Assembly (NCBI GenBank): GCA_002811645.1
Contig: PDIP01000082.1
Span: 112,580 to 176,579 of the forward strand
Source of the DNA: Corallochytrium limacisporum Hawaii
Taxonomy: Eukaryota > Protista > Pluriformea
Direction: 5' to 3'
DNA: 64,000 nucleotides
Both the position numbers and the translations under genes were made by a program. The notes beneath the pieces were generated by a model. That model saw nothing but the letters and a program-made list of their open reading frames with translations, was not told the origin of the DNA and did not search any database. Of this stretch, positions 1 to 64,000 are shown piece after piece (positions within the stretch are counted from its first letter, which is position 1; the number at the start of each line of letters is the position of its first letter).

Positions 1-185
1 AAAATAGCGAACGGGGGAAAGAACACACTCAGGCCTAGCACAGGAAGTGCCACAGGCAGGGCCAGAATTCCCAGAGTGGTCTTCTGCGCAAAATCCAAGA
101 GCATCTCATAGAATTCCCAAGACTTGACAGTCTGTTTGAACACGGCCGGAGCCATGTCCATGGCATTAACCTTTCCAGACGACAT
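1..185 (-). CDS. 5' part of a gene running off the window edge (hypothetical membrane protein)
   Basis: ATG at 185 (minus) opens MSSGKVNAMDMAPAVFKQTVKSWEFYEMLLDFAQKTTLGILALPVALPVLGLSVFFPPFAI with no stop before position 1. It has a hydrophobic stretch and is absent from the ORF track because it is truncated. Confidence 0.5.
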   Translation of the reverse strand, partial: MSSGKVNAMDMAPAVFKQTVKSWEFYEMLLDFAQKTTLGILALPVALPVLGLSVFFPPFAI

Positions 186-1361
186 GCTCGCTCCCAACGT
201 AACTAACCTACAGGGTAAGAACAAGGAACTAGATTTCGTAGTCCTTTAGACTGTGTGATCCCGCCTGGGCCATGTACCTTCTAGAGATCAGCACAATTTT
301 CGACTCAAATTGGCTTCCTCGTCAATGCTGGCTTCTGTCGTCTTCTGGCTTTTGTGTATCTCTGATTACAATTTAGTTCAAACCCGTACGCGTGATATCG
401 TAGTCTCACAGCACTTGACACAATCGGGCAGCACATCTCTTTCTCTCCCCCCCTCTCCCCCGGGGTTCCCCTTCCCCCTCCAAATTCAGTACGAGGGTTG
501 CCTTATAGTAAGAGAAGGCGACACGAAGTCAAACTTCCCAGCTCATTGGACACTCACTGTCCGGCACAGAGAATTCGTGCTCGCCATTGTGCGACAGCGT
601 CGTGGCCCGCAAGAATTCATGCCGCTCTATTTTTCTCACAGAAAGGGAACGAAAGGAGAGATCTGCTGGGGATGGTTCGGGACTTGGGAAAGGGGGGAGG
701 GGGAAACCGTGCAGAGGGTACCGTTCACCACTCATGGAAAAATGCTGGAGAAACTGCGTGCGTGTAATTAGTTCCCAAGCACACCTTTGCCCGAGCGCGT
801 CCTGTGCTCCTGCGATGAGCTCCTGCTCCGCGCAGTGTGACACGCTCAGTCTGGAGTGAGTGAAAAGGACTGGGAACTCGCCCTTGCCTCTTGGAATTTT
901 CACATTTCACGCCTGTCACGTCTCTCCCGCTCTCTAAATTGAGGGACTCGAGAGAAGGGGAAGAGAGAGGGACGGCGGTGTGCCCACCTGGGCACGCAAT
1001 TGCCAAGTCCCGCGGCACGGAGGGACGGGACCCCTGAAACTCGGCCAACAACCCGTCTGTTGCCCTGAAGTCCTTATCCTTTTTCCTTGCCCCCCCCCCC
1101 AAGGGGGGGTTTAGGGGAGGGGCCATCAGGCGACTGGTCATCCGACGCTGTGCTGGTGCTCCAAACGGTATGCTTAGAGATAAATGGTGCCCATTATACA
1201 TGCACCTCGCCTTAGACCATCAAGACAGAAGCAGTGCGCAAGGTCTTTTGCATGATGAACTGAATCCGGCAGAGACACCAAATCATCGAGTTTTTAGCAA
1301 TTGATTCGTTACCAAGTTTTGAAGCCCAAGGTAAATTAGTGAAAGTACTACTGTTCTATTC

Positions 1362-3092
1362 TTACCTGCGACGGTTTCGCGGGGGTACAACTGCGCTTGA
1401 GACCATTGGTACGGGACTTTGATCGAAGGGTTCTGCGCGGCCTTCGTGGGCTGGTGGAGTCGAAGGACGAGACGGGGGATGACGGAGGCTGTGGTGGGAC
1501 TCTGAGTACACTTGTTCAGCGCCCACGTCTTCTAAAGAGCGACTGTCACGACGGCGTCGTTTACGGTCTCCGTAAGAGGTGGGTGATAGTGATGCATCGC
1601 GATGGTTTCCATCCCGATCACTGTCCCGAGTTCGGCGCTGTCGAGCCTTTCTCGACAATGACTTTTCATATTCGTCCCGATGGCGATGTTCACGATCTTT
1701 ACGGTCACGGTAACGGTCCCGATCCGAGCCCCTTCGCTCATGATCCCGGACACGGTCGCGCGAACGATCGCGCGAGCCGTCTCGGTCACGCGAGTAGCGA
1801 CGTCCACCTCTGCGTCTGCGATCTCGGTCTTTGTCATCATTGCGTGCGTTCTCCCAGTCAAGGTCTCTGTCAGCTTTATATTCCCTTTTCTCTCGGTAGC
1901 GATCTCGGTCACGCTCGTAATCCCTTTCGTCGACCATACGCTCTCTCCGCCGCTGTTCCCTGTTATCATGGCGATGCCTAAAGCCACGGCTGTCCATACG
2001 ATCATTGTATGGGTCTACTTCCGAGAACCGTTCTGGGCTGTTGCGTTCAGAGTGATTCTGGTCGTTTTCACGCCTGCTGTCTCGATCATTTCGGGAACGG
2101 CGATACCTGTCATCCTGGTCGCCACTGCGGTAATCGCTGTAGCCACCTCTGTCGTGATCTCGATGACGATCCCTATTTCGATCAAAGTCACGACTACTAT
2201 GGCGGTAAGTATTGCCCCTCTGGTCTCTATCTGGTGTCCACGATCGACCACGGCCGTCGCGAGGATCAGTTTGCCGCTCAGCAAGAAAGTTCTTGTCTGC
2301 TAAGAGATCCTCACCTGCAATTAGCGCTCGATCCGGATCATCTTTATCCGCCTGGTTCATTGATAAGACGCCACTGAGTTCATGCTGCTTATTCATTTGC
2401 CAATGAAAGAGCCAGCTGTCTCCAGTCTTAAGCGGTTTCTTGATGAAGTGTTTGCACGGTCCCTTTTTCAGGCGACGTCCACGAAGATTCTCATCGTAAT
2501 TCATTGCCCGTACAGCAGCTTCCTCAGATGTAAATTCAATGAAACCAAAGCGTGGATCCGTTCCAGGTTCTCCGTTTACTCTCGCAAAATTAACATCACC
2601 AATGGCGCTAAAGTGATCCCACATTTCCAAAGGAGTAATATCGCTGGGCAGGTTCCCAACATAGATCATTTTCTTTGCCTCTATGCGTCTCTCTGGATCT
2701 GATTCGGCAGTTCCTGACTCCCTCTTACCATTCAAAAATACATCCTTGCTCATTCCCGCGCTCGCTGCTACGGCAGCAGGTAAAGCCACCTTCGCATGCT
2801 TAACCTTGTCCAGTTCGGGCCACTTCTTCAGACGACCTACAATGAGGGAACGGTCAAATAAAACGGTGCCAGTAAGATGTAAGCAAATATCTCCGTCATT
2901 CGCACGCTTGAATTCAATATATGCCGTTTTCGGCGACAACTCACCTTGGCTGGGGAACGTAGGAATAATGTCCATGCGCTCAACCTCCCCGATATATTCC
3001 AAGAGTTCGCGAACATGGTGTTCCTTTACAATTGGTGCGATGTTTGTGAATTGCACAAGCTTGGCTGGTAGAACTGTTCTACTTGAAGCCAT
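1362..3092 (-). CDS. SR-related splicing factor with two RRMs and an RD/RS-rich tail (SREK1/SRSF11 family)
   Basis: RRM1 LVQFTNIAP...TAYIEF...HLTGTVLFDRSLIV is typical of SRSF11/SREK1. RRM2 is IYVGNLP...RFGFIEF, followed by a long R/D/S dipeptide region. First ATG is at 3092 (the track start is TTG). Confidence 0.8.
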   Translation of the reverse strand: MASSRTVLPAKLVQFTNIAPIVKEHHVRELLEYIGEVERMDIIPTFPSQGELSPKTAYIEFKRANDGDICLHLTGTVLFDRSLIVGRLKKWPELDKVKHAKVALPAAVAASAGMSKDVFLNGKRESGTAESDPERRIEAKKMIYVGNLPSDITPLEMWDHFSAIGDVNFARVNGEPGTDPRFGFIEFTSEEAAVRAMNYDENLRGRRLKKGPCKHFIKKPLKTGDSWLFHWQMNKQHELSGVLSMNQADKDDPDRALIAGEDLLADKNFLAERQTDPRDGRGRSWTPDRDQRGNTYRHSSRDFDRNRDRHRDHDRGGYSDYRSGDQDDRYRRSRNDRDSRRENDQNHSERNSPERFSEVDPYNDRMDSRGFRHRHDNREQRRRERMVDERDYERDRDRYREKREYKADRDLDWENARNDDKDRDRRRRGGRRYSRDRDGSRDRSRDRVRDHERRGSDRDRYRDRKDREHRHRDEYEKSLSRKARQRRTRDSDRDGNHRDASLSPTSYGDRKRRRRDSRSLEDVGAEQVYSESHHSLRHPPSRPSTPPAHEGRAEPFDQSPVPMVSSAVVPPRNRRR

Positions 3093-3911
3093 AGTGTGTG
3101 CGTCTGTTTCTAAATTCAAAGATCGTTAGTATCCACTACCTACCTCATCGCGTAACATGTATTCTCCTGAACGATGCCATTGAAAAGAAATGAAATAAAT
3201 GGTAGGACCAATGCTCAAAGTCAAATTCTTACATGTTAGTAATGAATGGATGACAGTACATATTCACTATTCCTGACCTCAGATGCCTAACTTTCCTTCA
3301 CATTACTCATTCATAATTCCTATTTCCGTGGCACTGATACCGACAGAATAGAAAACTGCAACCCGGGTACAAACGGCTTCGATTGTTTCTCTTCGAATTC
3401 GCAAACTTTGGCGGCGGTTAAATCAATTTGTACCACAATCTTAGCCGCGAACAAACCAAACCAAAACCGTACAAGTAGGCATCAAGTTGGTGACGTGTTG
3501 CAAAGACTGCCTTCATCTGGTTGAAAGCCAAGGGTTCAGGCACCAACGGAAGACAGCGCGGATCCATGCTCGGGGGGCATTCCCTGTAGACGTACTCGAC
3601 TTTTTGCGGGTCTCTCTCCTTTGCCTATAACGCGCGCGCCCTCCCCCCTAGCAATTTCTCTCTTCCCGCGTGTCCGGGTCCCCGGGCCGGGCAGGGCTGA
3701 CGGACAGAGGGTCGGGCAGACATGCATTTGCGACGCTGGTGACCTGTCGCAGGGTGAGTACCATTGAGTATTTCAACACCCAAGATTCAGTGTGGAACGG
3801 TGGATTGCTTAACTTTGTATCGCAATGGGACAGCACAGAGAGAAGCGGCGGCGATGGGGTAAGTGAGTGAAGATCGCCTCCTTGGCAAACTTGGAGCAAA
3901 CCTTTTCCAGA

Positions 3912-6236
3912 ATGAAGGGTCCAGCACGGCGAGCCGTGTCGCAAACAATGAAATTGCGGCCGTCAGCCAGGCCGAAACGACTCACTGGTAGGACACCTAA
4001 GTCGAGAGGCAAGGTCTCGCCTCTGGAGACTTCAAGAGAAATCCACAAGACGCTGCACCAGCAGCAGAGGTACGATGTACCGGACTGGATGCGGATAGCA
4101 TCTATTAACGTAGATAGTCCGCCCAAATTTATTTTCTTCCAATTACCACCGGAAAAAGACCCCGAGTACAATAGGCTGTCGCGGATAGTTGGCAGCGTCC
4201 CGGATTCACTCAATTTCATTGACACACTGCCGCAGAATTCGTTCGAGCGGGGCACACGGGCTGTGGATATTGACAGAAATGCTCCATTGCTCCACAAGGT
4301 TCAAGACGCTACCCTGTTTCAGATGGGTGCATTGGACTATCGTCTCATGATCAACCATGTGGAGAACTGCCACCTGTGGGCGCGCGCCGAGGCACAACTG
4401 TGGACAAGGCTCGCGGACAACCTGCCAGTGGACAAGAAGCAGCGTGGTTACCGGCAGAAAGTCCGGGATGAAAAGCGAGCTATGGATGCTACTATGGAAC
4501 AGCAAGTCGACGACCACGTCCAGTACGTCAACGAATTACGGGAGCACCTGGCGTCGGTAACTGGATGGGGAATGGGCGGACAATATCCGCATCCCACGGA
4601 ACCAGCACTCAGAAGGGACTCCCACTTCAAAGACTGTGCGGAGGTTGATATGGCACGGGAACCATTTGTGCAAATGATCAAGCAGCAGATCTCTAAGACC
4701 CTTGTGTCTCATGCCAGTGATGGAGACTTAGGTGCATATGCTCAGTACTTGGGACATGATCTGAACTATTACAAGCCTCAGGTGGCTCGTGCGTTGGCCA
4801 GTGTTGCGTCTCTTTTCGGAGTTGGTAGTAGCAAGCAGGCTGGTGACTTTGACGTGTCCACATGGACTCCAGAAATGAGAGAGGCCGTACGCAACGAGAT
4901 CGCAGATGATCTTGCCCCTCAAGTGGTAAACTCAATGACATGGTATACATATTTTCATCAGAATGTGGAGCCTTTGAAGGCACCGTTGGTCATGGAGGCA
5001 CCTAAAGGATACTTTGACGAAGCACCTTTCTGTGGTGCCCATGTCATTGACTACGGTATGCTTCCCTATCTGCGGGCACGCGATCGCCACCTAACGGGTG
5101 TGAGAGGGATTCCTCAACATTTTGTGTACTTTACGTATTTCTTCACACCCATGAAGGGCAATGCGATCATGTACACGCTGACAGATGCACCTAAGTACGA
5201 AGAAGAGTTGTCAAAACCTGGGACAGAGCAGTCCGAGTTTGCTCTGAGGTTGGAACGAATGTCAATCTACGACAATTTTGTGACCGTTTGGCCCCAGGAT
5301 GAGAAACCGGGGCGTGAATTGATTGACCCCTTTGACAATTCAGTGACTGATGGGCCAAGGACACTCGAACGTCATCAAGCAGCGGAACGGGCATACTTTG
5401 AGAGGATGCGTAGGCTCTGTCAGGAACAGTCGCTGCAAAGTGTTGCCCTTCGGAAGGATATTGCGCGACTTTCAGATCTCGACATCGATGACTACAACCA
5501 CGAGGCCATAGGCCGAGTCTTCACTAGTTTCGACACAGCATACGGTAACGAGTGGCAGGACATGTTTGGTCTTGAAGAAGCGAGTCGACACTACCACACA
5601 AATGTTCTCACTTTGGCGGTGCCGTACTTCATGCCGTTCCGTGAGGTATTGCCGCAGTGGCTGTTTCGAATGAGGCGCTGCTTCTGGATCGGAAGGTGCT
5701 TGGCTGAAATGTCTGCGGTGACTCGCCATCCGCAAGCCTGGCATGGCCAGCACGAGGCACAACGTATTGCGTTGTACCATGCTGCATACACCGAGGAGAG
5801 CCCCGGTGATGCCCTGGAAGACCATCTCTATCACCAAAGCTTCCTACACCAAGCGGTGAACAATAGTCAGGTTGAGTTTTCGCAAGCTGTGCATCAGCTT
5901 GCGCAGACCAAACACCCCATGTATCATACTCCAGAAGTCACCGATGCTTTTCTCAAGGCAGCAGAAGCACTGGATACCACACGAAAATCATCCTTGGGCT
6001 TCATGGGTCGCCCTGGCCGCTACCAAACATCAGAAGCCTATTTTGACCACTTCTTCCAAGACAAAGAAGTCGAGTTCGACGCGAGTGCAACCCAACAGCA
6101 CCTTCGTGACGACATTCTCGGTCCTTTGATGTTCAACATGGCTACAAATCAGTGGAAGGAGCACTCTGATAGCATGGTACAGAAGGCGGCGGGAGAAGAT
6201 GAGCGTGAAGCCGGAAATGAAGGCCCGAAAACATGA
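3912..6236 (+). CDS. Hypothetical ~774-aa protein, possible mitochondrial presequence
   Basis: Long uninterrupted ORF with globular composition. The N-terminus is R/K/S/T-rich and lacks acidic residues (MKGPARRAVSQTMKLRPSARPKRLTGR). No family recognised. Confidence 0.75.
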   Translation: MKGPARRAVSQTMKLRPSARPKRLTGRTPKSRGKVSPLETSREIHKTLHQQQRYDVPDWMRIASINVDSPPKFIFFQLPPEKDPEYNRLSRIVGSVPDSLNFIDTLPQNSFERGTRAVDIDRNAPLLHKVQDATLFQMGALDYRLMINHVENCHLWARAEAQLWTRLADNLPVDKKQRGYRQKVRDEKRAMDATMEQQVDDHVQYVNELREHLASVTGWGMGGQYPHPTEPALRRDSHFKDCAEVDMAREPFVQMIKQQISKTLVSHASDGDLGAYAQYLGHDLNYYKPQVARALASVASLFGVGSSKQAGDFDVSTWTPEMREAVRNEIADDLAPQVVNSMTWYTYFHQNVEPLKAPLVMEAPKGYFDEAPFCGAHVIDYGMLPYLRARDRHLTGVRGIPQHFVYFTYFFTPMKGNAIMYTLTDAPKYEEELSKPGTEQSEFALRLERMSIYDNFVTVWPQDEKPGRELIDPFDNSVTDGPRTLERHQAAERAYFERMRRLCQEQSLQSVALRKDIARLSDLDIDDYNHEAIGRVFTSFDTAYGNEWQDMFGLEEASRHYHTNVLTLAVPYFMPFREVLPQWLFRMRRCFWIGRCLAEMSAVTRHPQAWHGQHEAQRIALYHAAYTEESPGDALEDHLYHQSFLHQAVNNSQVEFSQAVHQLAQTKHPMYHTPEVTDAFLKAAEALDTTRKSSLGFMGRPGRYQTSEAYFDHFFQDKEVEFDASATQQHLRDDILGPLMFNMATNQWKEHSDSMVQKAAGEDEREAGNEGPKT

Positions 6237-6506
6237 GCGAGAAGCCCCCCTTCCCGGAGGGGGGGGGGAAAGGGAGAGGGGAAAGGTTAAGGGTGCCGGT
6301 ATACACGGTGAGACTTCCCGTTTGCCAGTCTCACCCATCTCTGCCCAAGTTAGCACACACGCTTCGGAGCTGTCCTCCACAGGGTACATGAAGGGTCTTT
6401 GTTCAGTGTGGTGACTTCATTCCACAAGGAGTGAAAACATTTGAAGTAATAATTTGTGTAATATAAGCAACAAAGTTCATAGGATAATAGTAAGAGGGTC
6501 AGGAAG

Positions 6507-7204
6507 ATGGCTACAGCTGGCGAAGACCGTGGGATCTGTGCCCTTAGCGAGATCCAGAACTTTGAACAGGGATCCAATGCTGCTGAGCGCGCAAAACTAC
6601 GACATGCTGCCAAGAAGAAGATACTTTCTGAGGAGGGGAAAGAGAATAACCGAACAACTCTCTCAAAAAGGAAACCTGTGGTCTCGAGGACGGCAGTCTG
6701 CAAGGAATCTGGGACTCAAACTGAGCTGATCGGGGAAGACCTAGACTTTAAAATAGAGTGGATGAAATTCCTTAGAACCAAACAACGTCCGAATCTATGG
6801 TGTCGTTTGTGTGGTACTGCTGAGACCAGCAATTGGCGTACGGGCCCTTGGGGCGGTCAGACGCTGTGCAAGTAAGTGCCAGATAAAGTCTACGGCAAGC
6901 AACTAAACATGAGAGAACAAATGGATATTGACCAAACTTCCGAAACAGTGGTTGTGGTAGTGCATACCTAGGCTATGGTAGAGCAGTAAGCATGGATTTG
7001 TCCATGTTCAAGGGCGAAAAGAATCGTACAGTTCCCGTAGCGATCGACGACCCAGACCTGTTCTGTAGGTTGAGGAACCCAAAGAAGCTCATGTCCGGGC
7101 GCAAACGCTCTGGGACGGCCAACAGGAAGGAGATGGAAGAGACAGCCTCCATCCTACTGGGGCTAAGCACTGCCGGCCGCACTCAAGAGCTGCAGAAGAT
7201 ATGA
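6507..7204 (+). CDS. Single-finger GATA transcription factor (type IVb, C-X2-C-X18-C-X2-C); exons 6507-6871 and 6949-7204
   Basis: Exon 1 ends CRLCGTAETSNWRTGPWGGQTLC-aa. Removing GTAAGT(6872)...AACAG(6948) restores LCNGCG in frame with the downstream ORF 6992-7204. Confidence 0.88.
6872..6948 (+). other. Spliceosomal intron (77 nt, GT-AG, phase 2) in the GATA finger
   Basis: GTAAGT donor, TTGAC branch-like motif and CAG acceptor. Splicing is required to complete the zinc finger. Confidence 0.88.
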
Positions 7205-7402
7205 CCTGACTATTGAAGTTCCCAGAAAATTCTACTCTACAATTCATGAAGCAGGCACTGGCTTTGGGCCTTTCAAGTGCTATTTCCAAACTGTGACTCT
7301 AATATGTATGAACTATGCGGTAACGTAAATGCAAACGATGACGACGAATAGAAGTGCCAAAAGGGAGTATGTGGGCGTCGTCTTTTCTTTAACAACGGAT
7401 AG

Positions 7403-8605
7403 TCATGGGACATGCGCCCCGAGGTGTATGGTCTCCATAGCGCAGTGACGACTGCAAACCTGGTGCGCGAGGGGCATGAGGCTGAAGGGTCCAGACCGTA
7501 GGGCCCGACAGGTTTCCGGGGCCATGTAGTTGTGGCTGATGCAAACGAAAGGATCCGTGTAGTATGGACCCTTGCAGTAGTGGCAAGTCTGCGGCTCACC
7601 AACCACATTGTCGATTACGTCCTTGGGGATGATCTTCTGCAGACGTCCCATCGGCATCGTCCGAATGACCACGCGAGAGGCCAGTGATTGCAATGTCTGC
7701 ACCCCCGGGTCAACGATCCGTGGAACAACCTCGTCATCAATGGGCAGGTCGCAGTTGAAGCTTACCAGGCTGCGCAATTTGCAGAATTCGTACGGCAGCG
7801 AGGAAAGGTTGTTGCCCTTGCAGTACAGGACGGACAGCTGCGTGAGGTTACCGAGTTCCGGGATAAGCGCGGTCAGACGATTGTTGCGCACATAAAGCCA
7901 AGACAACTTCGCTAGACGACCCATGCTCCGTGGCAGTGTTGTGATGAGATTGCTCGTCACATCAAGGATGGTCAGATTGCGAAGGTCCCCGATGCTCTCC
8001 GGCAGCTCCTCCAGGGCGCAGTTGTAAGCGTAGACCACGGACAGGTTTCCGCACTGAGTGATTTCCTCCGGCAGGTGCTTCAAAGTAGGATTATTGCTAA
8101 GATAGATCTTTTCCAAAGATTGACATTGCCCGATTTCCGGTGGCAGCTCTACCAATTCGTTGCTGTGCAGGTCGAGGACGGTGATGTTGAGCTCTGTAAA
8201 GAACTCGCCCGGCAGTGTCCTCAAACCATTGTCATTGAGGTAGACCGTCGTCAGGCTGCGCATGCTGACGATGGACTTGGGTATGCTTCCGATACGGTTA
8301 GTGGTCAAGTCCAAAAGGTGAGCCTTGGCCATCTGTGTTACTTCTGAGGGCAAGCAAGTCAGTGCCCGGTCGAACAGATAGATCTCTTGGTCGTGGACGG
8401 TCATAACGGCCACAGAACCATTGGGCAAGGTCACAGGGATCACTTCTTTCTCCGGATGTCGCACCAAAGACACCTCCTTACTGATGGAGTCAATGGTTAC
8501 GTTGAGTCCGATTTCTGGGTGAGTAAAATAGTCCATTCTGTTAGGCATGAAGAGGGCGCGCAGACCAGCCGTCTGAGCTCCAAGAACTCCCGGACTATCG
8601 ATCAT
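7403..8605 (-). CDS. Leucine-rich repeat protein with a BC-box-like motif and C-terminal Cys cluster (LRRC58/LRRC28/LRRC69-like)
   Basis: About 9 LxxLxLxxNxLxxLP repeats, then VQTLQSLASRVV and CHYCKGPYY...PLAHQVCSRHC. Confidence 0.75.
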   Translation of the reverse strand: MIDSPGVLGAQTAGLRALFMPNRMDYFTHPEIGLNVTIDSISKEVSLVRHPEKEVIPVTLPNGSVAVMTVHDQEIYLFDRALTCLPSEVTQMAKAHLLDLTTNRIGSIPKSIVSMRSLTTVYLNDNGLRTLPGEFFTELNITVLDLHSNELVELPPEIGQCQSLEKIYLSNNPTLKHLPEEITQCGNLSVVYAYNCALEELPESIGDLRNLTILDVTSNLITTLPRSMGRLAKLSWLYVRNNRLTALIPELGNLTQLSVLYCKGNNLSSLPYEFCKLRSLVSFNCDLPIDDEVVPRIVDPGVQTLQSLASRVVIRTMPMGRLQKIIPKDVIDNVVGEPQTCHYCKGPYYTDPFVCISHNYMAPETCRALRSGPFSLMPLAHQVCSRHCAMETIHLGAHVP

Positions 8606-9487
8606 GGTTACTGATTCTTTAACTGTAGTTCAAATACGGTCCTTGTGGCAAGTCTGCTTTCTTCACTGTCCGCCACTTAACTCTACCACATTACTATTGG
8701 ACGTTCCTGTAGGTACACAATATATTTCTTTAGTCGCACTAGAGCTCTACTATTGCTCGATTCTTCACGTGCCGGTGTCCAACCCCGCATGGTGCGCGAT
8801 CGCGGTGCCACCTTATACCTGCAATGTCTGCCACATCATCGTGGGGCCCGTAATCCTCCGTCTCGTTCCCATTCTCCTGCTCACATACTGCCACAGCAGT
8901 GGTGAAGTTGTCGGCTGTGCGGACACGTACATGCGCCGCTAATTCATTACGGCAACGTCTCTACCGTGGACTATTGCGAGCCTGCGCGCACCAGACTGCT
9001 CGCCGGGCCTCGCGCGAGGGGGGGGCGAAACGACCCGCGAGGCGGGAACGACAATCTATCTGGGTCCGACAAAACTGAGAGAAATTTATCAGTTTATTTA
9101 TTATTGAATGTGAAATTTCTCGACGGACGGAAACGCAGTGGACGAGGGTCGCCCGCAGCACAGAAAACCCGTCGCTGATCCCCCCGACCAATCGATCATC
9201 TTCGGTTCCTTTGCGGTTCGTTTCCCCCAGCGCGCGCGATAGGCGATGTGCAGACAAATATGCATCCGCCCTTGTGATGTCAGAACATTTTGTACCGAAA
9301 TTGTCGTGGTAGTCACATCTCTACCTATCTTTTCTTTGTTCTCCCTTCGATTCATATCGCACGGGGACGGAAGGCCCCTCCCCCCCCCTCTCCATTTTCC
9401 AAACCACCACGGTCCAAACGGGCGGGTGAGTTCCTTAGTCGGCCCCGAAGGAACAGAACGGAACGGCAGGGAAGGGAAGGGTGGGGG

Positions 9488-9759
9488 NNNNNNNNNNNNN
9501 NNNNNNNNNNNNNNNNNNNNNNNNNNNNNNNNNNNNNNNNNNNNNNNNNNNNNNNNNNNNNNNNNNNNNNNNNNNNNNNNNNNNNNNNNNNNNNNNNNNN
9601 NNNNNNNNNNNNNNNNNNNNNNNNNNNNNNNNNNNNNNNNNNNNNNNNNNNNNNNNNNNNNNNNNNNNNNNNNNNNNNNNNNNNNNNNNNNNNNNNNNNN
9701 NNNNNNNNNNNNNNNNNNNNNNNNNNNNNNNNNNNNNNNNNNNNNNNNNNNNNNNNNNN
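9488..9759. other. Assembly gap (N run)
   Basis: 272 N, flanked by a G tract on the left and a C-rich tract on the right. Confidence 1.
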
Positions 9760-11441
9760 CCCTCCCTCCCTCCTTCCACCTCACCGTGGCTGGGATACGG
9801 CTGAAGGTAGGCGATCAGCGGCCCAAAACAAAGGAAAAAAAGAGAGAGAGAGAAAAAGGGAGCTAAATTTTACTTCTCTTGGGAGTTATTTTCTTAAACT
9901 TCCCGCTTCCCAAGATCAAATTTTTTCCAGTTCTTTTATTATCGAAAATGGTGGAACACACGATCGCTCAGACCCCAAAATGGAAGGAATGATAGGAGAA
10001 ATGCAGCAGAAACCACGGTGGAAATTTTTTCTTATCCTCCCCGCTCTCGTACCATTCAAGAGAAAGAAGAGAAATTTTTCTCGGCTCCCGCGACCCTCTC
10101 TCCGTACTTTTAGTACTGCACACATTTGAATCAGAGCAGCACTGCAACACTTCGAGCGGTACCAGAGCAAGAGAAAAACGCGGGCCGGCCCTGCGCTGGA
10201 CGGACTCACAACCGAGGAGCCGGGAACCGGGGAGGACAGTGCGGGGCAGTAGAGGAAATGAAACCTGGACAGTAAAAGCCCAAAGGGGACGATCCGATCC
10301 AAGCGAGCGATAGAGAGCTGGAGCCCGGGAGCAAAGGCGAGGGAAGAAAACGGTTAGGGGGGAGAATTGGGCAGGTAAAAGACGGGACCTTGAGAGCCGA
10401 GAGCGCCCATGCCCGCCTACTACTCCCACCGCAAAACCAAACCAAACCAAAAAGAATTTTAAAAGGAAAGAAAGAAAGAAAGGGGGGAGGAGCATATGAA
10501 TATTAGCAAGCAAAAAAGGGAACGAAGAAAGAAGAAGAAGAAACAGGAAAAAATGTAGTTCAGTTTTGTTTTTTTTTATTTTTCTGCATAGCCCCGGTGT
10601 GTGCTCACGGGGCAATCCCAAGGCCAGGTATTTTTAACCCCAAGAGCGGGTCAGGATAAAGGCGAAAAAAGAAACGAAAAAATACACGACCAGAACTGGC
10701 GATTTGCCAGCGCCCCGCACGGGGCCAAAAACCCCGGGGCTTGGGGGCGGGAGGACACTGGGAAGAGCGATGGGAAAGAGAAAAAGTCCCAAGGGTCCAA
10801 ATTTAATCGGGGCGGGACACCCTTTGCGGGGAGAAAAGCCTCGTGCCCGGTCCACACACCATTTCGACAGGATCACGGAAAGAGATGGATTGTTGCGATG
10901 GTAATTTGATAGTAAATGTACTGAAGTGACATTCCTAATTTGATAGCCTCTGCCAAAAGTATCGCACCACTGTGTTTTTTTTAGAGCGCGCTACCTCTGG
11001 TGGGACCTTCCCCCCCCCCTACCGCCCAAACCTCCTATGCCCCCGACCGTGCCTTTGCACAGTTTCTACTGGCAGTACAAAAAGTATAGAGAAAAACAAC
11101 TTACCACGGGCGTACAAGAATAGTGCCTTGGGGTCAGGTTCCGGTCAGCAGAGGCCAAGTGGCGAAAACGGAGGGTGAGGTCCCGAGACAGGCAAGTTGT
11201 GCTCGGGTCGGTGGATCCGTCCATTGAAGAATGCAGCATGCAAAACAAAGCATCAAAGACCTAACAGAGGCTGGACGTGAACGTAAATTCACCTACGTCA
11301 CCTCCATGTGCATCACGTTGACGTTGAATGACACATCGTGAGCTGCCTGCCTTTGGAATCGCGAACCACTCCCCAAAGATGTGTGCCGGGGGTTCGGGAC
11401 AGACCCGCACTTACACACACACCCAAAGAGAGAAGAGACAC

Positions 11442-11452
11442 AGAGAGAGAGA

Positions 11453-11505
<53 letters not shown>
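11442..11505. repeat. (GA)n microsatellite
   Basis: About 30 near-perfect GA units, read directly. Confidence 0.95.
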
Positions 11506-12707
11506 TGAGCAGTGGTGGTCGGGGAGGAGGGGAGAGTTTGGTGGTGGGCGAAAGGAGGAGAAGGAGAGCGGGCGGAGTGGCAAGGCGACGGATGATGGCC
11601 CTTTCTAACCGGAGGCCAATCAATTGGCTTGCTGCCCTTTGAAGGCAAAAAAAAAAAAAAACCGACAAGGGAGAAGTAACTGACGCATGCGCGCGAGGAG
11701 ATTACGGCGGAAACCGGTGGAGGGGGAAGGGTAGAGATACGGCGGAAGGCGAAAATTGGGAGCCCATTATGTACTGATTGAGTACAGAACGGGTGGTGTA
11801 GATAAAACCGTTCGGGCAAATGAGAGGAGGCGATTGGAGACGGTGACACCCAAATGAGAGGGGCTGAGGGGCTTTATCTGCCGCAGTTGGTAGTGCAAAT
11901 GTACTGAAGTATTGGAGAACCGTGTATCGGGCTGAACGGACCCCGTTGCATGTAAATCGGTGGGAGGCGACGGGAGTTGATGGTTGTCATAATCACATCG
12001 ACGACCTCATCATTAGGATCTGCTGTATCTGCGGCGAAGTGTGCGCACAATAATGTGGTTAAAGAGCTGGTGAAACGGGTCTGGCGATCTCTTCCTGTGT
12101 GTCGCAAAACTTGATCATTGGGATTGTGAACATTCGGACTGTGCTTGAAGATAAGGTATGGGTAGTGTTGATATTCTCAAGACAAGAACCACAGCCGCAG
12201 AGGAATCTGTTATATCATAAGAATAATCTCTTCTCGATCCTGGAAGCATGCATTCTGGAACATGCTCGGTAGCATGGACTTGTCCTGGGAACTATGCTAC
12301 CGCCTGACTTATCTTATTTCCTACATCCATCAATGGATGTCCGTGCGTACCTTACGGTGACTTCCCCAGCTCGCTATTGTGGAGGAAGGGGGGGTGACGA
12401 CCGGACGGTATTTTGGCTGTGCGCAGGAAGGTTGGAGGGAGAAGACCCCGGGGGGAGGGGGTTGGCTTTCAAATTTTCGCGCCGGAAAAGCCAGTCTTGC
12501 CCACTTGCGTGTGCACGTAGGTTCCAAACTGGACAACCAAATATTTGAACTGTGTACATACTTTATAAACCCTCCCCAACCCACCCGGGGGGGGGGGGTA
12601 GGGGGGGAACTCCTTCATCTCGGAAAATTGGTGGGGGGGGAGAGGTCGAATTCAGTATACGGAATTGATTGTGGCATTTCGGGCCCATTCCGCACAGAGT
12701 CTCGACT

Positions 12708-13661
12708 TCACTCTCCCTTGCGCTTCTTAGCAAGTTCCTGGGCCATCGCATCAAAGGCCCTTGCAGGGTCACCGCTGACAAAGCGACCAGCTAGAACAGT
12801 GGTTTCTTCGTCGTTGGCTTTGTTCATGCCTTCGCGGTAGCCGATGTTTAGTAACTGTTTGCCATGGACCAAAGAATCTGTGGGGTACTCGGCAATTCGG
12901 TCGGTGATCTTCTTCAATTCTTCCTCGAACTTGTCATCATCAAATACTCGACTCACCATACCAGCCTGATGCATTTCCTCGGCAGTCATGATCTTGCCGG
13001 CGAGTAGGACATCGCCGGCAATTTGACGACCCATGATTCTCGGAAAGGTAAAGGACGACGTACCTTCCGGCGCAAGGCCAAGCTTCATGAATGGTGCACT
13101 CATGTATGCCGAGCGTGTCGCGTAGATCATGTCAAAGGTACCTAGAACTGCTGCCATGATGCCAATCACAGGACCGTTCATACCACAGATCAGAGGTTTG
13201 GAGAAGTTGCCAAAGGCCCGGGCCATCTTTGCGGAACCATTTGCGATTGTAGACCGCGCATGGTGATACGCCTCGCCGGGCGTGCCATCATACTTGGCAG
13301 CACTGTACAAAAGACCATCTGGCTCAGATGCCTGATTTACGTCTGCTCCTGTTGACAAGAAGCGACCCGTGCCACGGAGGACCAGGCACTTCACTCGCGG
13401 GTCCTGATCCGCGTCCCGCAGCATGGCACTGGTTTGGTCATACATCTCCCACCGGATAGCATTGCCTTGCTTTGGCCTGTTCAAAGTCATGGTTGCAATC
13501 CCGTTAGGAGCTACATCGTAGAGAATTTGATCTTGCGCGTTTTCCGCAACTTCTGCGGAGCTTGCGTACGACCTTGCTGCAACCAAACCGCCAGCCACTG
13601 GCCTGAAGCTCTGGGCGCTGATTCTACGACCCGCAGTCGGGACAAGTTTCGTTACCAACAT
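12708..13661 (-). CDS. Crotonase-family enoyl-CoA delta isomerase (ECI2/Eci1-like), predicted mitochondrial
   Basis: Motifs TLNRPKQGNAI, FLSTGAD, FSKPLICGMNGPVIGI and APFMKLGLAPEGTSSFTFPRIMG. The N-terminus looks like a presequence (…ARSYASS). Confidence 0.85.
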   Translation of the reverse strand: MLVTKLVPTAGRRISAQSFRPVAGGLVAARSYASSAEVAENAQDQILYDVAPNGIATMTLNRPKQGNAIRWEMYDQTSAMLRDADQDPRVKCLVLRGTGRFLSTGADVNQASEPDGLLYSAAKYDGTPGEAYHHARSTIANGSAKMARAFGNFSKPLICGMNGPVIGIMAAVLGTFDMIYATRSAYMSAPFMKLGLAPEGTSSFTFPRIMGRQIAGDVLLAGKIMTAEEMHQAGMVSRVFDDDKFEEELKKITDRIAEYPTDSLVHGKQLLNIGYREGMNKANDEETTVLAGRFVSGDPARAFDAMAQELAKKRKGE

Positions 13662-14747
13662 GATTCAATCTAGTTCAGCTTTCTACCGATCTACAGACCG
13701 TTTACTTCAACATTACACGCAACCACCGGAACGCCCACACGACTTTCCCTTCAAATACGTGGCACACTGGCCGGACGATCTAAAAATAAAATGGTGTTCC
13801 ACGGTCACCGCAAGCGCCCCCCCCCCCTCCCCCCCCTTCTCCCTTTCGTCTGTCGTTTTCATTCCCTGTCCAACCAAACCTCCCTCGGGATCTATTAGCA
13901 ATGTCCGGTACTTCGATCATATGCACAACACTGGCCGGTGGGATTGAGTGCATGAGAGGTGAGACCGCAGGTGCCCTACTGGGTCCCAGGAAGACCTTAC
14001 TGCTGGCCCGGCAAATACGGCTGCGTAATCATTCGACGAAGCCACCGGTGGTACTGAAGGGCATAGTGGAGAAGACACCATAGTGAAACTATGGAATCTG
14101 GTCGGTACCCCCCTCCTTTTTTTTCTCGTTGTGCCTCCCACCCCCTCTCCGTTCCGTGCGGAAAGAAAATGGGAGTCCAGTTTCAATGGGGGGCACAGCC
14201 AATAAGTGTTCCAGTTTTCTTGTTGAGTTTGCGGGGTCCGTAATATTTGGCTCTTTCGAATACCGCTCGTGATATTTGTGGCCAAGGTGTCCGTTTTTGG
14301 TACCCAAGCCATAGAAAAGCAGGATTGGAATATTCCGGGCAGCTTTTGGCGCAAACAAGGGAACAGAATCAAAAATTGGTACATTCACTATAGGAACCAT
14401 GGCAGGCACCGCACCCGAAAGATTCCGCGAAATGTCGTACGCGTGGAGTGGAAGCCGAAGCCCAAAACGCCGCGAAGAATTTCAAAAGTAACGTGCAAAT
14501 CGCAAGTACGCCTCGGGGTCTCTTGACTCTCGCGCTTTCGCTGCGCAGCCACCAGGATAATATGGCGCTGAGTTCTTGAACATGCGCGAGCAATTTCTTC
14601 TTTGGTGCTTTCGTGAACATGAACTATGGAACATGATAGGTTAAGAAACAAAAGGTACTTTAAACAGGAACACTCATCAACAGTGGGCTTGTCAGCTTGG
14701 TGACTACGCAATGGTTTTCAGGTTTAAGTGAAATACAAGCATTCAAC

Positions 14748-15644
14748 ATGCCCGAATCTACTGCAGAAAAGAGCACTGATGCTTCCGGCAAGCGTACTGT
14801 TCTCGAAGTGGACGCAGACACCGATCGGTTCAACGAAGTTCTTCGGGAAAACTTGCCGCAATACATGATCAACTGCCTCGTCGCTGCCGGTTTTGATAGC
14901 GAGGAACTGATTTCCAGTCTCCGGGTGCGGCCTCTACGCGGCACAACTTCTGATGATGATCTTGCTGCTATTGAAGACTACGTGGAGGAAGCTCTTCGTA
15001 ACGATAAGGAATACACCGGTCCCACCCCCATTCGTGATGGTGTGCCGTTCCGATTCTTGATCGGCCACCGCAGGAAGCTCGCCCTGTTTGTTATGCACTT
15101 GCAGCAGAAGAATGCAGCGTCCTTGCGCAAAAAGAGGCGCGGATTTTCTAGTGGCATATCTAGTCATGGTGTAACGACTGACCCTGATACCATGCTGGCT
15201 AGGCTAAGTGACGCGCTCGGTATCTGGTGCGTGAAGCAGAAGGAAGACCGCCTGCGCTATCTGGTGGAAGGCCGTGACTACCAGGTACAGATTAAGACAC
15301 AGAAGGGACGAAGTGAAGCTCGCTGCTTGTGCAACCACTGCAACAAGAGTTTCTTGTTGTCCACATCCGGTGACCGGTCGGTTCCAATTATATCAAATTT
15401 CACCAAGCATATTAAGGGCTGCAGCGAATACATTCTCAACTGGCAGAACGAAAACTTCGGCAAGACGGGCGGTAAGGACGGTGAGGCACCCACCCCTGCA
15501 GTGCCGAAATATGGACCCCAGGGAACAGACAAAGAGCCGGGTGAGAAGGAACCTGGAACCCCAGCGAAGAGCACCCCCGCTAAACCAACTCAAGGCTCCA
15601 CGGCTACCCCAACCAGAAAGGGCGTCAGTTCTTTGCCACCTTAA
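14748..15644 (+). CDS. SAM-like domain plus CxxC...H-x3-C zinc finger protein
   Basis: LPQYMINCLVAAGFDS...FRFLIGHRRKL is SAM-like; CLCNHCNKSF...ISNFTKHIKGC resembles a BED/C2HC finger; P/T/K-rich tail. First ATG is at 14748. Confidence 0.7.
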   Translation: MPESTAEKSTDASGKRTVLEVDADTDRFNEVLRENLPQYMINCLVAAGFDSEELISSLRVRPLRGTTSDDDLAAIEDYVEEALRNDKEYTGPTPIRDGVPFRFLIGHRRKLALFVMHLQQKNAASLRKKRRGFSSGISSHGVTTDPDTMLARLSDALGIWCVKQKEDRLRYLVEGRDYQVQIKTQKGRSEARCLCNHCNKSFLLSTSGDRSVPIISNFTKHIKGCSEYILNWQNENFGKTGGKDGEAPTPAVPKYGPQGTDKEPGEKEPGTPAKSTPAKPTQGSTATPTRKGVSSLPP

Positions 15645-15819
15645 ACCCGAAATAGGATATCAATATCACTTTCCAAACAGGATATAGTCCCATCACACAT
15701 CGTTATACATCTATCCATGTTCGATTTTGCTCACATGTTTGAGCATCTTGTTCATGTCCTCTTGCAAGTCATGGAACATCTCAAAACGAGTCATGGCCAA
15801 TTGTATTTAGATTATTGCA

Positions 15820-18477
15820 TTACGCCGATTGTTCGGTCATAGATGTGTAGGAGAGAGCATTCTTAACAGCCACATCGACAATGTTGTGGGCAGTCCTTTC
15901 GTTCTCCTTTTGTTCCTGCTTCTTAGCTTTGGACTGTTCTTTTCGCTCTTTGGTTTTAGCTTGACGCTCTCGCTTTTCCTTCAACTTGGCCTCCTTGGCA
16001 GCCTCCTTGGCCTCTTTCTTATCGTCAGCCTTGGCCTCCTTCTTGTCCTCTGCCTTGATGTCCCTCTTGTCGTCGGTGTTTACATCCTTCTTGCCGTCCT
16101 TTTTCGCGTCCTTCTTATCATTGTTCTTACCGTCCTTTTTGGCGTCCTTCCTGGCATCTTTCTTGTCGTCCTTCTTGTCTGCCTTCTTCTCGGGTTTGAC
16201 ATCCTTCTTCTCGGGTTTGACATCCTTCTTCTCAGGCTTGCTGTCCTTCCTGTCCGACTTACCATCCTTCTTTCCCTTTTCCGGTTTCCTGTCTTCTAAC
16301 TTAGACTTTCCATTGCCATCCTTACCCTTCTTCTTTTCATTGTTGCCGTTGCTTCCGTTATCTGCTTTGGGCGGACGAAAGAGAACAGGTGCAGCGTTGG
16401 ACCCGATGGTCGAAGGGAAGGATGTGTCCTTTTTGTTGCGACCACCTTTTGTACCATCATTGACGGCCCTTTCCTGGCCCTTCTTGTTCTTGCCCTTTCC
16501 GTCCCTAGTAGGTGGTGCGTCTTCCTTGAAAATTTTGCCTTCCTTGACATTTCCAACGACCATCACGGTGGTGGCCGTGATACCGCCCGTCTGACCAGGT
16601 GCACGAACTCGTACTTGTGTTACCATCTCATCCTTTGGACCATCTTTACCAAAGCCTGGGCGCACCTTTCCCCCACTCTGTAGCCCTTGGTCTTCCTTGG
16701 TTTTCTTTGTATCCTTTGTTCGGCGTTCGTTTATGACATCACGAAGATCCTTATCGTTACCACGTTGATTTTGCCCTTGACCAATCCGCCCCTCGCCGTT
16801 TGCTTGCTCCTCGACAACATCATTATTGACTTCGTCATCCTGGCTCTGACCACCTTTGCGGGGCTCCCAAGGTTCTAGCATTCCCATTGAGATGTAGTGT
16901 TCCAGAATCTCCGGCTTGGTCAAGCCAAGGATATCCTGTGCCTCACGCACGGTCGCATAGTAAAGCTGGACTCGTCCAAGCTCATCGTAATACTCCAGCG
17001 GCAGACGCAGGTGGCCTTGCGCGTCCTTGTATGCCTTGTAGGGGTTGGCAGGCACTTCTTGACCCGCATCCAGTGCACGGTCGTTGATACCCATGGATCC
17101 TGATCCAGCTCCATAACTACCATCGTTGCTGTGTGGTCCGTAGCTGCCCCCGACATCCAAGGATTGATCGTTCAGACCCATTCGACCACCCGGGCCAGAT
17201 AGGCCACGTCCCGGATCCTGCCCGTAATTAGCACGTCCAGCGACATCTCCTAGGTTGTTCTGAACTCCGACACCGTACGGAGCTTCATACCCCATGTCCT
17301 GGTACACGTCCGGCATGCCACCGTCTGAGACTGGGAACGACTGCTGGCGGGCTGCTGTGAGTCCCGTCTCGAGTAGTCCATTGTCGATCATGGGTGTCGG
17401 TGTCATCCCCATAAAATCTGATCGGTACTGCTGGTTATCTGCTTGTGGCTGGAAACCAAATCCAGCACCCTGTGCTGCACCCATGCCAAAAGTCATTCCA
17501 AAATTTGCCGCAGGCCAACGCGCATTCATGGCAGTGTTCGCCGGATATCCGTAGCTTTCTCGCTGGCTTACTGATTGCCAGTTGTTCTGCTGGAAATTGT
17601 TCCACTGGCCACCAGTATTACCCACATCATTTCCGTAGAATTGATTGTTGGGAACTTCTTGGTCATTCACATCCTTGCCCATGTCGTCATTTTTGGTACC
17701 CTGCATGTCGTTCGCTTCCTGACTCGGATCATCTTGACGTTTCCTCTGCGCAGCTGCCCGTGCCCCCCAATCATCAGTTTCATTAGATGCATTGGCATTT
17801 ACCCGTGACGGGCTACGCTTAGCGTCCTTGCTGTTCCCTCCTTGCATTGCGTTGAATTGAGGAGGCATCAAAGGCAGCGGCATGTTCGGATCGAAACCTC
17901 CGCTAAGAGGTGCCGCAAGGATGCTTGAGGTTGCATCCTGCAAGAAGCTGTCAATGTGTTGCTGAAATTCTGCGTCAACGGTCGGAGGAATAAGTGGGGC
18001 CGGAGGATTTGTATTCTTTCCTGTTCCGCCATTGCTTGATCCAGTCGTCGCTCCGCCCGCTGCTTGAACGTCAGAATCCTTTGTTGTCGCAGTCGTAGCG
18101 TTCTCCAAACGCGCACTTGATAAGGTAGCTGTTCCCTGCCCCCGTAGTGCACTGGCGTACGAACCCATGCGTCCCGAAGACCCCGATGAAGACGGTTGGG
18201 ATACAGCTCCCTGGCTAGCGGCAATGTTCGATCCCGAAGTTGACCGGGTAAACGAAGACGTGGCAGCACGGGCTGCGGTTGCTCCTGGGGTAGGAGGTGG
18301 ACCCAGAGGTGTTGTTCCCGCCCGGGAAGAACGACCACGGTAGGTACCGCTGGTTGGTCTTCCTCTGGATGCCGGTGCTCCGTAGCCGTCTCTTCGGTAC
18401 CCGCTCGCGGGCTTTGAACCGAAGCCGGAGCCAGGTCGCCCGCTGCTGGTCCTCGATGACCCTGGACCTGTATTCAT
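15820..18477 (-). CDS. Hypothetical 885-aa, largely disordered protein (RG/S-rich, Q/N/G-rich and KD-repeat regions)
   Basis: Long ATG-started ORF made of low-complexity blocks, with one short, probably folded island (NPYKAYKDAQG...MLEPWEP). Confidence 0.75.
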   Translation of the reverse strand: MNTGPGSSRTSSGRPGSGFGSKPASGYRRDGYGAPASRGRPTSGTYRGRSSRAGTTPLGPPPTPGATAARAATSSFTRSTSGSNIAASQGAVSQPSSSGSSGRMGSYASALRGQGTATLSSARLENATTATTKDSDVQAAGGATTGSSNGGTGKNTNPPAPLIPPTVDAEFQQHIDSFLQDATSSILAAPLSGGFDPNMPLPLMPPQFNAMQGGNSKDAKRSPSRVNANASNETDDWGARAAAQRKRQDDPSQEANDMQGTKNDDMGKDVNDQEVPNNQFYGNDVGNTGGQWNNFQQNNWQSVSQRESYGYPANTAMNARWPAANFGMTFGMGAAQGAGFGFQPQADNQQYRSDFMGMTPTPMIDNGLLETGLTAARQQSFPVSDGGMPDVYQDMGYEAPYGVGVQNNLGDVAGRANYGQDPGRGLSGPGGRMGLNDQSLDVGGSYGPHSNDGSYGAGSGSMGINDRALDAGQEVPANPYKAYKDAQGHLRLPLEYYDELGRVQLYYATVREAQDILGLTKPEILEHYISMGMLEPWEPRKGGQSQDDEVNNDVVEEQANGEGRIGQGQNQRGNDKDLRDVINERRTKDTKKTKEDQGLQSGGKVRPGFGKDGPKDEMVTQVRVRAPGQTGGITATTVMVVGNVKEGKIFKEDAPPTRDGKGKNKKGQERAVNDGTKGGRNKKDTSFPSTIGSNAAPVLFRPPKADNGSNGNNEKKKGKDGNGKSKLEDRKPEKGKKDGKSDRKDSKPEKKDVKPEKKDVKPEKKADKKDDKKDARKDAKKDGKNNDKKDAKKDGKKDVNTDDKRDIKAEDKKEAKADDKKEAKEAAKEAKLKEKRERQAKTKERKEQSKAKKQEQKENERTAHNIVDVAVKNALSYTSMTEQSA
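16182..16233. repeat. 21-bp coding tandem repeat (KKDVKPE) x2.5
   Basis: ccttcttctcgggtttgacat occurs at 16182 and 16203, with a partial copy at 16224. Confidence 0.9.
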
Positions 18478-19236
18478 ATCTGCTCCAGGCTCTCCACTAA
18501 AAGAGTTTTGCTATACCGAAAGCGATGCAAGGTTTGCGGAGCCTTCCCACAAAACTACCTCTCTATATTGGCCAGTGGGGTCCGCTATGCGAACTACTTT
18601 ACATTCCGTTGGAGGTATAATTGCATTTGGTGATTCAGGTACCTCTTTAACCACACGCACATTCAAAAGGGAACATCTTTACAGTGACTCAATACTCTAG
18701 TAAATTGAGCAAGTACACTTGACAATCCTATGGCGCCACGCAAAATACATACGAGCACCATCAACCGGAAGCCGAAGAAAGGGAGAGCCACAAAGTCGTT
18801 CATTGCACACTGGAACCGCGCTTATTACTGAGCGCGACAGGAAAGCGCTGTCAGTCACCAGGCATATGCCAGCGCTTCCCGAGTGTGCGATAGCCACGCA
18901 AAAGCAGGGAAGGAAGGAAAGAAAGAAGGAAAAAGGGGAGAAAAAGAAAAAGGAATCGCGACCTACCGACGCCCCCCCCCCCCACCACCTCCGCGGTGGG
19001 CTTCTCCTCCTCTCTTTTTCTCCTGCTGGGCCCAAAGGCCCAAAGGAGGCGCACACTATCTCCGTCATCCCCAAGACTCCAAAGGACCGTAACCAATCTC
19101 TTCAACCGCCACCCACCCCCCGGGGGGCCCCGGGGAGGGGTGGCCAGCTCTCTCGCGCTCTCGCGCTCTACTCCCCAAATGTCTCACTCACTCCTCCGTG
19201 TCGCCCCTTCCAAGCCCTATCAAAATCGCGGGGCAA

Positions 19237-19258
19237 ACACACACACACACACACACAC
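19237..19258. repeat. (CA)n microsatellite (a second tract lies at ~19476-19495)
   Basis: Direct reading. Confidence 0.9.
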
Positions 19259-20423
19259 GCACGCACACATGCGTACCGGGAGCACGACGAATCCATAAAA
19301 AAAGTCCGTGCATGTGCTTTTCCTCCGTCCTCCCGCCCAAGTACCCAACACAAGAAAAAAGAAAAGAACCGGAGGAGAGGCAGATAACAACGGAGAAAAG
19401 GAAGAAAAAAAGAATAAAAAAAAACGCCATAGCGAGAATTGCCAAAAGAAAGGGAGAAGAAAGGGCGGCAAGCAAACACACACACACACACACACGGGAG
19501 CCCTTGAAATTAGAAAAGCATAGAGAAAAATAGATCCCCATTCCTCCTGCCTCTCTCTCTCTCTCTCCCCGGCCCTTTCTTTCCCGGCGCCCCCCCCCCC
19601 TGCTCCGCGGTACGATTGGCCTGCAGGACAGACAAAGTTAACAAAGTTGGAAGAAAAGCCACAACACAGGCTAAACAGCGAGGCTAAGCGACGGGTGGAC
19701 CAGCAGGCCCAAAGTAAACCAAAAAAAAAATAAGGCCATAACGTACTGCGTGGCCCGGGGAAAAAAGTCACCGAAACTTGGGCCACGCGTGCTTTCGAAG
19801 GTGTGGGTCGAGAAAAGTCTGAAGAGGAAAACCACACTCGGGTTCTGATAGTGAATGAATGGTACTGGAATTGAGGCGCGAATGAAAAAGGTCCGGAGGC
19901 CCCGTGTTTCCCCTCCCCCCCCTCCCCTCCCAAGAAAAAACAATTAAAAGAAAATCAAGAGAAAAACGTCGGGGAGGGGAGAGGGTTGTGCCCGTCTTTG
20001 TTTCTCCTCCTTCAGTCTTTCTTCCTTCGGAGGCTTGGGTAGTGGTTAACGGGGGGGGGGGTTCAGTCGGGAGCGAGATGGCGAGAGAAGGACCCCCCAC
20101 GGGGGAGAGGAGGAGAGGGCCTGGACCTGGGGCCTGGGACAGGCACGGAAAGCTCAGGTCGGCGGACATCGCCACCGGTCCCCTCGGGGGCCCTGGGCTA
20201 AGATCGGGTCCCGGTGTCATTCAGCGCGTAGAAAGCGGCTATGCTGGTATTTGATGCCATGATCAGTATCATCATGTGGTGGTTAATTGAATCTGTGCCA
20301 TCAGAAGGGAGATGCATTCACACGCAGCTGCCGACCAGCACTGAACGGGAGTGCGGTCGCCTATAACGGAGGTCAAACATGTAGAAATTATGTACATCTG
20401 TGGATAAAATCATATCAGCCAAG

Positions 20424-22328
20424 ATGGCAAAGGACATCGATTATAGCAAGGCCATTAAAAGCCTTGGAGAAGGAGCAGTTTTCCAATGCAATGTACGTCA
20501 GAAAGCGGAAGGCTCCGGTTTACTAGTTATCACGGAAAGTTATGTTGCCTTTATTGCAGACTCTTCGCCGGAGCAAATCATGGTGCGCATTCCCCATAGC
20601 CGTATCGAAAGTCAAAAGATATCGCCTGAACGTGTAGAGAAAGTTCAATTGCAAGTGATTCTGTATGGAGGGAAAGAAAAGGTAACTTTTCACTTCGCCA
20701 TGGAAAGGTCTGAAGCATTGAAGATCCGGGAACGGGTGAAAGATCTGCTTTTGCAGGCAATGCGCAAGCACAAGGCAGCTAGAGAAGAACAAGAACGGTT
20801 ACAGTCACAGAAAGCGAAAGTACAGCCCGGCGACGAAGAACCGACTGCACCTCGGCCACGGGATAGGCGTCTCTCCACCCAGTCCGCCGCGGGAGATGAT
20901 CCTGTCCTGATACATAAGTTGCACCTGCTCAAGAATGACCCTGAGCTCTTACATCTTTACCAAGACCTCTGTAGTAGTGGTGGTGGAAGCCGTCCGGTAT
21001 TAACCCCAGAGGAATTTTGGGCCCAGCACCAGGACCTTTTGCAGGACGTACAGGATCAGCAGAGTAGAAACAAAGGACCCGGCCGACAGCCGGGTGTGCT
21101 TAGTACGATGTTCGGTGGTGTAGACGCAGAGAGCACGCTAAAGGGTGAAATGGAAATGACGCCCGTACAAATGAACGCTATCTTCCAAACCTATCCTCTC
21201 GTACGTGAGGCTTACAAACGGAATGTGGAGAGTGTACCACCGAAGCTGAAACCGGGGCAGTTCTGGAGCAAGTTCTTCACGTCCCATTTGTTTGCGGACG
21301 TGAACAAAAAGAGGAGTCAGACTTCGCTCACGGGAACAATCTCTAGGACCGCTGACGATGAGCTGGCCGATGTTTTTGCAAAGGGGATCGATGGAGCAGA
21401 TATTGATTACGAAGGCATGATGGCTACCAAGCGGCAACGATTGATTGACATCACCGGAGACGATGACTACTACACGGTGGACCAAGCTCAGGCCCCGGAG
21501 GACAGGCCACAGATCGACGAACAGGCTTTGGCAGGTGATGCCGTCTTGCAGCGTAAGCGACTCCAGAACATTCGCTCGTACAATCAGCACTCCCTGCGCG
21601 TCTTACAAGCATGTCATGTCGTGAGCAAAGAATTGTCAAGTGGCAATGTCAGTGCTAAAGTCGTAGACAAGGCCTTGCGTGAAAGTAATCTGCTGGAAGA
21701 TCTTGAACAAGAGAAGGAAGTTGCGGGAAAGCCTCTGAAGATCAAGGACACCGCGATGTATATTAATGAGAGTGCAGGTGATATTGGAAAAGCGGATCAG
21801 ATGGCTGTCGACGATGGTTTCAGCAACGAGGCAGCGGTGGCTAAACTGGCAGACAGTGCCCGTGCCTGTGGATGGATGCTGAAGGAGATGGAAAAATGGC
21901 AAAAACTGGATCTCAGCTTCCGACCGAATCCCGATACGGCGCAGGAATTTCTGGTCTCCTCTACGCGAGAAGCGATGGAAGCTCTGAAGGACCCCAGAGG
22001 AAGCTTTGCTAAACGCGTACCGGGAGCATTGCAGGATCAGTTCCGGCGACAATCAAGTATCGTGTGGGAACTATTGTCGCACTTCTGGCGCTGCTTTCCG
22101 TACCCGAAGATTCCTGTCCCCAATCTTTCGGACGTCGACAAGCTGGATCGTGTCATGGCCGCATTGAAGCAATGGGAAGGTCGAATTGTGAAGCGCAAGG
22201 ACAGCACGGCGGCGGAGAAGTCGATTCACGAATTTGCACCCATCTTTGATTCCCTGCTGTTGATGATTGATCAAGCCAAGAAACAGTACGATGCGTACCA
22301 GGCAAAGACCGGAAGGAAGGCCGGATAG
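20424..22328 (+). CDS. GTF2H1: TFIIH subunit p62 / Tfb1
   Basis: N-terminal PH-like domain (QKISPERVEKVQLQVIL...TFHF), two BSD domains (LLKNDPELLHLYQDL...TPEEFW; IFQTYPLVREAY...QFWSKFFTSHLF) and C-terminal ELLSHFWRCFP. Confidence 0.9.
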   Translation: MAKDIDYSKAIKSLGEGAVFQCNVRQKAEGSGLLVITESYVAFIADSSPEQIMVRIPHSRIESQKISPERVEKVQLQVILYGGKEKVTFHFAMERSEALKIRERVKDLLLQAMRKHKAAREEQERLQSQKAKVQPGDEEPTAPRPRDRRLSTQSAAGDDPVLIHKLHLLKNDPELLHLYQDLCSSGGGSRPVLTPEEFWAQHQDLLQDVQDQQSRNKGPGRQPGVLSTMFGGVDAESTLKGEMEMTPVQMNAIFQTYPLVREAYKRNVESVPPKLKPGQFWSKFFTSHLFADVNKKRSQTSLTGTISRTADDELADVFAKGIDGADIDYEGMMATKRQRLIDITGDDDYYTVDQAQAPEDRPQIDEQALAGDAVLQRKRLQNIRSYNQHSLRVLQACHVVSKELSSGNVSAKVVDKALRESNLLEDLEQEKEVAGKPLKIKDTAMYINESAGDIGKADQMAVDDGFSNEAAVAKLADSARACGWMLKEMEKWQKLDLSFRPNPDTAQEFLVSSTREAMEALKDPRGSFAKRVPGALQDQFRRQSSIVWELLSHFWRCFPYPKIPVPNLSDVDKLDRVMAALKQWEGRIVKRKDSTAAEKSIHEFAPIFDSLLLMIDQAKKQYDAYQAKTGRKAG

Positions 22329-22452
22329 TATACGAGAGTGATAGGCAAATGCTAAAACATGTATATATTTAACATACAGATGTATTCGATGCAAAATAGG
22401 ACACTTGGTGTCGCACTATGCTATGCTTACTTTACCCGCTGCTTGGTATCAT

Positions 22453-23676
22453 TTACTTGCTGTGGGCAGCCTTGACAGCCTGGAGGACATCGGCAACCAG
22501 GTCCTCAGTTTCCTCAATACCGCAGGACAGACGGATCAGGTTGTCTGTCACACCGCTCTTCTGACGCTCCTCGTGGGGAATACCGGCGTGTGTCATGACG
22601 GCGGGCAGCTCGGCCAACGACTCCACGGCACCCAGGCTCTCGGCCAGGGTGAACACCTTGACGTTCTCGAGGAAGCGCTTGGCCTCCTCCAGACCCCCCT
22701 TAATGCGGAAGCTCACCATGCCGCCGAACCCAGTCTGCTGACGCTTAGCAATCTCGTGACCGGGGTGAGATGGCAAACCAGGGTAGATAACATCTTCGAC
22801 TCCATCGGAGGCTTCCAGTGCCCGTGCCACCGCGAAAGCGTTTTCCTGGTGCTGACGCATGCGCAGGTGAAGGGTCTTCAGACCACGGTTGGCCAACCAG
22901 GCATCGAAAGGTCCCGGAATGCCACCAAGAGCGTTCTGGAGGAAGCGCAGACGCTCGGAGAGCTTCTCGTCGTTGCTGACGGCCATACCCTGCACCACAT
23001 CGCTGTGTCCGTTCATGTACTTGGTGATAGAGTGCATGACAATATCAACACCAAAGTCCAGGGGCCGCTGGAAGTAGCTGGACAGGAAAGTGTTGTCAAC
23101 CACGATGATGATATCTTTGTTAAATGCGCGAACAACCTCCACGGCTCCCTTGAGATCGATAATCTTAAGAGTAGGGTTGGTGGGAGTCTCCAGCCAAACC
23201 ATCTTGGTTTCGGCAGAAAGGGCTCCCTTCAGGGCACCGAGATCAGTCGCGTCCACGAAAGTGGTTTTAATCTTCTGGGTCTCCTGAACAACCTTGCTGA
23301 AGGTACGGTGCGTACCACCGTAGACGTCATTCATGCTCACAATCTCAGACCCGTGGGGCAGCAGTTGCACAATGGTGCTGATCGCGGCCAACCCAGAGGA
23401 GAAGCTGATGGCGTACTTGCCGTTCTCTAAAGCAGCGACACAGTTCTCGTAAGCGTCACGGGTCGGATTACCACTGCGGCTGTACTCATAACCCTTGTGG
23501 ACACCGGGACTGCTCTGTGCGAAGGTGGTGCTCAAGCTGATGGGCAACGTTACAGCAGCTGTGGCAGGGTCAGGGCCCTGTCCGGCGTGGATGGCAAGTG
23601 TACCAAAGTTGGGATAAGGGGCCAACGGGCCTTCCGCGGTGGGCGCGTGGATACCGTTTTGTCCGTGGGGTGACAT
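22453..23676 (-). CDS. CTH: Cystathionine gamma-lyase
   Basis: Motifs YEYSRSGNPTR, SSGLAA, DVYGGT, WLETPTNP, VVDNTF, the PLP-lysine motif SITKYMNGHSDV, and AESLG. Confidence 0.93.
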   Translation of the reverse strand: MSPHGQNGIHAPTAEGPLAPYPNFGTLAIHAGQGPDPATAAVTLPISLSTTFAQSSPGVHKGYEYSRSGNPTRDAYENCVAALENGKYAISFSSGLAAISTIVQLLPHGSEIVSMNDVYGGTHRTFSKVVQETQKIKTTFVDATDLGALKGALSAETKMVWLETPTNPTLKIIDLKGAVEVVRAFNKDIIIVVDNTFLSSYFQRPLDFGVDIVMHSITKYMNGHSDVVQGMAVSNDEKLSERLRFLQNALGGIPGPFDAWLANRGLKTLHLRMRQHQENAFAVARALEASDGVEDVIYPGLPSHPGHEIAKRQQTGFGGMVSFRIKGGLEEAKRFLENVKVFTLAESLGAVESLAELPAVMTHAGIPHEERQKSGVTDNLIRLSCGIEETEDLVADVLQAVKAAHSK

Positions 23677-26440
23677 GGTTCACTAGATGTGTTGTGTCGG
23701 ACTGTACTGTCTTTGAAGTTCACTAATTGGGTTCGCTCAACGAGTGTACCTACACTTTCTGATGGCATACCCTACTAATACGGTGTCACGATTACATCCT
23801 TCACTTGCCCACTTCCACTTAAATACCACAAGGTTCCTGACGCATCAAAAGTTCTCGCACATTCTCTGCACACCCCAGTCCTTGCTCGACACGGTCGAGT
23901 CGTGCCATCATCCCATCCCTTCGCTGACTTTCCCCAGTTCCATTTTCGGGGAGGGGGCCCCTTGTCGCGTGTGCCCGCGTCTGACTGTGTGTGCCTTGGT
24001 CCCATACTCGGTGCCCCGCACCGACACGATCGCAGTGCCGTCATTTCCTCACCTCTTGCGTACTCACACTCACCCAAAAAAAAAAAAATAAGAGCGTGTG
24101 TGCAGAGTGCTCTGATGATCAATGTTGGTGCTCGCTCGGGACAATATGGCATCATCGTCAGGTGTGTGGGTGTGTGTGCCCACTATGTCAGGGTCGGAGT
24201 GTGTGTGTGCAACAAGGTACTGGTGTGTCTGTCTGTGTGTGTGTTGTGTGAGAACCGAGCTCAAGCTTTCGCACCTGCCAATTCACCAAACACGCCCGCG
24301 CGCTCCAACGCGCAAAAGAATCAGAAAAAAAAATATCAAAAGACCAACAAAAAGAAAGGGAAAAGAGAATGGGAAAGGGGGAGGGGGGGGGGGATTAAGT
24401 GTTGAAAAGTGTGTTCCCGGACTTGCAGCACGCACCAAAAGAGCACGCACAGCCCAAAAAAAGGATGGTAGATGGTCGCGACCGGCTGCTGGCCGCGCTA
24501 TGGTTCGGCACATTACCGGGCTCCCTATATTTGGCTGGTTGCCCCCGCGGTGGAGACGGAGAGAGAGAAGGGGGAGGGGAGAGCGTTCAAGGGTCTCAGC
24601 CAGCCAACCCCCCCCCCGGGGGCCGGGTGGCCGTGCGTGCCTGACGAAATTCTGGGACCATACCATTCCCGGATACGTGTACTTGAATTACATCTACCGA
24701 TTTATAATAGTAAAATACCCTATATTTAATCAGACTCTTACTCAATATGAACCGGTGTGATAGGTGGTCGTGGTGGCGGGAACCGTTACGGTGTGTCACA
24801 GGCGCGCGGGAAACCACCACCACCGGTGCGGCGATGCGCCGGGGGAAGCCCAAAGCGAGAAAGTTCATTGTCTCGCTATGTTTTCCATTTGTTTTCATCA
24901 TTATCTGTTGGCGCAGGTATATCGATCGGGGAAATTAAAGAAGAAAAAAGAAGAGGGGGTCGGGGGGGAAGGAGACCCACTCCCCTCCCTCTCCTTCATT
25001 TTTGCCCTCCTTTTTCCTGAGTAGTGAAATGATAAGGGGCGGCGTGTTTGGGCAGCAAGTGAGGAGGACAGATGGTCCCATGCGCTGGCGAGACAGTGAA
25101 CCGGGCCTCGAAAGGGGAATCAATCAGCAGAGAGCCAGAGAGCCAGAGAGAGAGGGAAAAACCTTTCCCCCCCCTCCTCCTCCTAAAAAAAAAAAGAAAG
25201 GAAAGTTAAAAATATGAAAAGGAAGAAAGAAGAACGAACGAAAAAAACACAGCAACAGTAGAGGAATGAGATGATGACCCCGGAGAGTGCGAGAGAGAGA
25301 GAATGAAAGAAAGAACGTTCGTATCCTTAACTTCTCCTGTTGGCTGGCTGGCTATTGACAAACACCTGAGCAATCCGCTCCCCTTCCTTTACCCCGAACC
25401 TTACCTTCCTTTTCGTTTTCCTCCGTCGAGGCAACGAATTAGAAACTGAGGTTGTCAGGTAACTGGCGCATACATACGACGCTGATATCAATACATTTAC
25501 TACTATCTGCCGAAAATTGTAGGAGCGGCGGGGGCCGGAGCGGGAGGAAGGGGAGGTGTGTGCGAGCTTGGTGATGGTTGGTGGGGAGATTCACCGGAGC
25601 CAAGAATTACAAGAAATAAAAATAGGGAAGAAACCGAAAAAGGGCCGCAGCAGTTTCAGTATCGAAGGCGGTGAAAGTAACGGAGCACACCGGGGCAGAC
25701 GAGGAGAAGGGGGGGGGGGTGCACAGAGGCGGGTGCAAGTCAGAGAAGTGGCCAGGGACACCGTTGGTGGCGGACCCGGAGGACAGCAACCAGGGCAGCC
25801 AGCCCAGCACCCGCTGGCTGCCTTCAGCCACGGAATTAACCGATTCAGTAACGAGTCTATGGCCCAAAGTACCGCAATTTTTTCATATCGCGGTGATTTG
25901 GCTCTCTGTGATCCGCTCTCTTCCCCGGTTTTCTTAATGTCCATTTTTTTTTTGCTTGGGCGTTTAGACTCCCAGCGGTTTCCTTCTGCAGCGCCCAGTG
26001 CGGCCTAGAACGGAGGGGGGAGAGAGAGTGCTTTTCCCACGGAACAGCAATGGACGCTTGTCGTTGTGTCATACATTAACTACCAAAACACAGAATTTTA
26101 AATGATCTGTTCCGTCATTCCGTTGCCTGTCCTCGGGCCGAGAGGCCGGCTGGCTTTCTGTGCTTGGCCGACACCGCCTCGAAGAAATTGATCTAAAGGA
26201 GCAGACGAGAGACCCGAACGGTCCCAAGCGCCCAAAAAAAAAAAAAACCGAAGCAAAGAGAACGAACAAAACACGCGGAGGAGCAAGTTTTACGTTCCCG
26301 GGCTGGTAGTAGTCGTAGTGAACGTATTGATTTAACTTTTCAGGCCGTGCCGAGCGAAGAAAGGAGCGGGACAAGGGAGCGAGAGGGAGCGCATTCCGGA
26401 GTATGGAGAGAGAAAGGAGGGGGTGGGAGTGGAGAGAGTG

Positions 26441-26443
<3 letters not shown>

Positions 26444-26471
<28 letters not shown>

Positions 26472-26581
26472 GGTGCAGGAAGCAAAAAGGGAGAGCACGA
26501 CGGACATACAAAGTCCACAAAATCAGAGAAAAAAAAAGAAAATGACGGTGGGATCATGAGAGAGAGAGAGAGAGAGAGAGA
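26444..26581. repeat. Two (GA)n microsatellites
   Basis: GA tracts at ~26444-26472 and ~26558-26581. Confidence 0.9.
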
Positions 26582-27573
26582 TCTCGACGGAGCCCCTCAG
26601 GAAAACCTGCACCATCAGCGGGAGAAACGGAGAGAAAAAAAATATGGGGAGAGACCCCCAAGGCGGGCGGCCTGACCACCAGATCACCCGTGCTGTGTGC
26701 GTCATCGAAGTCGGCGTTGATTGGTCGGGTATAGTGAATGTACTATCAATCGCGTCACAGGAAATTGCGAAGGGAGGGTTTCCAAGTGGGGTTTCTCTTG
26801 GGACAACCCGGTGGAACGGGACCTGTAGGGACCGTGACTAAAAGAGAATCGATGATCAAGTGCCCTGACACTGATAGAGGACCGTGACGCTGTTGCTGCC
26901 GAATGGTATCCCACCATCCAACAAATGTGTACGAAGTTCGGGCATATCCGGGCCTACTGTTGCATAGAGCAGTACAAGCCCCATTCGCTACAAAGATCAT
27001 GCACGCAGAGGATGGGATATTGGCATCCTATAGATGGATGAAAACCGTGAGATTCGAAAGTGTCCGGGGTACGAACATGTTGATCCCAAAAAGACCTTTC
27101 ATCTAATTGCGTTTAGGTTCATATGCTACCGTAAGTTTACACAATCCTGCGACCGGTTGTCCTGTTTTGGTTCCTCTTGCAGTGTGGGTGCACAAACGAT
27201 TAACGCGTGCACGGCCCTTTCCACTTGTAAGTTTGTTCAACCTTGGAGTCCTTTTTTGATACCACCATCGCTTTGCACCATGTTCCATGCATTGTTTCTG
27301 GAGTGGGAAAAATTTCGACAGGTGTCGACAATGGCAGAGAACTGTGGATGTCCCTGCCGCAGGCCGTACCATGAGAGTTCGTGGGTAGCGGCTGTGGTGT
27401 GGTCCTCGTCATGCTAGGTTTGTTCTAAACTGCAGTAGGTGCGTATCTAGGTTTATGTATTTGTCAAGGGATTGAAACTATTATGTTAGATGTTGCTAAG
27501 ATCTCTGTGTTCCGTAGAACGATTCGACAACGAATATTTTATAGTGATGGGAAACAAGTAAGCGCTGAAACAA

Positions 27574-28986
27574 TTACCTGTCAATCTCGCCGAACACGAC
27601 ATCCTGGGTACCAATGATGGCACACACGTCAGCCAACATGTGTCCCCTGGCCATCATATCGATGGAGGCCAAGTGGTAGTAACCCGGAGGGCGGATACGG
27701 CAGCGGTAAGGCTTGTTTGTACCGTCACTGACGAGGTAGACACCGAACTCTCCCTTGGGCGCCTCGACCACGGTGTACGTCGATCCAGCTGGCACATGGT
27801 ATCCCTCAGTGTACAGCTTGAAGTGGTGGATCAAGGCTTCCATGCTCTGTTTCATCTCCGCGCGCCTGGGAGGAGAAATCTTGGCATCGTCAATCTTGAT
27901 CTCGCCCTCTGGCATCTTGTTGAGGCACTGCTCGATAATGTGTAACGACTGGCGCATCTCTTCCATGCGGATCAGGTAGCGGTCGTAGCAGTCACCAGTA
28001 TGTCCAACGGGAACCTCGAAGTCCACTTGATCATAGGCATCGTACGGCTGAACCTTGCGCAAATCCCAAGCAATGCCAGAACCTCGAAGCATTGGGCCGC
28101 TGAATCCGTATTTGATGGCAGTGTCAGCATCAACAACACCGATGTCAACCAGCCGCTGCTTCCAGATACGATTGCCGGTCAGAAGCTCTTCCATTTCATC
28201 AATGCGGGAACCAAATTGCTGAATGAATTGATAAATGTCATCCATGAGACCAATAGGCAGGTCGTAGTTCACACCTCCAGGGCGAACATAGGCTGCATGC
28301 ATGCGGGCACCGCTAACGCGCTCATAGAACTCAATGAGCTTCTCACGCTCTTCAAACATCCACAAGAAGGGGGTCAAAGCACCCACATCAATGGCGTGAG
28401 TTGTCAATGACATAATGTGGTTGATCAGGCGAGTGATCTCACCGTACATGGTACGGATGAACTTTGCACGGGGCGGGGCTTCGACGTTCATCAGCTTCTC
28501 CACCGCCAGGGAGTAGGCCTGCTCATTGCACATCATGGAACAGTAATCCAGCCGATCAAAATAAGGCAGAGCCTGCAGGTAGGTCTTGTACTCAATCAGT
28601 TTCTCGGTACCACGATGCAACAGACCGACATGGGGATCGGCACGCTGAACAACCTCACCATCGAGTTCGAGGATGAGACGCAGCACACCGTGAGCAGCAG
28701 GGTGCTGAGGCCCGAAATTTATAGTAAAATTTGACACTTCCCGTTCAGGTACGTACGTATCATCTTCCCAGTCACCCTCTTCCTCGTATAGAGTGTACCG
28801 TCCGGCCTCTGCGCGCATATCCGGAGGCAGGGTAGCCAAAGCCTTGTCAACGTCGCTCTGTGCAGGAGTAGCATAAGTGCGCTTAACCCAGCGAGCACTT
28901 CCTCCAAAAACTGCGGGGGCAATACCCTGAGCACGTGCAGCAGCACGTCCTCGCTGAACAAATCCTGATGCCAGGCGAGACAACAT
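27574..28986 (-). CDS. NDUFS2: Complex I 49-kDa subunit, nuclear-encoded with a mitochondrial transit peptide
   Basis: [36 protein letters not shown] and C-terminal DVVFGEIDR. Presequence [14 protein letters not shown]. Confidence 0.97.
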
Positions 28987-29548
28987 TGTCCGTCTTATTT
29001 ATAGAGATTTCTGGTCAAGCCCGATAAATTGACATGTTTATAAACAACTGTTTCCACGGTACCTTTGATACCAGACCCAAAATACCACACGACCACGTAT
29101 TTACATTTTCAAACAATTTAAAGCCACAATACTTTCGTCACTAAGCGTACGTAGAGCACTAGCCCTAAGAATTCACATCAAAAATGTCACAAGAGCCCCT
29201 GGGTGATGTTTCTGGTGCGTGTGGCACAGGTTCCAGACAGATGGCATACCAACCGCGATACAATCTTCCTGTGCCCCGTCGGTGGCTTTCCATACTGAGA
29301 CCACCTACCTCTCGTAAACAACGGGTCCAAAAGGGTTGCAAGGGGAGGGAAGGGAAGGGAATGTGGTACATTCACTATTGTGCACCCTTCTGTCTGTTTT
29401 GGTCTTGTGATTCATAAAAATGTCCGTATGTCAACCTGACACGGAGAGTCAATCCTTGGGGGGGCGGAGGGTCTAAGTTCTACACTGGGGACTTGGATGC
29501 ACCTCGATCATTGTAACGGACTATGATGTCGATTGATTATATATTATT

Positions 29549-31021
29549 CTACAACTCTGCATATACTTTGTGGGGAAATGGATTCTTGGCACCGGGATAG
29601 ACATGAGCGTCGAGGTAGTCAACTTCAGCTTTGTCTGCTTCCGGAAGGTGTATCCCATGCTTGCCCATGAAACTCACACTGAGGCTAACAAAGATTTCAA
29701 GGCTTTCCTTACCGCCAATTATATCAAAGCCCCAGAGGGTGGTATCGTGAATGAATGTGCCGATGGTCCCGAGAACACCGGGATAGTCGCAGGGGTAGAG
29801 GTGGTAACCTGTCGGTAGCGTTGCCACGGCACCTGCCTTTCCCGCCCTGCCGAACCGTGTCTTGCCCTTCTGCAGGAGATTAAACATGTCATTGATGTTT
29901 GATTGCCACTGGAAGCGACCATTGTTGATGAACAAAATTGGCGCCTTCGGATCTCCCTTGAGACCTTTGTAATCTGGATAATTCAGCAACAGTGGCTGCA
30001 TCCAGGCGTCCCAGGCCAGTGCCACCTTAAACCGTGAGTCCCGGAGGCTGCACCCGATGGCAGTTGCACCACCATAACTGTGGCCAGCCACTACAGCGGT
30101 GCTAAAGTCCATGGTTCCAATCAGGCCTTCCAGGATGTTCCTGGACACACCATCGCCAGCGAGGTTCGCCCTAAGATTGTCGAGTGCGTACGATTCCCCA
30201 GCATTGATACCCTTCAAGGCCTGAAGCGCCATTAAACATTCATCGATTCTGCGATGCAGTTTCATGTTGAAGTGATGCATCATATCCGCACCCCCATACC
30301 TTTCTCGGTTGTATATGGCGAATTTTAGAACATTCTCACCGCCCTGGTCAGCTGTGCTCATGGCACTGCCATCTCTGTGTTCCAAACAAACGACAATCAT
30401 TCCCCGACTAGCAAACTCGGACGCAATCTGACTATAGTTAGTTGCAAAGGCCATCAGGCCGTGGCTGATGACCATAACCGGGTACTTATTACCGCCACGT
30501 TGTGGTCTTAGGGGTACAACGTTGTGCCGCGAGTTCTGGCGCACTCTATTCATAAGAGTCGGCATCACACTTCCGGTTAACCAATCGGGCAGTCGAGTCC
30601 AATAATGAAGAAGGCGAGCGAGGCCCTCACCGTAGTGGGACTCAGGGCACCAAGCGGCATAGTTGGTGCTCAAGCTGGGGTTTACAGCTCGGTCATGCGC
30701 AGGATAGTAGAGTTTGATGCTAATATTGTCTCCATTCAGTGTGGGGTCCCCACGCTCCGTGAGTGAAATTGCGTCACCGACTTTGTACTGAGATGGGCGC
30801 TTGCCAAGGGCGTCTGCGCACGCTGATGCTGGCAAATCAAGTTCCACGTCCAGGTAGCCCACCGGATAGGGTCCACGCGGCTGTGGAATTACTGATGGTC
30901 TGTAAATTGTATCGAAAACTCCCATCGTGGATACAATTGTTACTATGAGCAATGGCAAGAATGCTGCAAAGGTAAATGCGAAAGGGGCCCACCGTGGCAC
31001 TGCCTTCATGCCAAGGTCCAT
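29549..31021 (-). CDS. Platelet-activating-factor acetylhydrolase family (PLA2G7/PAFAH2-like) with an N-terminal membrane anchor
   Basis: GPYPVG, KYPVMVISHGL, ASRGMIVVCLEHRDGSA, nucleophile motif GHSYGGAT, DAWM, and a candidate catalytic His in GYHLYPCD. Confidence 0.88.
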   Translation of the reverse strand: MDLGMKAVPRWAPFAFTFAAFLPLLIVTIVSTMGVFDTIYRPSVIPQPRGPYPVGYLDVELDLPASACADALGKRPSQYKVGDAISLTERGDPTLNGDNISIKLYYPAHDRAVNPSLSTNYAAWCPESHYGEGLARLLHYWTRLPDWLTGSVMPTLMNRVRQNSRHNVVPLRPQRGGNKYPVMVISHGLMAFATNYSQIASEFASRGMIVVCLEHRDGSAMSTADQGGENVLKFAIYNRERYGGADMMHHFNMKLHRRIDECLMALQALKGINAGESYALDNLRANLAGDGVSRNILEGLIGTMDFSTAVVAGHSYGGATAIGCSLRDSRFKVALAWDAWMQPLLLNYPDYKGLKGDPKAPILFINNGRFQWQSNINDMFNLLQKGKTRFGRAGKAGAVATLPTGYHLYPCDYPGVLGTIGTFIHDTTLWGFDIIGGKESLEIFVSLSVSFMGKHGIHLPEADKAEVDYLDAHVYPGAKNPFPHKVYAEL

Positions 31022-31841
31022 TCGAATCCTGATCTCATTCTATTTCGCACTTAGCCACAAGATTTTAATGGAAGGATTCTGTGACACTTCCTGTGTCTCA
31101 AATAGCCACGTCTGCGTTCATTGTGTGCTGAAGTCCATGGGTAACATTGGGATGAGCCACCTGCGATCCGTACCTCTGCTCTCTTGGGGAGCACCACCGA
31201 AAGAAGAGCCAGCCACCGCCCACATTTCCGTCCGGCTTTGCTGATAAAGCCACATATTCCCCTCCAAGGGCCATATATTTAATACTAAACTCCATCATTA
31301 GCCAAATCGCGACAGATAGTAGCCAAACCCCAAAAATTGTCCACGCCCGTCCCCTCCCATCTGCAGCTCTTGATCGCTTCCGGTGGGTCACTTGGCCGAG
31401 ACCACCTCACAGGTTGCAAAGGCCGGCCCAGAGGAAGAAAAAAAGGTGAGGGAACCAAAAATATTTCAAAGAGTTTCTTTTCAGGACCCCCACTTGCAAG
31501 TGTGCCTTTCTTCTTTTTGCGTGCCTAAGCTGGCTTAGTGAGTCCCCATTCTTACTTTGCGCACAAGTGTAGTCGATGGATGGTTGGGGCGGGAGGTGCG
31601 GTCAGATGACAGTTGTGTGACAATGGTAGTACGTGACACTTTTTTTTTTGTGTCCTTTGCTCTCTTGCGCAGGGCCCGCTAGGTAGTTCACTCCCGGTCA
31701 ACGAACCTTCCCCCCCCCCCAACCCCCGGCCGTCGGGGCAGCAGGCGAAGGTCAATCTTTCGCCTGCAAGTTCTCAGTCGAGGGCTGTGGAAAAGGCCCC
31801 GCCTACGGTTCGTGGGGCTGTTCGGCCCGGCGAAGAGAAGG

Positions 31842-31867
31842 CCCGGGGGGGGGGGGGGGGGGGGGGG
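31842..31867. repeat. CCC-G23 homopolymer tract in the divergent PAFAH/MARK promoter
   Basis: Longest G run in the window; a C-rich tract lies at ~31709-31727. Confidence 0.9.
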
Positions 31868-32516
31868 AAGACGAGAGTGCACCGAGCGGCACGGGGTTGG
31901 GGAGCGAGTAAATGTGGGGCCATTCTTCGCAGGATCGTTCATCAACGATCTTTCGTCGCCATTGTTCCACTATCAAGTGACGGCCATGCGTGGGTGGAGG
32001 ACGTGTCTCTCGTTGTATCGGCGGGGTGGGGAGGGGGTGGTCCACGGCACCGTGGGGAGCCCTTCGGAGGGTGGTATGGTTGTACACAGCACCGGACCGA
32101 TCCACACTCGCAGTGCAGATGTGAAAGATGTGAGCCAAACATTGCATAGGTCATGGAGTCCATAGATGGCTGCGTAAAGATTATTGAACTGCGAACTTTT
32201 TTGACGATTGAGATGGAAGTGAATTGTGCAACCGGGGATGTTGGAAAGACGATACCGGCAGGTCTTGGGGGAGGAGTGAGTGTAAGGACGTTGGAAACAT
32301 TTCGCCGTCTTGTTGTTGAGTTGAAGAGAGTCTGTTGAGGTATTTTCAGTAGAAGTTGAATTGCACAACACATCACTTGGGATCTTTGTGAATTTTAGTA
32401 TACTGTTCTGACTATTTGACATTGAGGTACTCGGTCCGAAACGGGTCCGGTTGTAGATAGACCTCAAGGACACGGGTGTTCTTTTATACTAAACAGGGCC
32501 TCATATTTCAACAAAA

Positions 32517-34451
32517 ATGAGGGTCCCTAAGGTTAGCGTACCGGGATTCTTAGGTTCTTCGCCCAATAAGACCGAAACCAACCTTGAGTTGGAAGGTGGC
32601 CTTCCCGCAGCAGCAGCGAAGTTTGTAGCAAAAATGCGAGCAGAAGGAAAGAACATCAACGCCAACAATCGGATAGGAGTATACATTTTAGACAAGACCA
32701 TTGGTGAGGGAAAGTTTGCGAAAGTTAAGCTTGCTTACCATATGCTTACGGGAGAGAAAGTAGCTATTAAGATTGTAGACAAGACCGCCATTGATGAGTC
32801 CACCCGCGTGAAAGTCATGCGTGAAGTACAGATCATGAAAACGTTGGATCATCCCAGTATTGTCAAACTTTACGAGGTCATTGACACCAGTAAGGCATTG
32901 TACCTGGTCCTCGAGTACTGCAGTGGTGGTGAAATTTTTGACTACATTGTTGCCCATGGACGCCTTCCTGAGAAAGAGGCACGTAAGCATTTCCGCGACA
33001 TCATCTCAGCACTACAGTATTGCCATAGCATGCGGGTAGTTCATCGGGATCTTAAGGCGGAGAACCTCTTGTTAAATGGCAACATGAACATCAAGATCGC
33101 AGACTTTGGGTTCGGAAACAGTGTTTGCAATGGACAACTCATGGATACCTACTGTGGATCACCTCCATATGCCGCCCCTGAAATTTTCATGGGTAAACCT
33201 TACAGTGGCCCTGAAGCGGATGTGTGGAGCTTGGGGGTCATGCTCTTTGTCCTTGTTTGTGGTAGTCTGCCTTTCGATGGTGAGAACCTCAACGACCTCC
33301 GCTCGAATGTTTGCAGTGGTCGCATCCGCATTCCATTTTTCATGAGCTACGAATGTGAATCGCTCCTGAAGCGTATGCTCGTTGTCGATCCCCGCCGGCG
33401 GTCAACGTGTGCTGAGCTGCTGAGCGATCCTTGGATCAACCTTGGATATGATAAAATTCAAGTTCCATATGAACCTGTTCCTGAGAATCAGATTAGTGCT
33501 GACATCGAGCATGCTGTTCTTGAGGAAATGGCTAAAATGGGCTTTGAGCAGAGTGCAGTGAAGAAGAGCCTAAAGAAAAATGCCTATGACTCGAATGCCT
33601 CTACATATTTCCTCATGCGCGATTTGATGGCCCGCGATGGTCGCCTGCGCGCATCCCCGATGGCCAAACATAGCAAGGCCAAGGAAACTGAAACTGAAAC
33701 GGACTCCATACGGACTCCACGCCGCCGACATCAGTCCATGGTTGTTGACGTCAGTCATCTTGCTCGTGTGCGCCGAGAGCAGCAGATTCTGGAGACTGGT
33801 AACTCTCAGACCCTGCCGCTCACTCCAGCGCCTGTTGGCATGCAAACTGCCATCAGCAGCAGCAGTGGCAAGGCCATGGATGCAATCCTCGAATCTCCCC
33901 GCAGTACTGCAGTCGTCAACCAACTGGAGCGCATGCATCAGCGTGGTCTGCGACCACGCCGCGGCGACAGTCAGAAGGAGCGTGAGGGGCGCAGTGCCAG
34001 GGTTCTGCGCCGCGGTTCCGACCGCTCTTACGATCGTGAGGCTCACCGACACTCTCTGGGCTCTGACAGTCCTTCCAGGCGCATTTCTCCACTAAGGCGG
34101 ACTTCTCCTGATGATATGCAGACTGATGACGATGACGGACAGACGCGTGGAGGGAAGTCCGAGGACGTGCCACAGGAGGGCCGTTTTGCATTCAATGAGA
34201 TGATGACATCTGCACGCCCTGCTGACGAAATCATATCTGAGGTCGCTGCAATTCTGCAGAGGCACAGTGTTTCGTTCGAGCAGAGTGGACACTACGCAGT
34301 CACTGCTCGCTACGGTGCCATTGTCACCGAAATTGAGGTCTGCAAGCTCGCTGGTCTGTCAGTTAACTCACTTCGTCTGCGTCGCGTAAGTGGCGACATC
34401 TTCTCCTACAAATCCTTCTGCGAAGCGCTCATAGCGCAGCTGAAGCTTTAA
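32517..34451 (+). CDS. MARK/PAR-1 family AMPK-related kinase with UBA and KA1 domains
   Basis: GEGKFAKVKLA, HRDLKAENLLL, DFGFGN, DTYCGSPPYAAPE, RIPFFMS; UBA (MGFEQ...YDSNASTYFL); KA1 ending RRVSGDIFSYKSFCEALIAQLKL. Confidence 0.93.
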   Translation: MRVPKVSVPGFLGSSPNKTETNLELEGGLPAAAAKFVAKMRAEGKNINANNRIGVYILDKTIGEGKFAKVKLAYHMLTGEKVAIKIVDKTAIDESTRVKVMREVQIMKTLDHPSIVKLYEVIDTSKALYLVLEYCSGGEIFDYIVAHGRLPEKEARKHFRDIISALQYCHSMRVVHRDLKAENLLLNGNMNIKIADFGFGNSVCNGQLMDTYCGSPPYAAPEIFMGKPYSGPEADVWSLGVMLFVLVCGSLPFDGENLNDLRSNVCSGRIRIPFFMSYECESLLKRMLVVDPRRRSTCAELLSDPWINLGYDKIQVPYEPVPENQISADIEHAVLEEMAKMGFEQSAVKKSLKKNAYDSNASTYFLMRDLMARDGRLRASPMAKHSKAKETETETDSIRTPRRRHQSMVVDVSHLARVRREQQILETGNSQTLPLTPAPVGMQTAISSSSGKAMDAILESPRSTAVVNQLERMHQRGLRPRRGDSQKEREGRSARVLRRGSDRSYDREAHRHSLGSDSPSRRISPLRRTSPDDMQTDDDDGQTRGGKSEDVPQEGRFAFNEMMTSARPADEIISEVAAILQRHSVSFEQSGHYAVTARYGAIVTEIEVCKLAGLSVNSLRLRRVSGDIFSYKSFCEALIAQLKL

Positions 34452-34744
34452 AGAAAAGGATATGGGCCTCCAGTACCATACTCCCTTCCATCATGCCTGT
34501 GAAATCCATAAAATCTGTGAAGCAAAGTGCCCATAAACATGTAGAAAGTTCACAACAATGCGGCAATGGCGGATCGTGTCAGTATTCCAGACAAATCATC
34601 TAAGAAAGTTTTATATGAAATGTTGGCATGTCCATCAACAGAAGAATGGACAACATAGAAATATCAACGTTGAAGAACAGACAAAGTCTTGCGGACGAAG
34701 GAATTTTGGGCAATGGAATGATCTATGGACGAGAATATGCATGC

Positions 34745-35755
34745 TTACATGGATGTTCTTGAACCACAACCAAGCATCTCTTCCGCCGCCTTGGCATCCG
34801 CTTCGCGACGCTTTGCGTTGCGACGAGCACGACGTCCCATCTTCTTCCCAGTGGATGTGGGAGTGGATGTGGAAGTCGAGGTTCGGGAGCCAGACGACGA
34901 GGAAGAGCCCCCACCGCCATTAGGAGAACGCCTCTGGGCATTCACAATGTGGGTGGTGGATCCATTTTCGGACTCACGTTTGCGACTCCAATGACCACGA
35001 CCGACACGACGGAAGAGATCTTCTTCGTCGGCCCAGTCGCAATAGTCATATTCGCCCCAGACGTCCTCATGTACATGTTCATGTTCATCCAAGCTGTGCG
35101 AGCGGATGTGGTGATGGCTTGAGAGTTGGAGATCCTCCTCTTCCGCTGCCTCAAAGGCAACGGCGTCATCGGCATTGAAAATCTCTTTCATACCATCACC
35201 GGGCTCAGGAACCTGCAGCCAGCGTGCCTTGGCCATAAGGTCGGCCAAGACACGTTCACCGCCATTGTTGGTGAATTCACCATCATAGCGGAAGGCACAG
35301 GTGATGTGCTCGAATTGAACTTTGCACATAGGGCATCGTTTCTGCTGGTTGCGATACTGGCAGCTTTTAGTCCATTGAAGGATGCAAACCAGGCAAAACT
35401 CATGTCCGCAGTCCAGGGTGGCCTTGCTTTCGAAGAAGAGTTCGTCGAAGCAAATTGCGCAGTGGTCTGGCTCAGAGGAGTTCAGCACAACAGCACGGGT
35501 CGTAGTCGTTTTCGGTGTGTCGTCATTTTGAGAGAAGTGGTCATCGTCAAGGATTTTCGGGGTCGGAGGGTTGTAGAAAGGGTCATTAGCCTTGCATGCC
35601 GCCACTGTCGCTCTAAGAGCGGTACCCCCGGCGGCATCGGCCGCAGCCCCTTCATGAAGAGAAAGTTGGTCCAGCCATGTTTTCAGAGTAGTGTTTTCAG
35701 CAGATGTGGTGGTTGATTCGGTGTTTCGAGTAGCCGTTTCAAATCCAGTAGACAT
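34745..35755 (-). CDS. C3HC4 RING-finger protein (putative E3 ligase)
   Basis: CAIC-x11-CGHEFCLVC...W...CPMCK, followed by an acidic linker and a basic tail. Confidence 0.88.
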   Translation of the reverse strand: MSTGFETATRNTESTTTSAENTTLKTWLDQLSLHEGAAADAAGGTALRATVAACKANDPFYNPPTPKILDDDHFSQNDDTPKTTTTRAVVLNSSEPDHCAICFDELFFESKATLDCGHEFCLVCILQWTKSCQYRNQQKRCPMCKVQFEHITCAFRYDGEFTNNGGERVLADLMAKARWLQVPEPGDGMKEIFNADDAVAFEAAEEEDLQLSSHHHIRSHSLDEHEHVHEDVWGEYDYCDWADEEDLFRRVGRGHWSRKRESENGSTTHIVNAQRRSPNGGGGSSSSSGSRTSTSTSTPTSTGKKMGRRARRNAKRREADAKAAEEMLGCGSRTSM

Positions 35756-38582
35756 CTACGAGTAAAGTGCTAAAGTTAGTGATAGGTGATAAACCAGACT
35801 AGGACACTTTGACTCCCTTGGCTGTCAAAGTGTATGCTTAGGTCTGGTACGACGTGCTCCTTGTGATTTATAAACGCAACCGAATGCCGTGTTGCGCTAT
35901 GTGCTCGCTTGCAAGAGTGCTCAAGAGATCTAGCTCTAGTAGTTTTCTACAGTGTGTGCTTGGTTTGCAACCGTGCACATAGCTTGATGGTATAGATAAA
36001 CCTGTGGTTTACTAGGACCGGTTCTGATGGACAACAATTCATCTTCTGCGGCTCTGTCCACATATACCAGCACAAGCCCGTCAAGAACGCTCAGCCGCGA
36101 AGTTCATGGTTGCTGTGGTTCCTACCCGTAAGTTGCGTAAAAATCGACGCGCGTAAATTCGATCTCTCGCATCCACACAGGTTTGTGTCAGCAGTTGTGC
36201 ACACCCGCCGCGCAGTTTGTTCCCAAAATTGCCCCCCCCTCCCCCCGCGGGGTTGGTGATTGCGTGCTAAACCTCTCGCTGGCTCTCTCTCTCTCTCTCT
36301 ATCTCTACCTCCTCCGGTGCTTCCGATGAACAGAAACTGGCCAGTAACCCCCCTCCCCTTCCCCAAAACCCGCCGGAAACTCGTCCTTTACTGAGTATCG
36401 GCGACGGGCCGCTCAAGCGAAAAAGTGGACGGCGGCGGGTGTGTGTCGCGCAGGTGCACGGAGCAGGGGGAACAGGACGGAGAGCCGGTCGAAGCAAAGA
36501 CCGTGAAAGTTCGCACGGGCCCAGCAAGCACAAGATATTTCAAAGCACAATGCTCACGGTGCGGTGTGCATTGGAGTACATTCACTATTGCCTACGCATC
36601 AATTATAGTTTTGCTGACCTATAATGACAAACGTTCCTGGTACCGGAGCGGGTCCAGGCCCGGCCCCCCGGGGGGGGGGAGGAGCAAGTCTCCGGAAAAT
36701 GTCGCGCGAAGTACTGAATCTACCGAGCACGGCACCCGCGCCCGGTAGATTCAGAGCGGGTTTGGCCTTTTAACCCCGCTCGCCTGGCGCCGGCAAGAAT
36801 GATTAGCTGTGATAGGTCCTCAACTTCGATACTGGCGAACTTTTCATATTAATTCAATGCAGAAATATCAATTGTGAATGCACTACCAGAATATTCCCGC
36901 AACTGCCAAGAGTGCTTGTCGGCCTCCGGAAGATCACGACCCGGGCGCGACTGAACTCCTCCGCTCGCGTCCGCTGGTCGGAATATGGCGACATCGGCCG
37001 ACTGAGGAAGAACGGTAGTTAAAGTACGGCAAGTGTGCGTGTTCAGAGCACGCGAAGGAGGAAGATAAGGAGGCGGTTGTCAGCCCGCAGAAAAATAAAA
37101 AAAAGGGAAGGAAAGGGACAGGGAGCACCGGGAGAGAGAGAGTGAGAGAGAGAGAGGTAGCAATATCTCTCCAACACCTCCTTTCTCACTCACTCACTCA
37201 CTCACTTTCTCTCTCTCTCGGGTCTCTCTCGGGTCTCTCTCGGTCTCTTTCTCTTCCCCCTCTTTTCTTTTTTCTTCTTCGTTCCTTTAATGTTTCCCTT
37301 GCAACAATTAGGTATACCTCCAAGGCCTGGGAGCGTGACGAGTGGGTGGATTCGGTGGGGCAGGAGAGTGGTTCCGTCTCTGTTTCATTTTTTAATTCTT
37401 CCATTTTTTTAACCTTGTCTCTCTCTCTCTCTTCCCTGTGTCTTTTTGTTTTTTTTGTTGTTTTTGTTTGTGGATACGCGGGTGTTCCCATACCAAAACT
37501 ACTGAGAACTGGAGAGAAGGTGTAGAAGGGGGAGGGGGAGGGGGAGTATAGGCTTCTTCCCTTTCCCCCACAACGGCCTTGCTAAATCTTCGTCACCCAC
37601 CCCGCCGGGGCCCGGTGAGACCACACAGAGAGACCGGCCGCAGCAAACTGTCCCTCCCTTCCCGCGCGGAGGAGAAGGAAGGGAGAGTAGGTTAGGTATG
37701 GGATGGTAACGTTAAGTCCCGGGGAAAATGGACAGTTCACAGCAGTAGCAAGAAAACAAAAAAAACGCAGTAATTCAAGTATGGCTGTGCTCCGCGGGGT
37801 TTAACATTGGCATGCAAAAGTACCCCTTTTCCTGTGACGATAACGCCAGCGCAGCATGTTTCAAGGATCTCTCGAAAATCCGGGAGATTACATCGCAACC
37901 TGGCCACTGGCCTCTACTGATTTGGTATGGGAATCTAAGGAGGATGGGCTCCCCACTGGGGGGGGGGGGAGGGGGGTGTACGGGAGGGCAGGAGGGGGAA
38001 ATGTTAAGAAGAAGAAAGACCAGGTACACTGTTTCCCAAACGGAGGCACCGGAGCCATTTTATTCACCAACCAATCACGGCGCTGCACCGCGGGTGCGTG
38101 GTGGTCGCTGGAGCTTCAGACGATCGCGAACTGTTTCCTGTGCTTTTCTTTTTTTGGGCACACGAGGCCCTGCTGTGCCAATGTTCTGCGCTGTGTGAGT
38201 ATTGTGTTTGCGCCCCCGGGGGAGGGGCACCTCCCACTTTTATACCCTGGTCCCCCCCTTTTCGTCGGTAGACGCCCGCAGCCGGGTACACTGCGTGACT
38301 AAAGGGAAGACGAGAGAGTTCAAAGAGGCACCAGGAGAGTTGCAGGAAGAAAAGGGACAGGCGGAAATCCGACACGCTTTGGAAGTTTTTCCTTCTTGGA
38401 TTTTTTTTTTTGCTTTCCAACTTTTCTTTCGTTTCGTTTCTTTCTTGTTTTTAGGCTGGCTCTTTTTTCAAGAGAAAACGGATTTGGTTTCCAGGTCCAA
38501 TACTAAAACAAGAGGGAAAGGGGACAAGAACGAGCTACTTTTGCAATTTTCACGGCGGGCGGGTTGGTGGCGCGAAATATCA

Positions 38583-38606
38583 CCCCCCCCCCCCCCCCCG
38601 GGGGGG
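38583..38606. repeat. C17-G7 palindromic homopolymer element (representative of a dispersed class)
   Basis: Direct reading. Similar elements occur at 1090, 12584, 19116, 24608, 36664, 46675, 46776, 49132, 49309 and 61967. Confidence 0.9.
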
Positions 38607-38854
38607 AGCCTCGCAATTGAAAATGGATCGCGATAGGAAAAGAGGGTTAGCAGGCCGACTGGGTTGCATCCACGAACAACCGTTATACGCGCACAACAAA
38701 ATCAACAGCCAGCCATCAATATACGCAAACGAGGGATCGGTGATGGCACGGCGCACAAATCAATATGCCTGTGTTATCGATCCGAGGTGCGATATTGATC
38801 GATTATATTTGTAGGTCGTACGATGCTTGTATTGATACTATTGTTTCGTGCAGG

Positions 38855-40750
38855 TCAGCTGGCGGTCTTGCTCGCCTTGCTGCGCTGGATCCGGTTCTGT
38901 TTCTTGACCCATTGGGTATGCTTGATTGCAAGCTTACGCTGTGATTGCCAATCTTTCTGAAGGTCTGGGCGTTGTGCGTGGAAGTCATCCAGGATCTGTG
39001 ACAAAGGCTCATGACGGTAGAACATGCGGCCCTTTGGTTCAAAATTTTCCAAGATTCTGGGCGTGAAAAGCCATGTCGGACGTCCCCGAGGGCCAGCCGT
39101 TGCAGACAATCCGGGAATAATTGCATCCATTGTGATGGTTTCAGCCTTTTCCACACGAGAGTCTGTCGCGTCTTGCTTGTCCTGACCAGGGTCCACTAGC
39201 CCGGCTTCTTGGTCGTCATCCTGATCGCCGCCGAAACCAAAGCCAAAGGATTCCTCCGCGTCGTTGAACCGGAGATCCGGGTTCTGGAATCCGAACAGAC
39301 CATCATCAGCACCATCTTGTGCCGTTTCATCGTCCCCAATCAATTTAAACCCGTCCGCCGCATTGTCATCGGGGTCCCTGCTCGTGTTTTTGAACACACT
39401 GCTAATATCATCTGTGGTGGTGACAAACCGGCTTGAGTCAACGGGTGGCTCTGACTCTCCTTCTCCTTTCTTTGCCCTCTTCTTCGGCGCGACTTCTGCG
39501 ATTTCACTATTGTCGGTCTGCCTTTCAAAGTGTTTGGTGTTGTCTGCACTAGGATCGTACCTCAACTTCGACATGTCTTTGAACTGGGGCCGGTCGTCAG
39601 CTGTAGATAGCACACGATTTGTTTGCGACGCGTTTTTCATCAGTGACGCCAGTACACCCAATTGCATATCCTTTTCCTTGTTCAGTTCTTCCTTGGTAAT
39701 GACATCCTCGTCTTGCTCATCGTGATGTCCTTTCGAATCGAGGGAGGCATCATCCCGGAACCTTGCATCCAGACCAAATCGCTCATCTGTGCCAAATTGC
39801 TTCTTCAAGTTCAGAAGATTTCGTCCCTCCTTGCCCTCAAATTCTTCCCTGATCCGGAAATCGTCTCCGTAGTCAGCTTCTCCACTGGCATCTTCATCAT
39901 CACTATCGCCAAGCCAACCCTTCTTCGGGGCCTCAGCCTCTTCCTCCACATTTTCTGAGCCATCAGTTGGTTCAACGTGATCAAACTTAATTGACCGAGA
40001 GGTGTCCGTGGCAATTGAGCGTGAAATTATCTGTCCCTGACGGGTTTGCTCCATTGAAATGCGATCCATTGCATCCCTTCGGCGCAGATCTGCTCCTTGA
40101 GGGATTGTGTCCTCAAGAATTGTTCCCGCAGCCTTCCTCCAAATTTTCTCTGCGTCATCTTCTGCGGATTCGTATTTTGGCCCTTTAAATACCCAATACC
40201 GTTGCCGTTTGATCACATTTAAATTGATGGGTACGCATCTTTCGTGCGCCGGATTCGCTCGCATGTATATCACTGAAGATTTAGGTCTCTTCGATGTTCT
40301 TGCCTTTGCTAATTGCTCCGCGGTAGCATGCGCCCCGGGTGTCATCCTTAGAGACATTAAAGGAGCTGGAGGGACCTCTACATTGACCGGGTTCCCGAAA
40401 CCGGAAGGAAGCGTTTTCAGAATCTTCCTAGGCCCTCGGTCCTCTTCCTGAACGACAGGATCTGTGCGTTTCCAGGTCGGTGACTTTGCCTTAGCTATCC
40501 GTACAGTCGATCCCTTCCACTTTGTGCCACCTAGCGTCGAAATCAAACTAGTAATCTTTGTCTGTGAGGTTGTCAAAGTTATGTGGAGGAAATCTGTCGG
40601 CCTCCCATTCGGTGCAGGCGTTGGGACTGTGATATCCTTCACAGATCCAAATCTTGAGAACCGTGTAATAATTTCATCTTTGCTGGGAATTCCTTTGGAA
40701 AATCCGCCAAGGTATAGGCGGACGTCCTCGTCGGGTACAACTTCCGTCAT
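38855..40750 (-). CDS. NOL8: Nucleolar protein 8-like (N-terminal RRM)
   Basis: RLYLGG...RFSRFGSV...GGTKWKGSTVRIAKAK; F-x-I-x-x-x-FEGKEG..LL.L...FGTDERF.LD.RF; RYDPS. These are motifs I associate with NOL8. Confidence 0.82.
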   Translation of the reverse strand: MTEVVPDEDVRLYLGGFSKGIPSKDEIITRFSRFGSVKDITVPTPAPNGRPTDFLHITLTTSQTKITSLISTLGGTKWKGSTVRIAKAKSPTWKRTDPVVQEEDRGPRKILKTLPSGFGNPVNVEVPPAPLMSLRMTPGAHATAEQLAKARTSKRPKSSVIYMRANPAHERCVPINLNVIKRQRYWVFKGPKYESAEDDAEKIWRKAAGTILEDTIPQGADLRRRDAMDRISMEQTRQGQIISRSIATDTSRSIKFDHVEPTDGSENVEEEAEAPKKGWLGDSDDEDASGEADYGDDFRIREEFEGKEGRNLLNLKKQFGTDERFGLDARFRDDASLDSKGHHDEQDEDVITKEELNKEKDMQLGVLASLMKNASQTNRVLSTADDRPQFKDMSKLRYDPSADNTKHFERQTDNSEIAEVAPKKRAKKGEGESEPPVDSSRFVTTTDDISSVFKNTSRDPDDNAADGFKLIGDDETAQDGADDGLFGFQNPDLRFNDAEESFGFGFGGDQDDDQEAGLVDPGQDKQDATDSRVEKAETITMDAIIPGLSATAGPRGRPTWLFTPRILENFEPKGRMFYRHEPLSQILDDFHAQRPDLQKDWQSQRKLAIKHTQWVKKQNRIQRSKASKTAS

Positions 40751-41041
40751 TCTTTTTGTCTGGTCCGTACCTACATGGTGCTGTGCATGCGTGGGGATAC
40801 GGTTTCACTGAATCCAAATGTCTCTGGACCACGCTATAGTACTATTAGGAGAATTCATACCATTGAACTCGCCTGAAGAATTGCGCACGGTCTGGCTTGG
40901 TTTGTTCTCTCACATACCCGATTAATCAGGACCACACGCGGCTTCACGGAAGGACAGTGTCGCCTGTGTGAGACCCACCCTCTCCCGCGCGGTTCGAGGG
41001 TGTCAGAGGAGAAAGGAACGGGAAAAGGGAAAAAGGGGGGG

Positions 41042-41258
41042 NNNNNNNNNNNNNNNNNNNNNNNNNNNNNNNNNNNNNNNNNNNNNNNNNNNNNNNNNNN
41101 NNNNNNNNNNNNNNNNNNNNNNNNNNNNNNNNNNNNNNNNNNNNNNNNNNNNNNNNNNNNNNNNNNNNNNNNNNNNNNNNNNNNNNNNNNNNNNNNNNNN
41201 NNNNNNNNNNNNNNNNNNNNNNNNNNNNNNNNNNNNNNNNNNNNNNNNNNNNNNNNNN
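41042..41258. other. Assembly gap (N run)
   Basis: 217 N with G8 tracts on both sides. Confidence 1.
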
Positions 41259-41716
41259 GGGGGGGGAATGGGGAAGCAGCAGCGGGGAAGACACCCGGAA
41301 CCTCGACAGGAACGCAGGATGAGAGTTAGGCCCCCCTGGTAGGGGCAAATTGCGCTTGGGGACCACGGTATATTGTGAAAACAGTGACAACCGTCTGTTC
41401 AGCCGGCTTTCCCGACAATGTCCCTTCATGGGACTGCGTGATGTCCACGATATATGGCTGTGGGCATGCCATAGTGGATTGTGGAGAGAGTTCTTCCATA
41501 TCTTGGAACGTCTCTGGTATTTTGAAATTGAAATGCATATGATCAAGTCCGCGTACAGCATTTTCGGTTGCTCTCCAGCGATGTAGAACAGAGGCTTGGT
41601 AGGGGCCAAGCAGAATTTTGGATACTCGAAAGATGTTTGGGGATGATGACTGGGGGTGACTGACCCTATTTTTTACTGCGCAAGACATGATTTTACTTCG
41701 TCTATAAGGCGCCACA

Positions 41717-44686
41717 ATGTTCAAACGAATCTTCGGCGGGACTACCCCTGAACACAAGGATCCCGACTTCTCAGAAGTCCAAACATATAAAGATCCTCCC
41801 CCTTATAACCCTCCAGACCTTGATTTGGACCGTATTCGTGTTATGGTATATCGGGATATTCCGAACCATGACCGCATTGTCCTGCTAGACTCTGATTACG
41901 GTGGACCAACAGGGCCCGAAGAACCGGAGCCGGAGCATTGCAAGGACAAGAACGCAGGAACAGGAGCCCAACGGCAGAATTCGCGATGGAAGTATGGTGC
42001 CAACGATGCCGAGCTGATCGGAGAAATGGTCTTTGGCACACTGCCACTGCACACAAAGGGTATGGCGGTCAAAATCCATCACCTTAAGAATCCCAATCGG
42101 ATTATGATCACGCGAATTTTTTCCATCCGACAGAAAGAAGCCGTCCCACAGGTGAGCAGGAATACGAGCCGGGTTCAGCTCCAAACCATCACTCTCGCAG
42201 AGGATGAGGCAGAGAACACTGGTGATTCATCGCAACGGTTCACTGTGACAACTAATTCGGAACAACAAGGAGGTAGAATATCACCAATGCAGGGAGGTAG
42301 AATCTCTCCGCTTGCAACTGTTGGCGCTGGCGTCAGCGAATCACGCGAGAGTACCTCCAGAAGAGGACTAGACTCCATTTTGGCAGATTTTAAGGCCCAT
42401 GCGGATGAAGGGCAGACTTTGAAACCCATCACTAAGGTCTCTCAACACAATTCTTCACCATCGCTGTCTTCGGAAAAGCCGATGAGTGAGACAGTCTCGT
42501 CAAACATGTCTTCCAGAGCAGCATCGCTCAAGGTTAAGGATGGCCAGCGGGTACGTAAGGATCCTGGTGCTAAAATGGGGTTCCATTCTCGTCGCATGGA
42601 CAGAGGCAAACAATTTAGTATCGAGTACGGAAGATTCCGCACAACCGTGGTGTCGTCCACAGGGAAGTCAGTAGAAAAGCGAACGACCAAAACAGCGCAG
42701 CCCAACAACCCCAGTGTAGCCCCGAAACAGGTGCAAGCCATCAAAGGAGCACTTGCGAAATCAAGTTTGAAACCCCCGCAAGTAGGGGTCACACAGCAAC
42801 GTCCTTCTCGTCATCGCCAGGTCCTGTACGGCATTGCGATCATCATTAACTTTATGGCAAAGGGCTCTGCCGATCATCCCCATCGTGAGCGCCCTAATCT
42901 CATTCTGTACCACCTGATCTTCAGTCACTACACATTGATTGATTTGCATTTGCATCAATTTCAGACTGCAATTGCCAGCGCGCTGTTGTTTGGAAGTGCA
43001 ACCGGACCCATCACGTCCACAACTCAATCGTTCGACAAACAGCTAACTCAGGGAAATGGGGTAGCCCGGCGCAGGCCGCGCATCGAACCATTTATGTTTC
43101 AGAATTCTGTGGAGCTTCTTAGAGGTGTTGCTGATGTGAAACAACAGGTGGTCCGCCTGTACCATATGGAGAGAATCTCGGACCCAGCTTGGTTGAATAT
43201 GGTGTCATTCCGGGGAACAGTAAGAAGAACTCAGACTCTTAAGGTCATGCAGACACTGGCACAGTTGATCCGGATGTACGACGGCAAGGGGCAGAAATAT
43301 TTCATTTCCAAAATCCTCACTGCCGTCCTACATTTTCATCTCGGCTGGGTACCAACCGTAGCACCGTCCAGCCACAAAGCCGCGGATCATCTGGAAAAGA
43401 GGCAGGTCGATCATTTGGAAATTTCGGGGAAGCTATTGCCATACTCTCCTCTATGGGCGCAACTGTGTGATCTTTACGGAAATGTGGGACCTCAGAATCG
43501 TCTGGCTCGAACACTGATTGTGGGCCGAGACGCAAATCTCATCAGGAAGATTCTTCATATCCTAACGTACTTTATCAGGTGCAATGAGGTGTTTGAAGAC
43601 GATTTCAAATTGGATGGGTTAGAACGTGGTGAATTTCTGAACCTTGACGAAGAGGTGGACAGCATGCATAGTAGATCCGAGGCAGAAGACACAGAACAGT
43701 TGACTTTGCATGCCACCGCTCAGATGGCCCAAGCAAGGGCAGCAGAAAAGCTGGCAGCAAAGATCGCAAGGGAGAAAACACTGCAGACAGATGGGTCGGA
43801 AGAAGTACCGGAGACATCACAGAGCAACTTAAGCCTAGATGTTGATGAGATTGACGAGTACATGCGAGATATCGATATTGCCGCCCGCATTCGCGCGTTG
43901 CCCGAAGACGACACCGATGACTCAGACAGTCAGGGCCTTGAGGCAATGAATTTGGTCGACCTACCCTTGCCGAAAACCACCAGAGTCAAGGAGCTTCCCA
44001 ATCCCAACAACCTGTCAAGTGGGCCCCATGATTCTCTCTATTCTACCAACACTATGATCAGTCGGCTCTTAGGCCGTAGTCTTCTCGGTGGTTACACTGA
44101 CGAATACGTTGCGGGTATGGTCATGATGGGTCTTCCACAGCTTGATGAAGAACGATTGGCCGTTGACTTGAAACATTCGCTGAAGTACAGCCTGATAGAT
44201 GAGCCGATTGATGAAGCCGTAGCGATCGTAGGGGACGCGGATAACTTCAACGTTCGCGTTTTGAGCACGGCGACGCACATTGGTGATCAGTCTAAGAAAG
44301 AGTCAAGCAACAGTGACCTCAGTGTGCTCCGCGTGGACGCAAGCAATTTCCTTGTCAAGAGTATGCAGACTTTCTTAAAGATGGTGCAGGTAGGCCTGGA
44401 TCCTACTCTCTGTCGCAGGTTTATTGAAGACAAGTTACGCGATGTTTATCATCGAAGCAAGGTCTTGGCTGTATATCTGGAAGGAAACCAGGAGGATGGA
44501 GCTGTCGATGCGCAGCGGATAACGCCTCAGAGTGTCTGGAAGCGGTTTGGATGGCCTGAAAGTGATTTCAGTCTTTACCTGACAGTTGCAAGCACTCATT
44601 CAACCGTTGCTCTAGAATACTTCCGCGATGTTGATCCCCACAAATGCGTCCCTGTGCCTGTGCCTGGATCGCCACGCCACCCTTGA
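41717..44686 (+). CDS. Folliculin-interacting protein (FNIP1/2, Lst4 family)
   Basis: IRVMVYRD...VLLDS, LIGEMVFGT...KIH, TAVLHFHLGWVPTV, PYSPLWAQLCDLYG, LTYFIRC, GRSLLGGY...Y, EPIDEAVAIVGD, VASTHS. Confidence 0.92.
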   Translation: MFKRIFGGTTPEHKDPDFSEVQTYKDPPPYNPPDLDLDRIRVMVYRDIPNHDRIVLLDSDYGGPTGPEEPEPEHCKDKNAGTGAQRQNSRWKYGANDAELIGEMVFGTLPLHTKGMAVKIHHLKNPNRIMITRIFSIRQKEAVPQVSRNTSRVQLQTITLAEDEAENTGDSSQRFTVTTNSEQQGGRISPMQGGRISPLATVGAGVSESRESTSRRGLDSILADFKAHADEGQTLKPITKVSQHNSSPSLSSEKPMSETVSSNMSSRAASLKVKDGQRVRKDPGAKMGFHSRRMDRGKQFSIEYGRFRTTVVSSTGKSVEKRTTKTAQPNNPSVAPKQVQAIKGALAKSSLKPPQVGVTQQRPSRHRQVLYGIAIIINFMAKGSADHPHRERPNLILYHLIFSHYTLIDLHLHQFQTAIASALLFGSATGPITSTTQSFDKQLTQGNGVARRRPRIEPFMFQNSVELLRGVADVKQQVVRLYHMERISDPAWLNMVSFRGTVRRTQTLKVMQTLAQLIRMYDGKGQKYFISKILTAVLHFHLGWVPTVAPSSHKAADHLEKRQVDHLEISGKLLPYSPLWAQLCDLYGNVGPQNRLARTLIVGRDANLIRKILHILTYFIRCNEVFEDDFKLDGLERGEFLNLDEEVDSMHSRSEAEDTEQLTLHATAQMAQARAAEKLAAKIAREKTLQTDGSEEVPETSQSNLSLDVDEIDEYMRDIDIAARIRALPEDDTDDSDSQGLEAMNLVDLPLPKTTRVKELPNPNNLSSGPHDSLYSTNTMISRLLGRSLLGGYTDEYVAGMVMMGLPQLDEERLAVDLKHSLKYSLIDEPIDEAVAIVGDADNFNVRVLSTATHIGDQSKKESSNSDLSVLRVDASNFLVKSMQTFLKMVQVGLDPTLCRRFIEDKLRDVYHRSKVLAVYLEGNQEDGAVDAQRITPQSVWKRFGWPESDFSLYLTVASTHSTVALEYFRDVDPHKCVPVPVPGSPRHP

Positions 44687-44886
44687 AGATGAGCATACAT
44701 AACAAATTGAACTACATGTTGCAATTCGCATGCATGAATCTGACAACTGCGTTTTGTGAACTATCGACAAGGAGCTAACCCCGTCCCCGCGAGTGGACAC
44801 TGTCGAGAATTCCATCGCGAAAATGGAGAATGTACTAAAGAGCTAGATGTACAAGTTGAAAGTGTTATTTGTTAAAAACTGTATTT

Positions 44887-46413
44887 TTAAATATCAGAGT
44901 CCACAAATCGGTTCTGGTAAACTTCATGGACTGAATCCGGGATCGCCTTTTCAGATTCCAGCTTACTGAACTCTTCTTCACTGAGTATATGGAAATTCTT
45001 GCGAGTACACACATAATGAATTAGCTCGCCAGTCATGGGTGAAGTGACAGGAGCAATGGTGGCTTCACACGTCAGTGCCTGGCCATTTTTACGTCGGCCA
45101 ATGAGGAGACCATGCCAAGGCTCTTTCAGAGCGCTTTTGATCGCGGCTTGTTGCAGTGCTGACTTATACAGAGGACACAGATGGCAGCCTCCGATGCTCA
45201 CCGCTCGCTTGCCAACTACTTCGTTGAATGTGTATCCCATAACAATCTCCCATGTATGGTCTACATATATAAGTGTGTGGTCAGGGGCAATCATCTCAAC
45301 ACTGAAGAGAGTCGCCGCGGACGCTTTGTTCTTTACGCTTTCGTTTTCCCCTGCCAGAAGACTGCGTTGCTCACTGAATTTCTTTTCCCGACTCTGAGCC
45401 TCACGAATGAAGTCAGCAGCACGCTTAATGAGCTCATGTCGAGGCAAAGGTTGTTTACCATCATTTGCGCCAGGCAAGGTTAGGGCAAGCTCCTTAATAC
45501 TCTTTTGCAGCTTCTGACGGCTCCGTTCCTCGGCTGCTTTATGGCGTTCCATTCGTCCCTGTTTCGGTTCTCCAGCTGTCCGCTTTTTGGCTTTCTTGGG
45601 AACGTCCTTGGTCTCTGAGTCCCCTTCATCGTCAACAGTTTCTTCGGTATTTTCACGCTTACGTGTGATGTTGGGAGTGATCACTGGGAGATTCATGTTT
45701 TGGAACATCTGCTCGCGTTCCTTGGCACCTTCGTCATGAGTGTCGCTGGGACTGTCGGCATTTTCCTCGTCATTCTCCGAAGGCACAGGATCCGGCTTAT
45801 CATTGTTGCTACTTCTGTCTAGCTCCGAGAAGAAGTTCCAGAAGCGCTCCTCATCATTTTGAGACTCCCTGTCGTGCAACCTCAAGGTGCTTTGGATTGT
45901 GTCCCACACAGGGGCGGCAGCGCCCGGCTCAGACAAAGCCACTGCCTGAGAGGCCCACGCATTTGCTGCTACATCATCCAGAATATTGCCAATGTCACCA
46001 GACAGGGTACCATCATCGACAGCATTAGTGCTGAAACGGTTGTTCACGTTGTGACGAATAAATGGTTCGCCAGCAGAGCACACTAGCATTTGCCCCGGTG
46101 GGAGAAACTCGAGGTCGTCAATGAGCACACCCAAATCAGTATATAGTCTTGGCACCGATCCTGCAGGGAGACTTTCCTTGTAAACGTGTTCCCAGCTTCT
46201 CTTGGCAGCCTCTTCAAGACTCAGAGAAGTATCGATGCGGAATGTACGAGCTGAACGCACATCAAACGTGCCATCATTCTTGAGTAGGGTTACAAAGGTT
46301 AGTGGAGCCATCGAAGACCGCTCTGTGGACACAGGCGACAGAAGGCTGTTGTGAGGCGAAGAGCTGTCCATTATTGCACTCTCTACTTGACCACCATTCA
46401 AAATGGAAACCAT
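44887..46413 (-). CDS. Doublecortin-like (beta-grasp) + bHLH-leucine zipper + PAS domain transcription factor
   Basis: DCX-like VTLLKN...RLYTDLGVLIDDLEFLPPGQMLVCSAGEPF; bHLH RHKAAEERSRQKLQKSIKELALTLP...HELIKRAADFI plus zipper; PAS LIYVDHTWEIVMGYTFNEVVGK...WHGLLIGRRKNG...IHYVC. First ATG is at 46413. Confidence 0.8.
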   Translation of the reverse strand: MVSILNGGQVESAIMDSSSPHNSLLSPVSTERSSMAPLTFVTLLKNDGTFDVRSARTFRIDTSLSLEEAAKRSWEHVYKESLPAGSVPRLYTDLGVLIDDLEFLPPGQMLVCSAGEPFIRHNVNNRFSTNAVDDGTLSGDIGNILDDVAANAWASQAVALSEPGAAAPVWDTIQSTLRLHDRESQNDEERFWNFFSELDRSSNNDKPDPVPSENDEENADSPSDTHDEGAKEREQMFQNMNLPVITPNITRKRENTEETVDDEGDSETKDVPKKAKKRTAGEPKQGRMERHKAAEERSRQKLQKSIKELALTLPGANDGKQPLPRHELIKRAADFIREAQSREKKFSEQRSLLAGENESVKNKASAATLFSVEMIAPDHTLIYVDHTWEIVMGYTFNEVVGKRAVSIGGCHLCPLYKSALQQAAIKSALKEPWHGLLIGRRKNGQALTCEATIAPVTSPMTGELIHYVCTRKNFHILSEEEFSKLESEKAIPDSVHEVYQNRFVDSDI

Positions 46414-49400
46414 AATGCTGATATCGTACCTGCCCGTACAAGCCGTACTTGCTTTGGGTTCGACAAAACATGGAAAATTCTGTGTTATTGATCTGCCCCT
46501 GAAGACCCAAATACCATTTTTCCTGACTGACAACTGGTGTACTTTATGGAAAATTTATTTGTGCAAAGAGCAATCGGCACTTCACGCAAACACCACTATT
46601 TTCTCGACATTTACAAGTTGCGCAGGTCGACCTCACGTCAACATTCCTACCAACAAGAATATTGAACGAAGCTGCCCCAAGGGGGGGGGGAGGTGGTGTC
46701 CAAAGAAAGGGCAAAGGAGTACAATTCCCAAATTGTTTTGTGTCAGCGAAGAGTTTGAAAATCCCTGGCCGTTGGCCCCCCCCCCCCCCCGGGAGGCTCC
46801 CCAGGGAACGGGTACACAGTAGTGATTACGTACATTCCGCAAAAAAACAAGCCACACCAACGGAGAAAACTGCCCTCCCCATCGAGATTTTTTTGAAGTT
46901 TTTCTTCACGTCCTTCGATCTTATGCCCGCGAGTACTGTGACATCCTTTCTATAGTCATTCTATGGGGGAGTGAGGGTGCCATCTTTTTTGTGAGCCGGT
47001 CAGGAGCTCGCACCGTCCGATGCGTTCGATGACTCTCTTGGTTTCTCCGCTTTGTTCACATTTGCAACGGGTATACGTTTACTATAAGGTGCACCTCCGC
47101 AATAACTGGTCAGCCGCCTTCCAATGTGTAGAAATTTTTGCCGCTCGTGCCGAATCACGCAAAAACTCTATGCGCGAACAATAGGACAACCACAAGCGGC
47201 CGGAGCCACACTACTAACCAAGAAAGGAGGGAAACCATTGGCCATACGTGCCGCTCCATATTAATGAAGATAGGAGCCGAGAAATGATAGTCCATTGGAC
47301 ATGCAAAGAATGCGCTACATCGAAAACACCTCCCCCCTCCTTCGGGGCGGGGGGAGGGGGGGGGGGAGAGGCTGGAACTCTGGGCAAGGGAGTCTTGCGG
47401 GGTCTCAGCCACAACGAGCGAAACGTGTGCTGTAGATGCAAGGGATCTGCGGCAACACCTTCGAAAGTGTCATCATCCAGCGGCTCGCTTATTGGACATC
47501 CATAAACTGTCCCCAAAGCGTGCATGTAAGCATGTTCTTCTAGCATGTCCCTCCGAGCGGGCGATTCGCCACCAATCCAAGACTCTACTCTTCGGGCGCT
47601 CACAGCGACACTGTCTGATCAGTTTGGCTCGTTTTCGCCTCACCAGTCTTCAACGCGTGCCAATTTTACCTCGCGTCCAAGCGCAAAAACCATCGTGTGC
47701 GTCACGGGACGCTTTTGGTCAAACTGCCGGGGTTTCACTATTGGAAAAGAGAACACAGAGAAAAACACCTTGAAAAAAAAATCGTGCGGGTTTCCTACTG
47801 AGTTCTCCACATCAGCGAGAACGGTCTGGTGACGCTTTGCTTCTGTTTCAGTTCCTTCTGTAGTTTACGACTTGCAGAGCATTCGTTTTCTCACACGCAT
47901 GCACGCCATGCGCATGAAGAACTCATCTCTTAGCGGACCCGACGCGTCTTGCGCTTGCGTAGAGGGCCTCCAGGCCCGGTTTGTCGAAGGGACCGACCCT
48001 TCTTCGTTGATGCGCTCTAGATGAAGGTTCGAGACCCTCCCGAACCCATGTCTCCCTGAATCAACTATTTGAAATATATCGAATCAAATGGAAATGGAAT
48101 ATAGTATATATACAATGCATTGATTTCATTTTTGTTCACTGAGGGACGTGCTCTGAAATCCAATTTCACAATTTGGGGAACAAAAAGTCATAGGAAAAGA
48201 TGGCCTGATCGCAAAAAAATTTTGATCTCTATTTCTATATGATTCCAAATATATTCTTAAATCTTTGGGGTCCTTGACCACATGTTTTTGTGGTCCATCG
48301 GTCCCGCAACTTTTGAGTGGTGCTGCCAGTGTATCTATAGTTGCGAGCGGTAATTTTTCCGGCCTAAAGATCAGCACACACCATGGACACAAGTGTGCGA
48401 TCAGTCAGGAGACATCCTACAATCTACAGTTTCTCTATACAATACTACATTTGTAGATAGCGTTCACCATGCCCACGGCGCAACGAGATTGAAACGCATT
48501 GAGGCGACCATCATGGCATGGGGATATCGATGTGGTGACAGCATTGCCACAACAAACGTAAATTATGAGCGGGCAGCTCGGTGGTAAGAGTCAAAGTAGC
48601 ACTATGATCCTCGGACACGTCTGTACAGTCGTTCGCCAAGAAGACTCTAAAACGTCACTGTTCATCGGGACGCCGTGTCGTTCCGTATTTCTCTGTTTTT
48701 GCGAGTTTGTGTTTGTTGTGAGGTATGTGTGTGGGACCGTGCACACCCATACCCAATGGAGGCCATTTGCTTTTCAACCAGCTGTGTGATTTACGGGAGT
48801 GGTCGGCCAAGACCATGCCCGTTTTTGGAATGCTTGCAGCTAAAGCTCCTTTTATCTTGTGCCATCTGACCGTTCCTTAAGCACATCTTAACCCCAAGTG
48901 TATAATCGAGGGAAAGACGGCAGCACTAAGCGGTGGAATCGGCAAGACTTCTAATCTAACCACCTTTCTATCCATGCAAAGGCATTCCTATCCCCCCTGA
49001 ACTTCATCTCTTGTTCATCATCGTCCACGAGAATTCAGATGCACATTGCTTGCACAAAAACCTCGTGTGTTGATGTGCTTCCGCTCATGCCCAGGTCTAT
49101 CGTATTTCTTATATGATGTTCTAGCTCCCCGCCCCCCGGGGGGGGGGTTCCTATACCTCACTGAGACGAGATATAGTCGACATTTCCGCACCAGGCAAAG
49201 CAAGACATCCGGAAGCATGTTACATCATTGGAGATCCATGAGCAGATGTAAATACACCGAAGAGGCAATGCAACAACCTGCGCTCCATGAAATGGACACC
49301 ACCCCTCTCCCCCCCGGGGGGAAGGGAGGAGGGGCACCGGATCTCTGACCTAAGGATGCAACAATATGGAAGGACTCTTCCGAATATGTCAGGATTGCAT

Positions 49401-51395
49401 TGTGATTGTATACACACAGGCCTAGCTTGTTTGCGGCTATTGCACCTGTCTTGGTATCAGACAGCAGTGTCCCAGCACCACTCCTCCCGTTCCCATTTAC
49501 TGATCTGATCGTTTCATTCCCCGTCCGCAAATATTTGTTTCTCGTCACCTTGGCGAACACAGTCAGCGTGTAATAGTAAAATGTTCACCACCCTGTCCTC
49601 CTTTTATTGTCCGGACCTTTGTACGGCGCTTGGATTTGGAACTCGTTGGTCCATTTGCACGCCCACGCGCTGTAGAGTACAAAAATTTACTATGGTCGCA
49701 CAACGCATTGATTTTCTCCGACACAGAAAGACTGAGCTCACTCCGAAAACCCCGGGCGCCCTCCTTTAATGCCGGAAACGAGGAGCCCTGCTCGTGCCTC
49801 CCGGCCGAGACGCTAGGAGACGACTTCCTACCCCTCCCCTTGGTAGTTCTTTCGGGGTGAGGGAACAACGCCCACACGGAATAAGAGAAGACGTCAGGGA
49901 CTATTACAACTGTGAAGAAAATCGTTCGGGGAATTTGTCCCTCGCGGGAGACGTGAGATCTTCACAAGCATAGCACGATTATAATTTCTAAGCGCAACCA
50001 TATAAAACTTTGCTGGTGACCACCACCCCCTCACATTGGAAATTGCTGGCCAAGGCAAGCTCTTGTGACACAACGACAGGCACAGACCGCCACATCAGCA
50101 GACCACTATTAAGGTAGCGGTACAAGGGCGACCTGAAACAAAATACCGGAGAGGCTGGTTATCGGTGTGACTTAGGCACATGTAGTCCGATGATGTAGAC
50201 AAAATAGGAACCAGGATGAAAATCTTTCATCCTTCCAAACTCTTGTGTTTTGATGACACGAAAGTATAAAAAAAAGAAAGGAAACTGCGCGCGAAAGGTT
50301 GACTGGGTGGGTTGGGCAGCAAGAACTGAGTACAGCCCACGGGAAATTGTGAGAAGACTTGTATATGGTCTTAAAATGTGTTGGGTCATGCACCACGCTT
50401 TTGTTCAAAGTACACCGTTTGAAAAATATGCTTATCACGCAGGTCACCATACTAGATTTCCGACGAGAATTCTTTAAGGTATGGAAGGAACGGGGAGGAA
50501 GAAAACGGAGGGGAACGAAGCCGTACTGATCAGGAAACAGTGGCAACTGGTGGCGGTGACAGAGACCATGCCAAGAGTCGAATAAGATTTGTGTGGCTTC
50601 CTAATGCTGAATGTGTGACCTGCCGGATTCCAAACCAGTGGGACACCTGGTTTTCACCCGGCGCCGGGGTGGACGAAAAAGGGACGGGTGGGGAGCAGGA
50701 TGGTCGACCTTGGGTTCACTAGTCTTGGTCTTTAGCCCGCGGCCCCGGCCTCGCCTGAAAGTAAACGGAGTACTCGTAGTATCGAACGAAGAGCCCTTCG
50801 CTACCGGAGCTTGTATGCTTGACCCACCGCACGCAGCACGTTTCCCACATTGGAACTCGCCGCGGGAGATTGTGATACAAGAGAGGGAGTCGAAGACAGG
50901 AAATCGAAGACTGAGGAAAAGTGGACCTCCATTTAAGCCAGAATACTATTTTCTGGCGTCATTGGCAAAAAAGTGTGCTAAGACCTTACCTCCACCAGGA
51001 GCGGGAGGCCAAGGGGAGGTCGGCAGACAGGAAGCATACCCGAAGAGGGGTAGGGAAAGGGAGAGAATGGGGGGAAGGGGTGGAGAAGGAAGGGGAGAGG
51101 GGGGAAGGAACAAAGATTGGGTTTCCGTGTCACATCTGGTGGAGAACTACTTGCGCACAGTTCACCTACACCATGTTCTTGGGTAGACAGCCTCCAAAGG
51201 TCGAACACAACACAGATTGGTTCAGAAGATGCCTCTCTTGGCACAGCATTGTCTGGAATGGAATCAAAAGCTTGATCTTTATAGGTCATGGGACCAGATG
51301 AGCAACTACTTAAGATTTTGCTCCGCCTCTCCTTAACAGAATCATTTCCTGTGCTGTGCAATTGTTTTAGATAAAAAATTTAATCGTCGATTAGG

Positions 51396-54300
51396 ATGAA
51401 CTCCAAAGACGATATAGCCGTGGCGGCTCCGGACAGTGCTCCGGAGTACAGCCCGTCGGATGGCACAGACAGCAGTGCGAGTGGGGAGAATGATGCCCCG
51501 CAGAAGATTTCTGATGATGTGTACGCGGAACCGAAAGAAAAGGGAGTTTCTGAAAAGGAACAAGAAGCCAACATGGATAAAGCCGCTGCCATGGCCATCA
51601 CTGAGATCAAGGAATCTGAAAAGGAAGAATCGGAGGAAAAGACTGAACTTGTAGGAACCTTGGAGCTGTTCAAATATGCTGATAAGACAGACTACATGTG
51701 GATCAGCATCGGCCTTTTGGGTGCTGGTATACACGGAGTGGTTCTTCCGATGACGATGTTTTTGCTTGGTGAGGTATTCCAAAGCTTTGGAGACTTTGCA
51801 ATTAATCCGGTTCCGGATAGCCCACAAGCAGACAAACTTCTCGAGGATGGTCGCGAATACGGTTTGTATTTCACTTACCTTGCTATTGGTGCACTGGTCG
51901 GATCTTACCTACAAGTGGCGGGTTTTAAAATAGCAGCCGAGAACCAAGGTATGCGAATGCGCAAAATGTACTTTGATAAAGTACTACGCATGAATATGGG
52001 ATGGTTCGATGAGCACACTGGAGGGGAGCTCACGAGCCGAATTAGTACCGGTGTCAATGATATTCAAGACGGTATCAACGACAAATTTGCATTGATTATC
52101 CAGGGTCTGGCAACATTGTTCGCAGGTCTGGTTATTGCTTTTGTGTCAAGCTGGCGTCTAACTCTCTTCACCCTGGCTTTAATGCCAGCGTTGTTGATAA
52201 CTGGTACACTTTTCACAAAGTCCGCAGTGAAATCTGTGGAAGAAGGTCTTGGGGAATACGGTGGCGCGGGCGCATTGGCAGAACAGGTATTCTACTCAAT
52301 CCGTACAGTTGCAGCTTTCGGCGCTGAACAAAAAGAGATTGATCGGTATAAGAGCAAGCTTGTGGTCGCGAGGAAGGCGGGCATTAAGAAAGCTCTCTAC
52401 AACGGTCTTGGATTTGGTTCTGTCATGTTGGTCATGTTCGTTATCTACGGCGCTGTCTTCTACTATGCATCACGACTTATCAAGGAGGGCAAAGATGGAG
52501 TCGATGGCACCATCTCTGCTTTCTTCTCTGTGATTGTTGCCAGCTTTTCACTCACCAATTGCACCCCCTCTTTCGAGGCTCTGATGAAGGCACGTGCTTC
52601 TGCTAAGTTTATTTTTGACATCATGGACTCCGAATCTTCCATCGATCCCCTGGAGGAAGATTCAAGCAAGATTTCTGCAGAGCAACTGAGAGAAAGAGAT
52701 TTCACCATTGAGTTGAAGGACGTAAAGTTTGCTTACCCTACTCGTAAGGAACAGAATGCCCTGGATGGCGTGACCATACACGTGAAGGCAGGGGAACACG
52801 TCGCCTTGGTCGGTGCGTCTGGCAGTGGTAAGAGCACCATCGTAGGTCTCCTGGAGAGGTTCTACGACATTGATGAAGGTGAGATGAAAGTCTGTGGTTA
52901 TCCGATTCAAGACGTTCATCCCGCAGCCCTTCGAAATGATATTGGTTATGTTGGTCAGGAACCCGTATTGTTCAACATGAGCATTGCCGAGAACATTAAA
53001 CTCGGCAAACCGGGGGCTTCAGACAAGGAAGTTGAGGAATCTGCCAAGCTTGCCAATGCTCACAAGTTCATTTCTAAGTTACCCGATGGCTACAACACCA
53101 ACGTTGGAACTCGCGGAGGGCGCTTATCTGGTGGACAAAAGCAGCGTATTGCGATCGCACGTGCCATCATCAGCAACCCAAAGTTGCTCATTCTGGATGA
53201 GGCCACAAGTGCACTTGATTCGGAATCGGAAGAAATTGTGCAGAAGGCTATTGACCAGGCCTCCAATGGTCGCACGTCTGTTACCATTGCTCATCGCTTG
53301 CAAACTATTCGCAATGCTGATTGCATCTATGTCATGGCTCAAGGGAAGGTGATTGAGTCCGGTAATCACGAGGAATTGACTGCTAAAGGCGGTGTGTACG
53401 CCGAATTGGCTGCTGCCGGTGCTCATCGCAGGGAAAAGGACATCTCCGATGTGGACTCTGATGAATTGCTTCTCGAGGAGGAGGAGGAGCGCGCGAGGAA
53501 GATGGCTTCAATTGCCAAGGATCGCCCTCAGTCTTCTAAGAAGATTTCTTTGAAATCTCGAGGATCAATCAATGCAGATGGAGAGTTGGAAGTCCTCGAG
53601 ACACCCAAGGGACCTTTAAGCCGTGTGGCCAAGGATGCCCGTCCAGAGTGGTACTATTACGTGCCTGCTTCGATTACCTCTGCCATCCAAGGCATTGCTA
53701 TGCCTGCCTTTGGTCTTGCGTTCTCGGAGATTCTTTCGACGTTTACTGACCCTACAAGTGATGACTACGACAGAGACTCTCTCATCTACTCAATGGCATT
53801 CGTTGTGATCGGTGTCGTGTCTGGCTTTGCCAACTTTGCGTCCCCGGCTCTCATCGGGACTGCGGGCGAGAAGCTCACCGAGCGCTTGCGCGGCCAAAGC
53901 TTCGAAAAGCTTGTGCGAATGGATATTGCGTTCTACGATCGACCGGAGAACAGCAGTGGATCACTATCTACTGTTTTGGCGACTGATGCTAGCCTTGTGC
54001 AAGGTGTCTTTGGGCCCCGTCTTGGTGTGATCATCCAAGGGCTTGCTGCTTTGATCTTAGCTTTGGCAATCGGCTTTGCAAACGCCTGGAAGCTGGCGCT
54101 GGTAATTCTTGCTGTTGTGCCCCTGATGGTCGTGGCTGGTGCAATCCAGATGAAGGTCATTAACGGGTTCAGTTCTGAAGGCATGAAATTGTATGCCGAA
54201 TCTGGTGAGGTGATTACGGAGTCCATCAATGGTATTCGTACAGTCACATCCTTGAACGCCCAAAAGCGCTGGGAAAATGCGTATGACGAAGTTTTGGAAG

Positions 54301-55367
54301 TGCCGTATGAGCATGGCATTAAGGCCTCCCATACGGCAGGCCTTGGTTTCGGTGTCTCGGAATTCATCATTACGGGCACCTATGGACTCGTGTTCTGGTA
54401 CTCTAGCATCCTGGTTGCTGATACTGAAATCACATACGAGCAGATGCTCCGTACCTTCACTGCCATTGTCTTTACTGCCATCACTATCGGTCAGCTGAAC
54501 AGCTTTGCGCCGGATTACGGAAAGGCAGTCCAGGCCACGGCCCGCATTTATGACCTGCTTGATCATCCATGCCCTCTGGACCCTCTTGGCGACAGTGGTG
54601 GTAAGCCTGTGCTAGATAAGGCCGAAGTTGGTATGCAGGAGGTCCACTTTAACTACCCCGTGCGCCCAGATGTTCCTGTGCTGCAAGGAATCAACTTGAA
54701 TGTCCGAAAGGGGCAGACCATTGCCCTCGTGGGTGCCAGTGGCTGTGGAAAGTCAACTACTGTCGCCTTGTTCGAAAGGTTCTACGATCCCCAGAAGGGT
54801 ACCGTCTACATCGATGCACATAAGTACCCTGACATCAATATCAAGCACCTGCGCTCGCAATTTTCATTGGTGAGTCAGGAACCGAACCTGTTCGAAGGTA
54901 CAATCCGTGAGAACATCTGCTATGGTCGCAACATCGACGAGGTCACCACGGAAGACATTTACGATGTTGCCAAGCAAGCCAATATTCATGACTTTGTGAC
55001 ATCTCTGCCCAATGGATACGACACCTCAGTAGGTAGCGCAAGTTTATCGAAGATGTCCGGTGGCCAAAAGCAGCGCATTGCCATCGCTCGTGCTCTCATC
55101 ATGAATCCAAAGGTCCTCCTGCTTGACGAGGCTACTAGTGCTTTGGACTATGAATCTGAAAAGGTGGTGCAGCAGGCGCTGTCCTCTGCTTCCAAGGATC
55201 GAACCTGTGTGGTCATCGCTCATCGTCTGTCAACTGTCCGTGATGCCGATGTGATCTTAGTGTTTAAGGAAGGCAAGATCGTGGAGAAGGGCACTCATGA
55301 CGATTTGATGGCCAAGCAAACCGAATACTACAACTTGGTCAGGATCCAAGCTGACTTCGACAAGTAA
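51396..55367 (+). CDS. ABCB1: Full-length ABCB (P-glycoprotein/MDR1-type) transporter, intronless
   Basis: TMD-NBD-TMD-NBD; Walker A GASGSGKST and GASGCGKST; signatures LSGGQKQRIAIAR and MSGGQKQRIAIAR; LLDEATSALD; IAHRL. Confidence 0.93.
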   Translation: MNSKDDIAVAAPDSAPEYSPSDGTDSSASGENDAPQKISDDVYAEPKEKGVSEKEQEANMDKAAAMAITEIKESEKEESEEKTELVGTLELFKYADKTDYMWISIGLLGAGIHGVVLPMTMFLLGEVFQSFGDFAINPVPDSPQADKLLEDGREYGLYFTYLAIGALVGSYLQVAGFKIAAENQGMRMRKMYFDKVLRMNMGWFDEHTGGELTSRISTGVNDIQDGINDKFALIIQGLATLFAGLVIAFVSSWRLTLFTLALMPALLITGTLFTKSAVKSVEEGLGEYGGAGALAEQVFYSIRTVAAFGAEQKEIDRYKSKLVVARKAGIKKALYNGLGFGSVMLVMFVIYGAVFYYASRLIKEGKDGVDGTISAFFSVIVASFSLTNCTPSFEALMKARASAKFIFDIMDSESSIDPLEEDSSKISAEQLRERDFTIELKDVKFAYPTRKEQNALDGVTIHVKAGEHVALVGASGSGKSTIVGLLERFYDIDEGEMKVCGYPIQDVHPAALRNDIGYVGQEPVLFNMSIAENIKLGKPGASDKEVEESAKLANAHKFISKLPDGYNTNVGTRGGRLSGGQKQRIAIARAIISNPKLLILDEATSALDSESEEIVQKAIDQASNGRTSVTIAHRLQTIRNADCIYVMAQGKVIESGNHEELTAKGGVYAELAAAGAHRREKDISDVDSDELLLEEEEERARKMASIAKDRPQSSKKISLKSRGSINADGELEVLETPKGPLSRVAKDARPEWYYYVPASITSAIQGIAMPAFGLAFSEILSTFTDPTSDDYDRDSLIYSMAFVVIGVVSGFANFASPALIGTAGEKLTERLRGQSFEKLVRMDIAFYDRPENSSGSLSTVLATDASLVQGVFGPRLGVIIQGLAALILALAIGFANAWKLALVILAVVPLMVVAGAIQMKVINGFSSEGMKLYAESGEVITESINGIRTVTSLNAQKRWENAYDEVLEVPYEHGIKASHTAGLGFGVSEFIITGTYGLVFWYSSILVADTEITYEQMLRTFTAIVFTAITIGQLNSFAPDYGKAVQATARIYDLLDHPCPLDPLGDSGGKPVLDKAEVGMQEVHFNYPVRPDVPVLQGINLNVRKGQTIALVGASGCGKSTTVALFERFYDPQKGTVYIDAHKYPDINIKHLRSQFSLVSQEPNLFEGTIRENICYGRNIDEVTTEDIYDVAKQANIHDFVTSLPNGYDTSVGSASLSKMSGGQKQRIAIARALIMNPKVLLLDEATSALDYESEKVVQQALSSASKDRTCVVIAHRLSTVRDADVILVFKEGKIVEKGTHDDLMAKQTEYYNLVRIQADFDK

Positions 55368-55854
55368 GAGCTTTTTACCTGGAATCACCCTAACGATTTG
55401 TTTCGTTACCGTGTTCGTTCGTAGAACCCCGTACGCTTGTCAATCAATCCCATCTCATGCATACATTCACAAGTCAAATAAACTGTACTAGAACCCATAC
55501 CATTCAATAAGTTAGCAACAGCGAGCTTTCTTGTTCACTACCTGTAGGTACTTGGGAAGCTCCCCCCACCTCTCAATAGTTTATCTATGGTCTACTAGGC
55601 GGGTTTGCGGGTCAAGCCATGCGAAAGGGGGAAAACAAATCAATTGCCATTCCCCCACTACCGTCGGCAGCTGCAGGGGTTTGTGAGGTGGCAGTCAGTG
55701 GCACAGCCGGTGTGCTGCGAGAATCGACGTAGTCTGGCGCAGGTTCTTCATAGAGAACATTTTGAATTGGGAAGCAGATGTTCGAGCAGTGATATTCAAA
55801 ACAGCTCATTAGGCTTGCTCATGCATGGGTTAGTATGAGGAACCAGCTGTCATC

Positions 55855-57963
55855 ATGCGGCTCTCCGTAGTGAATGTGCTCTTGCTGCTCGTGACCACAT
55901 TTGCAGTGGCAGGAGAAGAGATAGTGCGGGCACCAATTGGAAGCTCAGACTACAAGAGCACTAAACATGTTCACTCAGATCATGCAAAGTCGCATCAAAA
56001 ATGGCGGAAGAAGATCTCCCAGAATGAGTATCCCGCCAATTTAAAAAATTTGCTGACTGCAGAATTCATTGAAGAAGTGGATTATCAACACGATTTCACT
56101 TCAAGCAATGCAGTTCCGTTGAGCGAAGAACCGGAAGGTCTGTATAAGGGCTATGGAGAAGCGAGGGAAAATTCCGCAACCTTTCCTTCCGAAGCCTCAG
56201 AAATGCTGGAAACTGGTCTTCATGCATTAAATACCGGATTTGACTTGATGGCTTCCGGAAATGATGAAGAGGCAGACCTAGAAATCAGTCGTGGATACGA
56301 GATTTTGATGGAAGCAGCAAAACTGGGACATCCTACAGCAAAAGCTCATGTAGTTGAAGAAGTACTGCTAGGTCGCTACCTGACACGGGATTATGACTTA
56401 GCAAGAGAATGGGCAGAAGAGCTTGCCGAAATGGGAAGTCCCAGTGCTCACCAAGTTCTGTCTTTCTTGGCTGGGAATGGCATTGCTCGAGAGTCATCTG
56501 AGGCAGAGGCTGTTTTGCATGCTTTGTTTGGTGCAATGGGCGGTGATCCATTTGCAAGACTGCAAATGGGCTATCGGTACAAAGCTGGTGTGGGTGTCCC
56601 AGAGAGCTGCCATACATCCTACCGTTTCTTTCATTTAGTGGCACAGGAGGTTGTCTCAGGCATGCTCATGATGGGAAGTGATGACATTTATCAGATAGAT
56701 GATGGTCCGGTGCGTCTATATGAGTACCAGAACCCGAACGTTCTGTCCGCAGACGACATCACACAATACTACACTTACAATGCAGAGCGAGGTGATCCAA
56801 ATGCACAAGCCATCATGGGCCAACTGTATTACTATGGTATGCATGGTATCCCTATCGATATGCCAGAGGCGCAACGATTTTTCGAAGGTGCCGTGCTCGA
56901 CGATCCCGAGAACATGAACGCGCGTGCCTTTCTCGGTCGGATGCATCTTGAAGGAAATGCTGTGAATGCAGACCTCCAGGTCGCTCGAGAACACATCGAC
57001 ATTGCTGCGAGGAACGGGAATTCCATGGCAATGAACTTGCAAGCGAAGATGAAACTTTATGGCCATGGCCAAGAGAAAGATGTGGCCGGTGCGGTGAAGA
57101 TACTGCAGAAGGCTGCGGACAATGGTAGTAGCAATGCTGCACTCAATCTCGGCTATCTTTATTTCCATGGAATCGGAGTTGCGCCTGACCACGCCAAGGC
57201 AAAGGATCTCTTCACTGCAGCCTCGCATCACGGCAACATGCTTGCAGTTTACAATCTGGCGCAAATGTCGTACCATGGAACTGGTACCCCTCGGATGTGC
57301 ATCTTGGCTTTGGCATACATTAGAAAAGTTGCTTATCGTTGCGCAGCCCTCAACTTATTCCGGAGTGCGGAGAGAGCGTTCGAGAATGGAGACTACGAGC
57401 AATCCTTCCTCATCTATGCTCTTCTAGCTGACATGGGATATGAGGTGGCACAGGCAAACGCTGGATTCGTGGTTGCTGAGCATGGAAATAGCTTCCTGGG
57501 AGACGAATCCCAGATATATAATCGAGCCAATATGTACTGGTCTCGTGCCGGTGATCAGACAAATACGTATGGCTTGGTCCAGATGGGTGACAGTTACTAC
57601 TATGGTCGTGGAGTTGAGAAAAACACCCATAGGGCCATTAGCTTTTACCGAAAGGCAATCAGCCCTACCTATGAACGTCTCTTTGATACCATGATGACAT
57701 CTCAAGCATTGTACAACCTCGCGTACATGTACGAGAAGGGGGAAGGATTCACAGTGGACCTGGCGAGTGCCAAACACCACTATGAGAGAGCCTTAGACGT
57801 CTCTCCATATGCTCGATGGGCGTCATGGGCAGCCTTGTACAAACTAAGAATGGCGGAATACGTTGGCAACATTCCAAGCAACTGGGATATCTATGTATTG
57901 GGAATTCTGTCTGTTCTACTACTTCTACAGCTATCATACCGTTATAATCGTTACTCGTTTTGA
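55855..57963 (+). CDS. SEL1L: ERAD component Sel1-like / Hrd3
   Basis: Signal peptide, multiple Sel1 repeats (MGYRYKAGVGVPESC, LADMGYEVAQANA, MGDSYYYGRG, QALYNLAYMYEKGEG) and a C-terminal TM helix. Confidence 0.88.
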   Translation: MRLSVVNVLLLLVTTFAVAGEEIVRAPIGSSDYKSTKHVHSDHAKSHQKWRKKISQNEYPANLKNLLTAEFIEEVDYQHDFTSSNAVPLSEEPEGLYKGYGEARENSATFPSEASEMLETGLHALNTGFDLMASGNDEEADLEISRGYEILMEAAKLGHPTAKAHVVEEVLLGRYLTRDYDLAREWAEELAEMGSPSAHQVLSFLAGNGIARESSEAEAVLHALFGAMGGDPFARLQMGYRYKAGVGVPESCHTSYRFFHLVAQEVVSGMLMMGSDDIYQIDDGPVRLYEYQNPNVLSADDITQYYTYNAERGDPNAQAIMGQLYYYGMHGIPIDMPEAQRFFEGAVLDDPENMNARAFLGRMHLEGNAVNADLQVAREHIDIAARNGNSMAMNLQAKMKLYGHGQEKDVAGAVKILQKAADNGSSNAALNLGYLYFHGIGVAPDHAKAKDLFTAASHHGNMLAVYNLAQMSYHGTGTPRMCILALAYIRKVAYRCAALNLFRSAERAFENGDYEQSFLIYALLADMGYEVAQANAGFVVAEHGNSFLGDESQIYNRANMYWSRAGDQTNTYGLVQMGDSYYYGRGVEKNTHRAISFYRKAISPTYERLFDTMMTSQALYNLAYMYEKGEGFTVDLASAKHHYERALDVSPYARWASWAALYKLRMAEYVGNIPSNWDIYVLGILSVLLLLQLSYRYNRYSF

Positions 57964-58067
57964 ATACATGGCCATATATATCGCTACCATAGAGAGACGA
58001 ATGAGACCTTCTCCCTATGATTTCCTAGTCAATCCTTTCCCATGACATTCTAGGCCCCATCGTGGGC

Positions 58068-60395
58068 TCATTTCTCGTTGGACGCCGTGTTGACCAGCAG
58101 GGCCTCTCCTATACCAGTGAGAAGAGTCAGCAAGTTTGCCTTTTCTTCTTTTGGGACGTAAAGACGTACAGACGCTCTCGCGCGGAAGGCACTTGTGTAC
58201 AGAGTACCACTTCCCGCCAGCTGTGGCTCGTCTTTCTTGGGACGGTAGACGAAGATAACATTGCCGACAGGCCATTGCTCCATACTCTTAGCCAGCTGCG
58301 GTGAAAGTTCGGTGAATAGGGGATTCTCCTCCTCAAGAACCTTGATCAGGTCCTGGCGTGAAATGTCCACCATCTTCTTGCTCAAAAATGGGGCAAGATA
58401 GGCCAGTCCTTCCTGGGAGATGCGGTACGGGAAGTCCAAGTTGGGTGATTCCGCTTTCATGAACACCTTCGTTCCTGCGTTCACAATGAAGAGCCTGTCT
58501 TCAGAGTTCTGCAGCAGCTGCTTGACGCTGTCAGACACAATGTAAATTGCTGACTTTTTGCCATCTTTTGAGCGCATGAGCAAATTCTCAAAGGGGAAGT
58601 CCTCACTAATGCCGAAGTACTTTTTCGCTGCCAGAATCTCCTTGTTGTCTTTCTCCATGAAATAGAAAGGTGCTTCCTTGTTCTTTCGCTGGCGTGTGCG
58701 TTCCTCCTTGTTTCTCTTAGATCTGGTCATATCTCGGTCATCTTGTCCCTCTTCCACGGCATCTTCGTCAACTTCCTCAGTCTTGTCAGACTTTTCAGTG
58801 GCACTGGCATCATTTGACCTCTCGATGAGTCTGTCCAATTTCGTAAGAGGCTTTACCTTTTGCAGCACGGCGACGAAGAAGCCACCAGTGTTGTTATCCT
58901 GTGGCAGCACACGCATCGAGCGGTCCAGGTGCATCTCACGGGCCTCCTCAAGCGAGGGAGCCCACATGGTGTCACTGAGAGGTCTCGTGATATAGAGTTT
59001 CTCCACCGGCACCTCATCCCTGTTTGAGTACACATTGCCCTCCTTGTCCATGACCTTCCAAGAGCTGATACCTTTGCGACGGATCAATCCTGGGAGCTGT
59101 TCCTCTTGGTGCAAGTCCACCAATTCGACGCAACCTTCAAATTTACGGAGGAGGGCCGCTAGAACAGCCTCATCTTCAATTGGATTCAAACTGCATGTAC
59201 TGTAACACAGTTTGCCACCGACAGCGAGCATCTGCACGCCACGGATCAAGATCTGCAGCTGCAGAGGATGCAAATCAATCCCGGACTTGGGTGACCACGA
59301 CCTCCAAATGCCCACATTTTTTCTCAAGGTTCCGTCACCAGTGCAGGGTACATCAGCCAAGATCCGATCAAACAACATTTTACGAGCCTTTCCGCTTGCA
59401 TCTGTGACTAATGGGGTGGGCATGATTGTAGCATCGTGATTAGTCACTAGGAAGCAAGGGCTCTGCAGTCGCTTAATCTGATGGACCAACATGTAGCTTC
59501 GCTTTGCATCAGCATCATTGGCCAACATGCATCCGCCAGAAATCTTGGTCCACTCGTCCCCTTCAGCGTGAAGTGCCTCGATGAGCTGAGCACTCTTCGA
59601 TCCCGGTGCCGCACACATGTCGAGAACTCTATGATGTGGGTGAACATCCAGAACTAAGGGTGGGATCATGGACACAACCTCCTGTCGGGAGATGTAGCCA
59701 CGGGTAGTGTTTGAAACAAGGAACTTCTTAAACTGCAACCAACGTGGATCCTTCTTGATGTCCCTACGCCGAATGTTCACTGTCCATGCCAGCTTACCGG
59801 GGTACCATTCCAGATAACTAGGGGCACGCACCTCCTCGTCGTCTCCACGGGGATTTTCTCCCCTGCCACCATCGGTCTCACTGTCTGCAGCATTTTCTTC
59901 TTTGTTATTAACATTGTCGTCCTTGGCATGGTCTTCAGAATCCTTGCCGTTAGGTACTGCCAGGGCACCATCGACACATGCACGCTCGGCTTCCCATGCT
60001 GCCTCTCTTGCCGCCTTCAATTTCTTGCGCCTTTCCAGTTCTTCTTCGTTGCTCATGGGGTTCAAGTCTTCAAGACTAGCTGCGTCTTCAAGGGCTGGTA
60101 AGTATTTGTCTTCGAAGACTCCACGAAGCCTATCAGCCTGAGCGCGAGATCCAGTGAAGCGGAACGAGATCGGCAAGTGAGCTCTCATGGCCTTAATGTA
60201 CGCCTCGATTTCCTCTTGTGTCTGCAGGATATTCTGACATTCAGGCCCGTAAAACTTCCTTAATTTTTCATTGTCGAATTGCGTTGTGCGCCACACGTTC
60301 TCCTTGGGAGGGCCCTTGCCACGTCGCTTCTTGTTTTGCGGATCTTTCTCCCGCAGATGGAGTTGCTGCGCCTTACGCTTGCGTTTGTAACCCAT
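58068..60395 (-). CDS. NSUN2: tRNA (cytosine-5)-methyltransferase NSUN2/Trm4
   Basis: ISRQEVVSMIPPLVLD, VLDMCAAPGSKS, FDRILADVPCTGDGTLRK, YSTCSLNPIEDEAV, NTGGFFVAVL. First ATG is at 60395. Confidence 0.93.
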   Translation of the reverse strand: MGYKRKRKAQQLHLREKDPQNKKRRGKGPPKENVWRTTQFDNEKLRKFYGPECQNILQTQEEIEAYIKAMRAHLPISFRFTGSRAQADRLRGVFEDKYLPALEDAASLEDLNPMSNEEELERRKKLKAAREAAWEAERACVDGALAVPNGKDSEDHAKDDNVNNKEENAADSETDGGRGENPRGDDEEVRAPSYLEWYPGKLAWTVNIRRRDIKKDPRWLQFKKFLVSNTTRGYISRQEVVSMIPPLVLDVHPHHRVLDMCAAPGSKSAQLIEALHAEGDEWTKISGGCMLANDADAKRSYMLVHQIKRLQSPCFLVTNHDATIMPTPLVTDASGKARKMLFDRILADVPCTGDGTLRKNVGIWRSWSPKSGIDLHPLQLQILIRGVQMLAVGGKLCYSTCSLNPIEDEAVLAALLRKFEGCVELVDLHQEEQLPGLIRRKGISSWKVMDKEGNVYSNRDEVPVEKLYITRPLSDTMWAPSLEEAREMHLDRSMRVLPQDNNTGGFFVAVLQKVKPLTKLDRLIERSNDASATEKSDKTEEVDEDAVEEGQDDRDMTRSKRNKEERTRQRKNKEAPFYFMEKDNKEILAAKKYFGISEDFPFENLLMRSKDGKKSAIYIVSDSVKQLLQNSEDRLFIVNAGTKVFMKAESPNLDFPYRISQEGLAYLAPFLSKKMVDISRQDLIKVLEEENPLFTELSPQLAKSMEQWPVGNVIFVYRPKKDEPQLAGSGTLYTSAFRARASVRLYVPKEEKANLLTLLTGIGEALLVNTASNEK

Positions 60396-60960
60396 TATTG
60401 AAAGACGACTCAAACAATCGAATGGAGGGGTTGAACAATTCCTGTCAGTCAGTCTATTTCGTGGTTGTTCTTGAACCCGAATACCCACGCTCGAGGAGAG
60501 AAGTCCGTGTGACACACAGGGTTACCCCCAGCGCGCACCCCGTGTGCCACCTTCACTCGCGTGTATTGATCTGGCAGGGTGCGGCATTTGGCGTATTGAA
60601 ACCACTTCTAAAAGTCTTTCTCATGATCCTACATACACAGCTGAAAGTGGATGAAAAACTTCGGGGAGAAACGAAGGGAAGAAGGAGAGGAGAGGGCGGG
60701 ACAATAAGTGCACACTCGCCCTCCACGCGGGTCGCACTGAAGTCCCGGTGCTGTCATTTTTCCCATTTGGGTACTTGAGGTCCCTACCTTCCTACTGGTG
60801 CAGAGTCGTGTAATGAGGTACATCTGTTCTCGTCTACTACGAAAGCAGTCAATGATTCACAGGAATCTGTCACAGTAGCAATTGTGTCACAAATTGCACG
60901 ATGTATTGGAACTAGAACTGAAGAAATCCAAATCTCAAGAAACAAGAGAAGCAGGGCACC

Positions 60961-61824
60961 ATGTTGCGTAGGCGAATCCGTGAGCGGAAGGAGTATCTCT
61001 ACCGCAAATCCCTCGAGGACACTGAGCGCCAAACTTTAGACCGTAAGAGGATGATCAAGGAAGCCATTAGAGAAGGCAAGGCAATTCCCACTGAGCTGAG
61101 GGCAGAAGAACAGAGACTCCGTGAAGAAATTGAATTGGAAGATGAGGGACACAACGAGCCCAGGAGCATTATAGACGACGAGTACGCAAAGTCAAACTAC
61201 GACCCAAATGTGGTAGTGACCACTTCTCGTGATCCGTCGAGTAAGCTCAAACAATTCGCAAAAGAAATTCGGCTGCTTGTTCCAAACAGCCGCAGGATCA
61301 ACAGAGGTAATTATGTCATGAAAGATCTGGTGGAAACATGTACTGGTCAAGGAATCACGGACTTAATCATTTTGCATGAACACCGGGGTGTGCCCGATGG
61401 GATGATTGTTTCTCATTTGCCCATGGGACCTACAGCATATTTTTCGCTGTCCAATGTGGTTATGCGCCATGACGTCGTGGATTTGCAAGGTACAACGGTT
61501 TCAGAGCGGTATCCACACCTAATCTTTGAGGGTATTCAGACCCGCGTCGGAAAACGCATCCAACAAATCCTTACCCACCTCTTTCCTATCCCATCAGCAG
61601 ATTCGGATCGGACATTGGCCTTTGTAAACAAATCCGACTTCATAACCTTCCGCCACCACAACCATAAGAAGGACAAGTCACAGATTGAATTATTTGAAGT
61701 CGGTCCTCGCTTTGACCTTAAGCCTTACAGAATCGCCCTCGGAACCGTCGATGCTCTCGAAGCAGACGACGAATGGGTGTCACGTCCATACATGCGCACT
61801 GCACGCAAGCGTAGAGAGCTGTAA
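60961..61824 (+). CDS. IMP4: U3 snoRNP protein Imp4 (Brix domain)
   Basis: MLRRRIRERKEYLYRKS, TTSRDPSSKLKQFAKE, LHEHRGVPD, HLPMGPTAYF, EVGPRF, WVSRPYMRTA. Confidence 0.95.
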   Translation: MLRRRIRERKEYLYRKSLEDTERQTLDRKRMIKEAIREGKAIPTELRAEEQRLREEIELEDEGHNEPRSIIDDEYAKSNYDPNVVVTTSRDPSSKLKQFAKEIRLLVPNSRRINRGNYVMKDLVETCTGQGITDLIILHEHRGVPDGMIVSHLPMGPTAYFSLSNVVMRHDVVDLQGTTVSERYPHLIFEGIQTRVGKRIQQILTHLFPIPSADSDRTLAFVNKSDFITFRHHNHKKDKSQIELFEVGPRFDLKPYRIALGTVDALEADDEWVSRPYMRTARKRREL

Positions 61825-62043
61825 ACTGATGTTAACAATAAAGAATTATGAGATCAAGAGTGATACAGTCCCTTCCGCCTTGAAATCACTTCCCTGATCA
61901 CGAGCAATACGCCAAAGGGAGTCTGCTCCAACATTTTCTTGATCGACTTGAAGTCCCTTCCTCCCTCCCCCCGGGTGGGGGGGGGTGTGAGTTCTGCAAC
62001 TGGTTGAGAGACAGTAGAGGGTTTCCAATCCTACACGGAGAAA

Positions 62044-62049
62044 CACGTG
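62044..62049. promoter_or_regulatory. Canonical E-box CACGTG upstream of spermidine synthase
   Basis: The motif lies ~160 bp upstream of the SRM ATG; function is untested. Confidence 0.3.
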
Positions 62050-62205
62050 TGCCCAAGGGCCTTTACACTTGTGTGTGGGGACTGCGCCAGTGTGAAGGTA
62101 CTTCAAAGAGGCGGGGCACACACTATCTGCTTTTCCGGTGTGCTTCGCGATGTTGTATCAATGCTCGGTGTGGAAGCGAGAGTCAAGGAATTGGATACGC
62201 AAATT

Positions 62206-63105
62206 ATGACCGACAATCTGCCTAAAGGATTTTTTAGTGAGATCAGCCCCTTGTGGCCGGGTCAGTCTTTTTCCCTGGAGGTCGAGGAAGTATTGTACCA
62301 CAAACGATCAAAGTTCCAGGATGTCTTGGTTTTGAAGACCAAAACCTATGGCAATTGCCTCGTATTGGACGGTGTCATCCAGGCAACTGAGCGGGACGAA
62401 TTTGCTTACCAGGAAATGATGGCCTACGTGCCTTTGAACTCTCATCCGTCTCCGAAAAGAGTCCTATTGATTGGAGCAGGCGACGGAGGGGTCATGCGTG
62501 AAGTGGTGAAACATCCGGGTGTGGAGAACGTCACCCTATGCGAGATCGACGAAGACGTGGTTACGGTGTCGAAGAAGTACCTTCCATACATGGCTGCTGG
62601 TTTCCAGAGCCCAAAGGCCACGGTCAAGATAGGCGACGGTTTCCAATTTATGAAGGAAAACACAGGCCAGTTCGATGTCATTATCACCGACTCATCAGAT
62701 CCCATTGGACCTGCTAATGTACTCTTCGAGGAGGCATACTATGAATTAATGAAGAAGGCTTTGGCACCTGGTGGTATTATTTGCGCTCAGGGCGAATGCC
62801 AGTGGCTCCATCTTGATCTGATCAAGAAGATGCAGGACTTCTGCAAGAAGCACTACCCGGTGGTCGACTACGCCTACCTTACCATTCCAACTTATCCCAG
62901 TGGACAGATTGGTATGATCCTGTGCTCGTTGAATCCTGAAACTGATTTCCAGAAGCCCTTGAGAGTAATGACAGAGGAAGAGGTCGAAAAGGACAATCTG
63001 CGATACTACAATGCCGAAATCCATTCTGCGGCATTCATCCTCCCCCAGTTTGCTCACAAGCGCTTGCGCATTGATGGTCCAGAGGAGACAGAAGAGTCAG
63101 GTTAA
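62206..63105 (+). CDS. SRM: Spermidine synthase
   Basis: [63 protein letters not shown]. An alternative in-frame ATG lies at 62161. Confidence 0.95.
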
Positions 63106-63152
63106 TCGAAATCAAACGGAAGGAATTCTACCGCGTACTAGCAATACATTCT

Positions 63153-63722
63153 TTACAAACTAGATGCTTGGATGTGCATTTTCAGCTCATCAATCATGGC
63201 CAACTGCCCCTGAATTTCAGTAACCACAAACTTTCGTGATTCCCGTAAACTGTCCTGGTCAGTTTGTTCTATATTTACCGGGATCTCGACGGCATCAAGT
63301 TCCTCCAAGTTCCGTGTAAGCAATTCCTGTGCATGTAAGCATTCCTTTATCCTCTTGTTCTTAGCGTCACCACTTAGGGTAGACACGTTAATTTCACTAA
63401 GGGGGCGGATGTGCTCTGCAACTGTCATACTCGCGTGGTTACGTATCTCTTCGATCTTTGTCTTCGCCGTATGAACTTGCGGATTCACTCCTTTCTCTAT
63501 TAAAAGCACCTTAGATCTGTCAAGAACCTTAAGTGCAGCTAACGGGAGCTGTGCGTCTGCATCTTTGATCCTTGGAAGTTTTCGGCCCCTGTAAATCAGC
63601 TGTTGCGCCACCGGATGAACACCTACCACAGCTTGAACTTGATATGCTAGATCGGCGACGGTGGCATCACCATCGATATCAATGGAGTATTCACGGCCTT
63701 TAAACTTGACCGTGAGGTGCAT
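63153..63722 (-). CDS. BAG1-like Hsp70 co-chaperone (ubiquitin-like + BAG domain)
   Basis: Ubl MHLTVKFKG...QQLIYRGRKL; BAG ELLTRNLEELDAV...RESRKFVVTEIQGQLAMIDEL. Confidence 0.85.
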   Translation of the reverse strand: MHLTVKFKGREYSIDIDGDATVADLAYQVQAVVGVHPVAQQLIYRGRKLPRIKDADAQLPLAALKVLDRSKVLLIEKGVNPQVHTAKTKIEEIRNHASMTVAEHIRPLSEINVSTLSGDAKNKRIKECLHAQELLTRNLEELDAVEIPVNIEQTDQDSLRESRKFVVTEIQGQLAMIDELKMHIQASSL

Positions 63723-63867
63723 GTTACTGGAATTTCACAAAAGTTCATGTTGACTGTCATATCCCCCTTCTGTGATAATACGCCGCTTTCTTCCCGCCAA
63801 ACTGAAGTACCTTCTCGGAAAGGGTTGGTGAGGTGCGCTGAGGCTTTGCTTGGCGTCTGTTGGGGCT

Positions 63868-63897
63868 TCTGTAGGACTCTGTAGGACTCTGGAGGAC
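63868..63897. repeat. 10-bp tandem repeat x3 (tctgtaggac) upstream of the BAG1-like gene
   Basis: tctgtaggac tctgtaggac tctggaggac. Confidence 0.85.
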
Positions 63898-64000
63898 ATG
63901 ACGCCCAATAAATTGATACAAAAATTTAAAATATATAGACTCCCATAAAACATGCTCCTGCAATGATGTGTGAGAGGAAGTGTCGAACGGGAAACCGAAA

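What the first reader, a model, noticed from the sequence alone, without database searches (positions are those of the whole stretch)
44887..46413. Doublecortin-like + bHLH-Zip + PAS fusion: a candidate one-component sensor transcription factor with an unfamiliar architecture
Seen in sequence: one intronless ORF with three modules. (i) A DCX/KHA-type beta-grasp signature (V.L.KN ... RLYT..G..I.DL..L..G..LV.S.GEPF, ~46296-46054). (ii) A bHLH with the H-x3-E-x3-R basic pattern (HKAAEERSR) followed by a zipper (~45555-45325). (iii) A single C-terminal PAS/PAC resembling signalling-type PAS (~45310-44990). Established: H-E-R marks class-B (Myc/Max/USF/MITF-type, CACGTG-binding) bHLHs; animal bHLH-PAS proteins have tandem PAS-A/B and no zipper; DCX domains typically bind microtubules. 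Inference: this is an independently assembled bHLH-PAS that could be tethered to microtubules or oligomerise through the beta-grasp domain and be switched by a PAS ligand. I do not recall this three-domain combination.
Basis: partly seen in the sequence, partly recalled or inferred. Interest (0 to 1): 0.8.

Follow-up and report, generated by a model that had tools for sequence, protein, structure and literature searches.

The report
Doublecortin-like bHLH-PAS transcription factor
This intronless, apparently expressed gene encodes a transcription factor that joins a doublecortin-type fold, a Max/Myc-like DNA-binding domain and one sensor-type PAS domain with a conserved cysteine pair; I found no published description of its family, which occurs in single-celled relatives of animals and was not detected in animals themselves.

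Summary

- **bHLH.** It keeps the H-E-R residues and is closest to Max, Myc, USF and MITF.
- **PAS.** The single PAS descends from the flavin-binding lineage (NifL, MmoS, LOV). It has lost the flavin-binding residues and carries a conserved CxxC at the start of helix F.
- **Family.** Orthologs with the same layout occur in Syssomonas, five ichthyosporeans and Capsaspora. This genome, probably Corallochytrium limacisporum, has seven copies, and the N-domain occurs nowhere else in it.
- **Earlier finds.** The scan met paralogs of this gene before on other DNA of the same genome (s1-573247, s1-558408). This copy is a typical member that keeps the cysteines.
The domain is acidic (pI 5.2) and solitary, so microtubule tethering is doubtful and partner binding or oligomerisation is likelier. 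A bHLH with a single PAS is already known in protists.
- **Verdict.** A new variant of a known kind, of moderate to high interest.

The parts
44887..46371 (-). Coding sequence of the DCX-like bHLH-PAS transcription factor (494 aa plus stop; ATG 46371).
   Evidence: ORF. Public model P0001 is 494 aa. Transcript-like contigs cover 44925/44936-46377, colinear, with no joints. 7 of 9 strain SNPs are synonymous.
46054..46302 (-). N-terminal DCX-type beta-grasp domain (strand-strand-helix-strand-strand).
45682..45708 (-). Conserved short linear motif in the disordered linker (MFQNMNLPV; pattern hydrophobic-F-x-N-hydrophobic-x-hydrophobic-P).
   Evidence: It aligns in at least 12 of 15 family members although the surrounding linker is unalignable. 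Function is inferred only.
45580..45597 (-). Basic cluster KKAKKR just upstream of the bHLH, a candidate nuclear localisation signal.
   Evidence: Sequence. The NLS role is an inference.
45313..45564 (-). bHLH: basic region with H5-E9-R13 (HKAAEERSR), helix 1, loop, and helix 2 running on as one 43-residue helix (weak zipper, a-positions F/L/V/A) to within 2 residues of the PAS.
   Evidence: AF2 helices 9-37 and 50-92. The family profile hits Max at E 4.6e-15, then Myc, USF2, Pho4 and MITF. The target alone hits MITF at E 4e-4. 14 of 15 family members hit Pfam HLH. The target alone scores only 10.3 bits.
44986..45306 (-). Single PAS domain of the flavin-PAS lineage (PAS_9 type).
   Evidence: PAS_9 E 3.6e-5. 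NifL PAS1 E 7e-8 by sequence. The family profile hits MmoS at 1e-18 and NifL at 2.7e-13. AF2 gives the canonical PAS topology. Foldseek finds NifL, Aer and LOV at E 4e-9 with TM 0.77-0.84 by target.
45175..45186 (-). CxxC motif (CHLC) at the N-cap of PAS helix F.
   Evidence: Translation. Both Cys are present in 10 of 10 ortholog-type sequences and in 0 of 5 divergent paralogs. It sits just before helix 139-153 of the model. It aligns to the LOV 'PxTD' loop.
45067..45069 (-). Cys on PAS strand H (LTCEAT), at the position of the flavin-binding Asn of LOV domains.
   Evidence: HMMER alignment to the CagFbFP LOV domain. Conserved in 8 of the 10 ortholog-type rows of A3; one of the other two has a gap there.

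Best explanation
The gene encodes a nuclear, dimeric bHLH-(weak zipper)-PAS transcription factor.

Shown:
- It belongs to a family conserved in unicellular holozoans: Corallochytrium, Syssomonas, ichthyosporeans and Capsaspora.
- It has three folded modules plus one conserved linker motif.

Inferred from H5-E9-R13 and the Max/Myc/USF/MITF-like bHLH: it binds E-box sites of the CACGTG type as a homodimer, or as a heterodimer with one of its paralogs.

Inferred from the continuous helix 2 that runs straight into the PAS: the state of the PAS domain is passed to the DNA-binding helices, as in aureochromes and bacterial PAS-coiled-coil sensors.

The PAS descends from flavin-binding PAS domains but has lost the flavin-contacting residues. 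Its conserved CxxC at a helix N-cap, plus a pocket Cys, is the best candidate for a redox- or metal-sensitive switch. This is a hypothesis.

In this genome the N-terminal DCX-type beta-grasp occurs only in this factor family. It most likely acts as a protein-protein interaction or oligomerisation module rather than a microtubule binder. This too is an inference.

The confidence given here blends about 0.85 for what the gene is (architecture and family) with about 0.35 for the proposed mechanism.
For: Architecture and family:
- Searches support the three modules.
- Orthologs with the same layout come from seven other holozoan species.
- Seven paralogs carry the N-domain in the genome. The N-domain profile hits nothing else there, and Pfam DCX hits only this ORF.

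Expression and constraint:
- Transcript-like contigs cover all three modules in one piece.
- Strain differences are mostly synonymous.

bHLH class:
- E9 and R13 are invariant in the family.
- Max, Myc, USF2, Pho4 and MITF are the best solved matches.

PAS:
- NifL, MmoS, Aer and LOV are closest.
- The flavin triad of PMC10468136 is replaced by A/V/I, Q/E and G/S in the alignments.
- CxxC is conserved 10 of 10.

N-domain role:
- The domain is acidic, pI 5.2.
- Structural ties to the oligomerising CIDE-N fold are as strong as to DCX.
Against: - On the target alone the HLH hit is very weak (10.3 bits), and its zipper heptads are poor.
- No DNA-binding, ligand, redox or oligomerisation data exist.
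- The DCX sequence signal (Pfam, Foldseek 3Di+AA) leaves tubulin binding possible.
- The runs laid are only guessed to be RNA.
- Absence from animals and choanoflagellates rests on one single-sequence exhaustive search with a long-branch query.
Confidence: 0.55

Rival explanations
1. The N-terminal domain is a working doublecortin domain that tethers the factor to microtubules, and a PAS signal releases it to the nucleus.
For: Pfam DCX passes its cut-off on the isolated domain. Foldseek's first six hits are DCX domains, including tubulin-bound TgDCX. DCX families dominate the Atlas fold rows.
Confidence: 0.15
2. The PAS senses nothing. It is a second dimerisation or partner-selection surface, as largely in ARNT, and the CxxC is a structural zinc or disulfide site.
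For: The flavin triad is lost. Five paralogs in the same genome lack the cysteines yet keep the PAS. Seven or eight paralogs suggest a combinatorial dimer network.
Against: CxxC is strictly conserved across lineages that diverged very long ago (10 of 10 ortholog-type sequences). The motif sits at a helix N-cap, the classic position of reactive thiol pairs (plus established knowledge of thioredoxin-type motifs). A further Cys replaces the flavin-binding Asn inside the pocket.
Confidence: 0.3
3. The N-terminal beta-grasp is a generic ubiquitin-like domain that links the factor to the proteasome or to ubiquitin-binding partners and sets its turnover.
Against: Sequence evidence points to DCX and DCDC1, not to ubiquitin. 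UBL matches rank below DCX, CIDE and ELMO. No diglycine tail is present, and I did not check for a hydrophobic-patch signature.
Confidence: 0.12
4. It is an ordinary member of the animal-type group C bHLH-PAS (ARNT-like) that lost PAS-B, so it is nothing new.
For: ARNT, BMAL1 and EPAS1 chains match the family profile at E 5e-9 to 1e-7 across the bHLH and the start of PAS-A. The literature counts a Capsaspora bHLH-PAS as group C (PMC5064789, PMC5800844).
Against: Max scores higher on the bHLH alone (58.9 against 39 bits). Bacterial-type flavin PAS domains score far higher on the PAS (70.7 and 53.1 bits). There is a single PAS, and the N-terminal DCX-like domain is absent from animal proteins. 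The nearest Atlas cluster is the diatom HLH+PAS type.
Confidence: 0.08

Closest known systems
Protist single-PAS bHLH-PAS proteins (RITMO1/bHLH1a of Phaeodactylum and relatives; Annunziata et al. 2019, PMC6600994)
   Same: A bHLH followed by one PAS, a short C-terminal tail and an N-terminal extension of variable length. By Atlas features the bHLH-PAS half here is nearest a diatom HLH+PAS cluster (0.95, 193 of 256 shared).
   Different: Here the extension is a folded DCX-type beta-grasp conserved across holozoans. The PAS has a CxxC motif. Orthology to RITMO1 was not tested, and no rhythm function is implied.
Animal group C bHLH-PAS (ARNT, BMAL1/CLOCK, HIF, AHR)
   Same: The bHLH is joined directly to a PAS, the factors are dimeric, and paralogs suggest partner choice.
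   Different: Animals have tandem PAS-A and PAS-B and no N-terminal beta-grasp. This bHLH is closer to Max, Myc, USF and MITF, and this PAS is closer to NifL, MmoS and LOV.
Doublecortin family (DCX, DCLK1, DCDC1/2, Toxoplasma TgDCX)
   Same: Beta-grasp fold with the 'NDG ... RLYT.lG.e ... VVS.GE.F' pattern. Pfam DCX is over its cut-off on the isolated domain, and DCX domains are Foldseek's top hits.
   Different: A single, acidic copy fused to a DNA-binding domain. Only part of the profile is matched, and tubulin binding is untested and doubtful.
FAD/FMN-binding PAS sensors (NifL PAS1, MmoS, Aer, LOV; aureochrome and White Collar-1 as transcription-factor examples)
   Same: These are the closest sequence and structure relatives of the PAS. 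Aureochromes give a precedent for a zipper-type factor controlled by a C-terminal LOV/PAS.
   Different: The three flavin-contacting positions (R/W, C/H, N; PMC10468136) are A/V/I, Q/E and G/S here. A CxxC is gained at the F-helix N-cap.
CIDE-N and PB1 beta-grasp oligomerisation modules (DREP/CIDE; PB1 of plant ARF and NLP factors)
   Different: There is no sequence match to CIDE-N or PB1 profiles. Self-association was not tested.

Membership tests
bHLH (Pfam HLH, PF00010) | Profile match over the curated cut-off (20.7 bits) | tested here: inconclusive
   The target scores 10.3 bits. Six of the seven paralogs scanned score 25-39 bits. 14 of 15 family members hit at E<=0.01. The family profile hits Max at E 4.6e-15. 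Membership is clear for the family, but this copy is the most diverged.
bHLH (Pfam HLH, PF00010) | Basic helix, loop, second helix | tested here: met
   AF2 helices 9-37 and 50-92 with a 12-residue loop, pLDDT 88-95.
Group B (Myc/Max/USF/MITF-type, CACGTG-binding) bHLH | H5, E9 and R13 in the basic region | tested here: met
   HKAAEERSR. E9 and R13 are invariant across the 21 rows of A2; H5 is kept in the target and in most rows, but not all. DNA specificity itself was not tested.
Group B bHLH-Zip | Leucine heptads after helix 2 | tested here: inconclusive
   Helix 2 continues to residue 92 of the model. Read by eye on the alignment, the a-positions are F/L/V/A in the target and L/I/L/M in Syssomonas. 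The target has a roughly 15-residue deletion here.
Animal group C bHLH-PAS | Tandem PAS-A and PAS-B after the bHLH | tested here: not met
   Only one PAS, with 32 residues after it.
Animal group C bHLH-PAS | bHLH and PAS closest to ARNT/CLOCK/HIF/AHR | tested here: not met
   Max 58.9 bits and MmoS 70.7 bits against ARNT 39 bits.
PAS fold | Five-stranded sheet with the C, D, E and F helices; profile match | tested here: met
   AF2 topology. Foldseek E 4e-9 with TM by target 0.77-0.84. PAS_9 scores 24.4 bits in the target (cut-off 27) and 34.3 in paralog L002. NifL E 7e-8.
Flavin-binding PAS / LOV | Conserved flavin-contacting triad (R or W; C or H; N), PMC10468136 | tested here: not met
   The aligned positions are A, Q and G in the target, and V/I, E and G/S in orthologs.
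Doublecortin domain (Pfam DCX, PF03607) | Profile match over the cut-off (22 bits) | tested here: met
   23.7 bits on the isolated domain, 23.6 bits in the six-frame scan, but 20.0 bits on the full protein. Only profile positions 22-60 of 60 are matched. 5 of 15 relatives hit Ubiquitin_DCDC1 weakly. The result is borderline.
Doublecortin domain (Pfam DCX, PF03607) | DCX-type beta-grasp fold | tested here: met
   pLDDT 90.9. DCX domains take Foldseek ranks 1-6. By VIA Z (8.2-9.4) DCX is not separable from CIDE-N or ELMO RBD.
Doublecortin domain (Pfam DCX, PF03607) | Microtubule or tubulin binding | not testable with these tools
   The only proxy is charge: pI 5.2 in the target and 4.1-8.0 in the family, which argues against it.
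RITMO1-like protist bHLH-PAS | Single PAS, N-terminal extension, short C-terminus | tested here: met
   The architecture matches the description in PMC6600994. The nearest Atlas cluster is a diatom HLH+PAS one.
RITMO1-like protist bHLH-PAS | Phylogenetic placement within the algal clades | not tested

The most novel reading that the evidence does not exclude
The family is an ancestral holozoan one-component redox, oxygen or metal sensor. In this reading a flavin-PAS was remodelled into a thiol-based switch (CxxC at the F-helix N-cap plus a pocket Cys). That switch directly gates a Max-like bHLH, while a DCX-derived beta-grasp polymerises or docks the factor. The system was then lost on the lineage to choanoflagellates and animals, where other sensor-type factors do comparable jobs. 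It would also mean that a 'premetazoan bHLH-PAS' such as the one reported in Capsaspora may not be an ancestor of animal group C.
Probability: 0.2. Interest if true: 0.8.

Novelty: new variant of a known kind. Interest (0 to 1): 0.62.

Why it matters
bHLH-PAS factors run oxygen, xenobiotic and clock responses in animals. Their premetazoan history is argued from a single reported Capsaspora bHLH-PAS gene, and I could not establish whether that gene is the Capsaspora member of this family.

This family shows that unicellular relatives of animals share a different bHLH-PAS design. It has a Max-like bHLH, one flavin-lineage PAS with a conserved cysteine pair, and a doublecortin-type domain. That design was expanded to seven copies in this compact genome and was not detected in animals.

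It offers three things:
- A tractable candidate for a direct redox- or metal-sensing transcription factor. Transfection tools have been reported for Corallochytrium (title of bioRxiv 10.1101/2020.11.12.379420; paper not read).
- A non-cytoskeletal use of the DCX fold.
- A test of whether bHLH-PAS arose once in holozoans.

Tried and rejected
Searches that led nowhere:
- The word-index search with the whole protein found only the protein itself.
- With the family alignment it was swamped by bacterial PAS proteins and did not even recover known members.
- With the N-domain region it found only self.
- These three blanks say nothing about distribution, which rests on the exhaustive search.
- A search for the ortholog locus tags in papers found nothing.
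- The Capsaspora transcription-factor paper (PMC4342549) is not held.

Analyses that did not resolve anything:
- The maximum-likelihood tree of the bHLH-PAS region was largely unresolved, with long branches. I draw no orthology or order of events from it beyond best-hit similarity to Syssomonas.
- The N-domain profile against PDB sequences gave TRPM5 at E 1e-3 above doublecortin at E 0.43. I treat the TRPM5 hit as chance, because the fold searches do not show it.
- The Atlas feature search of the N-domain gave only KHA at 0.76, which is below the useful range.

Readings considered and rejected:
- A LOV photoreceptor or FAD redox sensor: the flavin triad is absent.
- A heme-PAS: no match.
- An ordinary ARNT-like protein: see the rival explanations.

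Full report
**Setting**

The window has about 50% G+C and long intronless eukaryotic ORFs. It is piece C267 of a 24,109,830-base assembly in 286 contigs. That size matches the 24.1-Mb Corallochytrium limacisporum assembly, for which the same paper infers about 0.0 introns per kb of coding sequence (PMC5560861). The best ortholog of the target is from Syssomonas, which I recall as a close relative of Corallochytrium. I therefore take the organism to be C. limacisporum. The convergent neighbour at 41717-44686 (+) is a clear folliculin-interacting protein.

**Observation**

One open frame runs 44887-46533 on the minus strand.

On the full protein every Pfam hit is below its curated cut-off:

| Pfam family | Bits | Cut-off |
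|---|---|---|
| PAS_9 | 24.4 | 27 |
| DCX | 20.0 | 22 |
| HLH | 10.3 | 20.7 |

The single sequence was therefore not enough, and the case rests on relatives and structure.

**Relatives**

A six-frame search of the genome found paralogs with the same order of modules on contigs C232, C185, C212 and C45, and two on C238. A further bHLH-PAS on C111 lacks the N-domain. Several of these pass the Pfam HLH and PAS_9 cut-offs.

The exhaustive search of 1.84 billion representatives gave 29 proteins at E<=1e-10. The best are full-length look-alikes from these species:
- Syssomonas multiformis (E 2.5e-52)
- Chromosphaera perkinsii
- Creolimax fragrantissima
- Capsaspora owczarzaki (CAOG_08129, named only 'BHLH domain-containing protein')
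- Amoebidium parasiticum
- Sphaeroforma arctica
- Ichthyophonus hoferi

A few environmental sequences also match. Below them the list is bacterial multi-PAS kinases. No animal, choanoflagellate or fungal protein appeared. This was one single-sequence search with a long-branch query, and only 150 of 650 hits were shown.

**N-terminal module**

An alignment of 15 N-termini (A1) shows the pattern VTLF.NDG ... A(K/R).F ... RL(Y/F)T.lG.E ... VVS.GE.F.

- Scanned alone, the target segment reaches 23.7 bits on Pfam DCX, above the cut-off of 22. Five relatives touch Ubiquitin_DCDC1.
- AlphaFold2 on A1 gives a confident strand-strand-helix-strand-strand beta-grasp (pLDDT 90.9).
- Foldseek's first six PDB hits are DCX domains (Toxoplasma TgDCX, a human DCX domain), followed by CIDE-N domains with DCLK1 and human doublecortin a little lower, then USP UBLs.
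- DCX families fill five of ten rows of the Atlas fold search, beside KHA, YukD and CIDE-N.

The fold is therefore certain, and the DCX assignment rests on sequence as well as shape.

Within the genome, the A1 profile hits only the seven bHLH-PAS genes, and Pfam DCX hits only this ORF. The core domain is acidic: pI 5.2 in the target and 4.1-8.0 in the family.

**bHLH**

- The basic region HKAAEERSR keeps H5, E9 and R13. E9 and R13 are invariant in the 21-row alignment A2.
- The target alone is closest to MITF, USF2, Myc and TFEB.
- The family profile hits Max at 4.6e-15, then Myc, USF2, Pho4 and MITF. ARNT, BMAL1 and EPAS1 follow only at 5e-9 to 1e-7.
- In the model (pLDDT 85.9) helix 2 continues for 43 residues, to two residues before the first PAS strand.
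- Heptad a-positions are weak in the target (F, L, V, A) and better in orthologs. The target has a short deletion here.

**PAS**

The model has the canonical PAS order of strands and helices. The closest structures are NifL PAS1, Aer and many LOV domains (E 4e-9 and up, TM by target 0.77-0.84). By sequence, NifL scores 7e-8 for the target. For the family profile, MmoS scores 1e-18 and NifL 2.7e-13.

According to PMC10468136, flavin-PAS domains keep R/W, C/H and N at three contact positions. In the HMMER alignments the family has A/V/I, Q/E and G/S there. Canonical flavin binding is therefore not expected.

The family has cysteines instead:
- A CxxC (CHLC, 45175-45186) sits immediately before helix F. 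Both cysteines are present in all ten ortholog-type sequences and in none of five divergent paralogs.
- A Cys on strand H takes the place of the flavin-binding Asn (8 of the 10 ortholog-type rows).
- A fourth Cys, on strand I, is variable.

A CxxC at a helix N-cap is the classic setting of reactive thiol pairs and of shared zinc sites (established knowledge). Whether it works so here is untested.

**Expression and constraint**

Two public runs of 2015 hold the locus. They look like transcriptome assemblies for four reasons:
- They hold 13-14 Mb in 10,000-17,000 records.
- Their contigs are gene-sized.
- Adjacent genes differ 3.6- to 7.5-fold in contig depth.
- Nothing covers 46506-48500.

They are nevertheless only guessed to be RNA.

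One contig per run covers 44925/44936-46377 without joints, so all three modules lie on one molecule with no intron. Both end at 46377, six bases before ATG 46371. This favours the 494-aa model over ATG 46413. They stop 36-47 bases short of the stop codon, which I cannot explain.

The second run is another strain. Of its nine differences in the ORF, seven are synonymous, including all four in the N-terminal part.

**Comparison with what is known**

- bHLH plus a single PAS with an N-terminal extension is described in diatoms, Nannochloropsis, dinoflagellates, ciliates, Guillardia and Monosiga (PMC6600994).
- The bHLH-PAS half of this protein is nearest a diatom HLH+PAS cluster by Atlas features (0.95; a lead, not a test).
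- A Capsaspora bHLH-PAS has been counted as group C, and 'bHLH-PAS evolved only once in holozoans' has been proposed (PMC5064789, PMC5800844). I could not check whether that gene is CAOG_08129.
- Four full-text searches found no paper that joins a doublecortin-type domain to bHLH-PAS or that names the orthologs.
- The scan itself met paralogs of this gene before on other pieces of this genome (s1-573247 and s1-558408). The follow-up on the former reached the same family-level reading, which I reached independently before seeing it. The copy here is a typical member that keeps the cysteine site.

**Verdict**

The architecture claim is right, the microtubule-tether idea is doubtful, and 'independently assembled bHLH-PAS' is overstated.

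The gene is a member of an apparently unnamed holozoan DCX-bHLH-PAS family, a new variant of a known kind of factor. The mechanism is inferred, not shown: an E-box-binding dimer, a PAS thiol or metal switch, and a beta-grasp partner or oligomerisation module.

Noticed in passing
window 45682-45708 (-): Short motif MFQNMNLPV (hydrophobic-F-x-N-hydrophobic-x-hydrophobic-P) is conserved in at least 12 of 15 family members inside an otherwise unalignable acidic linker. It could be an activation, export or docking motif.
   Followed up: partly
window 44843-44924 and 44887-44936: Neither transcript-like run covers the 82 bases between the convergent FNIP and bHLH-PAS contigs. The bHLH-PAS contigs stop 36-47 bases before the stop codon, so the 3' end of the mRNA is unclear.
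   Followed up: no
window 46506-48500: No contig from either run lies on the first 2 kb of the roughly 5-kb gene-free stretch upstream of the gene. That is unusual in so compact a genome (compare the first-reader note s1-559998).
   Followed up: no
window 41717-44686 (+): Intronless 989-aa folliculin-interacting protein homolog (FNIP_M E 4.5e-51, FNIP_C 6.9e-32), convergent with the target. Its contig extends 156 bases past the stop codon.
   Followed up: partly
L006 706-2724 (-) and L007 589-2535 (+), both on G000 contig C238: Two closely related DCX-bHLH-PAS paralogs lie about 14 kb apart in divergent orientation. Their PAS is long and insert-rich, lacks the CxxC and is not seen by Pfam. They look like a recent local duplication.
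   Followed up: partly
L009 1743-3509 (+), G000 contig C111: An eighth bHLH-PAS paralog has no DCX-like domain. Its N-terminal half holds a long perfect (AQ)n repeat.
   Followed up: no
A1 profile against PDB: The N-domain profile hits the TRPM5 cytoplasmic MHR region at E 1e-3, better than doublecortin at E 0.43. No fold search shows it, so it is probably chance.
   Followed up: no
P0002, P0003, P0006 (orthologs): The Syssomonas, Chromosphaera and Amoebidium orthologs carry a third Cys seven residues after the CxxC (C-x2-C-x6-C) on helix F. The target lacks it.
   Followed up: no
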